NCBI GenBank assembly: GCA_010093605.1
Contig: MU004199.1
Location: forward strand, 1,313,533 to 1,377,532
Source of the DNA: Lophium mytilinum
Lineage: Eukaryota
Reading direction: 5' to 3'
DNA: 64,000 bases
Shown: in pieces, positions 1 to 64,000 of the stretch
Layout of the letters: each line of letters starts with the position of its first letter
Position numbering within the stretch: position 1 is the first letter of the stretch
The notes under the pieces: model-generated
What the model saw: the letters and a program-made list of their open reading frames with translations, nothing else
Databases searched by the model: none
What the model was told of the DNA's origin: nothing
Translations under genes and position numbers: made by a program

Positions 1-860
1 TATCTACTATTATATAGCTTGTGCTCCTAGAGTCTAATATATAATTAGCTTTATTATTAGGGGTATAATAGGATGCTAGAAATACCTTTACTTTAGCTGT
101 ATCTAGATCTATATTAAAATCTCCCTAATTATTAGGGTTAGATTTCTCTGTAATTAAGGATTCTTTCTTATCTTTTAGTAGTTTAAAATACTCTTTAGTT
201 CTAAACTATTTTAGTACCCTTTCTAGAAATAGATAGAAATAATCTTTTATAAGGTGCGTAGCTGTTTTACACTTCTTATAGTATTATTTTTCTATTCTAT
301 TCTTATTTTTAGGCACGAACTTTTTAGTTATATTAAATAGAGCCGTTTCATGCTCTTTAAACTCTTGTCTTCTTATTTTATCTATTAAATTAGAGAATAA
401 ATCATCTAATTTAATATTAGATGAATTTTCTCTATAGGATTATATAACCATTATTATAAAGCTATTATAGGGGTCTATTAGGTTATTTAAAACCCAGGCT
501 ATAATAATTTAATTTAGTAATTTAAGCTTTTTTACTTTTAATTAATCTATTAACTATTTTATCTTATTTAAGTAATCTTCTATAGTTGAAAACTTAGATA
601 AAATAGTATTAAACAGCTCCTTATAAATAAGGAATTTAGAACTAAAGCCCTTTAGGCTATATAGCTTCTTTAGTAGCTTTTAAGCTTCTTTTATAGTAGT
701 AGAATACTATAATTATAATAGAGGACTGTTCTCTATAGTAAGCCTAATAGTGGCTAATGCTTTTACATTATTTTCTGTATTAATAGGAGTAGTACTGCTA
801 ATAGCATTACTATAACTTTTTTCTACTAAGAGAGATTATACTCTTAGAGCCTAAACTTTG
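1..860 (-). mobile_element. RIP-degraded Ty1/Copia gag-protease relic (runs off window start)
   Basis: The reverse complement of 1-860 aligns by eye with ~1880-2336 joined to 5369-5781 of the + strand element, including the protease-like ILDSG remnant. Confidence 0.85.
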
Positions 861-2336
861 TAGTTAGATTAACTAACTAGCTTAGTAATACTGATTTTAT
901 CTACTTTAGATTAAATAAATAGATAGATAGCCCGTTAGGTAAATAGATAGATAGATAAATAGATAAATAGATAGAATTCTATATATCTATGGATTTTTAT
1001 TTAAATAGATAGATTTCTATCTATCCATGTATTTAGCGAATAGATAGATAGATAAATTCTATATATCTATGTATTTAATAAATAGATAGATAGATAGAAA
1101 GAGAAATATTTTGATTTTTAATTGATTTATCTTCTTGTGTTGGATAAGATGGTAGGATAAAAGGTTATAATCTAATCTAGAGTATCTAGATTTAATACGT
1201 AATAGATAATAGATATTGGAAGGTTAATTACGTAGTTTATAATATAATATAAGCTTATAGAAGCTTTATATTAATAAATATAATAAATAGGTAATATTTC
1301 TTTAGTCTAATTTTGTTTATAATAGATTTATAATTCTAGATTACGTTCTAGCTATTATATAGCGGGTTTATAGTTAATAACTTTGTCTCCTTTAATTTTA
1401 GCTTTGTTTTTAGCTTTATTTTATGCTTAAAACTACTTTATAGGGTGGTATAGTCGGTTTATATGCTGGAGATAGTAATTAAGATAGTAAATAGCGTTGT
1501 TTTCGTCTAATATTTAGTTAATTTAAATGATTTTAATTAATATCTAGTTAATTTTAAGATGGAACCTGCCCGTTAGTGCTTTATATAGCTGTAGATTGCA
1601 TAGTGTAATCTAGGCTTATAACCTATTAAAGGTATAGAGTTAATAGGAGAATAGATAGATAGATAGATAGGAATTATATTACTTAAGTTCTATTCTATAT
1701 TAACAGCAATAGAGTATATATATAGTATTTAATGCATTATAAAACGTTTCTCTAATGTTCTTATAATATTATCTAACGTTTATTATATTATGTTTAAATG
1801 CTTATAGTTTTATCCCGTTTAAAGGCTTTTAAGCCTATTATACGTAAGGATATAACGCTTATACTATTATAATCCTTATAGTTTAGGCTCTAAGAGTATA
1901 ATCTCTCTTAGTAGAAAAAGAATATAGTAATACTACTAGTAGTCCTACTCCTACTATTACTATTAAAGAGGCAAATAATATAAAAGTATTAGCCACTATT
2001 AGGCTTACTATAGAGAATAGTCCTCTATTATAATTATAGTATTCTACTACTATAATTAAAGCCTAGAAGCTATAAATAAACCTATATAGCCTAAAGGGCT
2101 TTAGTTTTAAATTTCTTATCTAATAAAGAATTATTTAATACTATTTTATATAAGTTTTTAACTATAGGAGATTACTTAAATAGGATAAAATAGTAAATAA
2201 ATTAATTAAAAGTAAAAAAGCTTAAATTACTAAATTAAGTTATTATAGCCTAGGTTTTAAATTATCTAATAAACTCTATAATAGCTCTATAATAATAGTT
2301 ATATAATTCTATAGGGAAAATTTATATAATATTAAA

Positions 2337-5300
2337 AGAAGAAGCTTACTTATAACCCCCCCTCTCTCTATATATTACCCCCCTATTCTCTATATATTAC
2401 CCCCCCTCCTTTTAACTAGCTCCGGCGCTATATTAATATTATTCTACTAATTAAACTTACTTACTTACCCGCTTATACTTAATTTAAATTTATAATAATC
2501 TATATACTCTCTCTTTTAATATATTAATACTACTCCCTCTATATTATTACTTTACTACTATACCCCTCTAGCCGCCCCCCTAGGGCCGCTATAACTCTAT
2601 TAATAAAGGTATAAAGTCTATTAATATATAGGCAAAGTATAAGAACTATATAATTATTAAATATAATAGAAAAATAGATAAGTAGAGCTCCCCTTAGGTG
2701 CGTAAGATAATAGTTTAATATAAGTGCATAGAAGAGTATATTCTAGCTAATAGAAAGTATAGTATATATACTAAGAAGTCTAATTACCTTATAAAAGGGG
2801 CCTTTATAAGAGATCTACTATAAGGTAATTAGTTCTTCTAGGTTAAGGTTTTAGCTTATAATTATAAGGTATATAGTTCTAAGAATAAAACTCTAATTAT
2901 ATACTAAGATCTTAATAAAAATACTATCTAAACTATTAATAACTAGCTTAATAGAGGCACGCCTATAGGTTCTATTTTTAATAACCTTCTAGCTAAAGGT
3001 AAGAAGGTAATAATATAGGACCTATATAATAAAAAATAGAAATAGAAGAAATTAAAGCTTAATAGCCTTACTCTAACTTAGGCTATTCTTAAGATACTTA
3101 AGATATATAGTAGTAATAACCTAGATACTTATTACTACTATAAATATAAGCTAGATAAAGTAAACTAGATTAAGTACTTATTCTTTATATATTCTATTAG
3201 TATTAAGATACTCTAGTACTATCTAGATATTATACTTCTTAATTATATCTATAAAACTAATTACTTTAAGATACTACTACTATACTTTAATAGCATTAAT
3301 AATTAAGGTAGAAACTATAAGCTTAGCTATTATTTTCTTCTAGAAGAAGAAGAGAAGAACTATATTTTTATAGTGCGGGAGCTTTATCTAATATACTAGC
3401 GCCTAGGCGTTTTACTAGGCGTTTTTATTATAGATAAAGAGCTTATTCTTAAGAATATACTAGCTAAGTTCTTTTCTACTATTTCTTAGATTCTTTATAA
3501 ATAGTATATATAAAAGAATATTACTAGTAAGGCTATAGCTATTTAGAAGAAAGATAAGTAGAAAGTAATAAATACTATAGATCTATAAGCTCTATCTTAT
3601 ACCTCTTAAGATTTATTAGTAGCTAAGATTATAAGAAATATAAGTATATATTATAGCTTATATATATATTTATACTAAAGGACTTATAGTTATAATTAAG
3701 AGTAAATTAAGTATTAAGTATAAAGCTTAATATATTAAACTATATAGACCCCTTACTTATATACCTACTTCTACTAATACTTCTATACTTATTTTTAATA
3801 AAGGTAGAATATATAGAGAAATAGAAAGAAGTTTATTAATAAGTTTAACTTCTACCTATTAGAATCTATAAAGGCGGCATTTAAAGCTATCTAAAAGAAG
3901 ATTATAGAAGAAGATTATATATATAAATAAAAGCTAGTTAACTATCTTACTAAAGAGTAGTAGCCTTTTTAATAGTAGATTACTAAGTACTATACTACTC
4001 TTCTACTATACTTTAGAAATACTATAACCTTACGCCTAAAGGGCTTAAATAGTAGTATTTAGTTCTATCTTTAGATCTTAATAGATAACCTCTATAATAT
4101 AGTTATCTTACTATCTTAATATATTTACTACTAAACTATTAAAAGAAAGAACTAGCTTAGCTGCTAGTATAGAGCTTCTTAGTATAAAGTAAAGATTTTT
4201 AAGTTTACTAAGGTTCTTTAAAAGGTTACTAAGTAGGGCCTAAAGCTACTTACTAGCTAGATTAAGAAGGCTAAGAAGAATAATTTTAACCTAGTTTATA
4301 ATAGAATATTTAGAGGGATATATAGTATACCTTACTATTATAAAATATACTAAAAATTATATACTATAGTAATATCTATATATATAGTTATCTAGAAGAA
4401 TATTTATCTATACTAGTAGTTTAATTATTCTATTCTAAATAAAATAAATTTATCTATAGATTCTCTTCTTTTTATTAAGGCTCTAGCTATTATACTATAC
4501 TATAAAGGGCGCCTAATAGGCTTTACTATACCTTATTAAACTATATATAGCTATAGCTATAGCTATATTTATACGCCTATAAATATAACTTAGTATAATC
4601 TATCTTAATTTAAATATAATGCTTAATAGAACCTAGTAAATATAGCTTAGCGCACGTAATAATATAGTAGAGGGCTAGAATTATATAGGGGAATATTATA
4701 TCTTTAGTAAGCTTAAAAGGCTACTACTTATATAAAATAAGTAGTAAGTATTATAAGTAAATAGAAATTAACTTAATTAATATAGATTAAAATATAGAGT
4801 AGCTAAATTACTATAATAGGCGTCTCTATAGGCACGCTAGAAGTTAAGTAGACTATCTAGATATTAAATAATTCTATATAGTTTATAAATATAGTACTAA
4901 ATTACTCTACTAGATAGGTAGGTACTTTAATAGCTACTTAGAGCTTAATTTATTTAGTCCCTAATAGCTAACTAGGCTCTAAGAATACCCCTATATTTAT
5001 ATCTAAGAAAGAAGCTATCTATAGTAAAGAAACTAGAGAATATTTAGGTATAAGGCTATAGTATATAGGCCTAGTTAGTGTTTCTTTTAGCTAGTAATTA
5101 GATAGTAGCTATCTAGGCGCCTTCTACTTCTAGACTGGCTTTAATAGATAGAGTAAATAGACTTCTAATAGCTAGTATACTATAGCCTTTCTATTTTATA
5201 ATATATACTTACTATTTTATATAGCCTTCTATAAAGTTAAATAAGTAAGTTTAATTAGTAGAATAATATTAATATAGCGCTAGAGCTAGTTAAAAGGAGG

Positions 5301-5368
5301 GGGGGTAATATATAGAGAATAGAGGGGTAATATATAGAGAGAGGGGGGGTTATAAGTAAGCTCCTCCT
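2337..5368 (+). mobile_element. RIP-degraded Mutator-like (MULE) DNA transposon with ~127-bp TIRs
   Basis: TIRs at 2337-2463 and 5242-5368 (AG[A/G]AG[A/G]AGCTTACTTATAACCCCCCC...). Frame +1 from 3121 reads LDIILLNYIYKTNYFKILLL...IIDKELILKN...ILYK*YI*KNI, the RIP versions of the MULE motifs DCTYKTNR, ITDKELAL and LCxWHI. Confidence 0.88.
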
Positions 5369-7077
5369 TAAATTATATAATTTATTTTCTAATTTAATAG
5401 ATAAAGTAAAAAGATAAAAGTCTAAAGAGTATAAAACGGCTCTTTTTAATATAACTAAAAATCTTTTACCTAAAAATAAGAATAGAATAGAAAAATAATA
5501 TTATAAGAAGTATAAAATAACTACGCACCTTATAAAAATTATTTCTACCTATTTCTAGAAAGTAAACTAAAGTATTTTAGAACTAAAGAGTATTTAGAAC
5601 TACTAGAAGATAAGAAAGAATCCTTAATTATAGAGGAATCTAACCTTAATAATTAGGGAGATTTTAGTATAGATCTAGATGCAGCTAAAGTAAAAATATT
5701 TCTAGTATTCTATTATACCCCTATTAATAAAGCTATTTATATATTAGACTCTAGAAGTAAAGAGTTATATAATTATAGATAGAAAGCTAATTACTAGCTA
5801 TAAGAAGTAAGCTACTATATTAAATTAGAGAGGAAATAAAACTACTACTATAGAAGGAGTAGTAACTATATAATTAAAATTAAATAGGAATATATTTATA
5901 CTAGAAAATCGCCTTTTTATACCTTATTTTAGATATAATCTAATAACTATAAGTAAACTAGATTCTATAGAAATAAGCGTTATATTTAAAAATAAAACAG
6001 CTATTATATATAAGAATAATACTATACTAGTAATAGTAATACTTAAAAACTCTTTATACTATATAAATATAGAGAATATAATACTTTTTTTAAACTAAAT
6101 ATATAAATAGATAGATAAAAGCAATTTAGTAAATATATATATAAATAGAAAGAATCTATCTATTTAGTACTAAAGAATAACCTAAATAAGCTCTAGAAAG
6201 CTTAGTATACTATTAGGTATAATAAGAAAAGAACCTATATATTATAAAGCCTATAAAAATAGTAAGATAATAATAAATAAAAAAAAATAAGAAACTAATA
6301 GTAAAACTAAATTTCCTTTATAAAAAGTATTTATTAGATCTAGTAGGGCCTATAAATTTTTCTACTTTAGGGGATAATAAATATATTATTTTCTTTATAG
6401 ATATAGCTTTAAGATATATAGACTATAAGCTATTAGAATCTAAAGATAAAGTTTATAATGCCTTTATAGAATATAAAGCTAAGACTAAAAATATAGAAGA
6501 TAAAAGAAAAATATAATTCTTAAAATCTAATAATAGTAGAAAATATATAAATAAATATTTTAAAATAACTTTACTAAAGAGTAGAATAATCCATTAACTT
6601 TTAAGCCCTTATACGCCGGAATAGAATAGTTTAATAGAATGTATTAATTTTACTATATTTATTATAGTAAGAGCGTTATTATATATAGCTAATCTATCTT
6701 TTAATCTATAAGGGGAGGCTGTAAATGCGGCTATATATATATATAATAGAACGCCGCACTCTAGCTTAAAAGATAAAAAGCCTTTTAAGATATACTATAA
6801 AAGAAAAGCTAAAATAGATAATATAAATTTGTTTAGCTTTATAGCTTATAATAAGGTTAAAACGTAAATAACTAAGTTAGAACTAAGAGCTAAAAAGGCT
6901 ATATTATTAGGCTATAGTTAAATTGCGTATAGACTATTAGATTAAGAAACTAAAAAGATCTTTTAGGTAAGAGATATATCTATAATAGAAGGCTTCCTTA
7001 AGAAAAGAAATAAAAATAATATTAAGAAGAACCTCTTAGAGTAAATCTTTAATATAGAAGTACTAAAAAAATCTAGA

Positions 7078-7239
7078 AATAATAGATAAATAGATAAATA
7101 GATAAATAGATAAATAGATAAATAGATAAATAGATAAATAGATAAATAGATAAATAAATAAATAGATAAATNNNNNNNNNNNNNNNNNNNNNNNNNNAAT
7201 AGATAAATAGATAAATAGATAAATAGATAAATAGATAAC

Positions 7240-7273
<34 letters not shown>
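7078..7273. repeat. (AAATAGAT)n / (AGAT)n microsatellite spanning an N gap (7172-7197)
   Basis: Directly visible tandem units on both sides of 26 Ns. Confidence 0.95.
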
Positions 7274-7919
7274 CTACTTATCTAGTATATATTTTTCTTT
7301 TTTTTCTAGGTTTTTATAGTTATAGAGAGAAAAGGTATCTCTAAGAGATTTTAAAGATAAATTAAATAACTCTTATAGAGATATCTATAGATTAGTTTAT
7401 TCTCTTAAGCTTATAAAAGAGGAGAGCTTATAGCTTAGTATAAGTAAAAATTCTAGATTCTATACTATTACTCTCTAGGGTGCTCTTTTAAAGGTATAGA
7501 GTTAATATAAGAATAGATAGATAGATATATAGATAGAAATTATATTATATTAGTTCTATACTATATTAATAGAAATCTTCTATAGTTAGATATATACTAT
7601 ACCTTTAAGAAGCTAATCTCTATTACTTAATTCTTTTTTAAATATCTTAATTGTATATAGGGTATAAGTAGAAGGATGCATTTCTACTAATAGCACTACT
7701 GGTCATCATATATATATTGGCTGGCATGCGCAATAAGCTATTCCGCACAGCGTTTTGACCCCGCTTCGTCTGGAAGAGCGAAGCTTACACAACCTCTGTA
7801 AGGTACTTAGAAGAACTTGTATTAAACTCTGAGCACAGTCCGACCTCTAACGGGAGACATTTCAAGAGGGTTATTATGGTGTTCTAGTCATGTTGATGCT
7901 CTTCCCAAGCACAGCGCAA

Positions 7920-8798
7920 TCACTTAACCACAAGTCTCTCCAGCGTCTTGTCAACAATGGACAATAGCTCTGCGAGTTTGTTGGGGTCTCTCATCTGTGC
8001 TGGAACATCGTCTCTCGTCCTTGCGAGCGCCTCTCTGACAGCCTCAAACTTCTCTTCTCTCGCAGTGTATTCCCGTATGACTTCGCCTGTGGCGAACTCA
8101 ACATACACTCGTGTGTCCCTAATTCGGAAAAGGACATCGTCCAGCCGCATGAAGAACCGACATAGCAGCAGCATTCGTTCAGGCATGACCCGGGTTTTTA
8201 CCGATAGCATGGCGATGCCGTTGTCCGCCAATTCGTCTTCGTAAAGCATCACATCGTCAAAGAAGAGGATTGGATCAGGGCGCTTTAGTAGTTGTAGTGG
8301 GATGGGCGTTGTCGTAGGCTCGAACGAGGGGTTGGCTACGGGCGTGCTGCCTTTGTAGTCTGTGCTGTACGACCAGTCGAATGGTTTGACAACTTCCTTG
8401 ATATCTTCGAATTGCTTGGATCTGGTAGAGTATTAGTAAATTGAATGTCAAAGGTATTTCTTGCTACAGGGTGAGGAGAGTTACCGGTTCTGCTGCCACT
8501 CCTTCGAATATGACACCTTCAGCATAGCTTCTCCAGTCTTGTCGACGCGATCTAGCGCATCAAAGGCGTTGAACTCAATCTTCCAACTGGTCTCCTTGTG
8601 CTCCACAATCACGAGGTTGTCCCCAAATATCATTTCGGGAGGTGTGATGCCGAGCTTCTTGTTCATTTCTTCGATTGGGCCGGCCTTGAGAATGGGTAGC
8701 TTGCGCGTGGTGATCTTGAAGCCATGCCGCGTGATAGACGTATCCTCGTGGCCGGGGAGGTGTGTATCGACCGGGGCGCCATTGATGCTTGTCGCCAT
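7920..8798 (-). CDS. TIP41: TIP41-like PP2A/TAP42-interacting protein (2 exons, intron ~8422-8484)
   Basis: Motifs KLPILKA, PPEMIFGDN, PFDWSYSTDYKG, LYEDELADNGIAMLSVK and RFFMRLDDVLFRIRDTR; GT..CTAAT..AG intron. Confidence 0.93.
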
Positions 8799-9469
8799 GG
8801 CAGTGCTTCGCGACTGGAGCTCTGAGTGCACGACGGGTGTACTTGGGTGGATGATCAGGCCCCGCTGAGGATATAATGACAGTTCAACACCTTCTGGGGA
8901 GCCTAGAGAGCTATCAGGCGTGCCAAGAGTGCTGCATTACAAGAGCTAATGATATAACAGAGGACCTCATGCAGTGCTGGGAAAGTGTATACAGCCCTGA
9001 CAGCCACTTGCAGGTGATGTTTGATCGTGGTGGGGCAGTGAAGCACCCCGCCTCGAGCAAACTGTCAAGCTAACCATGTGTTCCACAAGCAGCCTCCATC
9101 GAACACGAGGAGATAATCCAAAGCCGTCTGGTGTAACCCAGAGAGCTATCAACTCTGCCAAAACTGGCATTCCTCCTGTCTTGAGAACATGCATGATGAC
9201 CTCAAGCGGTGCCTGTTAGGCGAACAGATGGAGCCATTTTCCTGATGCTTCAGGTCTATTTACGACTCACGAGCCCAATGTCTATCTCGTATATTATACA
9301 CGCAGCTGTTACTATGCCTCTGCAAAGACCGGGAACCCAGGCTAAGCCGTCTGCAAGCCTTGGAATAACCTGCGACAACGCCCAATTTTTTTCCAGAAGA
9401 GCGCTACCAGCACGTATGTAGTGTTGTGGGAAAGAAGCAGATTGGCGACCATTACATAACTCAATCGTT

Positions 9470-10491
9470 TCACTCTAGCTTCTTCATTAATCCACTCCTA
9501 ACCCGTGTATTGACGACTCCTCCGATTCCAAACGCGGGGACGATTCGACCCATGCGCGCGAGACAGCTTTTCGCCCAATCCTTGGTCACCTTAACAGCTC
9601 TTTCTCGCCACTCGGCCCGTTCCCTATTGTATAGATCAAGTCCAAGCAGATGTAGCGGCGTGCTGACCACCTGCAGGGCCGCCGGTGTGATTATCTGAGC
9701 AGCGCTTGCACTGCTAATGTACTTTTGAAGTGAATCGCCCATATACCGAGAGAGGTGCGGTGCTACGAGCGGAGGGAGGTTGAAGGAGGCGAATATGGTA
9801 AGGCTGTCTCTCAGGGCAAAAAGGGCGAACGTGGCCGTGGGCACAGGTCGCGGTGTCGAGTTCGCGGCGCCGAACATCTGGGTAAAGCGACTGTCCTTGT
9901 AGAGACATAGTGCAAGATTACTTGTGGATGTTGCGGCGAATTTGGGTAGACCTGCGGTTACAGTGGAGGCTGATTGGGCGCGCATGGTAGAAGAAGCCGA
10001 GTCGATCGAGTTGGCGGCCATATAGGTACCAAAGTAGAGAGACTACGGAAGGGTCAGCATACGAGCACTCCTGCGAGGCGAGCAGACGTACGAAGATCAA
10101 GGCGAACGGCTTCGAGAAGACGAAGCGCTGAGGTCGAAACAGGAGCTCCACAAATGAGCTCTTGAGGCTGCCCCCCAGTGTATTGCGGCCTGACGCATTC
10201 TCAATGATGCCTCTGCTCGCGGTCAAATCGAGAGGCTCAGTGTTTTCAGCACCCTGGATTGGGACCCTACCGGTCAATGATGGTGATCACAGGCGCGACG
10301 AGGAAGCCAGCTGCAGACGCGGCCGTCACGTCGGCGCAGATCCGAAGGCCAAGCTTGCGCGTATTCCAGGTGGAGGCATCCGGTGTGCCAGCTTGTTTAA
10401 TCGTCCCTGCGAGTGCTTCAGGACTCCAGTCCTTCGTGGATGACGGGGTCTCCGGCGGTAGTCCCGCTGATCGAGAGCGATCCTCTCGCAT
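9470..10491 (-). CDS. Conserved fungal mitochondrial-carrier-like membrane protein (3 exons)
   Basis: Spliced ORFs ADVTAASAAGFLVAPVITIIDR / GIIENASG...SKPFALIF / FALRDSLTIFASF...STPLHLLGLDLYNR...RIVPAFGIGGVVN have hydrophobic helices and a carrier-like pattern. Function uncertain. Confidence 0.75.
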
Positions 10492-10821
10492 TGTTACCTC
10501 CTCTTTCCCAGGTTGAGAATGCTGTGAGGGTGCATGTGGACGGTATGGCTATGGCGAAGAAACCATAGGAAGCTGGCTGACGGCCAGGCTGGTGGCTGGC
10601 TACTCAAAGTCTTTCCAAGCTTGCCAGTAGTCTGGCGTCACAGCGTCGTCGAGAGCACTGCTGCAATTGGCCATGGTTAAGCCGATGGAGGCCGACTTCG
10701 ACGGCACTGTGACGGTCAGAAATGAGTGTCAGTGGTTTATGTCACCAAAATCTTGCTTCAAAGTCTGCATGGTCCAGTAGAGTCTTTGGTGTAATTCGTG
10801 CAACGTGATATATTTCGAAGC

Positions 10822-12795
10822 TCATATCGTCAAGATGCCTTCTTCAGGTGTGTGGACGAGCCAGTTCTCCCAAAATCGCAGACCGTCCAAGCCTTGCTCA
10901 CGACAGAGCGCTCCTCGCTCCTCTGCCATTTCGAGCTCTTCGCTCGCCACTCCAACGCTCCACCCAAACCTCTCTGCCACCTCCTGTGCGGTTACGCCTC
11001 GCCCATACAACCGCCAGTCCCAAGTAACTTCAGATGCTGGTGGCTGGTGATGCAGTTCTCGGAGCCATGAGAGGAGGGCAGCAACCGTCTTCTCGTCTGT
11101 TCGATCTCGCCCTTGCACAACAAGGAGACCGCTTTTGAACATTCGCAGCCGGACAGGCAGCTTGAGCTTGTCCCACAGCCGGGCAGCTTTCTCGAAGTCC
11201 GTCGGACTTACTAACTCCACTCCGCCTCTTGCACGATTGAACACAGCCCACAGGTCTACGAGAGTCATGATGCCGCCTTCTCTTTTGAGGATGCCTCTTG
11301 TATCGTCTGTGAGCCATTCCGCTAGATTCCTAGATAGTTCCGACACGTATAGCAAGTCGGAGCCGGATCCAAGCATGTCTTTCGTCGTGACTAGACCAAG
11401 CGCAGACGCCGATTGCGAGAGAATAGAGCTTGCTTCCGAGCTGCCGTTGGTTCCCAAGTTGGCTTGCGACGCGAAAGACTCTGCTAACGCAATGATTTCT
11501 TTTGCAGATGTCATGAGGGCTTCGAGATCTTCGAAGGCGGTTCCGATGACAAGCTCGTTATTTTTCCTTCGTTCTAGACCTCTTCGTTCGAGGCCTGCAA
11601 TGCCAACGACCTTTTGACGTTCGGGGTCTCGGGGGTTCTGGTCAGAACTCGAATTGTATCCATCGTCGAACGCCCCAGAGAGTCGATTAGGCTTCGGCAC
11701 TGGCGGTGCACTCTGAAGAAGCCATTTCCGTTGTACTAAAGCGTTTTTAAGTCGCTCGAAAAACACCTTCTCTCCTCCTCCGCGGAATGAGAACTTGACG
11801 CTCTCCACTGCCTCGTCTTGCATTGATAACCTAGAAAGGGCAGGCCCGGGGCTCTCAGACCTGGCAATCCCTTTTGCTGATGCTAACCGCTTGTCTTCTA
11901 TTGATACCAACGACGCACCGCAGATCTCACAGGTGAGCAAAGACGGATGGTTTTGAAATGTGCATCGAGGGCATGGGAATGCGGCAGATGAAGCGCTAGG
12001 ACCGAGGGGATTCCTTGAACCCGAAGCCGACGACAAATCTGTCTTGTCTTGATGCGCTCTCTGCGGTATCGGTGCTACTACGTGTGATTGTCTGTTGGTA
12101 ATTGAAGATATCGCCGCCTTCACCACGTGAACTAGCGGCGGCTTGATGCCGCACGCGAGACATGGCGGCAAGGGAGTATGGACATTCGCGGTGGCGGGGT
12201 CGAAGTTTGATGGAACAGGATTTGAAAAGGAGCAGATGGGGCAAATCCAGGTGGCGCTGGCCGCGGTCGAAGGCGCAGGAGAAGATGCAAGAGACCGCAA
12301 GGGACTGCCATGTCTCTCTGGGGGCGTAGAGCTAGAGCTACTTGAAATGGTGCGACCAGCGGCAGTAGAAGGGCTCCTTGTGGAAAACGAGAGCCGTTTG
12401 GAGGGTTTCGGGTGGAAAGTCACCTTCGGGGAGGACTTGAGGAACCCGGCCTACAGTGTCTTAGCAAGAGTATTCACACACTCAGAAGGCTGTCTCACAT
12501 AATACTCAGGACGTTCGACATCCTTGAGGTTTATTGCCACGGAGCACTTCCTTGGTTCTTCGTTGTCTACATAGCAGGCCCGGTGTGAAGTCAAGTACGC
12601 ATGGCCATTCTGGAACTGGGGTATCTTGAATCTCCTACAGCAAGCTCGAGTTAGCACTGCAGTGGCCAGTCGCTCTTAGAACATAGCGACTCACCCCTCG
12701 TACAGCCCAACAGCATCCTGCACGAATAGTAGGGTCTCTTCAGGGAGCAGAGAGGGGCGCAAGGCAGTTGTGAGGTCAAGCTGGTGGAGAAACAT
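10822..12795 (-). CDS. VPS36: ESCRT-II subunit Vps36 (split GLUE domain, two NZF zinc fingers, EAP30 winged helices)
   Basis: Start MFLHQLDLTTALRPSLLPEETLLFVQDAVGLYEG; GHAYLTSHRACYVD; WICPICSFSN and FPCPRCTFQNHP zinc fingers; AFEDLEALM. Two short introns near the 5' end. Confidence 0.93.
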
Positions 12796-13153
12796 TCAGG
12801 ACATGGGGTTTGAAGGAGCGTCGACCACGCAGAGGTCACAGTCTCTCTAGATCGGCGCCCACTGTAGCAGACCTTCGTGGTATGTCAAGGTTAATGATGT
12901 TGGTGATGCGCTGCGGGACGGGACCCGCCAATCCTGATGTTCAAGGGTTCTGTCCACGTGATCAATGCGCTAACACCACCTCACAGCCGTCCGCCTCACC
13001 GTCTCTCCTGCAACCTCCATCTTCCGTCTCCCATTCACCATCTTCCACTCTTCATAGTGTGCTGCCCCTCTCCCTTCCTTTCTACCATAGTTCCTCTGAC
13101 CCCCAGTGCCATCAACTCACAGCCGCAGCGCTCCTGTATCGCTCCCTGCGGCC

Positions 13154-14825
13154 ATGCTATCCACATCCTCCGGGTCGTGGCACCAGCACCCATCTACCGC
13201 AACCGCTGCCTACAACGCCGTACCCGCCCGACGCACACTCAACCAGCCCGGACCCACTCATGTGAGTCTGCTGCACCCTCTTGACGGAGAAATGCATGCT
13301 GAACGCCGCCTGCAGCCGCAAATGGCTCAACCACAACCCGTCCAAAAGAACAAGGTCGACTGGTCCAAGGCAGTCCGTGATTACGTGCAGCGTGCGTTCG
13401 CACAAGAGAACAATGTTGCAGGCGTGTCGCGAGAGGAAGTTCAAGAAAAACTGAAACAAGTCATCACCGCGGTCGCTGAGAAGGGGATGATGGACGACGT
13501 GGACTGGGCGAGCCATCCCCTCCCCCAGCAGTTCGTGCTGCAAGACAGGCGGAGGGCCTTGGGCGTAGACGGGCAGCAGAACGCTTGGCCCACTCCCGCG
13601 TCGCATCTCGCTGACCCGCTGCATGGACACACTAACAATGCATCATTATCTCCCTCCAAGAAACGCAAGTCTACCGATGCATCGCTGACCGACCACCCCG
13701 ACGACTCGCAACCGCCCTGGAGGAAGACTAACAGCCGCAACATGTTCGAAGACCGCATCACGTACGCCAACCAAGGCCAGGCCAATCGTGTCGACAAGAA
13801 ACAGCGCAAGAACAAGGAGAAAGACAATTTCATCAATAGTAAGTTTTCGCCAGCCGAGTTGGAGAAGAGACGGCAGCGATTTGGCAATATCTCCACAGAC
13901 GTCACCCCTCCTTGGGCATCGCCTCGAACCGACGACGCTGAAGCCAGGTCTGGTCCTGTGGTTGGCACATGCCAACAATTGGAAAAACGTTACTTCCGCT
14001 TGACCGCACCCCCGAAGCCCGAAACCGTCCGCCCTCTGCCCGTACTAGAGCAAACGCTGGCACTTCTGAAAAAGAAGTGGCGAGAGGAGAAGAACTACGG
14101 CTACATCTGTGACCAGTTCAAGTCTTTGCGACAGGACCTGACTGTCCAACACATCAGGAGCGCGTTCACCGTTGATGTGTATGAAATCCACGCCAGGATT
14201 GCCCTCGAAAAGGGGGATTTGGGTGAGTATAATCAGTGCCAGACACAGCTACGCGCACTGTATTCGCAGAACCTGGGAGGGCATCCAGAGGAGTTCCTGG
14301 CTTATCGTATCCTCTATTTCATTCACACGTGCAACCGGACCGACATGAACGACATGTTGGCAGACTTAACCCCTACAGATAAGAACGACCACGCGGTCAA
14401 GCACGCACTGGCAGTCCGCTCTGCGCTGGCTTTGGGCAACTACCATAGGTTTTTCAGACTATATATTGACTATCCCAATCTGGGGGGCAATTTGATGGAC
14501 AAATTCGTTGATCGCGAGCGTGTCGCCGCTCTCGCTAATATGTGCAAAGCGTTAGTATTACGTTTTTTATCTCTGTTCTGGTATTAATGCAGTCTGCTAA
14601 CGAATTTCCAGGTATAAACCCTTTGTCAAGCTAAGCTTCCTCTCTTTCGAACTCGGGTTTGAATCCGATCGTGCTTGTCTCGATTTCCTCGTCCAAAAGC
14701 AAGCGCAGCACTTGATCCAAGATACGGATGGAGAACTCTGTTTCCAAACGGGCAAAGCTGGACTTCTGTTCGACCAGCTACGAGCCCAAGCATTCGCCAA
14801 AGTAGACATTAAAGGACAGATATAA
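13154..14825 (+). CDS. THP3: SAC3/GANP-family PCI protein, THP3/LENG8-like
   Basis: VVGTCQQLEKRYFRLT, YICDQFKSLRQDLTVQ, VYEIHARIALEKGDLGEYNQCQTQL; last exon after the intron at ~14551-14611 ends VDIKGQI*. Start codon uncertain. Confidence 0.88.
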
Positions 14826-15497
14826 GCCGTCTGAAACGACGGGTAGGGTGTCCTGCACCTTGCCGTATGTGCTTTGACTCTTTCTTCACACCCGTCCTTC
14901 AGTCTTGTTCATATGTCGACACGAATTCCCTGCCGGTGACGCCGTGTGAGGCAGCCCAGCGAAGTCACAAGTCTCCCCTCGACGGCTAGCTTCAACTGCC
15001 GCTTTTACTTTCTTTTTGCGCCTACACTACTTTGCCCACCACTTTCGCAATACTTGGACTCGATCTGGCTTTGTTTTCGAGCCCGCCAAGCGGCAGCGCT
15101 TCGTTTCGGCAGGCTTCCACCGGCCGGATCGTGGGGCTGCCGCATGAAGTGGTGTTGCCAGAAGCTTTCTCGGCAGCGTCCAAAACGTTTCATGTCTCGG
15201 AATGGCATCTTCGGCTTCCAGGAAGCGATATAGACAGGGATTGACACCCGAATTTACAGTGCTACGTCACCAGTGCGACTGTTGGAGGGGGAGTGAAGAC
15301 GTCTTGGTTCCGAAGCAAGAGGGCAACTGGGATTGAGCTCCCCCGATGACTGGCTGAGTCTACAAGTCGATTTGGGCGACGAGGACCGAACGGACGGTTC
15401 TTTGTCTCAAGGCTCAGTGCCGTCCTCGTGGGTCGATTGTACCCTTGCACTGACACGAGTGACAAATCTACGGTATGCGTTTTCTGATCTTTAATTC

Positions 15498-15567
15498 GGC
15501 ACAATTCCCCTGGCACAACTCCCATGGCACAACTCTCCTGGCACAACTCCCCTGGCACAACTCCCCT
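15498..15567. repeat. 14-bp minisatellite, 5 x GGCACAACTCCCCT
   Basis: Five near-identical tandem copies in the THP3-BEM1 intergenic region. Confidence 0.9.
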
Positions 15568-16891
15568 TTTGTTTGCATGGCTAGCTGGGTGGGGTTGGGT
15601 TTCGGCGGTCTGTTTTCTTCTCGGCGACAAGTCTTTGCTTCTGCGGTGCAGCTGTCGGCACACTCGTCCTGCTTGCGCGGTGGACAAAGGCTGGGGGAGG
15701 GAGTGGTGACCAATAGAAAGTTGAATTGGGCTTGGGCGACGGTGATTCGTCGGGGCTGCGAAGGGATGTTAGCTTTAGGATGGCAGCGCTGCTAGGGCTG
15801 AAGGGGCATCTTAGGGTTCAATACATAGTGGTGATGGCAGGCTTAGTGCGATGACAGGCTCGTGTGGTGCAACGGGACGGGTGTCTAGCATGGCCTGCCG
15901 GCTCAGCTTATGGCCTAGCCGCCCGCGCGTCAAGGCTGGCGCGTCGCAGCGTGTCGATTCCCTGCCCGCAGCGTGGTGGTTCCCGGGGAGTCGCACGCGG
16001 AACCGCTGCTCGCCGCATGTCAGGAATCCGGATGGTGTTGGCACAGCGGCTAGATAGCAGACTCAGAAGCAAATAGCCTCATGTCGTTCGAGCTGAACTG
16101 TCTGCGCCGTGACTCCTCTCGCTGTGGCGCCCTTTCGCCGTGACCCCTCACTGTGAGGTTCTCTCGCTGTGATGCCCTCTCGCTGTGAATCCCTCTTGCT
16201 GTGCCGCCCTCTGCTTCCGATTCTCTCCCGCCGTGACGTCCTACCTTTCACCGTGTCCGACAACAACACGACTTTAGATGTCGCTGGCCACAATCGCAAC
16301 TATCGCCCGTAGCACCCGCCACGCCGTAGTTCCAAAGTGCGCAGCTCTCGCCGCCAGGAAGGGTGTCCCCACCCATCCAGGCACAGCATCGCCGTGGCAG
16401 GCCAACCCTCCGGCGCGCGCAGAGACAAAGAGCACCGCTGGGCTAGTCTAGGAGTGGCTGCCCAGCGTCCCGCCTGCGCTTTCAAGGGTTGTCTGCAAGG
16501 GCCGGCGCAGACTCCGCCCTTCATTTCTGACGCCGACAGAGGACTACAAGCTACGCCGTGCAGAGAAGGCCGTTTTCCCAGCAGCCTTCATAGCTTCATC
16601 GCATCTGACGCCATCCGCCATCCGCTGCCCGTCCGTTGCCTAGTCCCCAAAGACGCTCATCTCCACGGCTTGCTGCCTTTGCGGCCCAAGCACGCCAATC
16701 TTACCTAGGTAGCTTTTCATCCTGGCTGGCAGTCACAGCCGCGCCTCACCACGCCCAACTCGCCCTACACCACCCAGCTCGTCCTTGATACAACACCACG
16801 ACGCATCGCGCAACTCCCCTATCCCTATCCCTAGACCGCGCCGCCCTGCTTCCATCGCTGTGCCCGCCGCCGCCGCGCCCACCGGACCGCT

Positions 16892-19020
16892 ATGGTGAAG
16901 GTATGTTTGCCCCCGGGCCTAGCCCGCTCCCCCACGTGCGCGCCAGCGTGCTGAGTCGGCCGCAGTTTCGAAGATCCATGAAGGGCGACAAGGCCGACAG
17001 CAAGCCGCACCACATCTCCATTCCGACCAAGGACGCAATCGCCATCGTGCCGCCCAAGAAGGTGAGTTCCAAGGTTCTAGCGTTGTCGCAAAATCCACCT
17101 GCCCCGCCTTGCGCCTACGCCTGCGCCTGCCATTGCGCCTCGCGACTCCTGCTGACGTCTGCCTGGTGCTGTAGGTCATCAAAGCCCTCTACGACTACAC
17201 ACCGCCCGACTCGAGCCCGACGTCCGGCTACCTGGGCTTCTCCCAGGGCGATTTCCTGCACGTCGTCGGCCGCGAGAACGATTCCGACTGGTACGAGGCC
17301 TGCAACCCGCTGCAGAACACCCGTGGCCTCGTGCCCGTGACATACTTTGAGCTGGTAGGCAAGACGGTGCGGGACAGTGGCAGCTCGACCAAATCCATCC
17401 CCTCCAGCCAGCCCAGCGCCGGCCACGACTCCGGATACGCCGAAAAGACGCCCGCTGCTCCCGGCGTGGCCATTCTCGACACCGACGGGCCGAAGCCGAT
17501 GCGCATGTCCAAGGCACTGGGGAAGGGAGGGGCGGGAGCGGGGGCCATGGTGTACGGCATCGTGATGTACGACTTCAAGGCCGAGCGGCCCGACGAGCTG
17601 GAGGCCAAGGAGGGGGAAGCCATCATAGTCATTGCGCAATCCAACCCGGAATGGTTCGTTGCGAAGCCCATCACCCGCCTGGGTGGTCCCGGCTTGATCC
17701 CGGTGTCCTTTATTGAAATACGAGATATGACGACCGGACAAGCCGTCCCTGACGCTCAGGAAGCTGTTCAAAGGGCTGGGGTACCCAAGGTTGAAGAGTG
17801 GAAGAAGATGGCCGCCGACTACAAAAACGGCAGCATTCCGCTTGGGAAGCTCGAGTCCAATTCCGCTCAATCGCTACAGCAAGGCATGGAGCGGATGAGC
17901 CTGGGAAGCAAGAACCAGGCCGGCTACGACAGCAATGGCCAAGTCACTCCTAGTGTAAGTTGCGCGCGTAAAATCCCATCCCTACCAAAGCTGACCACGG
18001 TTCTAGACTGGAACACATTCTCGGAGCGCTAGCGCATATCAAAACCAGCCGCAGTATCGGGGGTCCGACCCTAACCTTCTGGCCCCCGTCAAAGCATGTG
18101 TCCCTCGTTACTGTTTCGCAGACGACATCTTCTGGTTCATTATTGAGTGCCAGATGGAAGACGGGAGGCACTGGGAACTGCAGCGTCTCTACCAGGACTT
18201 CTACGACCTTCAAATCCAGCTGATCGCTGCTTTCCCAGTGGAGGCTGGCACATCGGGGAGCGTCGACCGAACTCTACCCTTCATGCCTGGCCCAGTCACT
18301 TACGTCACCGACAATATTTCAAACGGCCGCCGCGCAAATTTGGACGAGTACATAAAGAATCTCCTCAAGCTGGGGTCTCACATCACACAAGGGACGCTTG
18401 TCAAGACGTTTTTCGCCCCTCGCCAGGGAGACTACGAAATTGACCCGGATGTAATCGCTGCAGAAGAGTACCGCATGTCCCAAAGCTCGCAGCATTCTTC
18501 CGATCCATCCCAGGGGGCTTCACGGGAGTCTTCCGCTGACCATCTTCCATCCCAAAACCCGCAAGCTGCGTACCCAAACTCGTCGAATTATCCATCCCAG
18601 GCCAATCACCAACGGGGACAGGCGTCTATGTCGGGCCAGCAACTTCAAAATCCGCAACATTATCGGACTACATCGGACCTCGCGCCACCAATGCTCCGCC
18701 AAACGTCCTCTCTAACGCAGAATTCAGCGACCTCGGCGAGTGCGAGTGCGAGTGCGGCACTCAAAATCAAAGTGTGGTTCGAAGAAGACAACTGCGTGGT
18801 CATCCGTATGCCACAGTCGTTCCGGTACAATGACTTGTACAAGAAACTGCAAGAAAGGAGAGCACTAGAACGACCTGATGAAGGTAGTTCTGAGGAGTTG
18901 GTTGTGGAATACCGAGATGAGAGAGAAGAGCGCTTCTATCCAATCGAGAGTGACGAAGATTTGGCAATTGCGGTCGAACGGAATCCCAAGCTGACGCTTA
19001 GCGTGACTGCTATGCGGTAA
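16892..19020 (+). CDS. BEM1: Polarity scaffold Bem1/Scd2 (SH3-SH3-PX-PB1), multi-exon with a 9-nt first coding exon
   Basis: ATGGTGAAG|GTATGT; VIKALYDY SH3; YGIVMYDFKAERPDELEAK second SH3; LQRLYQDFYDLQIQL PX; C-terminal PB1 (KIKVWF...IESDEDL). Confidence 0.95.
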
Positions 19021-20351
19021 ACTCTACTGTCTGCACGGTTTCTTTTATCCTCTTATTCTACGTTGGAATGGGCAAAGCACGAGTCTCTGATTCAGGATAT
19101 TGTCCACGCAACGTCTGGGGCAGCTTGCAGTAGGATTTTGATGAGTCGATGATTTGATGAGCGCGGGGAGCGATACCGAAGCGACGAGATTCCTTAAATT
19201 TGTTCTATTCCCCTTTTCTTTTCTCGTCCCACTCGAGGTCTCAAGATCCGGGTCATTAGGGTGGAGGGCCACCTATGTAGCAGATACGACGATGAGGGTC
19301 GGAAGGCGGCTATTCGCGGAATCCCACCGGGTTTCGGCTGGATGGCTTAACAACACTACCAACGCTTTCTTTGGCTACGACCTGTTATCTACTCACTTCT
19401 GTGTTTGCTCAAGCACGCTTCTTTTGGGTCATTGGTTTGGCAACGTCGGAGTTCTGGTGAACGGCGTACCGAGCCGTTTTCTGCACTTGTTCTGTACTGG
19501 TCTCCTCTTCATGGGCAAGTATATTGTGCTGCTTGGTTCGAAGGGCACTCTGCTCACTTTCTGTCTTCTCTTATATAGGTGGAGCGTTGGCTTCACAGCT
19601 TATGGATAGTGGGACTGGGATGGTAGGAGTAGCTGGATAGGTCATGATACCATAGTGGTTCATCCCATTTATCTTGTTTGGAGTTGCTACTTCTTTACAA
19701 ATGTATGGAGATGCGTTGAGTGAGTCATTCGAGGTGGTAAAAAGGTTCAAAAGGTTGGATTGCGATATATCTCTCTGGTGGTATTGTCTCCTGAGTATTT
19801 AGCTCCTTAAAATCTATTGGTATCCTTAGAGAGCTTGCGATTAAATGTGATACACATCTACTCAAGCCATCAACAACAAGCAAAGCTTGCACTTCTCCTG
19901 CGAAACCCAGCGAGCACCCTCACTCATTGCAGAGATAACCCAGTCCCGTTTTGCGGCGAAGCTTGGAGTAGAAGAGTTCCAGATGCTAGACATATCTAAG
20001 GTTCCTCCATTCGGAGAATACGGCCGTGGCTAAGTTATGGTAGATGAGGCAGACATAGTCTCTAAACGATAATGCATCCAACACCATATAGCCATCAGCT
20101 CTTCTCTAGCTATCCTGTCCTGTCCACTTCATTAAGAACCGGCCAGGAGCCCCGAGTATGAAGCAAAATAGATATCTCTATCAAAGAGTAGCATGGCACT
20201 GTGGTCACCTAATTCCTCGGCTCCTTCCGCACTACGGCGTGTTTACGCTAAAAAAGATATCACAGTATTCTTCAAGCGCTCTATCCAATCTAAGCCAGAT
20301 TGACTCACTTCTGGAAGCCTCCAATGAGCAAAAATTAGCAAAAAGAAATCT

Positions 20352-20449
20352 TCCGTCGCCGGGAATCGAACCCGGGCCTTGCCGGCACTTGATCAAGTGT
20401 GAGGACTCTCGATGAGAGCGGCAAATCCTAGCCCCTAGACCACAACGGA
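20352..20449 (-). tRNA. tRNA-Glu (anticodon CTC) with ~27-nt intron
   Basis: Reverse complement folds as acceptor TCCGTTG/CGACGGA, D arm GTCTAGGGGCTAGGAT, anticodon stem TGCCG/CGGCA with CT-CTC-A, intron after position 37, and T arm CCGGG-TTCGATT-CCCGG. Followed by a T-rich Pol III terminator. Confidence 0.93.
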
Positions 20450-20620
20450 TTGAAGGTCTGTGAAATTTTGTTTGTAAATATCCCATAATTTTACGGCAGG
20501 CGGATACATTTAGCCTTGCCTGCTGGTTTAAGGATGGTGAACGAAAACCCAAATACGAATACGAATTCATGGAAAGGTGGGACGGCGGGGCTTGATGGAG
20601 TGGGGCATGCGTAATTCGTA

Positions 20621-21470
20621 CCGTACGGCGATCGGGGGGTTAGCAACGAAAGACTTTAGCGGCACTAGGTGCCTACTCTTAGCACGGTAACCCTTACTAC
20701 TAACTTAAAAGGATTCTATTTAATATAGTATCTCTATATACTCTTAGAGTAAAAAGACCCTTCTTTAAAAATAGTACTTCTAGAGAAGGTAATAGTAAGA
20801 AAGTATTCTTAGTAAGTTTTACTAGAAATAAGAAAATACTTAAAATTCTAAGTTAAAAATTTCTCTAAGTCTACCCTAAGTCTACCCTAAGTCTACTCTA
20901 AGTATTTTCTTCTTTTAAGAATTTCTCTAAGAATTTCTTAGTTCTAAGAGTATTAACTATAAATCTAAACTATCTAAAGACTTTTATTTTCTAACTTTCT
21001 AATTATATAGAAATCTTCCTCTTTAATAGCGTACTTATTACCTAAAGTAGAATAGATAGTATTAGTAGTAAAAGAATTAAAAATTTAAAAAGTTAATTAT
21101 ATTTATAGAAATAGTAAATATATATATATATTAAATACCTCCCCTCTTCTTCTCCCCCCTCTCTAAGGTCCTAGGTTCGAGCCTGCGCTAGATTTTCTTT
21201 TTACTTTTTACCTTTTTAGTAGGTTTTCTAGGAAATACTTAGGGTGGACTTGGGGTGGACTTAGAGTAGACTTAGCGTGGACTTAGGGTGGACTTAGGGC
21301 GGACTTGAAATTCTAAGCCAGCCCTAAAGTTCCAAGTATCTCTTTTTAAGAAGTTGCCTTGGTTCTAAGCGGGAAATACGACTCTACTTGATTAGGGGGT
21401 CCGCCTGATTATAAGGCCTGCAGGAGGTAGCCCGAAGTCTTCCGTCGCATACCCCCCCATCGCGGTACGG
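20621..21470. mobile_element. 850-bp non-autonomous TIR element (MITE-like, Tc1/mariner-type TA target), RIP-mutated interior
   Basis: 20-bp TIRs CCGTACGGCGATCGGGGGGT / ACCCCCCCATCGCGGTACGG match 18/20. TA on both sides (20619-20620, 21471-21472); AT-rich core; no ORF. Confidence 0.8.
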
Positions 21471-22546
21471 TACCTTGTGGGCTTCGGTCAAGCGGGAATC
21501 TAGGTTCTTGATAGTCTCTGCATTATACTTGGGAAAATCTACTTGTAGTATAAAGATACTTGAGGCTATGTAGAAGATAAGAGGACGATGCCTTCTAAAA
21601 ACGACTATGTATGTTGCAAACATGACGCCGTGCAGAATATATTATTCTATGAAGCTGCAGATAGGTAAGACCAATCACCGCTCTTAAATCTCTTTCTATA
21701 CCCTCGCTGGTAAGCACACATACTCCCGAGTGAGACGACAGCATTTTTAACGCATGTGCAGTAGTACTATAAACTTTTACTACTGCATACTTTGCAAGAA
21801 GGGATGAAGGACATGGCAGGGACGGCTAACGGCATCGGGACGACCGATAATCGGGCCGAGTATCCTTCGTCGTTAGTTCCACTGTCTCCGCATCTTCTCC
21901 ATCCACTTTGTCTCTCCCATCAAAAAATTCATCATTCGTTATCTGCAGTCGCCAGAGACGGCCAGCGCATGCTCTACTACTTTAGTATCCTAGCGTGGAG
22001 ATGGATACTTCAAGAGTGAGGTTGGTGAATTTAAAGGAGCTTCTACGAAACGCCTGGCAGCACTTTATATTACGGAGGAAGATTGTTTTTATGAATCTAA
22101 GCTTTCGTACTGTCAGATCCATCAATTCATCATCCTCGTACGGGTTTCTCGGTATCTTTAAGGGGTGGTGAAGGGTGTGTGAAAGTAGAGCCTATTATCC
22201 CTGTCTTTTCATCATCAATGGGATCGATCATTTTCACTCTCCCACTATCTCCAGCGCACAGTCACTCGAGAAGTACGCAACTGAGAACTATGAGATAAGT
22301 GGGGAGATTAGCTGGGTTGAGTGGAGAAGTGTTGTGAAGCGCAGTCACGTGAAAGCGGAGGCGGAAGTCCGTCACCGCTTCACGACTCAGGATTGGAAGG
22401 TAAGATAGCATAGAATGCCGAAGTTTCTCGTAGACTGTAAAAGCCGATCGAAGGAGGAAGACGTACATAACATCGTTGGTTAGGTTCAAGATCTAGATTC
22501 TTTTCGACCTTGTTCTCCGCTCTCTTCATCTCTGCTCCAAATTACC

Positions 22547-23464
22547 ATGGCCATATTCTCGATCACGAAGGCCGGCGCCGATAGAGGCACGAAAATTACG
22601 ACAGGGGCTGATGTTCGTGTTGCCGCAAGAATCAACAACTTTAACTCTCCAACCTCAGGTCTTGCACCAACGTTCTTGCAAGCCAACCTAGTTGTTCTCC
22701 CGTCCCGATACGCTTCCGACTTTCGTCTTCTCTGTGCGCGAAACCCAGTACCATGTCCATTAATTGCGGAATCAACTTCAACCGGCTGCTGGAACTCAGT
22801 GACGTCCACCATCCCCGGCCTAAATGGAGGAGCTATCCTATCCGACTGTGATCTCCGCCGCGACGTGCCCAGATACATGGTGTATAAGGACTCGACACCC
22901 ATCAAGAAAGGTTGTCTAGATATAGTGGACGAATGGACTGACGATCATGTCGCCTTTCTAATTGGATGTTCGTTCAGCTTTGAGTCTGCCCTGACCGCGG
23001 CTGGCCTTCCTCCCCGACACACAACTCTGAATCGAAATGTCCCTATATACCGGACGAGCATTCCGCTATGTCCCGCTGGTGCCTTCACGGGAAGCACATA
23101 CGTGGTCTCAATGAGATCTTATAAGGCCTCAGAAGTAGAGAGAGTGCGAGAAATTACTAGGGCATACACTGCGACGCATGGCGAACCTATTGCATGGGGC
23201 TGGGATGCGGTCAAGAGACTCGGGATTGAAGATATTGACGCACCGACTTGGGGTGAGTCGCCATTAACACAAGATGAAAGACCGCTGGGCGATGTGGAGG
23301 GGGAAGAGCATGATGTTCCCGTGTTTTGGGGGTGCGGCGTCACTCCGATGGAAGCTGTGGCGAGATCTAGCCTGGAGGGAGTCGTCATGACACATGATCC
23401 TGGCTGTATGCTTCTCTTAGATTGCCGAGACTCTGATATAGTACCGGCAGCGTGTGTTGCGTAG
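22547..23464 (+). CDS. DUF1445 / D-glutamate cyclase-like (YcsI-like putative hydro-lyase), intronless, 305 aa
   Basis: PTSGLAP..QANLVVLP..YASDF..C.RNPVPCPLI, DLRRDVPRY, FLIGCSFSFE, YVVSMR, HGEPIAWG, VPVFWGCGVTP. Confidence 0.88.
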   Translation: MAIFSITKAGADRGTKITTGADVRVAARINNFNSPTSGLAPTFLQANLVVLPSRYASDFRLLCARNPVPCPLIAESTSTGCWNSVTSTIPGLNGGAILSDCDLRRDVPRYMVYKDSTPIKKGCLDIVDEWTDDHVAFLIGCSFSFESALTAAGLPPRHTTLNRNVPIYRTSIPLCPAGAFTGSTYVVSMRSYKASEVERVREITRAYTATHGEPIAWGWDAVKRLGIEDIDAPTWGESPLTQDERPLGDVEGEEHDVPVFWGCGVTPMEAVARSSLEGVVMTHDPGCMLLLDCRDSDIVPAACVA

Positions 23465-24218
23465 GTCAACAATGCAACATCACTGGTATTCGTTGGTCAT
23501 ATGCTTGATAGACGGTGCGAACATCGTTGCAGTGCTGGATTTACCATTTAAGGTAAGGCGATAGTTCGTGATATTCTAGAACCTAGCCCTGGTCCGAAAC
23601 AGTAATGATCTCAGCTCCAGTCTAACCGCGCGACTCCATAACTTTGAGCGGAGTTGCTGTGCCGCATGTGCCGCATCGATATCTCAACCCCAAGTGCCTC
23701 ACACCACCTCTCAGAGGCGGTAGTTGGCTTAGGACTGTACTGCGCCCTACCAATTCTCGTTGTCCAATCGTGGTTCATCTTCGCCCAGCCGCGCGCCAGG
23801 GATAGGTGACATCAATGCCTCAAGAACCCGCCGACATCTCATCACCAATCACTTCAGGTCTTCCTTAGGGTGTGAAATGGACCAACTCACTGCTGCCTTT
23901 GCTGGGGAGTCGGGCGCTTGCGGAGAAACTCAAGTGGCTCTCCATTTATAGATCTAACATGAGAGCGCTTGCAGCGGAGCTGAGAGTGCATATATACAGC
24001 CAGGTGCCCGTTAACAGGAAACGCGATTCTGGATACAGTTTCTGTTCTGATGCTATAATTAGTCTTGTTGTATAACCTATAAAAAGATTTGAAGATTTCC
24101 TAGAGATGGCAGACATCCAAGAACGCCTACATTCCATCACATCAGCGTGCCATCATTTCCGCTATTATCCTTAAACTATCTTTTGAAGCACTCTTAACGA
24201 AGTTAGACATCCAAGAAA

Positions 24219-25037
24219 ATGTCGCTCCCCCAGCATCCTCTCTGTTTCGAACCCAACTCTACCTATGGCAACATCTCCTCTGGGGACGTTCCGGATAATC
24301 AGAATGATACGCCTACGACTAGCAGTGCCGACTATTCTTGGGATGATTCGGATCACCGTCAGATCCGCAGCCCACAGCCGAGCCGACCCATCAAAACTCT
24401 CTCCAAAGTTTCCGAGGCTACCGGTGCCTTACAGCCCCTGGATGTAATCACTGGCAAATCTGACGGCACCAAGAGGACCAGACAGCGAAGCCACTCGTCT
24501 ACCTCTGCTCATAAGCGGCCTCGAATGCAAGAGGATGAGCTATGGAGTTTGTACACCGAAATACGTCCAGGACCAGGTCCGGCGCTCACGTCCCAGCATA
24601 TCACTATGCAGGAATGGAGTGCCTTGCACGATCGAACTGCTGCGGGCATCCATAGTGTAGAGAGAAACATGAGGCTTATGATTGTTCATCGGCAAAAGCT
24701 CTCCACATCGACGGCTCACTACATCTATAAGGCCGTTGGAAGCTTGAGATTAGAACTAGAACTCGGATTCTTGCAGCTGGCAGTCAGAGATTGGGCCTGG
24801 GATTACTTGGAAACTGCATTTGAGGACATCTGCAGTTACTTTCTATACTCTGCTGCTGCGTCTCTCGAAGGCCGAAATGTTGATAGAAATAGTCTTCTGG
24901 TTGATGCTATTGAAGAACTGACAGCTGGGATGGAGCTGGCGCTTCAGGAGTCGACTTGGGAAGAGACAGAGGAGTTGTATGAAGAGCAGACAGAGCAAGA
25001 GGCGGGAGAGGAGACCGAGGATGACTCTGAGGAGTAG
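24219..25037 (+). CDS. Hypothetical protein (disordered N-terminus, helical core, acidic tail)
   Basis: 272-aa ATG ORF; no recognised domain. Upstream exons are possible. Confidence 0.6.
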   Translation: MSLPQHPLCFEPNSTYGNISSGDVPDNQNDTPTTSSADYSWDDSDHRQIRSPQPSRPIKTLSKVSEATGALQPLDVITGKSDGTKRTRQRSHSSTSAHKRPRMQEDELWSLYTEIRPGPGPALTSQHITMQEWSALHDRTAAGIHSVERNMRLMIVHRQKLSTSTAHYIYKAVGSLRLELELGFLQLAVRDWAWDYLETAFEDICSYFLYSAAASLEGRNVDRNSLLVDAIEELTAGMELALQESTWEETEELYEEQTEQEAGEETEDDSEE

Positions 25038-25503
25038 ATGGGGATGCGACACGGCGGCACGTTGAAGATGAAGATAAGCTGATGATATGTTTCTCCAGGA
25101 ACGGGGTGGAGGAATCGTGAGCGCGGCAATCTGTTGTTGTTTTTCTTACCTATTCGACGCTCGTTATTAGTAGTTCCTGTACTTCGCTATGAATCGCAAA
25201 GCATTGCGCGCTCGTTGCTTTACTACCTTGCCCTACCAACAGTCCCGTGCCCCAGTCAGTGGAAGTTTGTTCGCAATGTGTTACAAAGGTAGTGACAGCT
25301 TCGGGTTCCGCTTTATTTTCATCGGTCTGAGTCAGTCAAGACATGCGGGGTATCCTCTTTGGTACTAGCGCTCTGCGATTAGAACAGTGCTGCCTGGGTT
25401 CATCCACAGCCCTCTACCTCACCTTTGTAGCCTTACAACCTTATTGTCATTTTTCCTCACGAACCTAAGAGAGCACGCAGTCGAGGACTTCAGAAACTGA
25501 TCT

Positions 25504-27716
25504 ATGGAGCGAATCCGTAGAGCTCCTTTCGGGGAGTCAGCGAATACTTCGTACAGTCCTTTTCCTGCAACTTCTCCGTTAGCGTTATCTGATTAGCAAT
25601 AGATGTGAAAGATGTCGTAGAAGAAAGGTCTGGACAAGGAGCTCCTATGGCAGTGCACGCACTAATAGCTCCTGCAGATCAAATGTGACCGTCGAGAGCC
25701 ATGTTCGAAATGCGAACAGTTTGGGGCGAAATGCGTCTTTCGAGGTACCGGAGAAAAGCAGCGGTTAGGCAAAGAACTTAGCTCTTCGACGATATGTTAT
25801 CGTGCTCACAAGATGCCCTTAGGCCAGTCCGGAAAGGCCATGTCCAAGCACTTGAAGGTCACGTGGCTTCCCTGGAGCTTCTGCTACGAAAGGTAGCTGC
25901 TGCCGACAACAAGCAACGAGATGAGCTTCTCGCCGAGTTCAAAATTGTCTCAAGTGCAGTGAATCAGTCTTCACCCGTTCAGTCTATCGAGGGTACTGGC
26001 GTCAATAAAGGTGATCTTGCGTTGGCCCGAACACGAGCCGGACAAATGAAGAAGCTGAGAGCAAAGAACGCGTCACAATTTTTCGGTGGAACGAGCCTAT
26101 TTCATGGCCATGAATCCGTAGAGTTACCAGTTCCTCTGCCAGATTTCAGCCTCGAGGCTCTCTCGACTCCATTGAGCACCGTTCCGGAAGTATCACCTTC
26201 GAGCGGAAACGGTCTGAAGTTAAGGAATGACCACTTCCCATATAGGCCTCACGATGAGATCCCTCGACGTCTGCTCGCAACATTCTTCCAGGAGCAGTAT
26301 TACTACAACATGTGCGTCTATCGAGAGTATTTCCTCCGCGACTATCATGCTGGAACAGGCCGATACTACTCGGAAGTACTTCTATACGCAATATGTGCCA
26401 TGGGTGCTCTAGCGTGCGAAGACTCTAGCCTCCGAGAGCTATCCGGCACCTTCTCCAGCCATGCCGAAACACTCCTGTTCGACTCGTTGGACAATCCCGA
26501 TATGACTACCTTGCAAGCCCTAGTCCTTTTGGGACAATGCGAGATCGGCTACGGAAAGGCTTCGAAAGGCTGGCTATTCTGCGGTATGGCATTCCGTCTG
26601 ACCCACGAGATGGGACTTCATCTCGACCCAAACAACTGGAACAACGGCACGCAGCCCTCGGTCGATACGGAAGTGCTGCGGCGGGTGTATTGGGCCACCT
26701 TTATCGTAGACAAGCAATTGAGTCTATATTTCGGCCGTCCGCCCGCTCTCTACCCGTATGAATCCGATGTCAGGAGCACCATCAGGATACCTTACCCACC
26801 TGAATGGGAAGGCCTCCTCGATACTTATATCGGGAAAAGGAACACGAGCACTGCTTTTGAGGATGGAATCGCCCTCATTGGATCTTTAACCTACCAGGTT
26901 GAGTTATGCAAAATCTTACACAACATTATCACAAATCTTTACGAAAATCGACGAGTGAATGCGGATCATGCTGTCATTGCTACTACGGCGCAGCAAATTC
27001 ATGTTTCACTCACGACGTGGTTGGCCGGACTGCCTGCAAAGCTTCATTGGAATCAGTGGACTGTTGGGAAGGTACCTGCATATGTCCTTCATCTACAGTG
27101 AGCCCCTAGAATATTTCTCTGTGTTTCAAATCCACTAATGAAGTCTGTTAGCATGCTCTTCCACACAGCAATGATCATTCTCCACCGTCCACCCCGTCAT
27201 TACTTCGAAAAGCCCGGCATCGCAGCCAGCGAAGACGTAGAGATATGCTACGAGTCCGTTTACGCCCTAGTCCGGTTACTCCGAAGCTACTCTCGATATT
27301 ACCGCTATCAGAGTCTCCCGCTCGACTTCGTTCACAGTTTATCCACTGCCGCAGGAATTATCATTATGAAACGGTTTTTCGAAAACGCGACGTTCGATCA
27401 CTCTGAAGTCTCGACTTCACTAGGGGTAATCCTCCGCGCGATGGATGATGTGAAGAAAACCTGGCCTTGTATGAAGGAGATCCAGGACAGCGTGCTCGAA
27501 GCTATGAAGAGTCGAGCCAGCGCTATACCGCGGATGGATCCAATGCCGAGTCTTGATCTTAGCACTAGTCTTTCTGCGGGATTGGAATTTCCGATGAATG
27601 GAGAGGTGCAAATGAATGAAGAGGCTGGACCTGGGTCTTTGGCTACGGATTTGCTTGTGGACGATGACTGGACCGCTCAGTTTCTAGGATTTCCGTGGGA
27701 CGATCAACTTGTCTGA
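25504..27716 (+). CDS. Zn(II)2Cys6 transcription factor with fungal-specific TF domain (NirA-like family)
   Basis: Spliced 5' exons give [27 protein letters not shown]. Middle homology region TTLQALVLLG...GMAFRLTHEMGLHLD...RRVYWATFIVDKQLSLYFGRP. Intron ~27099-27151. Confidence 0.9.
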
Positions 27717-28310
27717 CCCCGCATATCATATAAGTCTGGGAATCTGCCGGTGACGCGTGTATACTGGTTAGTAACCGAACACGGATGTGCGGACGTTCTG
27801 CTTTGACTGTCGATGATAGATGCAAAGACTATGAAAGAAACTCACGAGCGGGGCGAATCTGCGTCATTGCTACACATATTGACGATACGACATCCAGCAT
27901 CGACTACCGAAGACCGTCGAAACACAGCAACCCGGTGCAAGAACTCGGGCCAAATATTAAACATGTAACATCCTGTCGCTCCCGCAAATTCCACCCCAGT
28001 AAGCTTTTCACTTTTGTCAACGGCGTCAATTACGGGAGTAACTATTTAGAGACAAGGAGAAAGGAATGGCTAGTTATTGTAGCGCTCTTATATCCGCGGC
28101 TTCGATTGGCTGGAGTGCAACTGATCAGCGGACATCCCCCAGAATGTGCCTCGCTAAGTATATCGAGTATGCCTTGTGAGTGCCTTGCCAAGGAAGGCTG
28201 CACATGGGGGGCTGTTCGGTCCTCAAGTTTTCAGTATATCCGGATCTCTGAAAATTCGTGTAAGTATTGCATTCCATTTTTTGAGTTCTCTCCACCGTCT
28301 TTGAGAATAC

Positions 28311-29285
28311 ATGGATCCTCTTGTTGACGTTGTGCTCGTGCATAGCTGCCACATATGCAAATCAAACCCCATTAAGCGCGAAGAAACTCAGAATGCCGAA
28401 CCACACCGAAGCTCTTTCCTTCTCAGACCGCATCCACAAGCGAGACTCTTGACACTCGATTTACACCTACGAGCCGACGATGCGATTACGAATGCGACAG
28501 CAGCCCTCTTGAACGACTTAGCCAAGGAGCGGAAAGAGTCGGGTCAGAATACTGATAACGCAATCATCTTGATCGTAGAAGGTCCTCGCAGTACATTAGT
28601 GTCCCGGGCACTTCAGGTCGCAGTCACACGTTCAGGAGCAGGCCTCACAGGGGCTGATCGCAATCCCATATGTGAGAACATCTACGGAATCTTGCAGATA
28701 TCGCCGTACCGGACATGGCACCGCCTAGTCTTGAATGCTTGCCTCGCCCTCGGTCAGATCATATGCTATGCAGCTTTTCGCCATTACGAGATTTACTGCT
28801 CGACTGAGGATGTCTGTGATGACTACGAATGCCCTGAAGTGAGTATATCAATCATTGCTAGGTCTAATAAAGCTGACCATATCCAGGTTGGCGACTCAAA
28901 CTTCGATCTGGCCCTGGCTGTAATAACACATCCAATCATAATACGCATGCTATGTATTCTCGTATTCTGGGTAGCCATGGCAGCATTGCAGTATCGCGAT
29001 AATAAACATGCTCTGCTCGTCTGGTCATGGCTCCTTATATTTGGTGCATATGGGGGCCAGTGGGCTTCCGAAGGCTTTGCGCCTATGAAGATGACGCATG
29101 CCGCTCCGACATCATTGCGTCTGTTGGGTATCAGCATGGCCATCATTTCCGGCTGGGGTCTTTACTGGGTTTGGGGCGGTTGGTTGCCGCAAAGATTAGA
29201 CGGTACACTTCGGAGATGGGCTCAGGACGCTTGCACAAGACCACAGACAAGGTTTCGGAGGTTGAGATTTCAACCGATGCAGTAA
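28311..29285 (+). CDS. Degenerate SesB-like alpha/beta-hydrolase domain fused to ~3 C-terminal TM helices
   Basis: PLVDVVLVH, PQARLLTL, ATAALLNDLAKER, AIILIV, LVSRAL and IYGIL follow the order of SesB/PGAP1-like motifs, but the GHSLGG nucleophile elbow is replaced by VEGPRS. Hydrophobic C-terminal segments. Confidence 0.55.
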   Translation: MDPLVDVVLVHSCHICKSNPIKREETQNAEPHRSSFLLRPHPQARLLTLDLHLRADDAITNATAALLNDLAKERKESGQNTDNAIILIVEGPRSTLVSRALQVAVTRSGAGLTGADRNPICENIYGILQISPYRTWHRLVLNACLALGQIICYAAFRHYEIYCSTEDVCDDYECPEVSISIIARSNKADHIQVGDSNFDLALAVITHPIIIRMLCILVFWVAMAALQYRDNKHALLVWSWLLIFGAYGGQWASEGFAPMKMTHAAPTSLRLLGISMAIISGWGLYWVWGGWLPQRLDGTLRRWAQDACTRPQTRFRRLRFQPMQ

Positions 29286-29940
29286 GGGGCATTTGCGACT
29301 CGCTCGGGCTACAGCTTGTATAAGAGGTGACATGCTACCAGGCCTAGGTCTTTTCCTTTCTTCATCACACGCGTCATCTGCTACTTCCCTTAGGGGTACG
29401 CGAATAGAAGTGCTTCCTTTCTCTCTCTCTTCATATCTTCCCCTGTCTCCTTTCTTATCTATGATGCTTCTTATGTCTCGTGTCCGGGCACTACGTCCAC
29501 TGACGAACGAAATCGAAATTTGCTCATCGGCGCCGAATCGACCGCACTCCGTTCGAGAGCTAATGCGCAGAGAGAGGGACAAGAAACCTTAAATATGGGC
29601 TGCCTATGTGCGCTTTCTGGACTCTGTTTCTATCCGATGACCGGAAACATACGCTAATCCAACCACTGCCTCGTACTGCCACTTTACCAGGCCAATCTCC
29701 GCTTGTGTTATTCTATTCACGCTTAGTCACGGTAGGAGGTTTGGTCCAATATCAACTCTGCTACGTTTTAAAGCATGACGCATTCACATAGCAAGAATTA
29801 GATGCCTGGTGCATAAGTCTGCGGCTTCTGTCCTATCACATTCAATGTCTGGATCACCGTCACCACCACCACCACCCCATTTACTCTAGCTCGACTCTCT
29901 AGTTCGTTCCAAACCTCCATCTATACTCGAAATCGCGATC

Positions 29941-30615
29941 ATGGTTTCGCGGGCGCAAGTAAAGGAAGACCAATGCGCAAAAAAGTTGGAAAACGCCCGA
30001 GACAGCGAAGACGAGAACGAAAGTCTTAGTGTCAAAATCGAATCTAGCAGGAGGGTTATTACTGAACGGGAATGCAAGAGAAAGGCTATCGAAGAACCAC
30101 ACGAATCAGATGATGATACCGACGTTGCAACCGTTTACCTCAAGAAGGTCAAGCTTGCCGCAGATTTGGGGGTTGAGGATGAAGTAGCGCCCACGGATCT
30201 AGCATTCGGCTACGGCCAAGACGGGCTGCAACACGAATCGGAATATTTCGCGGAACCTTCCATCACAGACTCCTTGTCGATCATGTCTGACTTCAGCAAC
30301 TTTGATGATAGCGACTACCAAGCGCTTCATGACCTTCTCAGGATGCTCGACTCGGATGTCAATCTCCAAATTGACAAAGTGGCCCACCTTGAGCGTGGGG
30401 ACATCAGAGTGACCCAGAAGGAGAAGGCGTTTGATTCGTTCTGCAAAGTCAGACGCCTACTGAAGGAGGTCGAAATGACCGGGCTTATGCACATGAGCGA
30501 TGAGAAGGTAGAGACGCTACTGAACCGCGCTAGGAAGTTGTTCTACTCTACCGTTTCGGAGCGACTATCGAGTCTGCCACCGAATGAGGAGGTTATTCCC
30601 GGTTCGATGAGCTGA
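29941..30615 (+). CDS. Orphan acidic protein with basic NLS-like motif
   Basis: 224-aa ATG ORF; KRKA...KKVK; no known domain. Confidence 0.55.
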   Translation: MVSRAQVKEDQCAKKLENARDSEDENESLSVKIESSRRVITERECKRKAIEEPHESDDDTDVATVYLKKVKLAADLGVEDEVAPTDLAFGYGQDGLQHESEYFAEPSITDSLSIMSDFSNFDDSDYQALHDLLRMLDSDVNLQIDKVAHLERGDIRVTQKEKAFDSFCKVRRLLKEVEMTGLMHMSDEKVETLLNRARKLFYSTVSERLSSLPPNEEVIPGSMS

Positions 30616-31043
30616 ATTTCTATGAGCATGATTTGCTTCTCCTGCAACCCCACGTTGATATTGGCATCTCAAATGGATGAACTCGAAGGGACGTCAACAA
30701 TGTGTCAAGTAGGAGCATATCACCGAGACGATCGTACACTGTGTAAGCTAGTATAGTTATGTGAAGGCATCATCCCATTGTTAAAGCACATGATTTACTT
30801 CTGGACCGCATTCACGTCTGGACCACGTTCGCTTCTGGACGGTGTTCACTGCCCAGCACTGTCTTGTCATGAAACATGACACACTTTCACTTTACAATTA
30901 GCAATTTCTCCAAGTATATAGTCCGCGCTAGTCCCAGCTCTCTTTCCCAGGTAGATTCCTTAACACTATTTCCACACTCTCCTACCTCACAACCAGTCCT
31001 AACTCTTCTTTTCAACCCCAAACCTTCAGCCCGTCCTGTCAAC

Positions 31044-31496
31044 ATGAACCGGTACAACCTACGCAAGCGGAAGGCTACCGAGTCTCCATCTGCTTTAGTC
31101 AACGACCAAGCAAAGCATGCCATCCGCGCTGAAGCAAGCAAGAAATTGAAGGTTACGCATGAAGATCTGGGCATGGTGGATGCAAGCACCGAAGTGGTTG
31201 ATACCGTCGAAGTAGGAGCAAAGGAGATCGCACCCATGGAGGAAGTTCCAGTGGGCGATCAGACCGCTGTGGCTACCAACTACGGCACCTCCACTGAGGT
31301 CCCAGTCCTATCGAAGGAGCTCGTGAACACCCTTGAGATGCTAGCTTCAGTGGCCAAGCAGCAGACCAACGACATTCCCATCCCGCAATTCTTTATTGAC
31401 CACGAGGACCAGTTCCGCAAGCTGATGGAACAGATCAAGGAGGCAGGAGACGAAATGAGGGTTGAGATGATGAAGGTGTTCGTGGCAAACGTCTAA
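31044..31496 (+). CDS. Small orphan protein with N-terminal basic NLS (MNRYNLRKRKA)
   Basis: Good ATG context (CAACATG) after a pyrimidine-rich leader; 150 aa; helical C-terminus. Confidence 0.6.
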   Translation: MNRYNLRKRKATESPSALVNDQAKHAIRAEASKKLKVTHEDLGMVDASTEVVDTVEVGAKEIAPMEEVPVGDQTAVATNYGTSTEVPVLSKELVNTLEMLASVAKQQTNDIPIPQFFIDHEDQFRKLMEQIKEAGDEMRVEMMKVFVANV

Positions 31497-32149
31497 AGTC
31501 TCGTTGTCAACGAATCGGAGCGCGAGTAAGGTCAGCTACCTATCGAGATGGAGCTTTGTTTCACGAAGGTCGTATGGGGTCGGCCTGCGAGATACATCCA
31601 GAACCCTGCTATGAGACCTGGCTAAGGTACTGGTCATAGCTGCGAAGACCCTATCTGGAGATTTCGAAGACGGCGATAAGACCGAGGGCTCAATACTGTT
31701 CTGATTATTTTCCCTCGATCTTTACGAAGTCTCGCGATGCACCGACTCTCAAGTGGTCGTCTTAGCACACGATTTCCGTGCACAGTCTCCAGAAGTTGGG
31801 CGATAGCTGGAGAAAATCTCCGCTATTCGCAGCAGTAGTTCTATTCTGAAGTTAAATTCAATTCTTTAAACACCAAGTATGTGCCAATAAAATCTACCGT
31901 GTAATGAAACCCTAACACTGCGTGAAACTTAGTGCAATGAGTAATGTAGCTTGCTTCCCCAAAGGGGATGATAAGCGCTAGTTCGGATTAGTGCTGGCGT
32001 ATTTTTGAATGTTTTACAAGTTGGTGTCCGTTTCAGCCTTCGGTGCCTTCTTCTATGCAAACGGGGTATTGATCCGTCAGATCACTGGACTAAGAACGCA
32101 CATATCATCGCAAAACTCTGGAGAAATTCAGAGAGCTACAAGTCGAAAA

Positions 32150-35100
32150 ATGGCAGTCAACGACGGTCGGGGATCTCTTACCGAGGACGAGTGGGGATTT
32201 TCGACTCCCTCCAACGATGCGGCAGATCAGCCTCCGAAAACTTCTCAACATAGCCTCAATGAAGATGACTGGGGCTTCCCAACTAACAACACTGGCGATA
32301 CATCACCAAAGCCTGACACTCATTCTGCAGAAGAAGACGAATGGGGGTTTCCTATTGACAACAAGGGCGAGGCTACATCAAAGCCAGGCGAGCCATCCGT
32401 AGACGAAGACGAATGGGGATTTGCAATTGATCAAGCAAACGCAGCCACCGTGAACGACGCATCTGATCTCCTGAAAAAATGGGGTCTCGACTCTGAGCCT
32501 ACTTCTCCCACCGGCGCCCCCAACGTCAGCGACGACCTTGCCGGAGCCGCTGAATCCCTTTTCGAAGGTTGGAAAACCGCGACTAGAACTGGAAATATCG
32601 GCACCTCACTATCGACCTTCATTACGATCCTGTCAAGCCTCGATATTTCTGGCCCAGAACACCTTCTCATCCGCAGTCTAAAGCAAAGGGCCGTCAAAAT
32701 AGGCCAAGGCTCCCAATTCAGCGTCTTCTTTGACAATTCTCCCATCGGCGAAGATGACGGCAAGGGAAATATCACCCAAAGGAAAGGCAGAGTGGTCAAG
32801 CGCGTCCGAATTTCAAAAATGGCGCTGAGTAGTGAAGAGGAGTTGGGGTTCAATGAGCAGTATTTACAGACACTTCGGCATTTAGAACTTGAGGTCCTCA
32901 GTCTGGGGTTGTTGCGACATCGGAACATTGTACGGTTACTGAGCTGGGGATACGATTACCAGGATCGGTATACGCCTATCCCGGTTTTATTCATGGAAGC
33001 TGCGCTTGCACCCCTGGATGAGTTTCTGTCATTGGAGAAGAAGAGCGAGGGCCTACTGGTGGCGTTGGGTGTTAAGAGGTGGGATGTCAAGTACCACTTT
33101 GCGCTTGATGTCGCGGCGGGGCTCGAGGCGATACACAGTTTGAACATTGTGCATGGAGATGTTAAGCCTGAGAACGTCTTAGTGTTTCGGAACGATGATC
33201 CAAAGGTTCCTTACGTGGCGAAGCTCAGCGACTTTGGAGTATGTGTGGATATGAGAATCGATGGGCAGAAAGTCACGCCGGAATCCTACCTTGGGACTAG
33301 CTCGTGGACTGGCAGCGAGGTTGGGATCGGACAATGGAACGATGAGACGCATGGAATCTTTACGCAGGAGCTGTTGAAAAAGTTCGATTCGTACAGCTTT
33401 GGGTTGACGTTGCTTTCGATAATGGGGGCTTATGGCGGGTTGCCTCCGATTACAAAAGAGCCGGGGCTGGGGAGAGGATTCGGACTATTAAAGGAGATCG
33501 AAAATTCACTGAAAGAGGCCAAGGGATGCCCCGAAGGCATCTTAACTCAAGTCAAGGCAGCATCAAAAAAGCTTCTGGCCATCAAGCCGTGCGAACGTCC
33601 ACTCCCGTCTCCGATTCTACTGCGAACCGATCTTCCGGCCTACGTAGATTGGCTTCAAGTAAGTACGTCGGTGCAGCAAACACAGCAAAGGAAGCGCAAC
33701 GGCCATGCGTATTGGTTTTCTCTCGATATACATGTTCTCAGATCTCTAGACCAGCAGTATACACAGCAAGAGAAACGGGGAAAGTCTAGTGGGTTTAGTG
33801 GCGAATCTCTTTTCGGAATGGCGGAAGCTTGCTCGCAGCAACCAACTGACGGATCCGCCGACAAGATACTGAACTTTCTCCTTGCATCAGCGGAGAAAGG
33901 TTACACTCCTGCAAGAGCGATTTGTGCAAAGGTGTATGAGGCATTTGATCGTCAATTAGACGTTGATGAAAAGACGTTGACGCACTGGGAAAGCGAGGCT
34001 GTGGCAGATGGCTTCATGTTTTATCGCCATCCATTTCTAGAAGAAGAGAGGCATGAAGGACAGCGACAACTTTTTAGGAGAAACGGTGGCTACTGCGACG
34101 ACCCTTTTCTGAGCATGGCCCCAATCCTCGCAACAGCACGAGACCTGAATAGGCTCACAATCTGGCTTTCCAAATTCAGCATCGATTCTGCTGTGGATTC
34201 CATCGGAAATACCATTATGCATGTCTGTGCTGCTCTCGGGGAGGTTGACTCCGTCAGGCTTTTATTAGACAGATCAAAAGCGGACCTTTTCAACGAGAAC
34301 GAGGAGACGCCGCTCTACAAAGCCTGCCAGGCCGGCCACACGGCTGTCGTCCAGCTGCTTCTTCGTAACGGTCATCGAGCAACCCCTACCAAGGATATGA
34401 ATGTTTCCCCATTGCACTGGCTTTTCAACTTTCCCGAATCAGATATTCAGCAAATTGCGGAAGCTATGGTCAAGAGCGGAGGAGCTGATGTCAGCCATAT
34501 GATCAAGCCGCCAAGATATTACGAGAACGCGTCAAAGTATCTCATGAAGCATTTTCCCTTCGAATTTCCACTTGGTACCCCTTTCCACTGGGCGGCATTT
34601 GCGAGAAACAGAACCGCACTAGACGTTCTTCTAAGCCTCGGAGCTAAGATTGACGCTACCTATGATAACGGGAATCATGGAACAACACCTCTTGCTCAAG
34701 CCGTGTGTACCGAAGATGCGCCTTTAGTTGCCTACCTCCTCGAAAGAGGTACCGACACTTCCGTCAACAACAAAGAAGGCCGAAATCCCCTCCATCTAAT
34801 GAGCCTAGGCGCCGGGAATGAGAACCCACTATCTTCGACGAAATGGGATACTTGGGTTAGACACGGAAATTGGAGAAACAGCGTTCAATCTGCAAAAGAC
34901 GTAGTGCAGCTTCTAGTCCATGCAGGTGTCGATATCGAGGCCCGAGCGACTGGATACGGGAAACGCACGCCCCTACTAATGGCTTCCGACCCGATCTACA
35001 TGAAGGAGCACGTCGTTCAAGCACTCTTAGAGGAAGGTGCGAATGCGGACGCGCAGATGGATAGGTCGGATTTCAATGTACTGCACCTCTGGTGCACGGC

Positions 35101-36328
35101 TGACCCGAGTCTGCTACGGTATCCCCACGTCTTCAAGGACTTCTTTGCGTACATCATCGAAAAAGTCAATAACCTGGACTGTCAAGCAGGTGCAATGGAG
35201 GAAACCGTCCTTCACCAGATGGTTAAGACGCAAATGCCTGCAGAGAAACTGTTTGAGTACATTGAACTTCTCTTTGCAGATCCGAAGCACAGTCCAAATA
35301 TGAACGCGAGGAACCGGGACGGGAATACGCCGCTCATGGTAGCTTGTCTGGGGCTCCCAGAAGGCATAGTAGAGAGGATCGGATTCCTTCTCAAACGTGG
35401 AGCGCAGCCCAGTCTCATGAACAACTACCAAGAGAACTTCATCCTGCGTCTCGTGGAAAACTACACCCTCATGGATGCGGATACTCTCTCAGCTTTGCAA
35501 CTCCTATTTTCCCACGAGTCTCTCACGCCAGAAGTTCTCCAAAAGTTCATCAAAGAAACAAGTTTGACGGCTTTGACAGAATGTGCTTCGCAAGGCCGCA
35601 TGAAAACCCTGTCCTACCTTCTTCAACTCGGCATGCGCAACAGGGTCAACGAAACGGTTACGGTGCGACGGACAGTGAAAACCGTTTTGGATGAAGCATT
35701 TTTCTCGGCAAACTCGGCACGGTTCATATACATCCGCAATGCAAGTGACCTCCTTACCAAGGAAGAAATCGAGGAAGCCGAGCAAAAGAACCACCTTTAT
35801 ACATCCGACTCGGGCGTTGTAAACCGCTATGGCGGAGCTTCCGCCGCAAGAGCAAAGGAATCTTACTGGGCCTATCCGGAGATTTTTGCGCTGCTTCAAT
35901 CTCATGGTGCGGTGCGAATACAACAGGCCGAGCATAGAGGTCCGTCGTGGAGAGACGCGATTGATCTTCCGGTATTGGGGATGACGAAGAACACGCAACC
36001 AAACCTCGATCACTGGAGGCCGCTGTACGACCTAGAGGAGCTGGAGGATGGATGGGAAGAAGCTGCGTACGAAGAGTTCATGGATAGCTATTCATATCTT
36101 AGCGAGGAGGATCTTGCGACATTGGAAGTTCCTATTTTGGCCTTTGAGCGATGGCCAAAGCTCGTGGAAATGCTAAGTGCGAAGAATGGTTGGTACCGCG
36201 GGGTTCTTAGAGATGGGAGGAGTGTTGAGGTCAAGATGATGGCAAAGGGGCAGGGCGGGATAGAGCAGGTGAGAGACTTGAAAGGCAGGACGTTGAATGT
36301 GAAGGAGATTCTTGAGCGAGGATACTAA
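32150..36328 (+). CDS. Ser/Thr protein kinase with Sel1-like segment and ankyrin repeats, intronless (~1392 aa)
   Basis: Kinase motifs IGQGSQFSV, VVKR, HRNIVRLL, IVHGDVKPENVL, KLSDFG, DSYSFG. Sel1-like LASAEKGYTPA. Multiple ankyrin repeats (GNTIMH, ETPLYKA, GTPFHWAA, GTTPLAQA, RNPLHL, RTPLLMA, GNTPLMVA). ORF is open from 32009. Confidence 0.92.
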   Translation: MAVNDGRGSLTEDEWGFSTPSNDAADQPPKTSQHSLNEDDWGFPTNNTGDTSPKPDTHSAEEDEWGFPIDNKGEATSKPGEPSVDEDEWGFAIDQANAATVNDASDLLKKWGLDSEPTSPTGAPNVSDDLAGAAESLFEGWKTATRTGNIGTSLSTFITILSSLDISGPEHLLIRSLKQRAVKIGQGSQFSVFFDNSPIGEDDGKGNITQRKGRVVKRVRISKMALSSEEELGFNEQYLQTLRHLELEVLSLGLLRHRNIVRLLSWGYDYQDRYTPIPVLFMEAALAPLDEFLSLEKKSEGLLVALGVKRWDVKYHFALDVAAGLEAIHSLNIVHGDVKPENVLVFRNDDPKVPYVAKLSDFGVCVDMRIDGQKVTPESYLGTSSWTGSEVGIGQWNDETHGIFTQELLKKFDSYSFGLTLLSIMGAYGGLPPITKEPGLGRGFGLLKEIENSLKEAKGCPEGILTQVKAASKKLLAIKPCERPLPSPILLRTDLPAYVDWLQVSTSVQQTQQRKRNGHAYWFSLDIHVLRSLDQQYTQQEKRGKSSGFSGESLFGMAEACSQQPTDGSADKILNFLLASAEKGYTPARAICAKVYEAFDRQLDVDEKTLTHWESEAVADGFMFYRHPFLEEERHEGQRQLFRRNGGYCDDPFLSMAPILATARDLNRLTIWLSKFSIDSAVDSIGNTIMHVCAALGEVDSVRLLLDRSKADLFNENEETPLYKACQAGHTAVVQLLLRNGHRATPTKDMNVSPLHWLFNFPESDIQQIAEAMVKSGGADVSHMIKPPRYYENASKYLMKHFPFEFPLGTPFHWAAFARNRTALDVLLSLGAKIDATYDNGNHGTTPLAQAVCTEDAPLVAYLLERGTDTSVNNKEGRNPLHLMSLGAGNENPLSSTKWDTWVRHGNWRNSVQSAKDVVQLLVHAGVDIEARATGYGKRTPLLMASDPIYMKEHVVQALLEEGANADAQMDRSDFNVLHLWCTADPSLLRYPHVFKDFFAYIIEKVNNLDCQAGAMEETVLHQMVKTQMPAEKLFEYIELLFADPKHSPNMNARNRDGNTPLMVACLGLPEGIVERIGFLLKRGAQPSLMNNYQENFILRLVENYTLMDADTLSALQLLFSHESLTPEVLQKFIKETSLTALTECASQGRMKTLSYLLQLGMRNRVNETVTVRRTVKTVLDEAFFSANSARFIYIRNASDLLTKEEIEEAEQKNHLYTSDSGVVNRYGGASAARAKESYWAYPEIFALLQSHGAVRIQQAEHRGPSWRDAIDLPVLGMTKNTQPNLDHWRPLYDLEELEDGWEEAAYEEFMDSYSYLSEEDLATLEVPILAFERWPKLVEMLSAKNGWYRGVLRDGRSVEVKMMAKGQGGIEQVRDLKGRTLNVKEILERGY

Positions 36329-36355
36329 GGTAGATTTATCTTCGCATACAGTCCT

Positions 36356-37996
36356 CTATAGTTTGCTCCCCTTTGACAACGCATCTACCACTTGCTTACG
36401 AAAATCAATCGAGAGCTCCACTGCATCTTCTTGGCTCTCATTCGGTCTCCAAGATAGGCATTTCTGAACAACACCAGCGTAGCCCTCTCCCATTTCTTGT
36501 TTCAACTCCGAGCCGGCCGCCAATTGTCCGATCATTCCACTCACGCGCTGGAAAAGAGTATGTTGCTGCGTCGAGTCAATCCGCGGGTTCTTCTCCAGCG
36601 GTCTCGCAAACACAGTAGACATAGTCTTCCATAAGCCGATTTCAAGCAGCAAAACTCCCAGAGAGTAGATGTCATGCTCATTCGAGAATTTGTGCGTTGG
36701 TTTCCCGAAGCGTTGCTGGTGATGGTACAGATTTGGCTCCAGGTCGAAAAGCTCGTGAAGAGAAGTTGAGGCTTCGAGCGGCCGAGCGACGTCCCAGCCG
36801 ACAAGGTAAGGGAGCTTTTCTAGATCATTGGATGAACCGGGAAGCATCAAAACGCTCCGGGAGCAAATGTTTTTGTGAACCCAGCCGGAAGTATGGATAG
36901 TCAGGAGCGTGGCGGCTAAGGCGCGCGCCGTGCGAAATCGGCCTCCTAGGGTCAGCTTTGGCCTTCCCACAATCAGAGCGTGGAGGGTTGGTGTTTCCTC
37001 AGTGCCCAAAAGAACCTGAGGTGAACGGTAGAGAAGAAGGCTTCGATTCTTGCTAGGCTCGTCTAGAAAACCTAGGCAGCTGAGAGTGTGCATACGATAT
37101 CCCTCTTCAGCGTCCTGCTTTGACAGATCCGAGTCGACCGGGCCCTGAAGTAGCCATGTGAGCCTTCTGAGGGGTTCTTTGAGTGCTTTGGCCCCATCGT
37201 AGTCGCGCTCGCTCGTAGCAAGCGCTATTGCGTCGTCGTACTGCCGGATTTCGACAATGACATCCATAGAATCGAAGCCCGACTTATCTTCGTAGACACC
37301 ACGTAGGAGCTCTTGTTTAGGTTTCAAGATAACGGGATCTTTCATGTCTCCATCTAGCGCATCGTAGTTCTCGGGTGGCTGAGAATGCACTCTGATCTGC
37401 CTCTCCGACACCTCCTTGACACCGAGGTCTACGGCCTGCGAGCTGGCAGCGAAACCTGGGGTCGAATTTCCAACCAGCAGCAAGATAATTGAGAGCGTCT
37501 GCCGCAGTCGATCCGTCCACTCGGTGTAGTGCAGGAGGAGCGCTTCCATCGCTTCTTTCCCGAATAGCGCCCATTCCAAGGGGGAGGCTTTCTTTCTCCA
37601 GGTCTGGCACCGTGTCCTCATACCGTTGCCAAATTTCCACTTTTTCTTGGCTCCCGCGTCCATATCCTTTGCATCTCCCGCTATCTCCGGTACGACGCCT
37701 GCAAACTTCGATGCCTCAACTCGATACGCGCCTAACGCTTGGCTTAGCGCATCAAGGCAATGCTGAACATCTCTTTTCACACTATCCCGGACTCTGGAAT
37801 CACGTAGAAGACCGCGCTCCTCACCAAAACAGACGTCGGTGAAGGTTTCGACGAAGACAAGTTCGTGCTCTAGCCGCTCGGAGATGTCGCGTTTGGCGGA
37901 GCCATACTCCTTGATCTCGGCTGTAACTTCGCGAATAAAGACTGTAGTTTCGTAGATTAGAGAAATAATCTCTAGAGAGGTGCTGAAAAGATCCAT
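36356..37996 (-). CDS. HeLo-like (prion-inhibition-type) N-terminal domain plus pseudokinase, intronless (546 aa)
   Basis: Amphipathic N-terminal helix MDLFSTSLEIISLIYETTVFI and LEWALFGKEAMEALL...WTDRL helical bundle. Kinase-like C-lobe GWVHKNICSRSV (no catalytic Asp), LVGWDVAR (no DFG), HDIYSLGVLLLEIGLW. Confidence 0.85.
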   Translation of the reverse strand: MDLFSTSLEIISLIYETTVFIREVTAEIKEYGSAKRDISERLEHELVFVETFTDVCFGEERGLLRDSRVRDSVKRDVQHCLDALSQALGAYRVEASKFAGVVPEIAGDAKDMDAGAKKKWKFGNGMRTRCQTWRKKASPLEWALFGKEAMEALLLHYTEWTDRLRQTLSIILLLVGNSTPGFAASSQAVDLGVKEVSERQIRVHSQPPENYDALDGDMKDPVILKPKQELLRGVYEDKSGFDSMDVIVEIRQYDDAIALATSERDYDGAKALKEPLRRLTWLLQGPVDSDLSKQDAEEGYRMHTLSCLGFLDEPSKNRSLLLYRSPQVLLGTEETPTLHALIVGRPKLTLGGRFRTARALAATLLTIHTSGWVHKNICSRSVLMLPGSSNDLEKLPYLVGWDVARPLEASTSLHELFDLEPNLYHHQQRFGKPTHKFSNEHDIYSLGVLLLEIGLWKTMSTVFARPLEKNPRIDSTQQHTLFQRVSGMIGQLAAGSELKQEMGEGYAGVVQKCLSWRPNESQEDAVELSIDFRKQVVDALSKGSKL

Positions 37997-39157
37997 GCTT
38001 GGAGAAATTGTGTGGCGGAATGCTGATGACTGGATATGTGCGGCTGAAGTAGCGGAAAAGTTATACTTACACCTTTTGGCCCCCACTCTACCCCGCACCA
38101 GCTGGGCCTTTCAATCAGTTACTTCGGACAAGGAAGAAGCAAGAAGAGTAGCTGGCTTGAGTGAAACTGCAAGGATTGGTACCCAACACGCCCACGTAAA
38201 CCTATCTTCAGGATCCACAACAGGCAACCACTCTGAAAACTACTTTTTGTCAAGCGTCAATGCACGCCCCTATCGTCTGTCGAACTGAAACTGGGCAAAA
38301 GAGATAACTCTCTGGTCAATTTGATTCCTCTCACATCTCGAGCCTAAACCTTAATAATATGGGTAAGGTCACGCAGATATCAGCACGGAACATAACTACA
38401 GCCGTGTATCTAGGAGCCAAGCCAAAAGCCATAAACGTTGTATTGAGAGCCGCAACGAATGGACATGTCGAGTTATCGAATATGTCAACAATTCAAGACT
38501 CTTGTTTTCAGACACGCGAGATCAAGAATGGACGATTTGGAAAGTATAGGTGAATCGGGTAAGTATTCCGTCACGTGACGGAATCCTGCCTTGACCTCTC
38601 CAGCCTCTCGGCCAACGCGACGCAGACAACGCCCCCGGCAAAAATAATTTGCAGGCTCGTGTTCTTGGTATCGAAAGACGCTGGATGTGGATGCATCTCG
38701 CTACACAAGGTGATGGAGCCCTTTGAAAATCGACAATTGGCCTTGGCGTGTACCCAGGATACACGTGCGCGCCCGAAAGCGGCTATGGCGTTCAGGGGAG
38801 CCTCCGAGCTCGCTTCCTCATGCCAGCCTTGCACGCCTCAAGTCTCGCCCGAAGCCATGCTGATTTCCACTAGGATAGGCCAAGAATTCCGGCCATCTAG
38901 ATGCCATCCACATGCTCATTATTCGATGGGTAGATTGCGGATGTATGAGAATGGACTGTTATCGGCGCCATTACTTTCAGTGGCGTGCGTAGGGGAGCAG
39001 AAGCGCAGAAAACAAATTCACAGTACGGAGCAGTCGCTGTCTAGTCTCAAACACTCGAACATCTTCTCTAACTTTTGTTTACTTCCAGTTGCTCACTCGC
39101 TTCGTCGATTCGTCATTCTTTTGGCTTCTTTTTTGTTTTGTCTCTCGTTAAAGCAAC

Positions 39158-41417
39158 ATGAAACTCACTATCTGGACGTCATTCCTTACAGTCGCCCTTG
39201 TCGCGGCATCCCCTCTTTATGATCTCGAAGAGCGTGACCAGGAACATCCCGAATGCCACCCCTCTTCATGCTGTGTTCGTGGATGGGAGACCCAGTATGG
39301 AGGTGCTACTTACTGGAGCAGTCAGGACAAGAAGTACCGCACTAAAGAAGCATGTGGGCGCCACTGTGCTGCGGATGGACGGTGCCAAACGTATTCCATT
39401 GAGAAGAACAGCTGCCGCCATTACAAATCTTCGCTGTAAGAGGACTGTATCTCGTGTTATTGAGCTGGGTCTAATGTTACCTAGTGATAGAGTTATGCAC
39501 CGCTCAAAGGGTGGTCATCGAGACTTCTACGACAGATGCTGCGCTGGAACAGAGCATCATCCCAAGCCGACGCCGAAGCCGTATTCTCGCCCTGTAACGG
39601 CGTCGACACCCAAGCCCAGTGACTCCACGAGGAAAACTTCCGCCCACTCAACCCTGAAGTCTTCCAGCGCCTTGACGAAGAAGCCTTGCAGCAGCTCCAC
39701 CCTAAAGACATCCAGCATCTCAACGAAGAAGCCCTGCAGCAGCTCCATCTTGACGAGTTTCAGCGCGTCTAAGAGGCCTTCCGGCAGTTCTTCAAAGCCT
39801 TGCTCCACCGAGTCCCCACCTGCTAGCAGATATTCCAGCTCTGCTAGGCCCAGCTCAACACTACCTGCTTACCAAACATCTTCTTCGCTCGTTACATCGA
39901 CCAGATACGCACCAAGCAGTCACAGTTCTAACACGCCGTCTTTTACGCCTTTTTCATTGTCTCCAACATCTTCAGAGGCGCCTTATTCGACACCTGAGCC
40001 ATCTTCCTCGATAACTTCAGACATTGTCTCTTCCGTCTTTTCAGCGGCTCCTTCCTCGACCTCAGATGCTATTTCATCAACGTCATCTCAGATAATTTCT
40101 TCGACGCCCGAGGTTCAGTCTCCAACGACTCTGGAGACATCCTCATCAACGCTGTCAGAGAATGCCTTCTCTACCTCAGTGGCTGCTTCTCTGTCTTCCA
40201 CGTCCGACGCGTTCTCATCTACTTCTTCAGAAACTGTCTCTTTAATATATGAGACCTCCTCTTCGATACCCGAGAAACCGTCTTCAACATCTTCATACAC
40301 TGCTTCGTCAACATCGGATGCTGCTTACTCTACTTCTTCAGAGACCCCTTCTTCTACAACATCTGAGATTCTCTCATCAACATCTACTGATACTCCTTCC
40401 TCAACCTTAGAATTGATTTCGTCGACATCTTCCGAAGCTATATCCTCAACCTCCGATGCATTCTCTTCAACCTCCTCAGAGGCACCATCCCCAACGTCGG
40501 TCGACTGTCTCTCAACAACAACAACTTCAGATGCTAGTTCTCCAACTTCTACGGAAGATTTTTCCCCAACCTCGGAGATTGCTTCCCCAACTTCAGAGAT
40601 TTCTTCCACGTCCTCCGAGGTTTCGTCTTCAACATCTTCAGATGCGGTTTCCTCGACCTCAGTTGAAGGTCCTTCCTCCACCTCGGACTGCTCAACGTCT
40701 TCCAAGGTTCCGTCTTCAACCTCCGAGATTGTTTTCCCAATTTCAGAGACTTTTTCCACGTCCTTCGATGTTCCATCTGCAACATCTTCAGACGCTGTTT
40801 CGTCGACCTCGGCTGAAGCTCCCTCTTCAACTTCAGATTGCTCAACGCCTTCAGAAGTACCGTCCTCAACCTCAGAGATTGTATCCCAGACCTCATCGGA
40901 GACGTCAAGTCCATCTTCCACGATCGAGTCATCCACCACGCTCGAGCTATCAACCACAACCACGCCCTGTTCGAGCGAAACACCAGCATTCACTCTATCG
41001 TCCACGGACAATCCTGAATCTACACTCCCAAGCAGCACTACGGAGACCGCATCATCCACAAGCGACTCATCCAGTACTCCCTTCTTTACACCCACACCAA
41101 CACCAACACCCAGTCCAACTCCAACGCCAACTCCGAGCAGCTCGGCCCCCGCAGCGCCTGCACCAACCTGTGCAGTTCAAGGCAGCCTCAGATCTGGAAT
41201 CACCTACACGAACATTGCGGGCCAGAGCTTTGCTGGTTGCAAAACCCGGTGTCAGACCTACACCCTCGCTGGTCGTTCCTGCCGCGTATACGGTTTCAAT
41301 TCCTCGACTCTTGTCTGCACGTTGTCGCTAGGATTCGGGGCCCCAACGTTTGACATTGCGTTTACACCGAACACTTCTGGGGTGCTGACCTGGTATGATG
41401 CTACCTGCGCATTGTAG
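39158..41417 (+). CDS. Secreted mucin-like protein with N- and C-terminal PAN/Apple-like Cys domains (intron ~39436-39491)
   Basis: Signal peptide MKLTIWTSFLTVALVAA; EACGRHCAADGRCQTYSI...C; long S/T/E stalk; GCKTRCQ...CRVYGFNSSTLVCTL; no GPI-type hydrophobic tail. Confidence 0.8.
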
Positions 41418-42372
41418 TTTGCGATGGGAATAAAGTACGAAGAGTTTCCTCCTAAGAGTGATTTGAAAACGTAGATAACTGGACTATTTCATAATGTTTA
41501 ATTATTCATATCTGTTTATATAAACGGTTTCCTCCTCCCATGCCTCTTTAGCATAGACGGGCTAGCCTTGAACGCGATACAGTCCTTACAGGTGTACCTT
41601 CCAATGGAATCTACCTCAAGGCTAATTGTACAGGCTATCAAACATATGACAGGCATTAAACAGACTGCGTCATGTAGACCATCGGCGTCGCCAGTGGCTA
41701 CAGCCAGATTCATCATCCGTTCATCATGGTTAAGGGCGGTAATTATGTCTAAGCGATTTTTTTTACCCACGACGAACAAGCAGCAAACAGCTTAGCAGCA
41801 AACGGTCCCAGCCTATATAAAGTCGTTCTTTCGCCGTCGAGTCTTCATAGTGGCTCTTCATTTTCCCCGTCGTCCCCTCGTTGCGCGGCATCTTGTCGCC
41901 ATTTTGGATTTTCACCTGCAATATTATACACCTTAAAGGTGAGACTTGAAATTACACATCCTATAGGATGCGTAAAGAGACTGGAATTAAACCTTTCTCT
42001 CCTTAATTGCAGGTATTGTACAGTGATACTGGTAGGTCTCAGAGATGACAATCACCTTCGATGTTCTCTTTGTTGGTTGCCAGCCGGCCAGCTCGCGTAC
42101 TCTCGGGAGACAGTGCTCGGCCTCTCCCCCCTATGCATTTTCCGCAACTGCATATCACGACATTCACCTTCCTGACCGGTATAGAATCTCGTGGGAGGCC
42201 CGTCTCACGCCCGGCTCTAGCAGGTTCCAAAGGAACTCCCCGTGCTCACAGACATCGCTCGCCTTCTTGAACGTCCCGATTCACGCAAGCTTTTTCCTGG
42301 CTTCAACGACATCACCTACCGCACTTTTTCTCTGCTAGAAGTTCATCAACGCTACAATCTACAATCACAAAA

Positions 42373-43694
42373 ATGGCCAGCATCTCTAGCAAGCTGATGC
42401 CGCCTTTGTTCCGCAAGCATGGTGAACCCCAGCTGCCACTATCTCGAGAAGAAGGCGAGAAGCTTCTCAGCCTTGCCCTAGGCTTCAAGTTCAACCGTCT
42501 CGGGCCGACAAGAGGGGGCAAGGCATACAGTCGCCACGACCGCGAAGCTTTTGCGGAGCGGTAAGAGATATTTCCGAATCTCACACGAGCCCTTTTCTTT
42601 TTTTTGAGACCTAACGTTATCCGGTCAAGTCACCCCACGATCCCCAAAAACGCCGTACTCGTATCCGTCGACTTCGAAAGCCTCTCCTGGCTCCCTTCAT
42701 TGCATCCGTTATATGGCAAAATCACCGAAGTCGAATCCGCGTTCTTCGACTGCCGGAAAGCGGACGAACACCAGTCTTGGGAATGGGTCGGAGAAGATGT
42801 CACCGCAAAGCACTATATCGTGGGCGAGTACGCACATATACGTCTGATATCGATGACAGGCGTGGTCATTCACTATACGCCGCCGACAAGTTTGCGTACG
42901 GCACTAGCGAGATAGTTCCGGTCGCTAGTCTCCGGGACATTCTGATGAGAAGAACTGCGGATTCCTCATGGCCCCAGACCGGCTGAATCCACTTCCGGCT
43001 TAAGATGGCTCTTTAACAGAGGCTGAGATGACTACTGAGGGCCTCTGATGTTCTTCTCGTACTGCTGCACCATCGACAGCGACCGCAAGATCGACTACCC
43101 CAGCACCAGAAACGAAGTATCGCACAATCATCCTCATTGCACATGCTTTCGAGAACGAGGACAACTACCTCCGCCACCAGTTGGAGATCTCATACTCCGA
43201 CGTCGACGTTTATGCCGTCATAGACACTCAGATTCTCCTCTGCGGCAAGCGACAGCGGCCCCCTGGCCTTCGCGAGCTGTTGGTGAACCGGTACGGTATC
43301 ATGCCGGAAACCCTCCACAACGGTGCGAACGATGCCGTCTACACTGTAGCCATGGTTTTATTCCATGCAGTTGACAAAGAGGACAATTGGAAATTGACTC
43401 CGACTCGTTGGCTTGCGAACCTGAAGATGAGGATCGAAAAGGAAGCCGGCGGTAGGTGTGAGACTTACGGTGGACTGGGACATGCAAAAGAGGCATGCCA
43501 GGGAGCCAGTTGGTGCGGCGAAGAACGATCTCGAGAAGGCGCTTGAGAAGTTGACGGTTGAGGGGCCTACGATTCAAACGATCGAACGTACCGCACACGC
43601 TCCGGACACTGACCCCGCGAAGGACGCAGAGCGGATCCGCGCTGCGAGACTTGCTCGGCTTGGAGGAGGTGCTGCTCAAAAGCTAGGAATATAG
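42373..43694 (+). pseudogene. Frameshifted DEDDh exonuclease of QIP/Gfd2(YDR514C)-like type with degenerate zinc knuckle
   Basis: ExoI LVSVDFES, KFAYGTSE, IILIAHAFENE, VIDTQ and ExoIII LHNGANDAVYT are distributed over different frames. RCETYGGLGHAKEAC is a CCHC knuckle with C>Y. Confidence 0.65.
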
Positions 43695-45167
43695 GATTCG
43701 AAAGGACTGTTCCAGAGGTGAGTGGGCCATGACTCTGCCGGCATTTTCATGCCTAGAGCCCCAATCAAAAAGAAAAGATATTGTCACGTTCGAGACGGAG
43801 GATGTTTTGGGAAAATGATAATGAAACAAAGCTGGGATTACTGATGAGTGCTCTCTAGGCGATGGCTTTCTAGTAAACAAGAAACGTGTCATGTTAGTTA
43901 GATTGCGGGGCCTGTCGGTATCCAAGTCGGGCATGGCGCTCCATCTCGCGGATAGAATTTAGGAATTGTATGACTCGGCAAAAGGGTTCATTGCATGGGA
44001 GGTAGAGGTTACTTAAGCTTGGTGTTCCGTGCCAAGAACGGTGCCCAGTATGCGACCCTGCTAGTGTGTCTAACGTGAAGCAGGTGGTCCAATTAGAAAC
44101 CGAATTGTACCGTATTTCTCTGACAACATACAAAAGCCACTCTTGGCACCCCTAAACCTATAAGCGTTTAGTTTATCGGGAATCGAGCTGTCAGATGCCG
44201 ATGGGCCTGTTACAGGCCCACAAATCAGCCCGATAGGCGTGACATGATTCGCTCAACGAGTAAGGTTAAGATAGCGCTGCCAAGCGTAGCTTTTGTATAT
44301 TGTCAGAGAATACGGTAAGAGTAGCACGCAGCATGCAGCATGCAGGTTGTGTGGTTGCACAAGGTCGCCGCTCGGTGCTCAACACCTGCACCATTCGAAG
44401 CCAAGACCTACTTGTTCAGGAGAGCTGTTTCGGTCACGTGTGGTCTTCCCGACTTTGCGTTCACGGCTATGCGCCCATGTATGACTGAATGGTGCCTTGG
44501 AACAAACGGGGAGCTGCACGTGTATCAGGGCTGACCACAAAGACCTTTTAGCTCCAAGTCAACAACTTTTGCGGCGAAATCGCGATTTCTTTCCGTGGTG
44601 ATGGAAAAGTTGCATGTGCCGGCGCGCCGGGCCAAGGCGGAGCCCTTCGCTGATGACGCAGCCCACCGGATCAGATATTCGCGCAGCGCTAGCGACGGAT
44701 CAGATAACTTTAACTGGAAACGTGGGCCCAACGGTGAATGTCTCCCAATCACGAATCTCTGGGCTTCTGAGGCCCCATTGGGGAAGCCCTTGGCACTGTT
44801 TCTTTCCAGCGATTTCTCAATCTTCTAGAGTACCCATCTTTGCGCCTGTCCTCGCATCTTTTTGTCTGTGATATTAAAACCGTTACAGGACTGTCTCTGC
44901 TGAGATAGTAAAGGCCCGATGAGCTCTCGAGAGGCAATTACAGCACCATGTACATAGTACACCATCCCAAATGCCTATCCTCGGGCAAGCAATTGCCGGC
45001 CCAACAGCCCCACCTTCTCGCATTCGCAATTCCAATGGCGTTTATCCGACATCGGTGCGCATGACTGGCTCTGCTTAAGATCAGATAACTTCTCCCGTTT
45101 TCCGGGCCTGTCTCCCTCTTTCCCCCTTCTCTTTATCTGATCTTACCAAGAACGAATTATCCCCGAA

Positions 45168-46709
45168 ATGCATCTCCCAGACGTGTCACATGACTCTGTG
45201 CCTGGTCTTGGCCATGCTACGACCAGACTTCCGCATCGAATTCTGATCGTTGGTGGTGCCTATGGCGGGCTCATGGCTGCGCTGAATCTGCTGAGTCTGG
45301 CAAAGGGCAATACAAACCGGCCGAGTGCCTACCCGTTGCCGGATTTGCAGAAGAGAATGTCGAGGAGAGGGGTGCATATTACCGTGCTGGATCAACGGGA
45401 CGGCATCTGTACGCCTCACTCTTTTCCGGAACCTGCCTCTTATACTCACGCGTCGTAGTCCACTCCGTCGGTGCTCCTCTTGCCCACGTCTCCGAGAAAT
45501 CCTCGCCAGTAATGTGGAAGCCTTTCAAATCTTTCCCCGAACTCCAACACCCCAACCTCAGCTTCGAGCAAGGCTCCCTCACAAAGATCGACTGCAAGTC
45601 CCGAATAGCTTGGTACACGGACATTCATGGCATCCTCCAGGAAGAGCCATACCACTACCTCATCCAAGCAACTGGCCTGAAGCGGAACTGGCCTATAGTT
45701 CCTCGCGCCCAATCCTGTAATGAGTACAACAAAGACGCTAGTACCCTCATCATCCAGATCAAGAACGCTAGACACAAGCGCGTTGCTGTTGTAGGCGGAG
45801 GCGCCGTGGGGATTGAGTTCGCTGGCGAAGTCAAGCACAACCACCCCGGCCTGCACGTTACGCTGATTCACTCCCGTGCTGAACTCTTATCCGCCGAGCC
45901 CCTCCCAGCAGAGTTCAAATACCGCGCCAAGATCTTGCTCGAGGACCTAGGCGTTGAGGTCATCACGGGGAACCGAGCCACCGTGGAAGAGCAGTCCGAG
46001 GGGCACTACCTCGTCACCCTCACGAACGGCAAGACGATAACGGCGGGCGCTGTGATCAATGCGACAGCTAAGCACCTCCCGACGACAGACTGTCTGCCCC
46101 GGGAGGCGGTTGATGAGGAGGGCTATGTTAGGGTGACGCCGACGTGAGTATACCACCGTTTTGATATCTCCAATTCCGAACGACTCCTGACTTTGATAAC
46201 AGCCTCGCCTTCCCCACTTCTGTCCCCAACTCCGCCGCTCACTACGCCATTGGCGACGTTTGCGCGTGGAGCGGGATTAGGCGAGCCGGCGGAGCCATGG
46301 TGATGGGCCAACTGGCCGCCACGAACCTCTTCGCTTCCATTTTGACATCTGAGGACCCGAACTTTACTCCAGAGCACGCCGAGCTGCCCGAGTTCCCAGC
46401 TGTGATGGGTCTGGCCGTGGGCGATCAGGCAATTGTGTATTCGGCGGGGACTGGGGTGGAATGGGGAAAGAAGACGATGGAGGTCATGTTTGGGGAGGAC
46501 CTGGGATGGAATTGTGAGTTTGCATCGATTGGGTGTGAAGCCGTGGACTTGAGCTAATGTTCGTGACAGATTGTTTGAAGTACATGGGCTTGGCAGATGC
46601 GGAGGAGGTGAAAGCTGAAGTGCTTGAAGAAGTTCAAGAAAAGGTCGAGAAGATTGAGTTACTGGATGAAATGAGAGAGGATGATTTGAGGCAAGTTGTG
46701 GCTGTTTAG
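45168..46709 (+). CDS. AIF/AMID-like FAD/NAD(P)-dependent oxidoreductase (4 exons)
   Basis: RILIVGGAYGG FAD-binding motif, YLIQATG, RVAVVGGGAVGIEFAGE, YAIGD. Introns at ~45409-45458, 46144-46202 and 46514-46569. Confidence 0.85.
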
Positions 46710-47024
46710 ATGGTATTTGATATACCAAAAACACAATGGCTTGATGTCAGGGGCAGATTTCCGTCTAATTAGCGATTTCATGATGTTCAACCAGGCAGCT
46801 TTAAATGGTATCAAAATGGCTCTCATTGAAGAGTTCTGGAGAAAATGTATGTACGTGAAAATAGGTATTCAAACCTTGTGAATTCCATGATGCGTCAGAC
46901 CAACCTAGCAGCCGTGAGACAAAAGAGATGCGCCGGACCTATGCAATTCCGTGCTTGAAGACAGAAGATTCCGAAAGCATGGACCTGCCATGGTCACTCG
47001 AGAAATGTGTTCCCTGAACTTGCT

Positions 47025-49151
47025 CTAATTCTTCGGCTCCTTCGCCTTCTTCTCCTCGCTCTTGAACCACGCCGCTAGCTCCTGTAGCCATTTCTGGAAC
47101 TCCGCCCACCAGTTTTTGCTATTCGTCGGCGGGGCAACGGGAGGTGCAGAAGTCGGTGTGGAGGTTGGGACAGCGCCGTTGCCGCCATAGCCGCCTATTG
47201 TGCGTGAAGATGTCACAAGGGTTGAGTATGGCACTAGTGAGGACGGGAGGGTGAAGTGCGGAATGCTGCTTGGGGGGCTCGGAAACCCGGAGACGCTGGA
47301 GCTGACCGCGGTAGGGGACAGTTCAGTGGTAGCGTACACTCCAGAAGAAAAGACCGAGCTGGAGACGGGAGCGACTGCCGTTGAAATTTCAGTACCAGTG
47401 GGGAAGAGCGCCGTCGTGTTCAAGACGACATTTCCGCCAGTTGAGACGGCGTTCAGAGACGTGCTAGGCGCCGTTGGAGCAAGGGAATAGCTAACGCTGA
47501 GGCTGATGGAGCTCGTGGGGGCTGGCGGCGCAGAGGGGAATCCAGAACTTGCGGTGAGGGTGGGATAACCAGTTCCAACCGGCCCAGTGGCGTCAGGTCC
47601 TGTGAAGTAAGCAAAGGAAGAGGGAACAAAGGTTGGGAACAAGTCGGTAGTGTCGGTGGTGGGAGATCCAGTGCCAACAGGTCCGGTAGCGCCAGGCCCC
47701 GTGAAATAGGAAAAGGCAGAGGGAACAAAGGTCGGGAACAAGTCGGTGGTATCGGTGGTGAGAGCAAGCGGGCAGACCGTCGTGTAAACTGGGATCACAG
47801 AGGTGATCACATGAGTCGAGTGAGCTGGGCAGTTGGGAAACTCAGAGGCGCATAGAGTCGTAGTAATAACCGTCGTCGTGTAGACCACAGACGTTGTCCA
47901 GACAGTCGTGTCGGGGCTTCCGGCCGAGCTTGATGGCGCGCCAACCGGCGTAATCACGGGAGAACCAGTGCTAATAGGGAACAGGTCGGTAGAAGATAGT
48001 ATGGGAACACTATACGATAGTACGGGGCTTGACCCAGGCGCAGTTCCAGAAGGCGACGGGGGGAACCCAGAGCCACTCGGGAAAGATCCGGTTCCAGTGC
48101 CAACGACGGGCGGGAGGTTGGAGGTCTCAGCAGCCTGCAGGGAAGTGGATGGGACCGCTGACTCGGATGCTCCAGTCTCGCTTGCAGTTAGAGTGCAGAC
48201 AGTGGTGGAGACAGCGATGACAGAAGTCACATATACCACACCGCCAGCGTTGGAGCTAGTCAATGTGACGGTTGTGAAAACGGTCGATGTATAGACAGGA
48301 ACGGAGTACGACGTAACTCCTGTAGCAGCAATCTCGGTTGAGGACGGAATGGCCGCGGAAGACGATACTTCGGTGGCCGCAAGCGACGACGACGGCACAA
48401 CGGTGGGAATAACACCCGTTAAGAATGTCGGTATGAGCTGAGTTGAGACTAAGGATGGCGCCAGGGAGTAGCTGATCGTCAAGTTTGAGCCGACGGTTGG
48501 TACTGGGAAGGAAGCTCCCCCGGACCCGGTGGGTAGGTAAGTAGAGAACGGGAACGGGAACGGAGGCGGGGACATAGGCGCAGTTCCTAGGGATGGCGTG
48601 ATCAATGAGCTTGACGGGAATGCCAGCATGGTAGTCGACGAGGTTGTAGGCGAAAGCTCCGTTGTCGATGGTGGAGGAAGCGTGAACGGGATTGTGTAGT
48701 TCGAGAGTGCGCTGGATGGAGACACTGCGGTGCCCCCGAGTGACGATGAAGGATAGACAGCAGTGCCCGTCGATGGCAAGGGGGTGAATGGGACCGTAAA
48801 GCTGACTCCTGGTCTAGTCCCGGATGTAACTAGTATGGTCGACACCGAGCTGGAAGTTGACGACGAAGCTACACTGATCACAGTGCTAGATTCCACGGGT
48901 GGGGTAACCGTAGTGATGAAGAATGTGAAGCTGGAGCTGGAGCTGGAGCTGAGACTGGACCCACCAGTGACCTCGGTTGGAGACAGCTTGGTGGAAGTAA
49001 CGGCGGTTGATTCTGAGGCGGTTGATGCTGAGACTGTCGCACTGCTCGACTTGGAGGGCTGGCCGTAGCCATATTGTGGGACAGGGCCGGCAACAGCGGC
49101 GCCAATCTGGCTCGCAGCCACAAGTATGGAGAGGTTATCAGAGAACCTCAT
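47025..49151 (-). CDS. Secreted/cell-wall Ser/Thr/Pro-rich protein
   Basis: Signal peptide MRFSDNLSILVAASQIGAAVA; VTSVIAVSTTVC and TTLCASEFPNCP flocculin-like motifs; duplicated 33-aa unit; Trp-rich amphipathic C-terminus. Confidence 0.8.
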   Translation of the reverse strand: MRFSDNLSILVAASQIGAAVAGPVPQYGYGQPSKSSSATVSASTASESTAVTSTKLSPTEVTGGSSLSSSSSSSFTFFITTVTPPVESSTVISVASSSTSSSVSTILVTSGTRPGVSFTVPFTPLPSTGTAVYPSSSLGGTAVSPSSALSNYTIPFTLPPPSTTELSPTTSSTTMLAFPSSSLITPSLGTAPMSPPPFPFPFSTYLPTGSGGASFPVPTVGSNLTISYSLAPSLVSTQLIPTFLTGVIPTVVPSSSLAATEVSSSAAIPSSTEIAATGVTSYSVPVYTSTVFTTVTLTSSNAGGVVYVTSVIAVSTTVCTLTASETGASESAVPSTSLQAAETSNLPPVVGTGTGSFPSGSGFPPSPSGTAPGSSPVLSYSVPILSSTDLFPISTGSPVITPVGAPSSSAGSPDTTVWTTSVVYTTTVITTTLCASEFPNCPAHSTHVITSVIPVYTTVCPLALTTDTTDLFPTFVPSAFSYFTGPGATGPVGTGSPTTDTTDLFPTFVPSSFAYFTGPDATGPVGTGYPTLTASSGFPSAPPAPTSSISLSVSYSLAPTAPSTSLNAVSTGGNVVLNTTALFPTGTEISTAVAPVSSSVFSSGVYATTELSPTAVSSSVSGFPSPPSSIPHFTLPSSLVPYSTLVTSSRTIGGYGGNGAVPTSTPTSAPPVAPPTNSKNWWAEFQKWLQELAAWFKSEEKKAKEPKN

Positions 49152-50538
49152 TGTGCTGAGAAACGAAATGAACCTTTTCTGACTGGAATCGTACAGATGT
49201 GGTGAAAGAAACGGCACTGCCTGGTAAACGAATGTAAAGAACGGACAGAAAAGAGCGTCGAGCCTAAAAAAATGCTCAGTGAATCCAACAAAGAGAGGTC
49301 GAAGGATGAGAGAGAAGGCGGGAGCTAGAGGCCGGTCAATGGTAGATATAGAAGGGATTGAATCCAGATTTGGCCCCATGGGCTCCTCTAATTCTACACT
49401 CAGGCATGATCGATGCCCCAAACACGAAATTGGTCAAGGGTTATTTGTTTCTCGGGAGCTGCGCCTTCACGGCCTGCTCCGCGCAAACAACAGAGAACTG
49501 AAACTCTGGGCGTAGGCCCAAGCAGCGAGATCCCGGGTGGGCTCAAGATGAGCACAAGGGTGTGCCGACGCAGCCTCAGTCCATGGAGTCTAGGCTTATG
49601 TCAATCAGACGGTGAAATCGAGCCGACAACAGGCTCATCAATGGCCATTCTGGATGTGATTGTTGGCAGCGATATCTGACAGCGTCCCGCAGGATGGGCT
49701 TGAACGTGACAGAAGACAACCAATCCTCCTGCGAGTGTCAGCGGCAGCGAAGATGAGGCTGTTCAACGCGGTTAGCTCAAGCCTTTTTCAATTAGATGCC
49801 GTGGTAGGATGCTGGCGTTGTGTGGCACGAGGGGAATGAAAGGAGTGAGGGATGGGCGCTGCCCCACTGTTTTGCAAGCGGGCAGAGTGGAACCGAAACG
49901 CGCCCCGGACGCCACAAACAAACTCCCGAGCCAGCGACTCACGACCCTCAATTCCTTGAAACAAGCACCGTGCAGTCATCCAACTCTCATATCAGCTTTG
50001 TTTCCTTGGGTTCTCCCTGTGCTGCAAACCTAATACATGAACCATCCTAGCCAAGTCAGCGTCACAGTGAGCACACTCTCCAGAACAGGTTGGACGTCAG
50101 TCATCAGATCTATCAAAAAGCTGTGCAACTCCAACAGACACTTCATGGATGCACTTCCCTCGCAGGGGCCGTCTAGTACCGCCAATTTAAACTTGTTAAT
50201 AGCCAAGATGCTGCCAGCTTCGTGAATTGCCAGCTACATTTTGCCGTACTGTGCGACTAGTCCTCTGATGCAGATATACCATAATATATTGACATTATAT
50301 TCTAAGTCATCAGTTCGATTGGTTTTGAGTTGTAATTACTATTGACTGATATTTATTTGAGTGAAAACTGGAATTCGTTGTCCCGAGGCAGAAGCCCCCG
50401 ATGCTTGAGATCGCATGCATGAAGATGATGCTAAGCATAAGCGGCTACTTCAGCCCATTGAGCAGATTCAAGGCCAATCGTGGCAAGTCGCCGCTTCAAT
50501 TTCACTTCGTCTCGATCGGTCCTCCATGGAAGTAGTTC

Positions 50539-53223
50539 TCACTCTAGCGCAAAGCAGCGCTCAACACTCTCCGCATTGTTGCCCCACCAATTCGGCATCG
50601 AAACCACTTTGCCCGAGCTGAAGAACACAAAGATCATCAACATGGAGATGTTGAACGCCGCATCGCAGGCCGCCGCAATCTGGAAATTGTACCGGCGCCA
50701 TGTCTCAAACCTCTTGCGGTAGAAGTACCGCATACTGAACCAAGCGACGATGAGGCGGCTCGTGTATCCCGTGCTGAGATTGCCATAAAACACGGATACG
50801 CCCGACGCGAAAATGGTGACGTTCCAGAGCTGGAATTTGGCGCGCGGGAAGAGGCGATGCAGGGCGAAGATGACGAAGGGAGCACCAGCGCCGAAGAGGA
50901 ACGCCCAGGGGAGAGGGTGGTATATGTGTTGAGCGAAGAGGCGTTTAGGACCGACTAAAACATATTGGACGGCGAGGGTATTGTAAGAAGACAGGGATTG
51001 ACCAGTCCATTGGTTGAGAGGGCTAGAGCAGTAAGCAGTGAGCTGGAAGAGGTTGGCTGCAGAGTGTACTTACTCTTTCTTATTACCAAGAAGATATTCA
51101 CCCTTGGCTGAAAGGACCCATTTAATGATACCATAATTGATTGGTACGCCGATCAGTGTACCCAGTATCTGACTGAAGAAGAGGTCTCGTGGCGGGATGT
51201 GCATATAGTGCCCGATCTTTTGGTCCTGTAGCATGTATTGTGCGCGGTACCTATCAAACCGTGATTAGTAGACTCAAAAGAAAATAATACGTGGAACTCA
51301 CCAGATATCGCCTGCAATCGCTCCATACGTTGACGAACCGGCGGGGTGCCTATGATTAGCCCCAGCCTTGGTATGGATCATGTAGCCATAGATCAGCTCG
51401 TTGAATGAGCCGATTGGGACTTGGTAGTTCGAGAGGGAGTACAGCCATGCGAATGGGATGATCATGAATCCTGAAGTAAATAGTGCCACAATGAAGGTCC
51501 ATATCGGGATGAAGAAAAGGCCTTTAGCAAGAATCGTGATGATGGTGACGAAGGACCCGACAAACAAGGCTATGTACCACCATAACGGAACCTCTTTGTA
51601 CGCACGCTGAAGGACATTGAGTCTGTCGGAGTAGAGATGGTTGACGGACTGCGCACCTTGCCTCCGGGCTCGGATATGCAGCTTCTGAATTGTTTCACGG
51701 ATCTTGGGCCATCCAAACAGAATCATCCAGGTCAAGGCGGAGATATAAGAAGAGTAATCGAAGAACAAGGCCCATATCTGCTGGGTCCCCATGTACGCTG
51801 TGTTCGGATGGATAAGCAGAGGAAGATGCACAACCTTTGGACTCGTCACGTACCTGGTCCGTAAAATGCGTAGGCAGTTTCGTTCATGGTGTTGTCCGAT
51901 CCTATCAAAGCAGTGAGTGGATATCTGGTTCCATTGGCCAAGAACAATCGATTCGACATCAACCCGCTTTTTCGAATAGATTAGCAGAGGAAGAAGCACA
52001 GTTTTTGGACTCGTAACATACTACTTGAATCCTCCGAGGTCGCCCCACTTTGCCGCAGGCAGAAGAACCCAGCAGTTGAATGCGAAGGCAATGAAGAGAA
52101 CCACGCTAGTCCAGTATGGCATGACCATTGGATTTCCGTAGGCAGTCGATATGTTAGACCAATCCAGAGTCAGGTTGAGAAAGCCCATGCCGCCAATGCC
52201 TCCTCCGATGAAATTGGCAACGGCGTTCTCTGGAGCAACCCAACACAGGAAGGACAACGAGCTGAGGAAGGGGAAGACGTATTCAGGTAAAAATTGCCAG
52301 AGCGTCACACCGACCAGGACGGCAAAGAAGACGTTTTTCTGTTTCCGGCCAATCCTAGAATTTACAGATGACGACTTGAGTGTCTCGAAAAGCGCGGTCT
52401 GCATAAGCGATTGCGGCCAGATGTAGATAGGGTCGTAGATGAGGAATTGCCTAGCGAGGGCCGCCATTGCATATCCGAGATAGACGATGGCCCACATGAA
52501 GAATATACATGCAGCCGCTGGGATCTTGTCGCCGTAGTACAGCTCGGCCAGCGAGATGGCGGTCCACGCAGCATTCGAAGTGGCGCCTGAGTTTGCTGTG
52601 ACGGTCACGAGAACATGTTCTGGAGAAACGTTAACACACGAATGAATTTTTCTGGCGAGGCATGCCCATACCTTTAGAGTTCCAGGGGCCGGGATTGAGA
52701 CTGAAGCCCCATTTGGTGAATGGGACTCGAATCGTCTTCGCAGGCAATATACGAGCAAGCCACAGGCCAACATAATGAGAAGCTACAACCCGTAAGTAAT
52801 CTACTAAGACACCTCGTTGAGTCCACAATACGCACCCACTTGCACAAAAAGGATGCTGTAAGGAGATGCTGTCGTCCGATATATTCCCATCTGATACAGC
52901 ACTGCTCCTGGAGAGATGAACAGAACCGTGAGGACGAAGTACCGGAACGTAAGGGTCGGCAAAGTTGGATCATCCTCCAGGTTTACAATCCGACGAACGG
53001 TCAGTGGGAGCTCGAGGACGTCGGGTTCGAGATCTTCCTCCGCTTCATGCTTGGCAGTGGAGTCGTTTGGATCAACGGCAATTTCGGGGTCAAGCTTCTC
53101 GTTGCCAGTCTCCACGGGCGCCTTCGTACTAGAAGGACTTATCGGGGTGGGCTGAATGGTGTCTTCCGAAGCATCCTCGCTCGCTGTCGGCTTCCTCTGG
53201 AAGCGCCTGACGAGAGACGCCAT
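50539..53223 (-). CDS. OPT-family oligopeptide transporter, multi-exon
   Basis: EDDPTLPTLTFRY, FSLNPGPW, WQFLPEYVFPFLSSLS, GMGFLNLTLDW, YKEVPLWWY, QDQKIGHYMHIPPR, WRRYNFQIAAACD, NWWGN. Confidence 0.9.
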
Positions 53224-54412
53224 GTCGAGTGGCTGCAGAGACTACTGCAGGTGCTGCACTCGATGTAGATTTGAGGCTGTACCGCTCAGCGCGGTCAAGT
53301 GAGGTTGATGAAGGCAGGAGCAGGGTCCAATCACGCCATGCAGCGCGTGGCATTCTACCATTTTATCATTTCAAGAAATGCATCGCATGTTTGGTACGAC
53401 ATATGGCCCCGCAATCGCGCAAGGCTTTCGTGCTTCAATACGTGAGCATTGTTGCAGTCGGTAAGCCTGGGGACTGGGGGTCTGGGGACACGAAAGAAAT
53501 TGGTGCTGTAACCTGCCTGTTTCAGCGAATGATCTTCCGTCGCATAGTCTAATATTATTCGCAATTCAGTCCCAGAGAAGAGAATTTTCACATTTACCTA
53601 AGTAATGATTGTACGATATGGACTCGCCTGCATCAAATCCAGCAAGTCCCTGAGCCTTTTGCCTGCAATCCCAAGGCGCGTTCCAGAGGCACGGGCAGAG
53701 ACTATGCCGAGCAAGAATCAGACTGTTAATTTCAAGCCGTCTCATGATGAAATCTTTCCATCGCTGCATGGCTCCCCCGTTCTCGCGAGACCACACACAC
53801 GGTAAAGCGGATTACTAGGCTCGGAAGCTGTTCTCAATGAGGGTGCAAGTCGAGCCCGCGCTGACGGATCGGTATGTCGAACATTTCCATGAGACAGGGA
53901 TAGGCTCCCGGTATGCGATGCGCCGTGTCCCATTAAGCATCGGGATCAGAGCACAAGAGTTCTAGCCTTCAAGCTTCTATTCCGTCAAAGCTTCTCGGCT
54001 GCTCGGGATTTGTGGTTCTCGTGGTAGGTGGATGATCATGATTCTCGGAGCAACAGAGGGCCCTACTCGTGGCAAAGTATCTACGCTTTCGGACGCAGGT
54101 GGAGAGATAGGAAAGTCACGAAGTCACGAAACCTCGAATGGGCGAGCTCTGTTCCTGTCTTTCAGTAGGCGTGCGTGCACCAAAGGGAGTGTGGATAAGG
54201 TTGGAATGGAAGGCCTGAAACGGAACGCCTCAAGAAAGCTTGGCTTCTAGCTACCGCGGTTTAGACTCCTCTCAATTAAGTAGTTTCAGTTTCAGGGTTC
54301 AAACCCACGTCCCAGTCGATATCCTATACCAAAGTCCCTAACATTATTGCCGTGTAAGAGGTTTCAACCCAGGCATCACTTTCAAAAACCACTGTCCGTG
54401 TGCGCAAACGCT

Positions 54413-54778
54413 ATGGCGAGGACTGTACTTGTAGACGTTCGTACGCCGGGAGAATTTGCAACTGGGTTCCTAGGTTCAGCCATCAACATCGAATATCAAG
54501 ACATCAGCCAGCTCGCTGAACGTGCCAGCAAGACAGACGAAATCACACTTTATTGCCGCTCTGGACGTCGATCCGGAATCGCATTGGAGACTCTCAAATC
54601 ATTGGGGTTCGAGAGTGTGCGCGATATCGGTGGATTGGAAGAGGCCAGGGAAACGCTCCGAAAGGAAGAGATCCAGCGCTCTCGCGTACTACCCAAGGAC
54701 ATCACCTCAAAGGAGTCATTAGACAGCTCTTGGAGAAAGCTACTAGATGGGTTAAAGACCCAGACCGACGAGAGTTGA
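54413..54778 (+). CDS. Small single-domain rhodanese (PspE/GlpE-like)
   Basis: LVDVRTPGEFATG...AINI, active-site loop YCRSGRRS, V-R-D-I-GG. Confidence 0.85.
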   Translation: MARTVLVDVRTPGEFATGFLGSAINIEYQDISQLAERASKTDEITLYCRSGRRSGIALETLKSLGFESVRDIGGLEEARETLRKEEIQRSRVLPKDITSKESLDSSWRKLLDGLKTQTDES

Positions 54779-54901
54779 AGGGTTGGGTTGCAGTCACGTG
54801 CGGAATATCACGTGTGCGGAACTTGCCGCGTTGTTGATCTTCATCCCGCCGATTGTTTTGACGCGTCCCGCAAAGAACTCCAGCCCGTCCACACCGCCGC
54901 C

Positions 54902-57900
54902 ATGAGGGTTGTCGAAGTAGTCATAGACGTAAGTGAGGTGTCTAATGCCGAGAGAGCAGCAGCTAACCATTTCTAGGGTTTCAAATCGTACGCCGTCCGC
55001 ACGGTAATTTCAGGATGGTGAGTGCCGCTCCAGCTCACAACAAACTGACTTCTGACACCGCAAAGGGACGAGAGCTTCAATGCAGTCACCGGCCTCAACG
55101 GCAGTGGCAAATCTAACATTCTCGACTCGATATGCTTTGTTCTCGGTATTACCAATATGAGCACTGTTCGCGCTCAGAACTTGCAGGTATGGCGTCTCGG
55201 GCAAGAAAGCTGGCTGGGCGCAGTCTCTGACCAATTTTAGGACCTTATATACAAGCGCGGTCAAGCCGGAGTGACCAAGGCCAGTGTTACCATCGTCTTC
55301 GACAACCGAGACAAGAAGAAGAGCCCCATCGGCTTCGAGGAATACGCACAAATCTCGGTGACGAGGCAGATCGTGCTTGGGGGAACCAGCAAATACCTGA
55401 TCAACGGACACCGAGCGCAGCAGCAAACAGTCCAAAACCTCTTCCAATCCGTCCAGCTGAACATCAACAACCCGAATTTTTTGATCATGCAAGGTCGCAT
55501 TACCAAGGTGCTGAACATGAAACCCGTGGAAATACTTGCAATGATTGAGGAGGCTGCCGGAACGCGAATGTTTGAGGACCGGCGGGACAAAGCATTCAAG
55601 ACAATGGCCAAAAAGGAAATGAAGGTTCAAGAGATCACCGAATTGCTGCGCGATGAGATCGACCCCAAGCTGGACAAGCTTCGCCAGGAGAAACGAGCAT
55701 TTCTAGATTTTCAGCAAACACAGAGCGACCTTGAGCGGCTCACCAGATTGGTAGTGGCCCACGACTACGTGCGATACAAAGCGAAGCTACAACAGTCCGC
55801 GGATGACCTGGAGGCGAAGAAACAAAGAGCGAAGGATCTTGAAGAGTCTGCTGTGCGGCTCAAGAACGAGATTTCGTTCCTCCAGGAAGACATTAAGAAA
55901 GTCAAAGCCACCAGAGAGAAGGAGCTTCGCAAGGGCGGCAAGTTCCAGGCTTTGGAAGACGATGTCAAAACTCACTCGCACGAAATTGTTCGCCTTAGCA
56001 CTGTTTTGGACCTGAAAAAATCTAGCATGGCTGAAGAGGAAGATAGGAGGAAGAAGGTTGAGAAGAGCGTGCAAGAGCTAGAGACACAGTTGAAGCAGAA
56101 AACTGGAGTGTATGAGAAATTCCAGCAAAAGTACAAGACCGCGCACGACGAGCTGACCAAGCAAACCGAGGAGGTGGAGAAGAAGGAAGAGCTCCTCCAA
56201 ACTCTCCAGACTGGTGTAGCGTCTAAAGAAGGGCAAGAAAGCGGCTACCAAGGGCAGCTTCAAGACGCAAGGAATCGGGTCAGTACTGCGGCAACAGAAC
56301 AGGAGCAAGCAAAGTTGAAGATCACCCATCTCGAGAAACGCATCAAGGAGGAGGAGCCCCGAGCGAAGAAGGCCAAGGATCAGAACTCAGGCCTTTTGAA
56401 GGATTTAGAGGCTCTCCGAGCGCAGGCCAAGAAACTCGAGGCCGACCTCGGAAAGCTTGGGTTCGAACCTGGAATGGAAGAAGACATGTACAAGCAGGAA
56501 ACGGCATTTCAGACTCGAGTACGCGAGCTTCGACAACAAGCTGATGGCTTGAAGCGAAAGGTTGCCAACATTGACTTCAGTTACAGCGACCCGTCGCCAA
56601 GCTTCGACCGATCCAAGGTCAAGGGTTTGGTAGCTCAGCTGTTTACTCTCAAAAAGGAGCACACGCGTGCAGGAACTGCGCTGGAGGTCTGTGCGGGTGG
56701 TCGTCTTTACAACGTGGTCGTAGACACTTCAGAGACGGGCAAGGAACTTCTAGATCACGGCAAACTAAAGAAGCGGGTCACTATCATCCCGTTAAACAAG
56801 ATATCGGCATTCCGTGCGTCTGCAGAGGTAAGGCAACCTTGCTCTCCGTGCTGTTGAACTCGACTGACAAATGTGGCAGAAACTTGGTGCCGCTCAGAAA
56901 GTTGCACCTGGGAAGGTCGACCTAGCACTTGATCTGATAGGCTATGATGACGAAATCACGGCTGGTATGGAGTTTGTGTTCGGGTCGACCTTCATCTGCG
57001 AGGACGCCGACACTGCGAAACGCGTAACCTTCGATCCTGCAGTCCGGATGAAAAGCGTTACACTTGAAGGAGACGTCTACGACCCTTCCGGCACACTCTC
57101 CGGGGGTAGTGCGCCCCAGTCAAGTGGTGTGCTCGTCACCCTTCAAAAGCTCAACGAACTTACCAAGGATCTTACTGCCCAGGAACAGAGTCTGGCTTCG
57201 CTGCAAGCAACAATCTCCAGAGAGAAGAAAAAGTTGGATGCTGCTCGGAAAACTAAACAAGAACTTGATTTGAAGACCCACGAGATCAAGCTTACCGAGG
57301 AGCAAATTAGTGGCAATTCCTCTTCTTCGGTATGCCCTTTCAGCCTTTGAAGCAGATTATATCACTAACACACCGTAGATCATTCAAGCAGTCGAAGAAA
57401 TGAAGGCCACCATCACGCAATTGAAGAAGGATATCGCCGATGCCAAGACAAGACATGATGAGGCCTCGAAAGATATCAAACGGATCGAGCGTGACATGAG
57501 CGAGTTTACGAACAATAAAGACAGCAAGCTTGCCGAGCTGCAGTCAACGCTGGACAAGTTGAAGAAAACCTTGAGCAAGAACTCTGCGTCAATCAAGCCG
57601 CTTCAAGCAGAAATGCGGGAAGCCATGGTCGACTCTGAGCAATGCGGTGGCGATCTTGCTGCAGCGCAAGAGCAACTTCAGGACACCCAGACTACTCTAG
57701 CAACCCAGCAAGAAGAGATCGATGCTCTTGTAGCTGAACAAGCTCGCGTGAAGGTATTGTTTTCCTAGGTCTTGCATTTCCGGATATTTGCTGATGACAC
57801 ACCAGGATGCTCACGATCTCGCTTCAGCTCACCTTTCGGATGAACAAGCTAAGCTAACCGGATTCGACGACGAATTACGAGCTCTAGAAGAGGCAACTCG

Positions 57901-58795
57901 ATCTAAATCCGCGCTCATCACCGAGGAGGGTCTTGAGCAACAAAAGCTTGGTCACCAGATCGAGAAGTTCCACAAAGAGCAAGAATCAGCCGCTCATACC
58001 CTCAAGGCGCTCGAGAAGGAGCATGATTGGATTGCCGATGAGTGCGACAACTTTGGACGGTCCGGCTCGCCATACGATTTTAAAGGCCAAAACATGGGCG
58101 AATGCAAATCTACCTTGAAGAACCTCAAGGAACGCTTCCAAGGGATGAAAAACAAAATCAATCCGAAGGTCATGAACATGATTGACAGTGTCGAGAAGAA
58201 GGAGGTCAGTCTTAAAAACATGATGCGGACTGTCATCAAAGATAAGCGCAAGATTGAAGAGACCATTGTCAGCCTGGACGAGTACAAGAAGGAGGCGTTG
58301 CAGAAGACATGGGAAAAGGTCAACGGCGATTTCGGCAACATCTTCAACGAACTGCTCCCTGGTAGTTTTGCCAAACTCGATCCCCCAGAAGGCAAATCTA
58401 TCTCGGATGGATTGGAGGTTAAGGTCTCCCTTGGCAAAGTATGGAAGCAGAGCTTGACAGAACTCAGTGGAGGTCAAAGGCGAGTTTCCTTAGTAATTTG
58501 TTCTAGAGGCATAATCTAACACTCAAACAGGTCGCTGATTGCGCTATCTCTCATCATGGCACTTCTCCAATTCAAACCAGCACCCATGTATATTCTGGAC
58601 GAAGTGGATGCCGCACTTGACCTTTCACACACGCAAAACATTGGACGGCTCATCAAGACACGTTTCAAGGGCTCTCAGTTCATTGTTGTCAGTCTGAAGG
58701 ACGGCATGTTCCAGAACGCCAACCGAATATTCCGAACAAGATTCAGCGAGGGCACAAGCATCGTTCAAGCCCTGACACCTGCAGATCTAAGGTGA
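54902..58795 (+). CDS. SMC2: Condensin subunit Smc2, multi-exon
   Basis: [14 protein letters not shown]; Walker [14 protein letters not shown]; hinge; signature LSGGQR; Walker [23 protein letters not shown]. Confidence 0.97.
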
Positions 58796-59289
58796 TGTCG
58801 TCTTTAGCGTTTTTCGTTCTCGACATGTATTATATTGGGAAGCAATTGGGTAGGCGTGCCGCAGTTGCAGTTATGAGGGTCGATTGATTGCATAAAGAAA
58901 GCGGAAGTCTGGTGTTCGGGCTAGGGTGTGAATATCGGGGCGGTGGACTATTATGACATTGACGACTACTTCAAGTATCGGTTTTACGTGTTTGGAAATT
59001 TGTCCAGTTCCCTCTTTCAAGGTCCCATTTCGTCTTCGCTTCGGAGCTTCTGATGTACTCTCAGCAGGTGGGGAGGACTTCCTTCCTAAAGTTGTCGTTC
59101 CTTCCAGTCGGAGAACGACTCACTGTCTCTTTACTTCCTCTCACTGACTGCTAGCCGCGTCCTCGACTTTTTGTATCATCTTCTCACCTGTAACCGCCAC
59201 TCCACATCCATCTCCTCTGGATTTCCTCCACTCCCTACAATTCTTACTCAAGCGCATTGACATTTCCGACTGTGGGCTGTCACGGGCAT

Positions 59290-61305
59290 ATGTCAGCCCC
59301 CAGAATCAGCCTGCCTCCAGAAGCCCTCCCTGCTTTCTTTACACCAACCCCTCGAGAGCCTGACAGTGCCGGACCAACAGCAGACTATTTCCTCATCCCA
59401 GCATCCCCTTCCGCTGCGGGCATTGATGGCGATGGCCGGACAACGCCGCAGACTCGACGTTTCTCCGAAGCGCAGTCTAAAAAATGGCCGACAATTCATG
59501 AGCATACCTACCAAACACAGTCTGCAGCAAAACATCTAGAGCCCGAGAAGCGTCGCCCGAGCTACATCTTGGAGAATACATCGGACGAGCCACCAGGAAG
59601 GCCAAGCGACAGCAGTCCAACCGATGCCCCTATCCGTAAGATGTCGAGCGTGGAGCCAATCCGCCGACGGAACACGGGTGGGTCGCTATTTAGCCTCTCG
59701 CGACAAAGCACAAGAGCCTCCTCAATTAGCAGCATGGCGCGAGGTATCGTCAAAGGCCTCCCCGACCTCCGCATGTTCAGCGATACAGACGATGGTATCA
59801 ACCCAACCATGAAGCGCAAGAGAACGTTCTCCATTTTTACTTCGAAGAAAGAAGTACGAGACCCGACGGCGTTAACAAAAGAGAAAGAGAGTCTCGAGAA
59901 GTCGAAGCGGGACACAATTGATGCCATCCCGCCCTCTAAAGGCAGCGTCAAAGACCGCCGCAACCTCGACGAGCATGGCAGGGCTCTCAAAATGCCTATG
60001 CCGTCTGTAATGCCAGATCTCCCACCTCGATCACGAAGCCCAATATCCCCGCATAAATTCATGGTCGCAATTCGTCGTCCTCGAAGTCCCAAGACACCGC
60101 TTCCTATGGATGTCGAGCCATCCCATTATTTAGCTCCCGGAATCACACCTATTCCAGAGAGCGTCCAGGTCATAACTCCCAGCGAAGAAATGGTCAAGAA
60201 TATGCACCATCAAAGGCCTTCCACAGATTCTCCATCTTCGACGAAAGGAGCCGTCCGACGGCCAGGGCATTTCCGAACTGCGAGTTGCCGCTCAAGCGAC
60301 CCCTCAGTTCACAGCCCTGATTCCTTAAGAAAACGCCCACTACGAGGGTGGCTTAGCCAATCACCAAGCCCGAGAGATCCTGAAATGGGAGGTATGGAGA
60401 CGAACAACTTCGACGAAGCTGCCGGCGGAGAATCGAAACAACGAGAAGGCTCAAAGTCCTCTACGGGCTCTGTGTTCAAATTTCCACTGTCTCTGATCTC
60501 AGGCAGCAAGCTGGTGTCACCCCTCAACCAGCCCAAATCGGAAAACCCGACCAAACCGACCAAACGCGCCTCCTTCAGTATCACATCTGCCATTAGACCC
60601 CTCAACCTCAAACGTGCCTCCATTAGCAACGCAACTGCCACTGGCTACAAGCGAGCCGCCCCTGTTACCATCCGCCGCTTGTTCTCGCGCTCAGATCGTT
60701 CAGCACAAGGCGCAAAAACCCCTCCTCCCTTCTCGGCGCCGGCCTCAGTAGAGCGCGATTTCAATCCATTCAAGTTCAGTCCACCAGAAGCCGTCCGCAT
60801 ACCAACACCACCGCACTCGTTAAGCAGCAGCGTCAAGTTTGACACGGGCGACTTGTTCTATGACACCCAGCGCAGACCGACTCCGAAGGATACCAGCAAA
60901 CAAGGTGGGGTCTGGGACTCGGACACACTGCTCATGAGCCAAACCCGCATGTTTGATACCAGTGGCAGCGAAGACGACTCACCGCATGAAGGGCCGCCCA
61001 AAGACCTTGATACGCCGCCAGGACCGTCGGGTCCGGCGGAATGGTTTAGGGTGCAGACGTTGGACGAAGAAGAGCACGACACGGGCAATTTCGGGAGGCT
61101 GGAAATGGGGGTGGAGGTGACGCGGGAGGAGTTTGACTGGATCGTGCCGGATCATCTGCCAGGGAGTCCGCTGTGTCCGTTGAGTCCGAAGCATAAAAGC
61201 GGGGGGTTAGGCATTTGTGTGTACCACGGACGGACCAAGACACATAAGGGCGAAGCGGACTGGGGGGTAAGGGAATCCAAAGCGGGAATCCCACGATTTC
61301 AGTGA
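59290..61305 (+). CDS. Conserved hypothetical P/S/R-rich protein with C-terminal PDHLPGSPLCP...CVYHG motif
   Basis: Uninterrupted ~670-aa ORF, mostly low complexity, with a short His/Cys terminal motif. Confidence 0.75.
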   Translation: MSAPRISLPPEALPAFFTPTPREPDSAGPTADYFLIPASPSAAGIDGDGRTTPQTRRFSEAQSKKWPTIHEHTYQTQSAAKHLEPEKRRPSYILENTSDEPPGRPSDSSPTDAPIRKMSSVEPIRRRNTGGSLFSLSRQSTRASSISSMARGIVKGLPDLRMFSDTDDGINPTMKRKRTFSIFTSKKEVRDPTALTKEKESLEKSKRDTIDAIPPSKGSVKDRRNLDEHGRALKMPMPSVMPDLPPRSRSPISPHKFMVAIRRPRSPKTPLPMDVEPSHYLAPGITPIPESVQVITPSEEMVKNMHHQRPSTDSPSSTKGAVRRPGHFRTASCRSSDPSVHSPDSLRKRPLRGWLSQSPSPRDPEMGGMETNNFDEAAGGESKQREGSKSSTGSVFKFPLSLISGSKLVSPLNQPKSENPTKPTKRASFSITSAIRPLNLKRASISNATATGYKRAAPVTIRRLFSRSDRSAQGAKTPPPFSAPASVERDFNPFKFSPPEAVRIPTPPHSLSSSVKFDTGDLFYDTQRRPTPKDTSKQGGVWDSDTLLMSQTRMFDTSGSEDDSPHEGPPKDLDTPPGPSGPAEWFRVQTLDEEEHDTGNFGRLEMGVEVTREEFDWIVPDHLPGSPLCPLSPKHKSGGLGICVYHGRTKTHKGEADWGVRESKAGIPRFQ

Positions 61306-61426
61306 GGGTAACCGTGGTGGGTATACTTTGAATCTGACGTTTTGCTGTGCTAATGGGGGTTAGGTGACTGTAAGGCTGATCAATGTGGAAGCTGGTAAAT
61401 CGGTTGGATTTGACGTCAGTTTTTAT

Positions 61427-62895
61427 TTAGCGTTCGAGTGCCTTTTCGAGGCTCAACCTGAACGAGTCCTGGTCTATACCTCTTCCTATCACCACAATCT
61501 TCCCTACAGCTGATGATGGAGCATCCGCCTCCGTGGGCTCCTTAGACCGGGCGCTGTTGCTTTCGTCTAAAAATTCGAAAACCTCGCGTACCCCTTGCAG
61601 CAGCTTTACTACTCCATCAGTTAGAACGATACGGCCTTTTATCCTGTGAACTTCGAAAGTCAACTGCTTTGATGAACCCGACAACGGGAGCACCGATTCC
61701 CATAGCACCGAGCGGAGCCATGCGTCTACTGCATCTAATTTCTGAGGCTCAAGTACTGGTACTGGAAGCGATATTGTGGAGATGGTCTAGAGGTGTCAGT
61801 ACGGTTCTGATATGTCTAATCTTTTTCGAAAGAATGATTCTCACTGGATCTAAATGACTATGTCCCTTGGTCGTGAATTCCAGTTCGTCCGCCTCAATAG
61901 AGTCATACGCGTGGAGATCTAGCAGTACGCTCTCGAGTTGCGGGACTTGACTACGCTGCGTAACGTGAATCCTCGCTAGTCCGTTGATGGACTGAATACG
62001 AGCACGAACGGTCTCGAGCTCGGAAGGGGTGACTAAATCTGTCTTGTTGATGACTACGACATCCGCATGGGATATCTGGAGATGTGCAGTCGTCAGTTCA
62101 TCGCCTTCGTGCTTGTGGTTTTCGGTAGCGTCGTGGACTACCGTCTCAGCTGGTGCTTCATCTAGGCTTTTGAGGATGTTCTTGGCGTCAACCAGTGTGA
62201 CAATGCCGTCGAGATAGATGGTGCTCCCGAGCCCTTCGTCAACCCAGAAGAGAGGTGCTATGTTGCCAGGGTCTGCGAGGCCGGTGGTCTCGAGCAGGAT
62301 GTAGTCGAAAAAGCCGCGGCGGTCCATGAGCGACTCGATAGCTGCGACGCCGGAATCTCTGTAGGCATGTGTTAGGAGATTGCTGAGACCGAGACTGGCG
62401 TTGGTGGTCATGACACCTACTTTACAGAACAGCATATGCAGCCGTTGGCTAGATCTAGCCATTCTTCCGCTTGCTGACCGTCCTTTGATACTGTGAGGGA
62501 CTTTTCTATGTCGACAGCTGTGGTGAGAAATTGAATTAGAGCGGAACTCTACAAACGCAGGGCAAAGTCATACAATCACCAAACTCTGTAAGCGGTGGTC
62601 AGAGGACTTCTTTTCAGAGCATGTGCATGGGACGAACCATTCAGTATTACTGCAATCTTCTTTCCGTGGCGTTCTGTCAAGATGTAATTCAGAAGCGTTG
62701 TCTTGCCAGCTCCGAGATAACCTAGAAGTTTAGTTGACGTCGAGTTGCAACTAACCATAAGACCATACCTGTGATTATCGTTATGGGAACTTTTGTGACT
62801 GATACCTCGCTGACTTCGGTCTCAAGGCCGGTCTCATCTTGTCCCGAGGCTACGAGGAGAGGTGGCGCCTCATCTTCATCCAAGTCAACGCTCAT
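61427..62895 (-). CDS. ZNG1: COG0523/CobW-family Zn metallochaperone GTPase (ZNG1-like), multi-exon
   Basis: N-terminal [52 protein letters not shown]; CobW_C HRIKGR...QGVREVF. Confidence 0.9.
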
Positions 62896-63460
62896 AGTAA
62901 GCTGTATAGTGCTGTCTTTACAGCCCCTAGCAATGCACCGAAATGGTGGCTATGATCGCCGATATTGAAACCTTCCCTGAGCGGTTAGAATCGGAAAGGG
63001 CTGCGAGGATCTCTGACAAGGAATAAATAAAAATGGGAGAGTTTATTTGGAGGTAAGCGGTTGAGACTTCTGAGTGAACGACTGATGGACAAGAGGTGAA
63101 TATTGATTGGAAATAGGAATATATATACTGAATCGCGGAAATTGTGGGGACGCTTTGAGAACACCGCTTCGAAACTTCGGAATTGCTCGAAGCCGCAGTG
63201 TTGACCTTAAGGAGAGAAAAGGCAAACACTTACCCTTGTGCTAGAGCTGGACAGGCCTTCCCACAGTAGGTAATATTAGAAGAGGACGTTGATGGTAAAG
63301 GGACTTGCCGGAGTGACGTGAAGCTGGAGTGAAGAAAGAGTCTTCCCAAATCAGGTCTAGCGCGTCACATCTCTTGGCATACCCAAATACCAACCCGTCC
63401 GATCGTGAACTCCAAGCACAAGCCCAATCCCCAACCCGACACCGTGTAACGAGCCCGAGA

Positions 63461-64000
63461 ATGATGGCAGCATTGTCTCCGTCGAGCTCGCCTCGACTAC
63501 CAAGCCCGCCGCCGATTGCAGAAGACCAGATAGGGCCGAAGTCGCCAACAGGCGCCCAAGCCGAACAACAGGCCAAGCTGTTCAGCATAGTAGACCATGG
63601 CGCGTCAAGGAGAATACGGCCGGGGACAAAGGCGGAAGATATGACCGAAGGCCCTCCGCTGGTGGACTTGACAGAAGTACGTTAGCGATCTGGGAAGGCC
63701 AAAATCCGCAGAGCCACAGCAACACAACTTCATCGCAGACTACGGAGCTCCAAGCTAATTCAATTCTCTAGATAGACTCGGCCTTCCAGCTGACCGAACA
63801 CCTCAAAGCCCTCCACAATGCCCTCACGCATCCAATAGGCACAAACAATACAATCCCCATCGACAAGACCATGGCCATGCGACTTGCCCACCCCCCGGAC
63901 GGCGTCGACAAGTCGCTGTGGCTCTACGAACTCTGCCGCTTCCTTACGCAAAAAGTAAACTCAATCATCATCGCCCTCTTCTCCGACAACCCGCCCTGCT
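63461..64000 (+). CDS. MOB3: Mob3/phocein (MOB4-like) STRIPAK subunit, 5' part only
   Basis: SPRLPSPPP, RRIRPGTKAEDM..GPPL, intron ~63677-63771, then IDSAFQLTEHL...PPDGVDKSLWLYELCRFL. Runs off the window end. Confidence 0.88.

Follow-up and report, generated by a model that had tools for sequence, protein, structure and literature searches.

Two convergent genes in the window, a 64,000-nucleotide stretch of Lophium mytilinum contig MU004199.1, form a two-gene module of ascomycete fungi whose linkage is conserved and whose members co-diverge. Gene A encodes a kinase with ankyrin repeats, and gene B a HeLo-type helical domain with an MLKL-like pseudokinase (Table 1). The conserved pair suggests a necroptosis-like death switch without an NLR receptor. 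Of the necroptosis-like reading proposed in the earlier note on this DNA, co-location, the HeLo-type family and the kinship with MLKL held up; the RIPK likeness did not, and a sensor of the fast-evolving kind is unlikely.

Table 1. Features of the gene pair (positions within the window; residues are those of the encoded protein)
Feature	Position	Strand	Evidence
Gene A, non-RD Ser/Thr kinase + ankyrin repeats, 1392 aa, intron-free by contig	32150..36328	+	ORF, Pfam
Acidic N-terminal region, four [ED][ED][ED]WGF motifs, residues 12-91	32183..32422	+	motif scan
Pre-kinase motif LSxFxxIL..GP + kinase domain, residues ~152-495	32603..33634	+	invariant residues in homologues
Conserved helical linker, residues ~501-680	33650..34189	+	homologue identity 0.60/0.30; tblastn matches in 7 loci
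Ankyrin-repeat region, residues ~681-1200	34190..35749	+	Pfam Ank_2 E 7.7e-32, 5 stretches
C-terminal region, residues 1201-1392	35750..36325	+	no Pfam family; similarity in L005-L007 only
Inter-stop spacer, convergent genes, 27 bp	36329..36355	.	ORF coordinates
Gene B, HeLo-type helical domain + MLKL-like pseudokinase, 546 aa, intron-free by contig	36356..37996	-	ORF
HeLo-type helical bundle, residues 1-205, hydrophobic first helix	37382..37996	-	family Pfam/profile matches
Pseudokinase domain (Pfam DUF7580 region), residues ~225-546	36359..37324	-	Pfam, profile match to MLKL
HKN replacing catalytic HRD, residues 374-376	36869..36877	-	alignment; pairs with HGN/HRN of MLKL
GWD replacing DFG, residues 400-402	36791..36799	-	alignment; pairs with GFE of MLKL
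Flexible activation-loop segment RPLEASTSLH, residues 405-414, candidate phospho-acceptor	36755..36784	-	pLDDT < 50

A tail-to-tail gene pair without NLR features

The coordinates of both ORFs run to the end of the stop codon, which leaves a gap of 27 bp between the tail-to-tail genes, as previously described. The gene A ORF encodes 1439 aa from the first ATG (32009) and 1392 aa from the ATG at 32150. One contig of a public run (depth 149) spans 32020-38361 without a skip, across both genes, which supports the claim that they are intronless. This transcript-like contig begins at 32020, and the ATG at 32150 is therefore favoured. Just beyond the pair it shows a GT..AG skip of 51 nt (38361-38413), which suggests, only as a guess, that the run is RNA; at that strength, the region carries a hint of transcription.

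As predicted for a pair without an NLR, neither protein had a Pfam match to NACHT or NB-ARC or contained a Walker A motif, and no NLR was found among the 17 other window ORFs scanned. Simple patterns for a PP-like motif and for the RHIM core, which we take to be [IV]Q[IVLC]G, were found in neither protein. The gene B protein terminates within the kinase fold.

Linkage and co-divergence across fungal loci

Eighty metagenome loci with gene B relatives were reduced to 62 groups at 90% nucleotide identity, and 20 of the dereplicated groups had at least 3 kb on each side of the gene B relative (well-flanked set). Recurrent co-location in other genomes had been set beforehand as a refutation test, and it was found: an A-type HGD kinase was present at 15 of the 20 well-flanked loci, and a divergent or split kinase-repeat gene at 2 more, L004 and L042. 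Over all 62 groups, an HMM search detected an A-type HGD kinase in 25, and tblastn with gene A gave a kinase match outside the gene B relative in 28, among them L040 and L075, which were afterwards not counted as having an A-type partner. The partner kinase was followed by ankyrin repeats in 17 groups (18 with L004, where two Pkinase+ANK genes lie beside the gene B relative) and by TPR in 2; at L042 the HGD kinase+TPR gene is divided between two ORFs. In five groups the partner lay 5.6-7.2 kb from the gene B relative, and at two well-flanked loci with a HeLo-pseudokinase gene (L039 and L045) no kinase was found within about 10 kb. HeLo-type loci with a partner (n=13) were arranged head-to-head in 11 cases, with 372-1134 bp separating the domains, tandem in one and tail-to-tail in one (L009).

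At L006/L007 the partner kinase shares 83% identity with a gene A homologue of Penicillium arizonense and adjoins a Pfam-HeLo+DUF7580 gene, and within each of Trematosphaeria pertusa and Dendryphion nanum the gene A and gene B homologues lie on equally long contigs. The pairing is ancient and widespread. It was not found in the literature searched, where the HeLo/HELL-kinase architecture itself is mentioned.

The expected congruent divergence of the two families was also observed: kinase and pseudokinase distances co-vary over 23 pairs (Mantel r 0.795, rounded 0.80; reached by 0 of 5000 permutations), and in 16 of the 23 the nearest neighbour is the same for both proteins. Shared species history may be partly reflected in this co-variation.

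A fungal genome of 30-40 Mb has roughly 100-200 kinases, a density that would place only about 0.02-0.03 of them within +/-3 kb of a given gene. It is thus extremely improbable that genes A and B are functionally unrelated and adjacent by chance, a reading that co-variation and linkage across loci already contradict. The tail-to-tail layout of the window does differ from the commonest head-to-head one, and L040 has an unrelated TTK/Mps1-like kinase beside its gene B relative. However, L007 is the nearest locus for both window proteins, and L009, of the same subfamily as the window pair, is likewise tail-to-tail.

Gene A encodes a predicted active kinase

The kinase domain of gene A, for which 46 homologues were found, is matched by Pfam Pkinase (E 3.3e-16, residues 243-425) and has a G-loop (GQGSQF), K217, HGD (335-337) and DFG (361-363). 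Among 27 aligned homologues H335, D337, K339 and N342 (HGDVKPEN) and D361-F362-G363 are invariant, K217 (VVK, the beta3 Lys) is at least 90% conserved, and for G185/G187 and E248 (the alphaC Glu) conservation is complete or at least 90%; HGD is kept in 33 of 34 homologues. This conservation bears out the intact-looking kinase (HGD, DFG, VVK Lys) noticed earlier. With its G-loop, beta3 Lys, alphaC Glu, HxD...N and DFG, gene A is predicted from its sequence to be an active eukaryotic protein kinase. The pre-kinase and kinase motifs recur in the partner kinases of the metagenome loci, in which the catalytic H, D, K, N, D and G never vary (24 sequences).

Among solved structures, the gene A kinase came closest to Roco4/LRRK2 kinases (E 1e-8 to 7e-7). 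The likeness is at the kinase-fold level only; gene A has no Roc-COR, LRR or WD40 domain. No RIPK1-4 chain was among the best 60 solved matches, with the single sequence or with the family profile; a chain named 'ScRIPK' by its depositors matched at E 2.6e-6. The proposed RIPK-like kinase is consequently not borne out by sequence, and identity with a RIP kinase (RIPK1-4) was rejected, gene A having neither such a kinase as its closest match nor a RHIM core.

The acidic WGF motifs upstream of the kinase start at residues 12, 38, 62 and 86. Three to four copies occur in the orthologues P0085-P0088 (51-80% identical) and none in 16 Aspergillus/Penicillium-type homologues; no DNA tandem repeat was found in this region.

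The ankyrin region is conserved between fungal classes

Five Pfam ankyrin families match gene A, Ank_2 best, which confirms the ankyrin repeats reported downstream of the kinase. The segment between them had been called Sel1-like; it gave no Pfam Sel1 match at E <= 1, but a helical segment is conserved there in homologues. Gene A is conserved over its whole length between fungal classes, ankyrins included: identity to homologues is 0.59/0.34 in the ankyrin region and 0.70/0.40 in the kinase domain, and no internal repeats of high identity were found. The ankyrins are therefore conserved about like the kinase and are not hypervariable, which speaks against a fast-evolving non-self sensor. Of the non-self or pathogen sensor put forward earlier, this fast-evolving kind is unlikely. 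The ankyrin region is likely an input or binding domain.

The same evidence bears on allorecognition, in which mismatched A/B alleles would kill upon cell fusion (heterokaryon incompatibility). Death loci of two closely linked genes, with an effector of HeLo type, are characteristic of incompatibility systems in fungi, according to the part of a 2025 review available to us (PMC12881547). Nevertheless, the full-length conservation of gene A, the ankyrin region without high-identity internal repeats, and the age and spread of the pair make this role quite improbable.

The N-terminus of gene B is HeLo-type at the family level

The search for gene B homologues returned 83, and its AlphaFold2 model has a pLDDT of 82.6 and a pTM of 0.84. 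The Pfam HeLo (PF14479) score of gene B itself is 12.3 bits (E 0.14), under the curated cut-off of 23.2 bits. However, 15 of 30 aligned family members match Pfam HeLo (best 8.5e-32), full-length homologues exceed the cut-off, and the family profile matches HET-S HeLo (2wvo, E 3.5e-3, residues 25-194). The HeLo-like N-terminus claimed earlier, whose absence had been named as a refutation, thus stands for the family and not by gene B's own score; by transitive homology, the domain appears to be a divergent member of the HeLo type.

Long helices span residues 3-26, 34-57, 71-98 and 147-175, and the Kyte-Doolittle mean is +0.92 for residues 1-22 vs -0.34 for the whole protein. When the N-terminal domain was searched by itself, Foldseek returned nothing significant (best E 0.25). 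VIA-align Z scores of the domain (MLKL 7.5, HET-S 7.4, plant CC 8.1-10.1) are within the stated helical-bundle noise.

A HeLo-type domain that serves only as a membrane-targeting device would fit non-lethal signalling, e.g. in membrane stress or development. Across classes, gene A orthologues are conserved and seem to be single-copy, which fits a physiological role, and the window neighbours of the pair are ordinary housekeeping genes. Against this, the gene B family is greatly expanded (2690 representatives at E <= 1e-30, clustered at 50% identity) and resembles immune-type families, and characterised HeLo/HELL/4HB domains act on membranes in cell death, as far as the available text of the review goes (PMC12881547). 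We consider a non-lethal role improbable.

The C-terminus of gene B is an MLKL-type pseudokinase

As described earlier, the kinase fold of gene B lacks the catalytic Asp and the DFG: it has WVHKNI at the HRD site and LVGWDVAR at the DFG site, and in addition an Arg in the beta3-Lys column. Across 30 family members the HRD site reads HKN in 18, HKD in 5 and otherwise in 7, the beta3 position is R in 18, H in 9 and K in 3, and DFG occurs in none; some members have GFE in its place. Gene B scores 19.1 bits against DUF7580 (PF24476; E 1.1e-3), under the curated cut-off of 27 bits, and 22 of 30 aligned members match this family at E <= 0.01. A literature search on the name DUF7580 found no paper.

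With the gene B family profile, the strongest matches to solved structures are MLKL pseudokinases (6vbz at 7.1e-10, 4m68, 4btf), with IRAK4 behind (4e-6), and Foldseek ranks full-length mouse MLKL first for the complete model (4btf, E 8.8e-8, 548 columns). The proposed MLKL-like pseudokinase is upheld by both searches; gene B has an MLKL-type C-terminus, a kinase fold without catalytic residues. Its residues 405-414 line up with the TSIS/SIS loop of MLKL, and a by-eye reading places a Ser or Thr within this segment in the 17 closest members, in a column that is not strictly aligned. We infer from the alignment that the loop may be a phospho-acceptor.

Pseudokinases can also act as partners of active kinases, as in STRAD-LKB1, the ZAR1-RKS1 pseudokinase adaptor and plant tandem-kinase receptors. 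Gene B could likewise serve kinase A as a scaffold, decoy or allosteric partner, either guarding that kinase's state or holding it, with phosphorylation of gene B not the trigger. In single ORFs, DUF7580 is fused behind an active kinase (L035, with TPR; L042, L048, L059, L075, L078, P0130), and these fusions indicate that the domain works in cis with kinases; moreover, linkage and co-variation fit any physical partnership. However, gene B retains the whole MLKL plan, with a loop at the MLKL phosphosite region, and the invariance of all catalytic residues in the 24 partner kinases argues for selection on catalysis. A genuine module that follows this other logic is rather unlikely.

A proposed phosphorylation-triggered executioner

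The most probable sequence of events is the following: (i) a cue arriving via the ankyrin region would activate the gene A kinase; (ii) the kinase would bind the gene B pseudokinase and phosphorylate its flexible, Ser/Thr-bearing activation loop; (iii) the pseudokinase (HKN, GWD, no beta3 Lys), predicted to be catalytically dead, would restrain the HeLo bundle until phosphorylated; (iv) the released HeLo domain would oligomerise at the membrane and damage it; and (v) the outcome would be necroptosis-like death or a danger response that involves neither an NLR nor an amyloid relay. That gene A phosphorylates gene B, that the ankyrins bind a ligand and that gene B kills are what we infer. We give an even chance to an active kinase (gene A) and an MLKL-type executioner (gene B) joined in such a phosphorylation-triggered response. 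The broader proposition is more tentative and falls somewhat short of even: an ancient, widespread, NLR- and amyloid-independent ascomycete pair in which an ANK/TPR non-RD kinase directly phosphorylates an MLKL-homologous HeLo-pseudokinase, DUF7580 being, if so, the fungal MLKL pseudokinase domain.

If true, the pair would bring the logic of RIPK3-MLKL, in which a kinase unlocks a pseudokinase-guarded pore former, to fungi in a genetically compact and directly testable form, and would for the first time provide a candidate kinase acting upstream of an MLKL-like protein outside animals. This two-gene system could be transferred to yeast or Podospora for work on MLKL-type activation logic. A likely role would also be assigned to DUF7580 and to the thousands of uncharacterised fungal proteins behind the 2690 clusters.

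Comparison with known systems

In RIPK3 and MLKL, too, an active kinase has a partner whose N-terminal helical bundle acts on membranes and whose C-terminus is a pseudokinase, and the HKN of gene B aligns with HGN/HRN of MLKL, its GWD (GFE in some members) with GFE. Unlike RIPK3, the gene A kinase is non-RIPK by sequence, has no RHIM-core motif and carries ankyrin repeats. The fungal genes are physically linked, mostly with a common divergent promoter region, whereas to our knowledge the RIPK3 and MLKL genes are not linked in such a manner. The TKL kinases RIPK4 and ANKK1 have a kinase and then ankyrin repeats, an order shared by gene A.

In HET-S/NWD2 and HELLP/PNT1, as in the pair, a HeLo-family effector adjoins a presumed activator with ANK/TPR-type repeats, according to the available part of the review (PMC12881547). 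In contrast, gene A has a kinase domain instead of NACHT/NB-ARC, and gene B appears to end in a pseudokinase and not in a prion-forming motif, with no PP-/RHIM-like motif matched by simple patterns in either protein. Fungal gasdermin/protease clusters also combine a pore-forming executioner with an enzyme, fused to ANK/TPR/WD40, that would switch it on by modification (PMC12881547, same part), but the gene pair would use pseudokinase phosphorylation, not proteolysis, and another executioner fold. The review text to hand calls the stimuli and wider repertoire of fungal HeLo/4HB effectors open questions (PMC12881547). Activation of these effectors is known only via the NLR-amyloid route, to which the gene pair would add a second, phosphorylation-based one.

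Plant MLKLs (AtMLKL1-3; wheat Pm13) share the HeLo/4HB + pseudokinase architecture outside animals, but the portion of the literature on them at our disposal mentions no linked upstream kinase gene. AtMLKL3 (6ka4) was sixth in the Foldseek list for the gene B model, over 634 columns at 11% identity.

Gene pair in the window

Two convergent, intronless genes had been reported in the window, and both ORFs were recovered: gene A, a kinase-ankyrin gene, and gene B, which encodes a HeLo-type pseudokinase, with their stop codons separated by 27 bases. The interval 32020-38361 was spanned by one contig of a public run (depth 149) with zero skips, and a GT..AG skip was present at the end of this interval in the same contig. 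This skip suggests that the run, whose type is otherwise a guess, is probably RNA. If so, the two genes are transcribed and free of spliced introns, the latter as had been reported, and the gene A start listed below is preferred over an in-frame upstream ATG at 32009. The upstream start, from which the product would be 1439 aa long, lies before the first base of the transcript-like contig (32020) and was rejected for that reason. The sequence is fungal, and the best named homologues of both proteins are from Dothideomycetes (e.g., Trematosphaeria, Lindgomyces and Mytilinidion).

Coordinates of the gene pair, of neighbouring features and of related genes in metagenome loci (L-numbers)
Feature	Sequence	Position	Strand	Remark
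Gene A	window	32150-36328	+	long ORF, 1392 aa
[ED][ED][ED]WGF motifs	window	32183-32422		gene A residues 12-91
Gene B	window	36356-37996	-	long ORF, 546 aa
GT..AG skip	window	38361-38413	+	51 nt
Ser/Thr/Pro-rich ORF	window	39219-41417	+	732 aa
Low-G+C block	window	1-8000		~8 kb
Two Pkinase+ankyrin genes	L004	3633-9043	-	consecutive
HeLo-pseudokinase gene	L039	8870-10849
DDE transposase ORF	L039	13120-14361
Tandem kinase-pseudokinase ORF	L035	3-2936		also TPR
Tandem kinase-pseudokinase ORF	L042	8402-10702
Tandem kinase-pseudokinase ORF	L048	1108-3399
Tandem kinase-pseudokinase ORF	L059	8531-10717
Tandem kinase-pseudokinase ORF	L075	20-2878
Tandem kinase-pseudokinase ORF	L078	8447-10867
Tandem kinase-pseudokinase	P0130			single Aspergillus protein

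Gene B encodes a HeLo-type, MLKL-like pseudokinase

On its own, the gene B protein remained under the Pfam thresholds (DUF7580, E 1.1e-3; HeLo, E 0.14). It could be aligned over its full length with a large family (83 hits), in which Pfam detected HeLo in 15 of 30 members (best 8.5e-32) and DUF7580 in 22. The best solved matches of the family profile were MLKL pseudokinase domains (6vbz at 7.1e-10, then 4m68 and 4btf), followed by IRAK4 (4e-6), and the HGN/HRN...GFE of MLKL aligned with the HKN...GW[DE] of the family. None of the 30 members has a DFG; the catalytic Asp is retained in 5 and the beta3 Lys in 3. The family comprises 2690 clusters (50% identity, E <= 1e-30), and the nearest ESM Atlas clusters are mainly from Ascomycota, the taxa listed not defining the range of the family.

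The AlphaFold2 model of the gene B protein was confident (pLDDT 82.6, pTM 0.84). Its top Foldseek match was full-length mouse MLKL (4btf, E 8.8e-8, 548 columns), with plant AtMLKL3 at rank 6. Residues 405-414 (RPLEASTSLH), aligned with the Ser/Thr-rich loop of MLKL, were disordered in the model. Residues 1-205 modelled alone formed long helices (pLDDT 78.9), the first helix of the protein being hydrophobic, and gave no Foldseek match at E <= 0.001. VIA-align scored this domain against plant CC domains (Z 8.1-10.1), the MLKL four-helix bundle (7.5 and 6.8) and HET-S (7.4), all within the range deemed uninformative for helical bundles. It is thus sequence rather than fold that supports the HeLo assignment: the N-terminal portion of the family profile matched the HET-S HeLo domain (2wvo, E 3.5e-3), and, together with the Pfam HeLo matches, this bears out at family level the HeLo-like N-terminus that had been proposed.

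Gene A encodes a non-RD kinase followed by conserved ankyrin repeats

Pfam matched the gene A protein to a protein kinase domain (E 3.3e-16) and to Ank_2 (E 7.7e-32). The catalytic set (G-loop, K217, E248, H335-G-D337-x-K339-x-x-N342 and D361-F-G363) is invariant or nearly so across 27 aligned homologues, and HGD replaces HRD in 33 of 34 homologues, which makes the product a non-RD kinase. The top solved matches of the kinase were Roco4 and LRRK2 (E 1e-8 to 7e-7), and no RIPK1-4 chain was found among the best 60. A profile of the gene A family ranked TTK first, then ULK, MLK1, Roco4, LRRK2 and IRAK4, the TTK match being an artefact of including an unrelated Mps1-like kinase from locus L040 in the alignment; with the full-length homologue profile, ankyrin proteins dominated the PDB matches. 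"RIPK-like", as the earlier note had it, thus overstates the kinship and describes an analogy rather than a family assignment. The Sel1-like segment proposed between kinase and ankyrins was not detected as a Sel1 domain by Pfam, but the linker itself is conserved in homologues.

The ankyrin region comes close to the kinase in conservation: its identity to 4 close and 16 distant homologues is 0.59 and 0.34, respectively, compared with 0.70 and 0.40 for the kinase, and it contains no high-identity internal repeats. Judged from its sequence, it looks like a domain for a conserved partner rather than a hypervariable sensor array, so that the suggested role as a non-self sensor was overstated. That the pair is an allorecognition system is likewise considered less likely.

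Four spaced acidic [ED][ED][ED]WGF motifs lie in the disordered N-terminus of the gene A protein. Their number and spacing are kept in four Dothideomycete-type orthologues; they are absent from the Aspergillus/Penicillium homologues, and a tandem-repeat search found no repeat at the DNA level in this region. They look like putative short linear docking motifs. The Mytilinidion resinicola homologue (P0085, a 1694-aa gene model 80% identical to gene A) has ~300 extra N-terminal residues, with every motif offset by +302, and could result from the merging of gene models; the 83 hits included no gene B homologue from this species.

The pairing recurs in other genomes

Metagenome contigs were scanned with the gene B family alignment, yielding 80 loci that fell into 62 groups at 90% nucleotide identity. 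When fragments of gene A were used as tblastn queries, 28 of the 62 groups showed a kinase outside the gene B relative. An HMM built from these neighbours separated the gene A family (A-type, >= 100 bits, training sequences scoring high by construction) from other kinases and assigned A-type kinases to 25 groups. Two of the 28 tblastn-positive groups were set aside: the neighbour in L040 is a TTK/Mps1-like housekeeping kinase, and in L075 the kinase domain shares an ORF with the pseudokinase. Common to the A-type partners are the HGD loop, which reads HAD in two, DFG, which reads DYG in one, and the pre-kinase motif found in gene A. The partner kinase is followed by Pfam ankyrin repeats in 17 groups and by TPR in L078 and L042 (in the latter, the gene is split across two ORFs); it lacks a recognised repeat in 7 groups, and in 4 of these 7 the gene leaves the contig.

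Groups with no partner are mostly on short contigs. Where at least 3 kb is available on each side, an A-type kinase is present in 15 of 20 groups, as expected from the proposal that homologues are co-located in other genomes; the rest of the 20 are L004, L039, L042, L045 and L059. In five of the partner-bearing groups the kinase is 5.6-7.2 kb distant. Fungal genomes of 30-40 Mb encode on the order of 100-200 kinases, so that a few hundredths of a kinase would be expected by chance within 3 kb. Chance adjacency of the two genes was considered on this basis and rejected as a less likely explanation.

A partner kinase is present in 13 of the 29 HeLo-type groups. The arrangement is head-to-head in 11 of these, where the detected domains lie 372-1134 bp apart, tail-to-tail in L009 and tandem in L027. 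Only L004, L039 and L045 of the 16 partnerless groups have 3 kb of upstream sequence. In L004, two more divergent Pkinase+ankyrin genes lie head-to-head with the HeLo-pseudokinase gene; their divergence from gene A put them beyond the reach of tblastn, and they may represent a duplicated sensor kinase. No kinase was found within ~10 kb in L039 and L045. A DDE transposase ORF is located ~2.3 kb from the L039 gene, whose kinase partner a rearrangement may have removed.

The two genes have co-diverged

Kinase-domain and pseudokinase-domain distances were compared for 22 loci and the window, omitting L029, L031 and L071, whose kinase domains are partial or split. The two sets of distances were correlated (Mantel r 0.795, 23 pairs), a value reached in 0 of 5000 permutations, and in 16 of the 23 pairs the two proteins had their nearest neighbour in the same locus. 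Shared species history contributes to this co-variation, which demonstrates that the two genes are inherited together but need not mean that they are co-adapted. L007 is the locus closest to the window for each of the two proteins. In L006/L007, the kinase gene has 83% identity to the gene A homologue from Penicillium arizonense and is head-to-head with a gene matching Pfam HeLo (5e-9) and DUF7580, indicating that the pair occurs, in differing orientations, among relatives of Dothideomycetes as well as of Eurotiales. L009, from the same subfamily as the window pair, shares its tail-to-tail arrangement. In Trematosphaeria pertusa and Dendryphion nanum, homologues of both genes are on equal-length contigs, a shared contig being judged by length only.

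Proposed mode of action

MLKL homologues are documented in fungi (PMC11476962, in the part available), and the architecture of gene B is already in print. A kinase-repeat partner is not described in the available portions of a fungal cell-death review, section 18 included (PMC12881547), nor is a kinase/HeLo-pseudokinase pair mentioned in those of PMC9815663 and its preprint, PMC10197012 and PMC12258605. Full-text searches, whose scope excluded subscription-only papers and preprint supplements, returned no paper on the gene pair and none containing the name DUF7580. The conserved pairing of gene B with an HGD kinase-ANK/TPR gene thus appears to be new.

The anatomy, kinship, linkage and co-divergence of the pair are observed, and their best-supported reading is a sensor kinase and an executioner working like RIPK3-MLKL; every biochemical step is inferred. 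In this scheme, (i) a cue or partner would be received by the ankyrin (or TPR) region of the gene A protein; (ii) the non-RD kinase would engage the gene B pseudokinase and phosphorylate its flexible loop; and (iii) the HeLo-type bundle would be released to act on membranes. The earlier interpretation is retained in its co-location and its HeLo-type N-terminus, both of which passed the in silico tests, but it goes too far on RIPK kinship and on the non-self sensor. Non-lethal signalling by a pair with such an N-terminus is considered less likely.

The chief rival assigns the pseudokinase an allosteric or decoy role towards the kinase. It is supported by a second DUF7580 architecture, in which a single ORF encodes an active Pkinase domain followed in cis by the pseudokinase (six loci and P0130). 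In L059 the pseudokinase is fused in this way, and L042 and L078 carry an additional HGD kinase+TPR gene upstream of the tandem ORF. A search for longer fused forms found an A-type kinase-ANK fused to a gene B relative in 0 of 3 matches, which is weak evidence. The sensor-executioner reading is preferred to this rival. Pfam found no NACHT or NB-ARC domain in either protein, and simple pattern searches found no Walker A, RHIM-core or PP-like motif.

Surroundings of the pair

No NLR is encoded by the 17 remaining long ORFs of the window; their products are ordinary proteins, among them Vps36, SAC3, PX-PB1, a fungal transcription factor, OPT, SMC and CobW. The first ~8 kb have 24% G+C, abut sequence of 50-56% G+C and look like an AT-rich repeat region, possibly RIP-degraded. 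The 732-aa ORF, downstream of the GT..AG intron, matches no Pfam family; it is extremely Ser/Thr/Pro-rich, contains numerous near-repeats of SSTSxxxSS, has Cys in its C-terminal end, and may encode a mucin-like wall or secreted protein.
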